From the NCBI GenBank assembly GCA_964347045.1, contig CAYFXC010000031.1:1498-15637 (forward strand): a DNA stretch of 14,140 nt. Direction: 5' to 3'. Below the pieces are notes generated by a model that saw only the letters and a list, made by a program, of their open reading frames with translations, ran no database searches and was not told where the DNA came from. The stretch is from an uncultured archaeon. Lineage in GTDB: Archaea; Asgardarchaeota; Hermodarchaeia; Hermodarchaeales; Hermodarchaeaceae. The position numbers and the translations under genes are program-made. Below, piece after piece: positions 1 through 14,140 of this stretch; positions within the stretch are counted from its first letter, which is position 1, and each line of letters starts with the position of its first letter.

Positions 1-7
1 ACACCTT

Positions 8-31
8 AGTTATATCTGTTGAGATATATCT
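8..31. promoter_or_regulatory. ModE-type palindromic operator (9-6-9), in the likely promoter of a minus-strand gene starting left of the window
   Basis: AGTTATATC-TGTTGA-GATATATCT, 16/24 identical to the tupA box with the same geometry. On the minus strand it lies between a TATA-like TTTAAGTA (46-39) and an SD-like AGGTG (6-2). Confidence 0.55.
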
Positions 32-318
32 ATTCTGATACTTAAAAAAATGCTCTGATGCCTAGAAGATGGGAGCCAAAGAATCCTGGTGGCCTAATAA
101 GACGATGTGCAATTCCTAAAAAATGACGTGAACGACAATTAATTGCTCTTGTACCGGAGGTAGGGAAGCGCTATCATTGAGAATCTATAGATTAATCCCT
201 TTAAACTCCCCTAATTGGATGTTTCAAAGCCAATTCAATAAAAAAGATATGCATTTTGAATACGTTGAGTATTGCAGCAATTTTATTTTCAAAGTGTTAA
301 TTGCATCCATACGGGATG

Positions 319-368
319 TCGAAGACATATATGTTGTTTCTTACAAATGATGTGAAGGATGATTTGTT
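319..368 (+). repeat. Dispersed intergenic repeat, copy A
   Basis: TCGAAGACATAtaTGTtgTTTCTTAcaAATgATGTgAAGgATGATTTGTT; about 41/50 identical to 3855-3903 by manual alignment. Confidence 0.85.
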
Positions 369-447
369 TCAAATAATATCTTTTGCTCAAAATGCTACTT
401 GGCTTACTCTTGTATAAGAAGAACACTTAGTGCCATTGAAAAAAATC

Positions 448-1155
448 TCATGATGAAGATTTCGTATTTGGATAATAGACATTGTAAATCTGGAATGGGG
501 ATCCTCCCAAGGCATACCATACTCGGCAAAGCAAGAATTTTCCAATATACTGGATTAATCCATGCTTTCGATATCCTTCCGCACTTGTTTCAACCTTTTC
601 CTTTAGCAATACTACGCGACCATGTTTGTGCATACATTGAGCCAATCGAAGGTCTTCGAAAAGTGGAACTTCAAGCACGGGCATACAGCGCTTTAGAATT
701 TTGGAGCGTATGAACATGGCACGATCTCCATAGAGTTCCCCTGAGATTCGAAACCACTGATTCACCATCCAAATACCTACGTCAAGGTACGGTGCAGGGG
801 TGTCATAGGTCATTGAAAAGCCTCCACCGACCACTGTTGGGTCTTCCAATGCAGAAAGAATCGCTTGATCCCATCTAGGGGGCGGAAGGGTGTCGGAATG
901 AAGAAAAAAGGTGATGTCACTGGCAATATGCGCGATTCCCTTAAGAAATACAAATCCCCGTCCTTTTCGAGAGGAGACAACAACGAGCTCATTCGAGGCT
1001 TGGGGTGTAATCAGTGGAACAAGTTCTGGATTGTTTAACACCAAGATCAGCTGTATTGGCACAGTTACCGAGGACATAACCTTCCGAATTTCAGGGATTC
1101 TGTTGTTAGTGGAATGTATGGGAATAATCACAGAGATTAGGGAGGAATCGACCAT
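448..1155 (-). CDS. GT2-family glycosyltransferase, TIGR04283-like (ArsS-associated)
   Basis: ISVIIP start, KGRG, FLHSDT, GGGF, YGDRAMFIRS (family YGDQxxFxR) and PLFED motifs. ATG at 1155 preferred over GTG at 1164. A T-run follows the stop on the minus strand. Confidence 0.8.
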   Translation of the reverse strand: MVDSSLISVIIPIHSTNNRIPEIRKVMSSVTVPIQLILVLNNPELVPLITPQASNELVVVSSRKGRGFVFLKGIAHIASDITFFLHSDTLPPPRWDQAILSALEDPTVVGGGFSMTYDTPAPYLDVGIWMVNQWFRISGELYGDRAMFIRSKILKRCMPVLEVPLFEDLRLAQCMHKHGRVVLLKEKVETSAEGYRKHGLIQYIGKFLLCRVWYALGGSPFQIYNVYYPNTKSSS

Positions 1156-1273
1156 AGTGTACACCGTGCGATTTTATTCAGAAAGTGCTTTAGAATCAAA
1201 AATAGTTATACATATCATTATCCCAAATATTCTATCAGGTTGATTTTGGAAGCAATTGAAAGGGGTTAATACA

Positions 1274-2029
1274 TTGTCAAATGAAATTTCACCCGATACT
1301 AGCTTTGAAAAGCCAAATAAATATCAAGTCGGTCCTGGGTATGGTCTTCTGTTCATGGGGATATTGTACCTGATTTTTTGGCTCCTACCGTTCACAATTG
1401 AATCCTATATCGGAGATCCGCGATGGTCACATAACTGGGTTTATGCCTTGATTATTATCACAATAGCTGCCGCATTTTTTCAAAAGACTGTAGCGAGTAG
1501 AGTCGTTGCGTTCCTCCAAGCATTATTAATGCCGATCACTGCGAGTGGCGCAATTAATACAACAGTGCTGACCCTCGCTGCTCTGGTACTCCTCTTAGTA
1601 TGGATTATCATTGTGTTGGTTGAACGCAGAAATAACAGACCCCTTATTGATAACCGATTCTCCCGTCGTACTCAGAATTGGATAATTATGCATTCTCTAA
1701 TTGTCTGTTGGCTTCTACTGGCACATATGGGCTTGGTCTTTTTCCTTAGTCGATTACCCTTTGAAGCACAACTGGACATCCTTGGCACTAGTTTGGGGCA
1801 AAGTTTAGGTTTCTTGTTAAATCTTCCCATCGAGCGGTTTGATCTCGTCGTCTATGTGTTTGATATTAACCTAATCATTCTAGCGCTTCTCTTTGTATAC
1901 GAACAACTCAAGTTAGGTTATAATCCACAGAATAAGCCTTGGCCAAGAATCAGTTTCTACTTTCTAATCATCACCCTAGCGTTAGGCTTTGCACTACTTC
2001 CATTCACTCTCCAAGGTATTATTCCATGA
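1274..2029 (+). CDS. Polytopic membrane protein of unknown function (about 7 hydrophobic segments)
   Basis: Long ORF with repeated hydrophobic stretches. SD-like AGGGGT at 1261-1266 precedes TTG 1274 (ORF is open from 1256). No family recognised. Confidence 0.75.
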   Translation: MSNEISPDTSFEKPNKYQVGPGYGLLFMGILYLIFWLLPFTIESYIGDPRWSHNWVYALIIITIAAAFFQKTVASRVVAFLQALLMPITASGAINTTVLTLAALVLLLVWIIIVLVERRNNRPLIDNRFSRRTQNWIIMHSLIVCWLLLAHMGLVFFLSRLPFEAQLDILGTSLGQSLGFLLNLPIERFDLVVYVFDINLIILALLFVYEQLKLGYNPQNKPWPRISFYFLIITLALGFALLPFTLQGIIP

Positions 2030-2053
2030 TACATTGACTGCATTTGCATCCAA

Positions 2054-2770
2054 TCATGGGAAAAGAATGGACAGAATCTCTGGATGGCTACGAAGATACT
2101 TCATCGTGTGTAGAGCTTGTGAGGGCTTCAACTCGTGAGTCTTATAGAATTCTTGGAGGGTTTCTTTCGTGTCGATATCGGGCCATTCAGGCAACACATG
2201 GATCTGTGTGGGTTCTGCTTCGATTTTGGCGAAAGTTTCCTGAAACACGGTTGCGGTGCCCCAAGAAATGTCTTGAAAGATGTTAGCAAAGGGAAAATCG
2301 GAGGAAAAGCCGGTTAGATAATAGCCTCCATCGGGTGCAGGTCCAATTACAAACTTGTGTGTTTGGAGAGTAGTTACCGCGGTTCTTAGAATCTCTGCGG
2401 GTAAATCTGGGCAATCACTTGCGAGGGCGATTACCGTTTGATATTGTTGCTTAAACATCATAGTAAATCCATTCTGGAGTCGTTCACCAAGATTTGTCCC
2501 TTGTTGGGGGAAGCATCTATATGAAGATCCTAACCATTGGGTTAATTGTTCTAGAGATTCTGGAGGATAAACGGCAAGGTGAAAGGGAATATTGAGCGAT
2601 TGGACGGTTGTGAGTGTGTCTTGAATAAAGGTCCGATAGAGACTCGCTGCGGCCTCTGCTCCTATGGTTTCTGCGAGTCGTGACTTCACTTTTCCCGCCT
2701 CTGGATACTTCATCATGATGAAAATCCCGGGGCGCAAGGTATGTGTAGACATGTTTAGATTCGCGCTCAT
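2054..2770 (-). CDS. TIGR04282/DUF2064 family transferase (CofC-like nucleotide-diphospho-sugar transferase fold)
   Basis: KYPEAGKVKSRL, QQGTNLGERL, ASDCPDL, GPAPDGGYYL, ISWGT and DIDT motifs. ATG at 2770 has AGGA upstream and lies 10 nt after the arsS stop; 2752 is an alternative start. Confidence 0.88.
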   Translation of the reverse strand: MSANLNMSTHTLRPGIFIMMKYPEAGKVKSRLAETIGAEAAASLYRTFIQDTLTTVQSLNIPFHLAVYPPESLEQLTQWLGSSYRCFPQQGTNLGERLQNGFTMMFKQQYQTVIALASDCPDLPAEILRTAVTTLQTHKFVIGPAPDGGYYLTGFSSDFPFANIFQDISWGTATVFQETFAKIEAEPTQIHVLPEWPDIDTKETLQEFYKTHELKPSQALHTMKYLRSHPEILSILFP

Positions 2771-2780
2771 TTTTCCTTGG

Positions 2781-3746
2781 TTATCGCTCGATGACGCCTT
2801 CACAAGAGGATCCGAATCCTGCTGTGCAGCCAAAACAGTGCGGACCAGTTACTATCTTACGAGTTCTATGGGAACGGCGATCAAAGCGATCGATATGGTT
2901 TGGCTTAGCGGCAACAGGAAGTTTGAGCGCGAAATTGAAGTCGCAATCATAGATTAGTCCATCCCAGCCAACACACACTTGATGGCGGCACATCAAGTTC
3001 TTCACGGTTTCCGGATTGAACGCGGCTTCTAGTTGCTGTTGATACTGGATGGCTTGTTGCTTGGCTTCCAACAGTTGTTGAAATCGCCCTATTGGCATAT
3101 TCGTGATGGTCAACAGACGATTGAAATGGATATCATATTCGGTTAACAGTATTTCTTTGTATGTGACTTCTAATTTGGATTGTTTCGGCGGCAAAAAGGC
3201 ACCTTCCGGATTAAAGACAAGATTCAACTCTAACTCGGGATTAACTCCATATCCTAACTTGTTGAGCATTTGGAGAATTTTTATGCTCTTCTTAAAGACA
3301 CCTCTCCCCCGTTGTCGGTCCACATCGGCTTCTAGATAGCAGGGAAGGGATCCAACTAGTCGAATCTGAAGATCACGATACAGCTCCATTAATGCTTTTA
3401 GCTCTGGATCCATGAGTACGGTAAGGTTTGTTCGTACTTGAACCTTGTAATCTTTGTTGTTTAAAGATTGAAGAAACCGAGGAAGTGAAGGGTTCAATTC
3501 TGGTGCTCCACCCGTGATATCCACGAGTTCGGGATGTATTTGTTCTGCAACGTTAAGAACGTGTTCCATGAGCTTCCAGCTCATAATATCTGTGCTAGTA
3601 GGTGTGGCTTGTAGATGACAATGGACACACAGCTGATTGCACCGATTCCCCACATTTACCTGTAACGTCTTCTGGGTTAAGCCTATTAATTTGGAACCTG
3701 TTTCGTTGAGTATTTGTTGATTGAATATTGTTATTGTTTGCACCAT
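2781..3746 (-). CDS. arsS: Radical SAM/Cys-rich protein, ArsS family (TIGR04167, DUF3641 C-terminus)
   Basis: LQVNVGNRCNQLCVHCH (CxxxCxxC), DITGGAPEL, SLPCY, VDRQRG, ITNMPIGRF, LMCR, YDCDFN, HCFGCTAGFGSSC. Start is ATG 3746 or TTG 3788. Confidence 0.92.
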   Translation of the reverse strand: MVQTITIFNQQILNETGSKLIGLTQKTLQVNVGNRCNQLCVHCHLQATPTSTDIMSWKLMEHVLNVAEQIHPELVDITGGAPELNPSLPRFLQSLNNKDYKVQVRTNLTVLMDPELKALMELYRDLQIRLVGSLPCYLEADVDRQRGRGVFKKSIKILQMLNKLGYGVNPELELNLVFNPEGAFLPPKQSKLEVTYKEILLTEYDIHFNRLLTITNMPIGRFQQLLEAKQQAIQYQQQLEAAFNPETVKNLMCRHQVCVGWDGLIYDCDFNFALKLPVAAKPNHIDRFDRRSHRTRKIVTGPHCFGCTAGFGSSCEGVIER

Positions 3747-3813
3747 CACAAATTGAATTCCGCTTTCCGTGAAAATACCTTCAAGCAATTTGCATATACA
3801 TTTTTCCTAAGAG

Positions 3814-3832
3814 CAACTTGTTAAACAAGTTG
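3814..3832. promoter_or_regulatory. Perfect palindrome upstream of arsS (possible operator)
   Basis: CAACTTGTT-A-AACAAGTTG, 9-bp arms, in the divergent arsS/dsrE intergenic region. Confidence 0.45.
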
Positions 3833-3852
3833 TTATCTACGGTTGGCTTGAT

Positions 3853-3903
3853 TTTCGAAGACATACTTGTAATTTCTTATTAATAATGTAAAGATGATTT
3901 GTT
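3853..3903 (+). repeat. Dispersed intergenic repeat, copy B
   Basis: tttcgaagacatacttgtaatttcttattaataatgtaaagatgatttgtt; matches copy A (about 41/50) and copy C (26/29). Confidence 0.85.
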
Positions 3904-4065
3904 AATTGCAAATTGTTTTATGTGGTTTCTGCAAGGTAACTTAACAGTGTTAAATTGGTTGAGCCGCGATAGTAGGTACCACAGTGGAACAAGCTGTTGA
4001 TATTGGGTTCTATCGTTTTCAACCAAATGGATAGACTGTTCAAACTAAAAAAGGAATGATAAAAA

Positions 4066-4419
4066 TTGCCAACAATATTGTATGTGCAGACAAGCGATGA
4101 TCCGGAAAGGCAGTACTCGCCGCTGGTCTTGGCTCAGACAGCGAAGGCGATGGATGTGGATGCAATCGTGTACTATCTGGGGCAAGGTCTGCGAACTCTG
4201 AAACCTGGAGTTGCTGAGAAGATTCAGGTGGGTAGCTTTCCGAGTGTGGCAGATATGTTGAAGGAGACCATAAAGCAAGGGATTCCCGTGATGGTCTGTG
4301 AAGCCTCCAAGCAGATGCTTGGATGGGAAAAAGTGGAACTTATTGAGGGCTGTAAAATAGTTGGTGCCGCAACATTAAATGACCTCGCTTTAGATGCCGA
4401 TGCAACCATGTGGTTCTAG
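4066..4419 (+). CDS. DsrE/DsrF-family protein (putative sulfur carrier)
   Basis: 117 aa with the DsrE pattern DDPER..P..LA.TA.AM, YLGQG, conserved VCEAS cysteine and IVGAA. TTG start with AAGGA upstream. Confidence 0.85.
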   Translation: MPTILYVQTSDDPERQYSPLVLAQTAKAMDVDAIVYYLGQGLRTLKPGVAEKIQVGSFPSVADMLKETIKQGIPVMVCEASKQMLGWEKVELIEGCKIVGAATLNDLALDADATMWF

Positions 4420-4561
4420 AAGCAGACCAAAGGCGATCTCATTACTAGTAGTGTGTTGATGCCTGTTCAGGTGTTTGTATGCTAAGGTGCATCCTAGCCC
4501 AGAATCGAGTCTAGATGCAGCATAAAAATGAATCCCATTAAAAGAGTGGTGACACTTAAAG

Positions 4562-4723
4562 TTAAGAATGTTCAACAGTGTCAAACTGCCGAGTAGGGAA
4601 ATTTCGACAGCCGTCTTTGAAGATATACGATTTCTGAGTTATCGAAGCCCATACACAAAATACACATTCTGAAAGTTGTTGTAAGCAAGTGCTTTTTTCA
4701 CAATAGAGCACGTCATTTTTCAT
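4562..4723 (-). CDS. Possible small Cys-rich protein (53 aa)
   Basis: MKNDVLYCEKSTCLQQLSECVFC...GC: five Cys including CxxC, in otherwise empty intergenic space. No clear SD. Confidence 0.3.
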   Translation of the reverse strand: MKNDVLYCEKSTCLQQLSECVFCVWASITQKSYIFKDGCRNFPTRQFDTVEHS

Positions 4724-4832
4724 ATCTTTTATGCTAATCTTTCTTCTTCTTTTTTTGTTGAACATTACGTCATTCCGTGTTTTACATTGATTTTTGAAGG
4801 CAAAACAGTGAAATATGGGTATGCTGTTATGA

Positions 4833-4856
4833 CGTTATGTTTGTATAAACATATCG
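4833..4856. promoter_or_regulatory. ModE-type operator upstream of tupA
   Basis: CGTTATGTT-TGTATA-AACATATCG, 8/9 arm symmetry, resembles the bacterial ModE box CGnTATATA-N6-TAYATAnCG; ends 10 nt before the tupA ATG. Confidence 0.8.
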
Positions 4857-4866
4857 GTGGAATTGC

Positions 4867-5883
4867 ATGCGAAAAGAGATGAAGATTCTTTCAGCAATCA
4901 TGGTCATTGTCATCGTATCCACAAGCGCAGCCACTATATACTATTTTAGTCAACTCCAAAATAAGCAAAATCTTGTAATTTCAACAACAACCAGCCTTTA
5001 TGATACAGGCTTACTAGATCTAATCAAACAAAGGTATGAGCAATCAAATCCAAAAGTTCTGGTAAAGTTTATCTCTGCAGGTACCGGTATTGCAATAACT
5101 CACGCAAAGAAAGGAGATGCCGACTTGATCCTTGTCCACTCTCCTTCACAGGAACTAGCCTTTATGGAGGAGGGATATGGGGTCAATCGACGAATTTTTG
5201 CATATAACTTCTTCACCATTATAGGACCATCGTATGATCCTGCCGGAATACATCAAACAGATCCCATTGAAGCTTTTCAGAGGATATACGAATACGGGAA
5301 TAACCATGGTATTGCCGTCTGGGTTTCTAGGGATGATTTGTCTGGTACTAATTCCAAGGAAATCGCGCTTTGGAATGCTGCAGGATTTGATTATGAAGTC
5401 ATAAGAGACGAACCATGGTTCGTCTCTTCGGGTACTGGAATGGGCGCTAGCTTGCGACTTGCGGATGAACGTAATCTCTATTCTCTATCAGATATCGGTA
5501 CATATCTCAAGTACTTTTCTGATGGTTTGATCCGCCTAGCCCAGCATGTTGACCAGGGAGAAGCGTTATTGAACGTCTATAGCGCTATTGTCGTGAACCC
5601 ACAAAATGTTTCAAATGTGAAGTATGAACTTGCGATGGAATTCGTTCTATGGCTTGTAAGTGAAAATGTACAACAATTGATTGGGGAATACGGAGTCTCC
5701 GAGTATGGGAGCCAGTTATTCTTTCCTGCTGTTCAAATCCTGCAGTCTCAATTGCCCAATGAGATCTATACCTGGATTAGGGATCATGCATTCTTTGAAG
5801 CAGGAGGCCTACTTTTCGAGTGTCCTCCGCAATGGCAGATGGGCGGCTATAGTCTATCTAGGGAGCACCATATTTTGAGCTGA
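4867..5883 (+). CDS. tupA: Tungstate ABC transporter substrate-binding protein
   Basis: N-terminal membrane anchor; STTTSLYDTGLL (TTTS TupA signature), GTG, LVHSP, SRDDLSGT, GMG, LLNVYS. Confidence 0.93.
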   Translation: MRKEMKILSAIMVIVIVSTSAATIYYFSQLQNKQNLVISTTTSLYDTGLLDLIKQRYEQSNPKVLVKFISAGTGIAITHAKKGDADLILVHSPSQELAFMEEGYGVNRRIFAYNFFTIIGPSYDPAGIHQTDPIEAFQRIYEYGNNHGIAVWVSRDDLSGTNSKEIALWNAAGFDYEVIRDEPWFVSSGTGMGASLRLADERNLYSLSDIGTYLKYFSDGLIRLAQHVDQGEALLNVYSAIVVNPQNVSNVKYELAMEFVLWLVSENVQQLIGEYGVSEYGSQLFFPAVQILQSQLPNEIYTWIRDHAFFEAGGLLFECPPQWQMGGYSLSREHHILS

Positions 5884-5888
5884 CAGAA

Positions 5889-6551
5889 ATGGTTTTGCAT
5901 ATTGAGTTAATACAAATTACACTTCAATCGCTGTTCATTTCCGGTATGGCTGCACTAATCGCCGCGGCTGTGGGACTTCCACTTGGGCTCATTTTGGGCA
6001 TAAAACAGTTCAAAGGCAGATCCTTCATTATTGGTATCGTTAATTCTCTCATGGGTATTCCTACTGTTGCCTTGGGGTTAATTCTCTATCTCGTCTTTTC
6101 AAATACAGGGCCTTTGGGGTTTTTTGACTTGCTCTATACGCCTCAAGCCATTATCATCGGGCAATCGATTCTAATTTTGCCAATCATGATTAGCATTACA
6201 ACAGAGACCATTGTGAATGTTGATCCATCTATCCGAGAGCTAGCCCTAACATTGGGTGCAGATGAAAAGGCTGCAGCCTTCTGTTCATTGCGTGAATCCG
6301 TTGGTGGAATCGTTTTTGCAATTTCTACTAGTTTTAGTCGGGCAATTGCTGAGCTTGGTGTGGCGCTGATGGTTGGTGGCAATATACGCGGGTTGACACG
6401 AGTAATTACCACTGCAATTGCCCTTGAAACTGTGCGGGGAGAGATTGCGCTGAGCCTTGGATTGACGGCTATTCTCATTGCATTGATTCTGGTGGTCAAT
6501 GGCCTGTTGGGGTTGCTAAAGAAACGTTTTCAGTGGTGGCTATGGGAATAA
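5889..6551 (+). CDS. tupB: Tungstate ABC transporter permease
   Basis: MGIPTVALGL, GPLG..LLYT, TLGA, RAIAELGVALMVGGNIRGLTR.ITTAIALET. Confidence 0.93.
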   Translation: MVLHIELIQITLQSLFISGMAALIAAAVGLPLGLILGIKQFKGRSFIIGIVNSLMGIPTVALGLILYLVFSNTGPLGFFDLLYTPQAIIIGQSILILPIMISITTETIVNVDPSIRELALTLGADEKAAAFCSLRESVGGIVFAISTSFSRAIAELGVALMVGGNIRGLTRVITTAIALETVRGEIALSLGLTAILIALILVVNGLLGLLKKRFQWWLWE

Positions 6552-7615
6552 TTGAGTTAAGGAATGTGACAGTGGACTTTGATTCAGTGCGAGCAATAGA
6601 GAATATCAACTTGACAATTACAACAGGGGAAATGTTTGCCTTAATTGGTCCAAATGGGGCTGGGAAAACCACGATTCTGAAAGTAATTGCGGGGCTTCTC
6701 AAACCTTCAGAGGGCGAACTGTGGTATCAGGGTAACCTGATAACCGATTCAACGAGGCAAAAAGTAAGAAGCCAAGCACCGTTAGTTTTTCAGAAGCCAG
6801 TCTTGTTTGGCACATCGGTGTTCAAGAATGTAGCCTATGGTCTGAGAATGCGTAAAATAAAGGAGACTGAAGTACGACGTCGAGTGGAAGCGGCATTAGA
6901 ATTAGTCGAACTGAACCATCTTCAAAACCGGTTTGCGCGAGAACTCTCAGGAGGGGAACAACGAAGGGTATCCCTTGCGATGGCCGTGGCACTTGATACT
7001 GAAATGATTTTACTGGATGAACCCACTGCCTTCCTCGATCCTGAGAACACCAAAATCGTTGAAAGCACATTACACTATCTGAACAAGGAGCAAAATACGA
7101 CTATTATTGTTGTGACTCACAACATGCTTCAAACTGAGTTGTTAGCGCATAGAGCTGCCATTGTACAACATGGTCGTATTGAGCGCACAGGGTATGCGAG
7201 AGAAATCTTTAGAGCCGAACTCGAGAACCTATTAATTGCTGACCAATCAGTAAATACCTTCAAAGGTATAGCAAAGGCTATTGGTCCTAAAACATTCGGA
7301 GGTCAACTCGTGAACATTCAATTAAATAATAACGTGAATGTTGAGGCTATATCAAATCAGGAGGGGGAAGTTACTATAATGATCCCCCCGGAAGATATCA
7401 TAGTATCCCCACAAGAGATTCTCTCTAGTGCAAAGAACGCCCTTCAGGGACGAATAATACAGATTCAGCAGCAGCCCTCCACAGTCTTATTGACCATCGA
7501 TGTAGGTGTTGAGCTCTTGGCACAAATTACAATTGCCTCATTGGATCGGCTCAATATAGGACAAGGTGACCGGGTTCATGTGACGTTCAAAGCCTCCTGT
7601 GTTCGCGTTTATTAG
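6542..7615 (+). CDS. tupC: Tungstate ABC transporter ATPase with C-terminal TOBE domain
   Basis: Walker A GPNGAGKT, LSGGE signature, ILLDEP, VTHN. C-terminal SSAKN...QIT..S...FKAS TOBE. ATG overlaps the tupB end. Confidence 0.92.
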   Translation: MGIIELRNVTVDFDSVRAIENINLTITTGEMFALIGPNGAGKTTILKVIAGLLKPSEGELWYQGNLITDSTRQKVRSQAPLVFQKPVLFGTSVFKNVAYGLRMRKIKETEVRRRVEAALELVELNHLQNRFARELSGGEQRRVSLAMAVALDTEMILLDEPTAFLDPENTKIVESTLHYLNKEQNTTIIVVTHNMLQTELLAHRAAIVQHGRIERTGYAREIFRAELENLLIADQSVNTFKGIAKAIGPKTFGGQLVNIQLNNNVNVEAISNQEGEVTIMIPPEDIIVSPQEILSSAKNALQGRIIQIQQQPSTVLLTIDVGVELLAQITIASLDRLNIGQGDRVHVTFKASCVRVY

Positions 7616-7646
7616 AAGCCAGAATATAATACATCGAAAGGAGTCT

Positions 7647-8222
7647 GTGAGGAAATTGCCATCAACTGAACCAAACCCGACTGTGAAAATCTGGTTAGAA
7701 CGAAAAGGACAGCCAATCCTAGGGGCAGGTGGAGCGACACTTTTGGCGGCAATTAATCAGCTGGAAAACTTAACCAAAGCCGCACAGGCCGTGGGGATGT
7801 CATATCGCTATGCGTGGGGGTATTTACGGCGTATCGAAAGAGCACTTGATGAGCCCATAGTGACACGACAAAAGGGCGGAGCTAAAGGTGGCGGCAGCAT
7901 GATATTGACAACCTTAGGTAGAAAATTACTGCGACAATATACACGGTTTGATGAATTCGTTCGATTTTCTTTGAAGAATCCAGAACTTTGGGAAGCATAT
8001 GGGCTCGAAGCACGTACAACAAACCGATTACCCGGACGCATCGAATCCATCACAGCCGATCAAGAAGTTGCGGCAATTAAAATCGCCGTTCCTAGAGGAT
8101 TACCGTTGATCGCAATTATTACACGTGAGTCAGTTGAGCATTTTCAACTAGAGGAGGGACAACATTTGTTTGCAGTGATTAAAGCCACGGAAGTCATGGT
8201 CGAAACAAAAAACGAGGACTGA
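7647..8222 (+). CDS. modE: ModE-family regulator (winged HTH plus one TOBE/Mop domain)
   Basis: KIWL, LLAAI...LTKAAQAVGMSYRYAW, KGGAKGGG..LT..G, then a TOBE domain (ITRES, AVIKATEV). Start is probably GTG 7647 or TTG 7656. Confidence 0.88.
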   Translation: MRKLPSTEPNPTVKIWLERKGQPILGAGGATLLAAINQLENLTKAAQAVGMSYRYAWGYLRRIERALDEPIVTRQKGGAKGGGSMILTTLGRKLLRQYTRFDEFVRFSLKNPELWEAYGLEARTTNRLPGRIESITADQEVAAIKIAVPRGLPLIAIITRESVEHFQLEEGQHLFAVIKATEVMVETKNED

Positions 8223-8228
8223 AAGAAG

Positions 8229-8441
8229 ATGAAGTTAAGCGCACGCAACAAGGTTCCAGTAAGAGTGGAAAAAATAGAAAAAGGGTCAGTTGTGTGTAGG
8301 GTCTTTTTGCGCGTTGAAGATTTGACTATATTAACCGCTGTGATTCGGCGAAAAGCCCTTGATGAACTTATCTTAGTTGAAGGCGATGGGGTAGAAGCGG
8401 TTGTGAAAGCCACTGAGGTTATGCTTCTGGACGAAGATTAA
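8229..8441 (+). CDS. Stand-alone Mop/TOBE (molbindin-like) protein
   Basis: 70 aa, MKLSARN...AVVKATEVM. GAGGA SD at 8214-8218. In frame with modE. Confidence 0.85.
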   Translation: MKLSARNKVPVRVEKIEKGSVVCRVFLRVEDLTILTAVIRRKALDELILVEGDGVEAVVKATEVMLLDED

Positions 8442-8516
8442 ACGCTTGGCTGAATACGACTCTCCTCTCTTATTCTGGTAATTCGTGTGTTGGTTCTCAG
8501 AATTTAGGGGACAAGG

Positions 8517-8559
8517 TTATAAATCAACAAGCAATAAATATGCACACTCGTACATATCT
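8517..8559 (+). promoter_or_regulatory. TATA box plus ModE-type operator upstream of moaB
   Basis: TTATAAA at 8517-8523, then AAATATGCA-CACTCG-TACATATCT at 8536-8559 (7/9 arm symmetry, 6-nt spacer). Confidence 0.6.
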
Positions 8560-8597
8560 TAGCAAGTTTTTATCCAAAGCTATGGGGCGACTGGCGA

Positions 8598-9131
8598 TTG
8601 TCCAAAAAGCGAGAAATTTCCACTTCATCAAATGCGCATCGTGCCGTTGCAACCAAGACGGCGACTTTCTTTGTTGTAGTCGTATCGACTTCTAAATCAA
8701 TGACGCCTGCCGACGATAAAAGTGGGGCTCTTCTTGTTAAAAGCCTGCAGAGTTTTGGTCATCAAGTGAATGAAATGAAATTCGTTCCTGATGAAGCCAG
8801 TGCCATCACGAAAGCTCTAACAGAAGCAATCGCTATACCGAGTGTTGAAGCAATAATTTTTACTGGCGGCACTGGATTGACCAGAAATGATATCACCATT
8901 GAAACGATAGTACCACGATTCAGAAAAGAATTGGCTGCTTTTTCAACCCTATTTAGTTTACTAACCTATGAGGCAATTGGAACTGCTGCATTACTTTCAA
9001 GGGCTACAGCGGGAGTGATTGGTGATAAGGCGATTTTTTGCATTCCTGGAAGCCCACATGCTTGTCAATTGGCTGTTGAACGTATTATTGGTCCGGAGAT
9101 TGGACATATTTTGAAACACGCTCATGAATAG
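8598..9131 (+). CDS. moaB: Molybdopterin adenylyltransferase, MoaB/MogA family
   Basis: VVVSTS, DKSG, VPDE, TGGTG, DIT.E, LSRATAG, PGS. Confidence 0.92.
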   Translation: MSKKREISTSSNAHRAVATKTATFFVVVVSTSKSMTPADDKSGALLVKSLQSFGHQVNEMKFVPDEASAITKALTEAIAIPSVEAIIFTGGTGLTRNDITIETIVPRFRKELAAFSTLFSLLTYEAIGTAALLSRATAGVIGDKAIFCIPGSPHACQLAVERIIGPEIGHILKHAHE

Positions 9132-9148
9132 GAGGCATTGCGGGAGTT

Positions 9149-10369
9149 ATGACGAAACAGGGATTTGGGAAGCTTTTGTCTCTAAAAAACGCCTTATCAA
9201 TTGTGCAATCAGTTGTCACTGTCATTGATGATGAACCGGTTCTCTTGGAACAAGCTTTTGGTCGGATTGTAAGTCAAGACATTACTGCACCGATTGATGT
9301 GCCACATTTTCGAAAATCCGCCATGGATGGATATGCAGTTGTAGCCGAGGGCCTTTTCGGGGCTTCCACTTCAACACCTAAACAACTTCGATGTGTTGAC
9401 ACGATTCGTGCTGGTCAAACGCCTCGGAAAAAGATCTCCCATTTAGAATGTGCTGAAATTGCCACAGGGGCACCTTTACCCGAAGGAGCTGATGCAGTCG
9501 TTATGGTCGAATACACCGAACGTGAGAAGGATCAGGTGACCTTCTTCAAGAGCGTTGCCCCACAAGAAAATGTAATTCTCATAGGCTCCGATATTACCAA
9601 AGGAGATGTAGTACTCAAACAAGGAACTATGCTGACTCCCCGTCACACTGGTGTCCTTTCAGCCTTAGGATTCTCAGAAGTTACTGTTCGAAAACGTCTG
9701 AAAATTGGAGTTTTTTCAACAGGGAATGAAATTCAAGAGCTGGGTGAAATACCAGATATCGGAAAAATTTTTGATATCAACCGACGGGCAATTATCGACG
9801 CGCTCATTGGTGATGGGTGTGAGGTCATTGACCTCGGTCTTGCCTTAGATGACCCAGAATCGATTGCCCAAACTCTTCGCAAAGGTCTTCAAACCTGCGA
9901 TCTTATAATTACCTCCGGTGGATCATCTCTTGGAGCCGAGGACTGTATTGTTGAGGTTACAGATACACTCGGCGAAGTTTTAGTTCATGGGATTGCCGTA
10001 AAACCTGGCAAACCTACAACAATTGGGAAAATTAACAACAAACTGTTCTTTGGTCTTCCAGGTCACCCAATGTCCGCACTTTCAATTTATTATATCATAG
10101 TGCGCCCTGTCCTCTTTGCAATGCTTAAGGCTGAAATTCCGAAACGTCACATTTACGGAACATTGGCTACAAAAGTGGTAAGCACAATTGGACGATATGA
10201 ATTCTTACCTGTAAAAATCGAGGAACACGAAAAGCGTATTCAAATACTTCCAGTTATGAAGGGCTCCAGCGCCATCACATCCTTGACCTTAGCTGATGGA
10301 TTTATTGAGATCGAGGAAAATACTGAGGTGTTACCTCGTGGAACTGAGGTGACTGTGACACTATTTTGA
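9149..10369 (+). CDS. moeA: Molybdopterin molybdenum/tungsten transferase
   Basis: PHFRKSAMDGYAV, IATGAPLPEGADAVVMVE, STGNE, SGGSS, KPGKP, GLPGHP. Confidence 0.95.
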   Translation: MTKQGFGKLLSLKNALSIVQSVVTVIDDEPVLLEQAFGRIVSQDITAPIDVPHFRKSAMDGYAVVAEGLFGASTSTPKQLRCVDTIRAGQTPRKKISHLECAEIATGAPLPEGADAVVMVEYTEREKDQVTFFKSVAPQENVILIGSDITKGDVVLKQGTMLTPRHTGVLSALGFSEVTVRKRLKIGVFSTGNEIQELGEIPDIGKIFDINRRAIIDALIGDGCEVIDLGLALDDPESIAQTLRKGLQTCDLIITSGGSSLGAEDCIVEVTDTLGEVLVHGIAVKPGKPTTIGKINNKLFFGLPGHPMSALSIYYIIVRPVLFAMLKAEIPKRHIYGTLATKVVSTIGRYEFLPVKIEEHEKRIQILPVMKGSSAITSLTLADGFIEIEENTEVLPRGTEVTVTLF

Positions 10370-10383
10370 GGACGTTGGACTCT

Positions 10384-10833
10384 ATGCAGACCGGTATTAT
10401 ACGCGCAGTATGTATCAGTGAAAAGCGTGGCACACCCAAGATAAATGTTCAACAGGCCACTCTCATCAAAAATTTTGGTGTACAAAATGATGCTCATGGC
10501 GCCCCAGGAATTCGAGAGGTTTCATTATTGGGCGTTGAAAGTATCGAAAAGATGCACCAACAAGGCATTGAAGTTCCCTATGGAGGATTTGGTGAAAACC
10601 TCACGACAGAAGGAATACTTCTCTATAAGCTACCTCTTGGGACATTCTTACAAGTGGGACCAACGTTATTGGAAGTTACACAAATTGGTAAAGAATGTCA
10701 TTCCCCCTGTGCAATCGGACAAGCTACTGGAAAATGCGTTATGCCTGAGGAAGGTGTCTTTGCCCGTGTACTGAAAGGCGGACATGTTCGTGTAGGCGAT
10801 CAAATTCGAATAATAAAGAGGAATTCAGCATGA
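10384..10833 (+). CDS. MOSC domain protein
   Basis: AVCISEKRG, DAH, FGENLT, LEVTQIGKECH, MPEEGVFARV. ATG 10384 preferred over TTG 10366. Confidence 0.9.
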   Translation: MQTGIIRAVCISEKRGTPKINVQQATLIKNFGVQNDAHGAPGIREVSLLGVESIEKMHQQGIEVPYGGFGENLTTEGILLYKLPLGTFLQVGPTLLEVTQIGKECHSPCAIGQATGKCVMPEEGVFARVLKGGHVRVGDQIRIIKRNSA

Positions 10834-11759
10834 GTATACAAGTCAACCAAACTCAAGAATTAAAGAAAATGCTCGTGGATCAATATGGTCGAACGATTAC
10901 TCATTTCCGTGTCTCAGTGACTTCAAAATGCAATCTATCATGCTCTTATTGCCATAAGGAAGGTCACTTAGCTAAGAAACCAGATATGTCCATTGAGCTA
11001 ATCAGAAGGATTACTGAAGTGGCCGAGCGCTGGGGCATTCTAAACTTCAAAATAACAGGAGGGGAACCCCTTCTCCGTCCTGACATCACTAGAATTGTCA
11101 GTATCATTGCAGAAACGCATGGTATCAAAGATATTTCACTGACCACTAATGGCTATCGCCTTGCAAAACTAGCTCGTCCGCTAAAGCAGGCAGGCCTTAC
11201 ACGTGTCAATATTGGCTGTGATTCATTGTCCGGTCCACAACTTCCCAAGAACGTTGACACCATATCTGCAGGTCTCGCTGCAGCTACAGCTGCAGGATTA
11301 GCTCCTATTAAACTAAATATGGTCTTGCTTCGCGGTATTAATGACCATGAGATTACACAAATGATTGAATTTGCCCAAAATAATGACTGTATACTCCAAC
11401 TGATTGAACTCATACCTATAGATTACAATTTCTTCAAGGCGCATCATGTCGATATGACGCCTGTAGAACAATGGCTCAAAACAAAAGCGAAGCAAGTAAT
11501 CATTCGGACCATGCAAAGTAGGAAACAGTACATACTTCCCAAAACAATAGTAGAAGTGGTCCGTAGCCTACATAATCCGGCTTTTTGCCGTCAGTGCAAT
11601 AAGCTCCGTGTCACGAGTGATGGGAAATTTAAACCATGTTTAATGCGTGAAGACAATCTCGTGACAATCGACCCTAATAGTATTGAAGCAAATTTGGCCA
11701 TAGCATTAGAACATCGCGCACCCTATTATCTAGAAGAGCAAACCCGACTAGATAAATAA
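10830..11759 (+). CDS. moaA: GTP 3',8-cyclase (radical SAM)
   Basis: D.YGR, RVSVT.KCNLSCSYCH.EG, TGGEP, LTTNG, and the C-terminal FCRQCNKLRVTSDGKFKPCL cluster motif. Confidence 0.95.
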   Translation: MSIQVNQTQELKKMLVDQYGRTITHFRVSVTSKCNLSCSYCHKEGHLAKKPDMSIELIRRITEVAERWGILNFKITGGEPLLRPDITRIVSIIAETHGIKDISLTTNGYRLAKLARPLKQAGLTRVNIGCDSLSGPQLPKNVDTISAGLAAATAAGLAPIKLNMVLLRGINDHEITQMIEFAQNNDCILQLIELIPIDYNFFKAHHVDMTPVEQWLKTKAKQVIIRTMQSRKQYILPKTIVEVVRSLHNPAFCRQCNKLRVTSDGKFKPCLMREDNLVTIDPNSIEANLAIALEHRAPYYLEEQTRLDK

Positions 11760-11804
11760 CACAAATTTGATCATATCTTGAGCAATCATCACCAGGTGGA
11801 ATTT

Positions 11805-12251
11805 ATGACACGAATGGTTGATACCTCCGACAAAAAAGATCTACACCGCATGGCAATAGCACGAGGACGCATCTATTTGCAACCTGAAACTCTTAACCAA
11901 ATCCAGAACAAAACTATCAAGAAAGGTGATCCCTTTCCAGTTGCAGAGATTGCTAGCATACTTGCAGCGAAAAATACTCCAACAATTATCCCGCTTTGCC
12001 ATCAAATTCCTCTGACTGACATAGCTACAGAATTTGCAATAAAAGAGAATTATCTTGAGGTGACTGTTACAATCAAAGCTGTTGCTAAAACTGGTGTTGA
12101 GATGGAAGCTCTAGTTGCAGTTTGTGCTGCACTAACCAATATTTGGGATATGACTAAATACATTGAGAAGGACAAAGCGGGGCAATATCCAACAACAAGA
12201 ATTTCTGACATTCAAATACTAAGGAAGGAAAAGTTTGAGGATACGGTGTGA
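11805..12251 (+). CDS. moaC: Cyclic pyranopterin monophosphate synthase
   Basis: MVDTS.K, KKGD, AAK.T..IIPLCH, TGVEMEAL, WDM.K. SD-like AGGTGG precedes ATG 11805. Confidence 0.95.
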   Translation: MTRMVDTSDKKDLHRMAIARGRIYLQPETLNQIQNKTIKKGDPFPVAEIASILAAKNTPTIIPLCHQIPLTDIATEFAIKENYLEVTVTIKAVAKTGVEMEALVAVCAALTNIWDMTKYIEKDKAGQYPTTRISDIQILRKEKFEDTV

Positions 12252-12326
12252 AGTTCTTACGGAAGGAAGGTGTTCTTCTCAAGATTTAGAATAGAAGATC
12301 AACTCTTGGTTCGGAAGTCTTAGGAA

Positions 12327-13397
12327 ATGAAAATACTAGCTTTGGATATTGGAGTAGGAACTGTGGATATTCTTCTTTTTGACGACAAAAAAACAAGCAT
12401 TGAAAATTGTATTAAAATGGTTTTGCCCTCGCCCTCCCAAATCTTTGCTGTGAAAGTTCAAGAGGCCACTAAGCGGATGACAGATCTTTTCATTCAAGGA
12501 GATATTATAGGCGGCCACTCATTTACTTCAGCTTTAAAAAAGCACCTAAAGAAGAAACTTCGCGTCATAGTTACAGAGCCAGTCGCATATAGTATCCGTA
12601 ATAACCTTGAGGAAGTAAAACAACTGGGAATTGAGATAGTACAAGAAAGTCCACCTAGTCAGTTTGACGGGGAAATCTTAACAATCTCAGAAATCAACCT
12701 TTTGGAGTTAGAAAAGTTTCTAAGTAATTCTAATGAAACTATCTATGATGTTGATGTTGTAGCTATTGCTGTGCAAGATCATGGAGTGGCACCACACCGA
12801 ACAAGTAATCGAAAGTTTCGCATTCAGCAGATGAAAGCTCAGTTAATGTCAAATTCTCGACTAGAAAATCTAGCCTATTGGAGCCAAGACATTCCATCTC
12901 ATTTCTTAAGAATGAAATCAGCCGCTACAGCGGTTAAGAAACAACTTCCCTCTGTACAAGTTTTATTAATGGATACTGCACCCGCAGCAATACTTGGAGC
13001 TCTACAGGACCCAGCGGTAAAAACCGCAAATCTTGTCCTTAGTGTTAATATTGGCAATGGGCACACTATGGCCGCAATCATCAAAAGTGACCAAATTATC
13101 GGATTGATGGAACATCATACTAGGTACTTACCTCCCCGAAAAGTTGAAAAAATGCTAGTGGACTTTGTTGATGGAAAAATCAGTGATGACGAAATTTTCG
13201 AAGACCGTGGACATGGACTATTCTTTCTTACCCATCCTCCAACCTTCAAGCAACTTGAAAAAATCGTAGTAACCGGTCCCAATAGACTTCGCTTAACCAA
13301 TGCAAACTTCTCGATTCATTTTGCTGCTCCAGGTGGTGATGTCATGATGACAGGACCAATAGGGTTGGTAGAAGCAGTGAAAAAGAAATCACAATGA
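12327..13397 (+). CDS. DUF1786 family protein (ASKHA/actin-like ATPase motifs)
   Basis: MKILALDIGVGTVD, ENCIKMVLPSP, AVQDHG, SNRKFR, MDT, NIGNGHT, EHHT, GHG, TGPNR, APGGDVMMTG. Confidence 0.85.
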   Translation: MKILALDIGVGTVDILLFDDKKTSIENCIKMVLPSPSQIFAVKVQEATKRMTDLFIQGDIIGGHSFTSALKKHLKKKLRVIVTEPVAYSIRNNLEEVKQLGIEIVQESPPSQFDGEILTISEINLLELEKFLSNSNETIYDVDVVAIAVQDHGVAPHRTSNRKFRIQQMKAQLMSNSRLENLAYWSQDIPSHFLRMKSAATAVKKQLPSVQVLLMDTAPAAILGALQDPAVKTANLVLSVNIGNGHTMAAIIKSDQIIGLMEHHTRYLPPRKVEKMLVDFVDGKISDDEIFEDRGHGLFFLTHPPTFKQLEKIVVTGPNRLRLTNANFSIHFAAPGGDVMMTGPIGLVEAVKKKSQ

Positions 13398-13408
13398 AGT
13401 AGGGAAGA

Positions 13409-13420
13409 TTTCTTTTTTTT
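13409..13420 (+). terminator. Oligo-T terminator candidate
   Basis: TTTCTTTTTTTT starting 12 nt after the DUF1786 stop, at the end of the moa operon. Confidence 0.5.
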
Positions 13421-13497
13421 CTGCAAAGTGAATTTCTCGCCCAAGAGATTAAATGCAGTAAGGCTAATTTTGGTAAGTTATTAGCCTTCCTGATAAG

Positions 13498-13526
13498 TTT
13501 CGAAGACATACCTGCAATTCTCTTAT
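13498..13526 (+). repeat. Dispersed intergenic repeat, copy C
   Basis: tttcgaagacatacctgcaattctcttat; 26/29 identical to 3853-3880; lies between convergent genes. Confidence 0.85.
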
Positions 13527-13560
13527 ATTTTGAAGATTTTCATGGTTGGACTGAATTTCT

Positions 13561-14140
13561 CTAGAGCCATTTTTTTCTTCGAAAGAAGAACAACATTAGC
13601 ACGAGGAGAGCTATTATGAATGGTATGGAAATGATTGGTGAGATATTAATAGTCAAACCAAAGATACCGGTTAGTAAAGAAAGGGGGATGAAAATTGTGG
13701 CAAATATCGTTAGGATTTTAATAACTTCATTTAAGCGATAACTGATGCTTGAAAAAAAGATGTCAAGCAAAACGGGAATTTTCTCATGGAAAGTATCAAC
13801 CGCTTCAGCGATTTGGACTAAGTTTTCATGCACATCATGAAAGTAAATTAGAAGTTCTTGATTTATTAAAGAAATCCGACCGCGTTCCAGACGGCTGGTG
13901 ACCTCTCGCAATGGTAAGATCCATTTGCGTAATAATGAAATTTGTCCCTTGAGGTTATGAATTCCTCGCAGTGTTTCGTTTGTGGGGTTTTCGACTAAAT
14001 CATCCTCAAAAAATTCAATTTTGCTCTCAATCTTTTCGATGTCTTTGAAGTAATTTTCAACCACAACATCTAACAAGGAAAAGGCAAGATAATCATTTTT
14101 CATTTTTCGAATCTTTCCCTTCTTCAAACGTATTCGTTCT
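13561..14140 (-). CDS. corA: CorA-family cation channel, 3' part (5' end outside the window), with atypical signature
   Basis: DYL...LLDVVVENYF, PLREV, YFHDVHE, LNEVIKILTIFATIFIPL, RRKKWL terminus. The frame is open to the window edge. Confidence 0.85.
   Translation of the reverse strand, partial: ERIRLKKGKIRKMKNDYLAFSLLDVVVENYFKDIEKIESKIEFFEDDLVENPTNETLRGIHNLKGQISLLRKWILPLREVTSRLERGRISLINQELLIYFHDVHENLVQIAEAVDTFHEKIPVLLDIFFSSISYRLNEVIKILTIFATIFIPLSLLTGIFGLTINISPIISIPFIIALLVLMLFFFRRKKWL

Follow-up and report, generated by a model that had tools for sequence, protein, structure and literature searches.

Co-oriented repeats as probable cassette junctions in a chromosomal gene array of the Asgard archaeon Candidatus Hermodarchaeum

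Results

Gene blocks and repeats in the window

The window analysed here is a stretch of 14,140 nt (positions 1,498-15,637, forward strand) of contig CAYFXC010000031.1, labelled C31, in assembly GCA_964347045.1. The host belongs to Candidatus Hermodarchaeum, a genus of Asgard archaea; its assembly comprises 2.58 Mb and is 89% complete. The gene blocks of the window are referred to below as cassettes. Cassette 1 (319..3854, no single strand) is an arsenosugar block, identified by NCBIfam matches and by homology of window 316-3762 to contig C43 of the relative G013. It carries a glycosyltransferase (TIGR04283, 448-1164, -), an unknown ORF (1256-2029, +), a second glycosyltransferase (TIGR04282, 2054-2833, -) and the radical SAM protein ArsS (2781-3788, -); both glycosyltransferases are of the arsenosugar type. 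Cassette 2 (3855..4419, +) holds a DsrE-like gene (4066-4419) with a weak match to NF047629 that is also found in G011 and G013. Cassette 3 (4867..13397, +) is a tungstate and molybdenum-cofactor block encoding TupA, a permease and an ATPase-TOBE protein (tupABC), a ModE-like regulator, a MogA/MoaB-like protein, MoeA, a MOSC protein, MoaA, MoaC and DUF1786, and it is co-linear with G013 contig C11 at 74-77% identity. Cassette 4 (13561..14139, -) is the 3' part of corA (TIGR00383), which runs on into contig C38, whose end overlaps that of C31, up to the next element. Ahead of Cassette 1 lies the tail of a mini-cassette devoid of ORFs (177..318, +).

The exact 11-mer TCGAAGACATA occurs at 319, 3855 and 13500, each time intergenic and on the + strand, as a sequence-only reading of this DNA had stated. 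With one mismatch or fewer allowed, shuffles gave a mean of 0.30 matches, and three matches were reached in 0/200 shuffles. The identity of about 41/50 quoted for the first two repeats, copies A and B, was recovered with one gap; the close likeness of copies B and C was also found, although it came to 24/27 in the head that they share (the core and what lies to its right), not the 26/29 given. The block contents agreed with their earlier description (ArsS between A and B, dsrE/tup/moa between B and C, corA after C), and copy C does lie between convergent 3' ends, those of DUF1786 (+) and corA (-). The notion that the three copies bound every functional block was not supported, as at least one further breakpoint (window ~4420-4825) has no intact site. 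A decayed boundary, GCAAG.GCTTTTTTC...CACGTCAT, can be read tentatively from the sequence at 4680..4716 (+), which the profile does not detect; around it, the match to G013 contig C43 stops at 4535 and that to G013 contig C11 begins at 4825.

The repeats belong to an extended element family

The three repeats are worn members of an element family of ~100-125 nt with the consensus TTTTTC..GTTAT-N~16-TTTCGAAGAC.TA..TGC..TTTCTTAC-ATGAYGTGAAA-N9-TTTCACRTCAT. Similarity had been thought to begin sharply at the 11-mer. That proved incorrect, as the family has a conserved left half made up of an oligo-T tract and GTTAT, followed by ~16 variable nt; in each of copies A, B and C, GTTA precedes the core by exactly 19 nt. 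No near-invariant stretch is longer than the core and the GAAAGATGATTTG block. The dyad GAAGACAT-N7-ATTTCTTA, proposed in copy B as a recombinase core, was not supported: exchange maps elsewhere, and the true family dyad is a 31-bp palindrome further right. No convincing dyad symmetry was found around the core.

Copy A (278..393, +; core 319-329; nhmmer E=4e-21, supported by alignments and a mapped junction) retains the palindrome at ~347-377 with a decayed right arm. Copy B (3813..3904, +; core 3855-3865; E=5.5e-13), which was compared with a duplicate at the end of contig C11, has its palindrome at ~3883-3912, where the G of GTGAAA is lost and TTAATTGC stands in place of the right arm. In copy C (13459..13559, +; core 13500-13510; E=2.2e-10) the head is strongly eroded and the palindrome is gone or almost gone; the same eroded head accompanies corA in G003 and G005. 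A weak relic limited to the core-to-head part (profile positions 47-88, E=0.01) lies at 100..140 (+; C31:1597-1637).

Alignments showed that the element is conserved in sequence rather than in structure. RNAalifold predicted 0 pairs across 28 copies, and single-strand DNA folds of nine copies gave z values of -1.9 to +1.0 against shuffles, with only the local palindrome pairing. The element had no Rfam match and no coding frame; the idea of a minus-strand ATG was tried and failed.

The copies are clustered and strictly polar

About 28 copies were detected in the host genome (nhmmer E<0.05). They occur on only nine contigs, within ~77 kb of 2.58 Mb (~3%), and all are intergenic, with neighbouring genes in every combination of orientations. 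In a pattern search across genomes, orientation was uniform on 27/27 contigs with two or more core-pattern matches, and nhmmer maps of relatives and metagenome contigs likewise showed every contig with two or more copies to be uniform. The core pattern was present in 13/14 other genomes of Candidatus Hermodarchaeum and in 0/4 of the sister genus, with 4-18 matches per positive genome compared to 0-1 for the reversed control; the genomes compared are all fragmented MAGs and are related to each other. Across the arrays, units measure 0.2-10 kb and carry up to about 10 genes, or none, which may face either way. Among the cargo of this window and of the other sampled arrays are genes for arsenic, tungsten/molybdenum-cofactor and magnesium handling, for surface proteins and regulators, and for a TBP paralogue.

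Homology switches within the core

Cargo blocks recur with different neighbours, and cassette order differs between species. Window blocks 316-3762, 4825-13382 and 13518-14140 occupy different places in G013, G003 and G005, and on G003 contig C19 and G005 contig C12 the corA block is present but the moa block is not. The sequence-only reading had taken the repeats for possible recombination or integration junctions of a gene-capture system not yet described, analogous to integron cassettes or pdif modules, and this is supported by the clustering, the shared orientation and the coincidence of copies with synteny breakpoints. Conserved gene order across the repeats, the outcome that would have spoken against the proposal, is not the rule; it was seen in one instance, the ArsS-dsrE order across copy B being kept in G013, as expected from some vertical inheritance.

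Among 62 copies, the left flank alone was common to 16 pairs and the right flank alone to another 16, and no pair had both in common; the pairs with a common flank collapse to only 6 (left) and 9 (right) independent families. Excess identity ended at the column preceding TTCGAAGAC in left-sharing pairs and began at the core in right-sharing pairs. In these 6 and 9 families, the bases immediately before CGAAGAC track the left cargo and those immediately after GAAGAC track the right cargo. The 11-mer is the meeting point of left-cargo and right-cargo sequence. Junctions A and C, mapped individually, gave the same switch. At junction A, the mini-cassette tail has ~80% identity to stretches in four arrays (one in G001, two in G010 and one in G013), with homology that persists across the core and is lost beyond it. 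These alignments show that, in aggregate, the homology switch falls within the invariant 7-8 bp core (T)CGAAGAC, ~20 nt right of GTTAT and ~20 nt left of the palindrome's left arm. One pair, the C11 end and copy B, has high identity only from the palindrome spacer, where its switch could lie. A recognisable site is missing at some homology breaks, namely just past the stop codon of dsrE and, in G013, around the tup/moa block, which has no detectable flanking element on contig C11. A generic site-specific cassette array would have a polar site at each joint, reshuffled cargo and a fixed switch in the core, and all of these were found, except at the site-less breakpoints.

The element carries the arms of the host dif-type site

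A perfect 11-6-11 site, ATGATGTGAAA-CTGGTG-TTTCACGTCAT, is located at C12:23258, ~4 kb from a conserved 315-aa recombinase that scored 271 bits against the XerA model NF040815 (cut-off 220). The XerA-type gene was conserved in 5/5 relatives checked and in G000. Across the genus the arms of this dif-type site are conserved and its spacer is variable (reversed control 0), and the true 11-6-11 site typically occurs once per genome, outside the element. The element palindrome carries both 11-nt arms, spaced 9 and not 6 nt apart in the family consensus, and this 9-nt spacer is the most conserved part of the element. Known Xer site spacers are 6-8 nt long, a range outside which 9 nt falls.

Only two PF00589 genes were found in the genome (89% complete), and both tyrosine recombinases fell far below the cut-off of 265 bits for the IntI model TIGR02249, scoring 154.9 and 49.8 bits. 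No recombinase gene adjoins any array, and when 344 ORFs from 353 kb of arrays were clustered without bias, no recurrent enzyme emerged.

Discussion

A model for cassette exchange

These results suggest that the repeats probably mark the joints of a chromosomal gene-cassette array. Cassettes would move as circles by conservative site-specific recombination in the core, and the enzyme may be encoded outside the arrays. The sequence to the left of (T)CGAAGAC (oligo-T, GTTAT and ~16 variable nt) would be the tail of the upstream cassette, and that from the core rightward (.TA..TGC..TTTCTTAC and the 31-bp palindrome) the head of the downstream cassette. A cassette would travel as a circle with one complete site and recombine with a resident array site through strand exchange in the core. 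After integration a complete hybrid site would again stand on either side of the cassette, and all sites would stay co-oriented. That the enzyme is encoded outside the arrays is the weaker part of this model.

XerA is the leading candidate for this enzyme, given that both 11-nt arms of the host dif-type site recur in the element, and its catalysis on the element is putative. As the arms are separated by 9 nt and the exchange point lies ~20 nt to their left, XerA may be an accessory binder only, or uninvolved. A tentative reading, to which we give a rather low probability, is that XerA, the cell's chromosome-dimer resolvase, now also runs a platform for gene exchange on the Candidatus Hermodarchaeum chromosome. 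Its substrate would be a composite site of ~110 bp, where the 11-9-11 dif arms would bring the enzyme, or a complex accessory to it, into position and strand exchange would take place ~20 nt away in the separate 7-8 bp core.

Alternative explanations

The repeats might instead be a dispersed intergenic repeat, such as a REP- or MITE-like relic, with ordinary homologous recombination reshuffling the cargo and no site-specific enzyme at work. The lack of a dedicated enzyme among our findings fits this explanation, as do the breakpoints that have no site and the identity between the C11 end and copy B, high only from the palindrome spacer; the near-invariant core and GAAAGATGATTTG block would also be favoured places for such recombination. 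Random insertion, however, is not expected to give 27/27 multi-copy contigs of uniform orientation. Ten nearly invariant bases make a very short substrate, the switch is confined to 7-8 bp in 15 independent families, and left-sharing pairs have no excess identity right of the core, even though the head has more conserved sequence than the core. We consider homologous recombination alone unlikely. The polarity would follow naturally if a tail-swapping homing endonuclease had built the array, leaving elements as cast-off ends of a target gene plus its downstream region, and the oligo-T tract in the element tail does resemble a gene 3' flank. Yet a profile search of the whole assembly found no master copy on an intact gene, the element lacks a coding frame, the idea of a minus-strand ATG failed, and the arrays and their surroundings show no recurring family of endonucleases. 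Both site halves travel with different cargo, which reciprocal exchange fits better than one-sided replacement, and this origin appears very unlikely.

A regulatory module or small RNA at operon boundaries (a terminator plus promoter, an operator or an sRNA gene), with breaks merely tolerated in intergenic DNA, would account for the intergenic position of every copy, for an oligo-T tract, an archaeal termination signal, at the cassette tail, and for a palindrome that could bind a dimeric regulator. Such a role is highly improbable given that neighbouring genes face every way around an element that is itself strictly polar, that copy C sits between convergent 3' ends, and that copies are restricted to ~3% of the genome with a homology switch sharp to 7-8 bp; the missing Rfam match and conserved fold, and single copies that fold no better than shuffles (z -1.9 to +1.0), argue in the same direction. 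A classical integron, or a cluster of attC sites lacking an integrase (CALIN), has to be weighed in Asgardarchaeota, which are reported to be enriched in integrons, mostly as CALINs (Ghaly et al. 2022, PMC9668308). The co-oriented layout agrees with it, and GTTAT is superficially like the attC R' box GTTRRRY. This identification is nonetheless extremely improbable: there is no RYYYAAC partner box, exchange occurs ~20 nt right of GTTAT and not inside it, sequence and not structure is conserved (0 RNAalifold pairs in 28 copies, folds that do not beat shuffles), both tyrosine recombinases lie far below the IntI cut-off (154.9 and 49.8 versus 265 bits), and cassettes are often multi-gene and in either orientation.

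Comparison with known systems

Integrons are the textbook prokaryotic route for storing and shuffling accessory genes, and reported archaeal integrons share the bacterial enzyme and folded site. The Hermodarchaeum array behaves like an integron yet is not one, having another, unfolded site and no enzyme of its own. It resembles sedentary chromosomal integrons and CALINs (PMC9668308) as a chromosomal array of unrelated cargo with one co-oriented repeat that is more alike within than between lineages, with cassettes reshuffled from species to species, junctions that are tail/head hybrids, and mostly no adjacent integrase. It differs in a sequence-conserved site without a single-strand fold or R/L boxes, in a genome (89% complete) in which no IntI bearing the IntI-specific domain was found, in cassettes of up to ~10 genes facing either way rather than mostly single co-oriented promoterless ORFs, and in exchange within the invariant 7-8 bp core rather than at the G/TT of the R' box GTTRRRY.

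The pdif-bounded dif modules of Acinetobacter plasmids are similar in being enzyme-less, in having sites with the arms of the host dimer resolvase, and in being shuffled (among replicons in Acinetobacter) with multi-gene cargo facing either way (PMC13141974, PMC6449649). Their sites are plain 11-6-11 (28-bp) XerC/XerD sites with the crossover in the spacer (PMC13141974, PMC6449649) and alternate in orientation, forming C and D modules (PMC13141974). By contrast, the Hermodarchaeum sites are ~110 nt long, all point one way, and have arms 9 nt apart with exchange ~20 nt outside them, and the array is chromosomal and archaeal, in a host with a single XerA. As in archaeal XerA/dif chromosome resolution (Cortez et al. 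2010, PMC2958812), the host has a single XerA-type recombinase that exceeds the NCBIfam cut-off, and a genome typically carries one conserved site made of 11-bp inverted arms and a 6-bp spacer; the element repeats these arms. The element departs from that system in its dozens of copies, its exchange point elsewhere and its conserved 9-nt spacer, the true dif-type spacer being one that varies between species.

Co-oriented hybrid direct repeats also arise by tandem accretion of integrative elements at one att site, as in CIMEs and in dif-located IMEX arrays, of which the Vibrio TLC-CTX arrays are an example, and there integrase-less elements can be moved in trans. The co-oriented direct repeats described here, each a hybrid of neighbouring arms, are alike in this respect. 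Unlike such arrays, they delimit dozens of 0.2-10 kb units without integrase remnants, in 13/14 other genus members sampled, and the target is neither a tRNA gene nor the chromosomal dif site.

In these Asgard archaea an integron-like job would be done via a sequence-defined site and multi-gene packets, with no array-borne enzyme. If the XerA reading is true, no counterpart of the site's architecture has been described, and its bearers belong to the archaeal lineage closest to eukaryotes. With its core (T)CGAAGAC, the site would be a short, defined substrate for tests with purified XerA.

The arrays also leave a trace in the assembly, since they account for the assembly of this region of Hermodarchaeum genomes into many small contigs. 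The dsrE node of the assembly graph has two ways in and two ways out (a co-assembled population or genome), and window 3936-3990 is identical to the right-end 55-mer of contig C11, as is window 4365-4419 to the left-end 55-mer of contig C40.

The window repeats belong to a one-directional element family

The 11-mer TCGAAGACATA has three exact matches in the window, at positions 319, 3855 and 13500 (copies A, B and C), each on the + strand, and no further site was present at up to one mismatch. A shuffle control (n = 200) gave a mean of 0.30 matches, and three were reached in 0 of 200 shuffles. Aligned with a single gap, copies A and B share 41 of 50 positions, as the sequence-only reading had reported; the similarity between copies B and C that it described was also found, but at 24/27 over the shared head instead of 26/29. 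All three copies are intergenic, and the genes between them form the blocks described previously, with the arsenosugar/ArsS block between A and B, dsrE and then the tup/moa block from B onward, and the corA block after C. No Rfam family explained the sites, the only match being a sub-threshold one to queA inside dsrE, and no tRNA gene accounting for them was found.

An iterated nhmmer profile recovered about 28 copies of the element from the source genome, G000 (2.58 Mb in 83 contigs, 89% complete). The consensus, derived from 17 and then 28 copies, reads TTTTTC..GTTAT, approximately 16 variable nt, TTTCGAAGAC.TA..TGC..TTTCTTAC, and then ATGAYGTGAAA GATGATTTG TTTCACRTCAT, and its right edge is sharp. 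GTTA lies in the left half, exactly 19 nt 5' of the invariant core (T)CGAAGAC. The better copies, on contigs C32 and C40, reach about 60 nt further right; copies A and B are worn, and most of the right part of copy C is gone. The copies are clustered: they occur only on the window's own contig (C31), on C32, C38, C40, C44, C51 and C55, and at the ends of C11 and C21, a total of about 77 kb and thus 3% of the genome. Overlaps between the ends of C31, C38 and C3 (180 kb) indicate that the region is chromosomal. Within every G000 contig the nhmmer copies share one orientation, and the genes that flank them occur in all orientation combinations, an arrangement that rules out a simple promoter or terminator.

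Among named records, the element was found in MAGs assigned to Candidatus Hermodarchaeota / Candidatus Hermodarchaeum (Asgard); single 18-mer matches in unrelated bacteria were scattered and at about the chance level for the named-record collection. Of 14 other genomes of the genus, 13 carry the core pattern, as opposed to none of four from the sister genus; each positive genome gave 4-18 matches, and the reversed control gave 0-1. Across genomes, 27 contigs had at least two core-pattern matches, and all of them were uniform in orientation, in agreement with the shared orientation noted for the window. Maps generated with nhmmer for relatives and environmental contigs revealed dense arrays with a spacing of 0.5-4 kb (e.g., 8 copies within 9 kb, or 9 within 14.7 kb), each of them uniform in orientation. 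PHO4 does not mark a fixed array boundary: in G000 it comes just ahead of the first site that could be detected, but in the related genome G014 a site lies ahead of PHO4 itself. A position of this element at the vps4 promoter was not reproduced, since vps4 is situated on C8 among ordinary genes and is absent from the array loci analysed. Among the papers retrieved, which dealt with archaeal integrons, XerA/dif, mobile elements of Asgard archaea and dif modules, none described this array.

Synteny breaks at the elements and exchange maps to the core

The window was compared with 19 genomes of the order, all of them fragmented and mutually related MAGs, and it broke apart at the sites. Positions 316-3762 and 3895-4535 matched one contig of the relative G013 (C43), and positions 4825-13382 matched another (C11). 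The corA block (13518-14140) was found in G003 and G005 beside other element copies and without the moa block, and the eroded head at junction C accompanies corA in three genomes. At junction A, the left flank is common to four arrays in three other genomes through the core and diverges afterwards; in G013 C43 the left side bears no relation to the window, and homology begins at the core.

Flank sharing was assessed for 62 copies from eight genomes. Sixteen pairs shared only the left flank, 16 shared only the right, and none shared both. Left-sharing pairs exceeded unrelated pairs in identity by 0.14 to 0.30 in each 10-column bin up to the bin before TTCGAAGAC, with no excess after it; right-sharing pairs had no excess before the core and an excess of 0.08 to 0.41 after it. 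In six same-left and nine same-right families, the bases immediately before CGAAGAC go with the left cargo and those immediately after GAAGAC go with the right cargo. Because the flank-linked bases change sides at the core, exchange is placed inside the invariant 7-8 bp, a putative exchange segment equal in size to a tyrosine-recombinase overlap region. Both the genome comparisons (G013, G003 and G005) and the flank test thus bear out the coincidence of the copies with synteny breakpoints. In contrast, an imperfect dyad in copy B, GAAGACAT-N7-ATTTCTTA, which had been proposed as the recombinase core, was rejected: the flank families show that its variable inner bases travel with the right cargo, so the exchange point lies to the left of the dyad.

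The clustering, uniform orientation and breakpoints at the sites support the earlier proposal of recombination junctions, and we consider it likely that the repeats delimit a cassette array. Mechanistically, the most likely explanation is a site-specific exchange at (T)CGAAGAC, which a trans-acting recombinase would carry out.

The boundary between dsrE and the tup/moa block lacks a clear element. The assembly graph offers two entries into the dsrE node, from copy B or from the end of C11, and two exits, to the tup/moa block or to C40, which indicated that the cassette is present twice, or in two contexts, within the sampled population. The gene order in G013 is ArsS, dsrE and the C40 gene, and the adjacency of ArsS and dsrE across copy B is conserved there. 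No recognizable site was found where homology breaks directly after the dsrE stop codon (G000 C40 and G011), and no flanking element was detectable around the G013 tup/moa block, the downstream neighbors of which map to array contigs of G000. Positions 4680-4716 of the window may represent a decayed boundary.

Comparison with known site families and other explanations

Integrons are defined by a folded attC with a partner box and crossover site, and by IntI (Ghaly et al. 2022, PMC9668308). The element array is not an integron. RNAalifold predicted 0 conserved pairs across 28 copies, and single copies treated as ssDNA folded no better than shuffles, which together ruled out an attC-like fold. 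No RYYYAAC partner box was found in the element; exchange occurs about 20 nt to the right of GTTAT, unlike in attC, and both G000 tyrosine recombinases score far below the IntI model. Nor is the array a dif-module system as defined for Acinetobacter, in which 11-6-11 sites take alternating orientations and crossover occurs within the spacer (PMC13141974).

Several further readings of the repeat were also rejected. A small minus-strand ORF beginning ATG TCT TCG (MSSK...) was dismissed since its ATG is not kept in the better copies (ACGCA, ACGTA, AGGTA), and a bipartite bacterial ECF-type promoter (GTTA-N19-TCGAA) is at odds with an archaeal host and with flanking genes in all orientations. The idea that the variable stretch of about 16 nt left of the core conceals copy-specific hairpins was dismissed, the best stems averaging 3.2 nt compared to 3.3 nt in shuffled sequence. 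By eye, ATGATGTGAAAGATGA lacks the D box expected of a C/D-box sRNA.

Candidate recombinases

If there is an array enzyme, it acts in trans. Clustering of 344 ORFs from 353 kb of arrays (more than 15 sources) yielded no recurrent enzyme: a surface repeat protein heads the list of families and the rest are ordinary cargo, so an array-borne enzyme was rejected. No serine recombinase or Y1/HUH transposase was found.

G000 encodes a conserved 315-aa recombinase (C12:27168-28115) that scores 271 bits against the archaeal XerA model, above the cut-off of 220. About 4 kb away is a perfect 28-bp 11-6-11 inverted repeat, ATGATGTGAAA-CTGGTG-TTTCACGTCAT (C12:23258-23285), the one perfect copy in the genome. 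This dif-type site matches the published archaeal dif definition (PMC2958812) and typically occurs once per genome across the genus, with conserved arms and a variable spacer (reversed control, 0). Its distance to xerA is also about 4 kb in G010 and G012, and about 6.7 kb in G014. A second dif-type copy with a degenerate right arm, on a small contig (C47:4650-4677), could represent either a pseudo-dif or the place where an integrated element has its att site. The element palindrome contains both dif-type arms, but its spacer is 9 nt and nearly invariant, and exchange occurs about 20 nt to the left of the palindrome. The spacer and the exchange outside the arms make XerA a candidate only, the leading one but less likely than not to be the enzyme of the array.

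The second G000 tyrosine recombinase (C9:121090-122136; L010:9088-10140 in the extracted locus) is XerA-like with a C-terminal CxxC...CxxC zinc ribbon and lies at the extreme end of its contig. Its family was found in three genomes only (G000 and two of five relatives checked for the domain); at the protein level, the sole match across the 19-genome order was in G003, and the named-genome collection contained no close relative. This protein is unlikely to serve the array, given its housekeeping neighbors (including endonuclease dU, Maf and Lrp/AsnC), the few genomes that encode it and the absence of the element from the contig of its relative. Approximately 45 nt upstream of the gene is an 11-8-11 dif-like site, ATGATACTAAA-TCGAATGG-TTTCACGTCAA, with TCGAA in its spacer. 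The recombinase and this site probably lie at the edge of a distinct integrated element with a dif-like target.

Cassette cargo and local features

The most common cargo family is a surface protein found at 10 loci in eight sources (e.g., G000 C32:2364-3734 and C21:8415-10367), for which no Pfam match was obtained. A signal/TM segment is combined with repeats of about 45 residues in tandem (WN.T.GG...GGFA..G.T.S.GAG..D.WL.RTD..GN) and, at the C-terminus, with a TM anchor that has a basic tail; long forms carry a PGF-type motif. Other recurrent families are transporters, regulators, redox proteins and a TATA-binding-protein paralogue. The last of these (G000 C40:3966-4517, locus L004; PF00352, 180 bits) was also found in arrays from three further sources. 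A PF00144 beta-lactamase-family gene at the array's right edge (C38:2784-4583, L006), immediately ahead of methionyl-tRNA synthetase, is split into two ORFs.

Hairpins were observed in the tails of the cassettes upstream of copy B (3813-3835, CAACTTGTT-AAA-CAAGTTG) and copy C (13460-13489, AAGGCTAAT...ATTAGCCTT); neither has a family-wide counterpart, and they might be local terminators. Upstream of copy A, an ORF-less cassette tail of about 140 nt (177-318, with the mini-cassette starting at about 141) is approximately 80% conserved in four arrays of three other genomes. It contains a local 10-bp hairpin (ATCTATAG...CTATAGA) without meaningful covariation; possible readings are an sRNA, a regulatory segment and an empty cassette. 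Positions 1-55 are an exact 55-nt direct repeat of C31:1343-1397, which lies 155 bp away, just left of the window; either a tandem duplication of short length or a k=55 assembly artefact could account for the repeat. Three ACGTCAT / ACGTTAT words upstream of tupA (4709-4716, 4766-4774 and 4829-4836) could be operator half-sites for a ModE-like regulator or remnants of element right arms.
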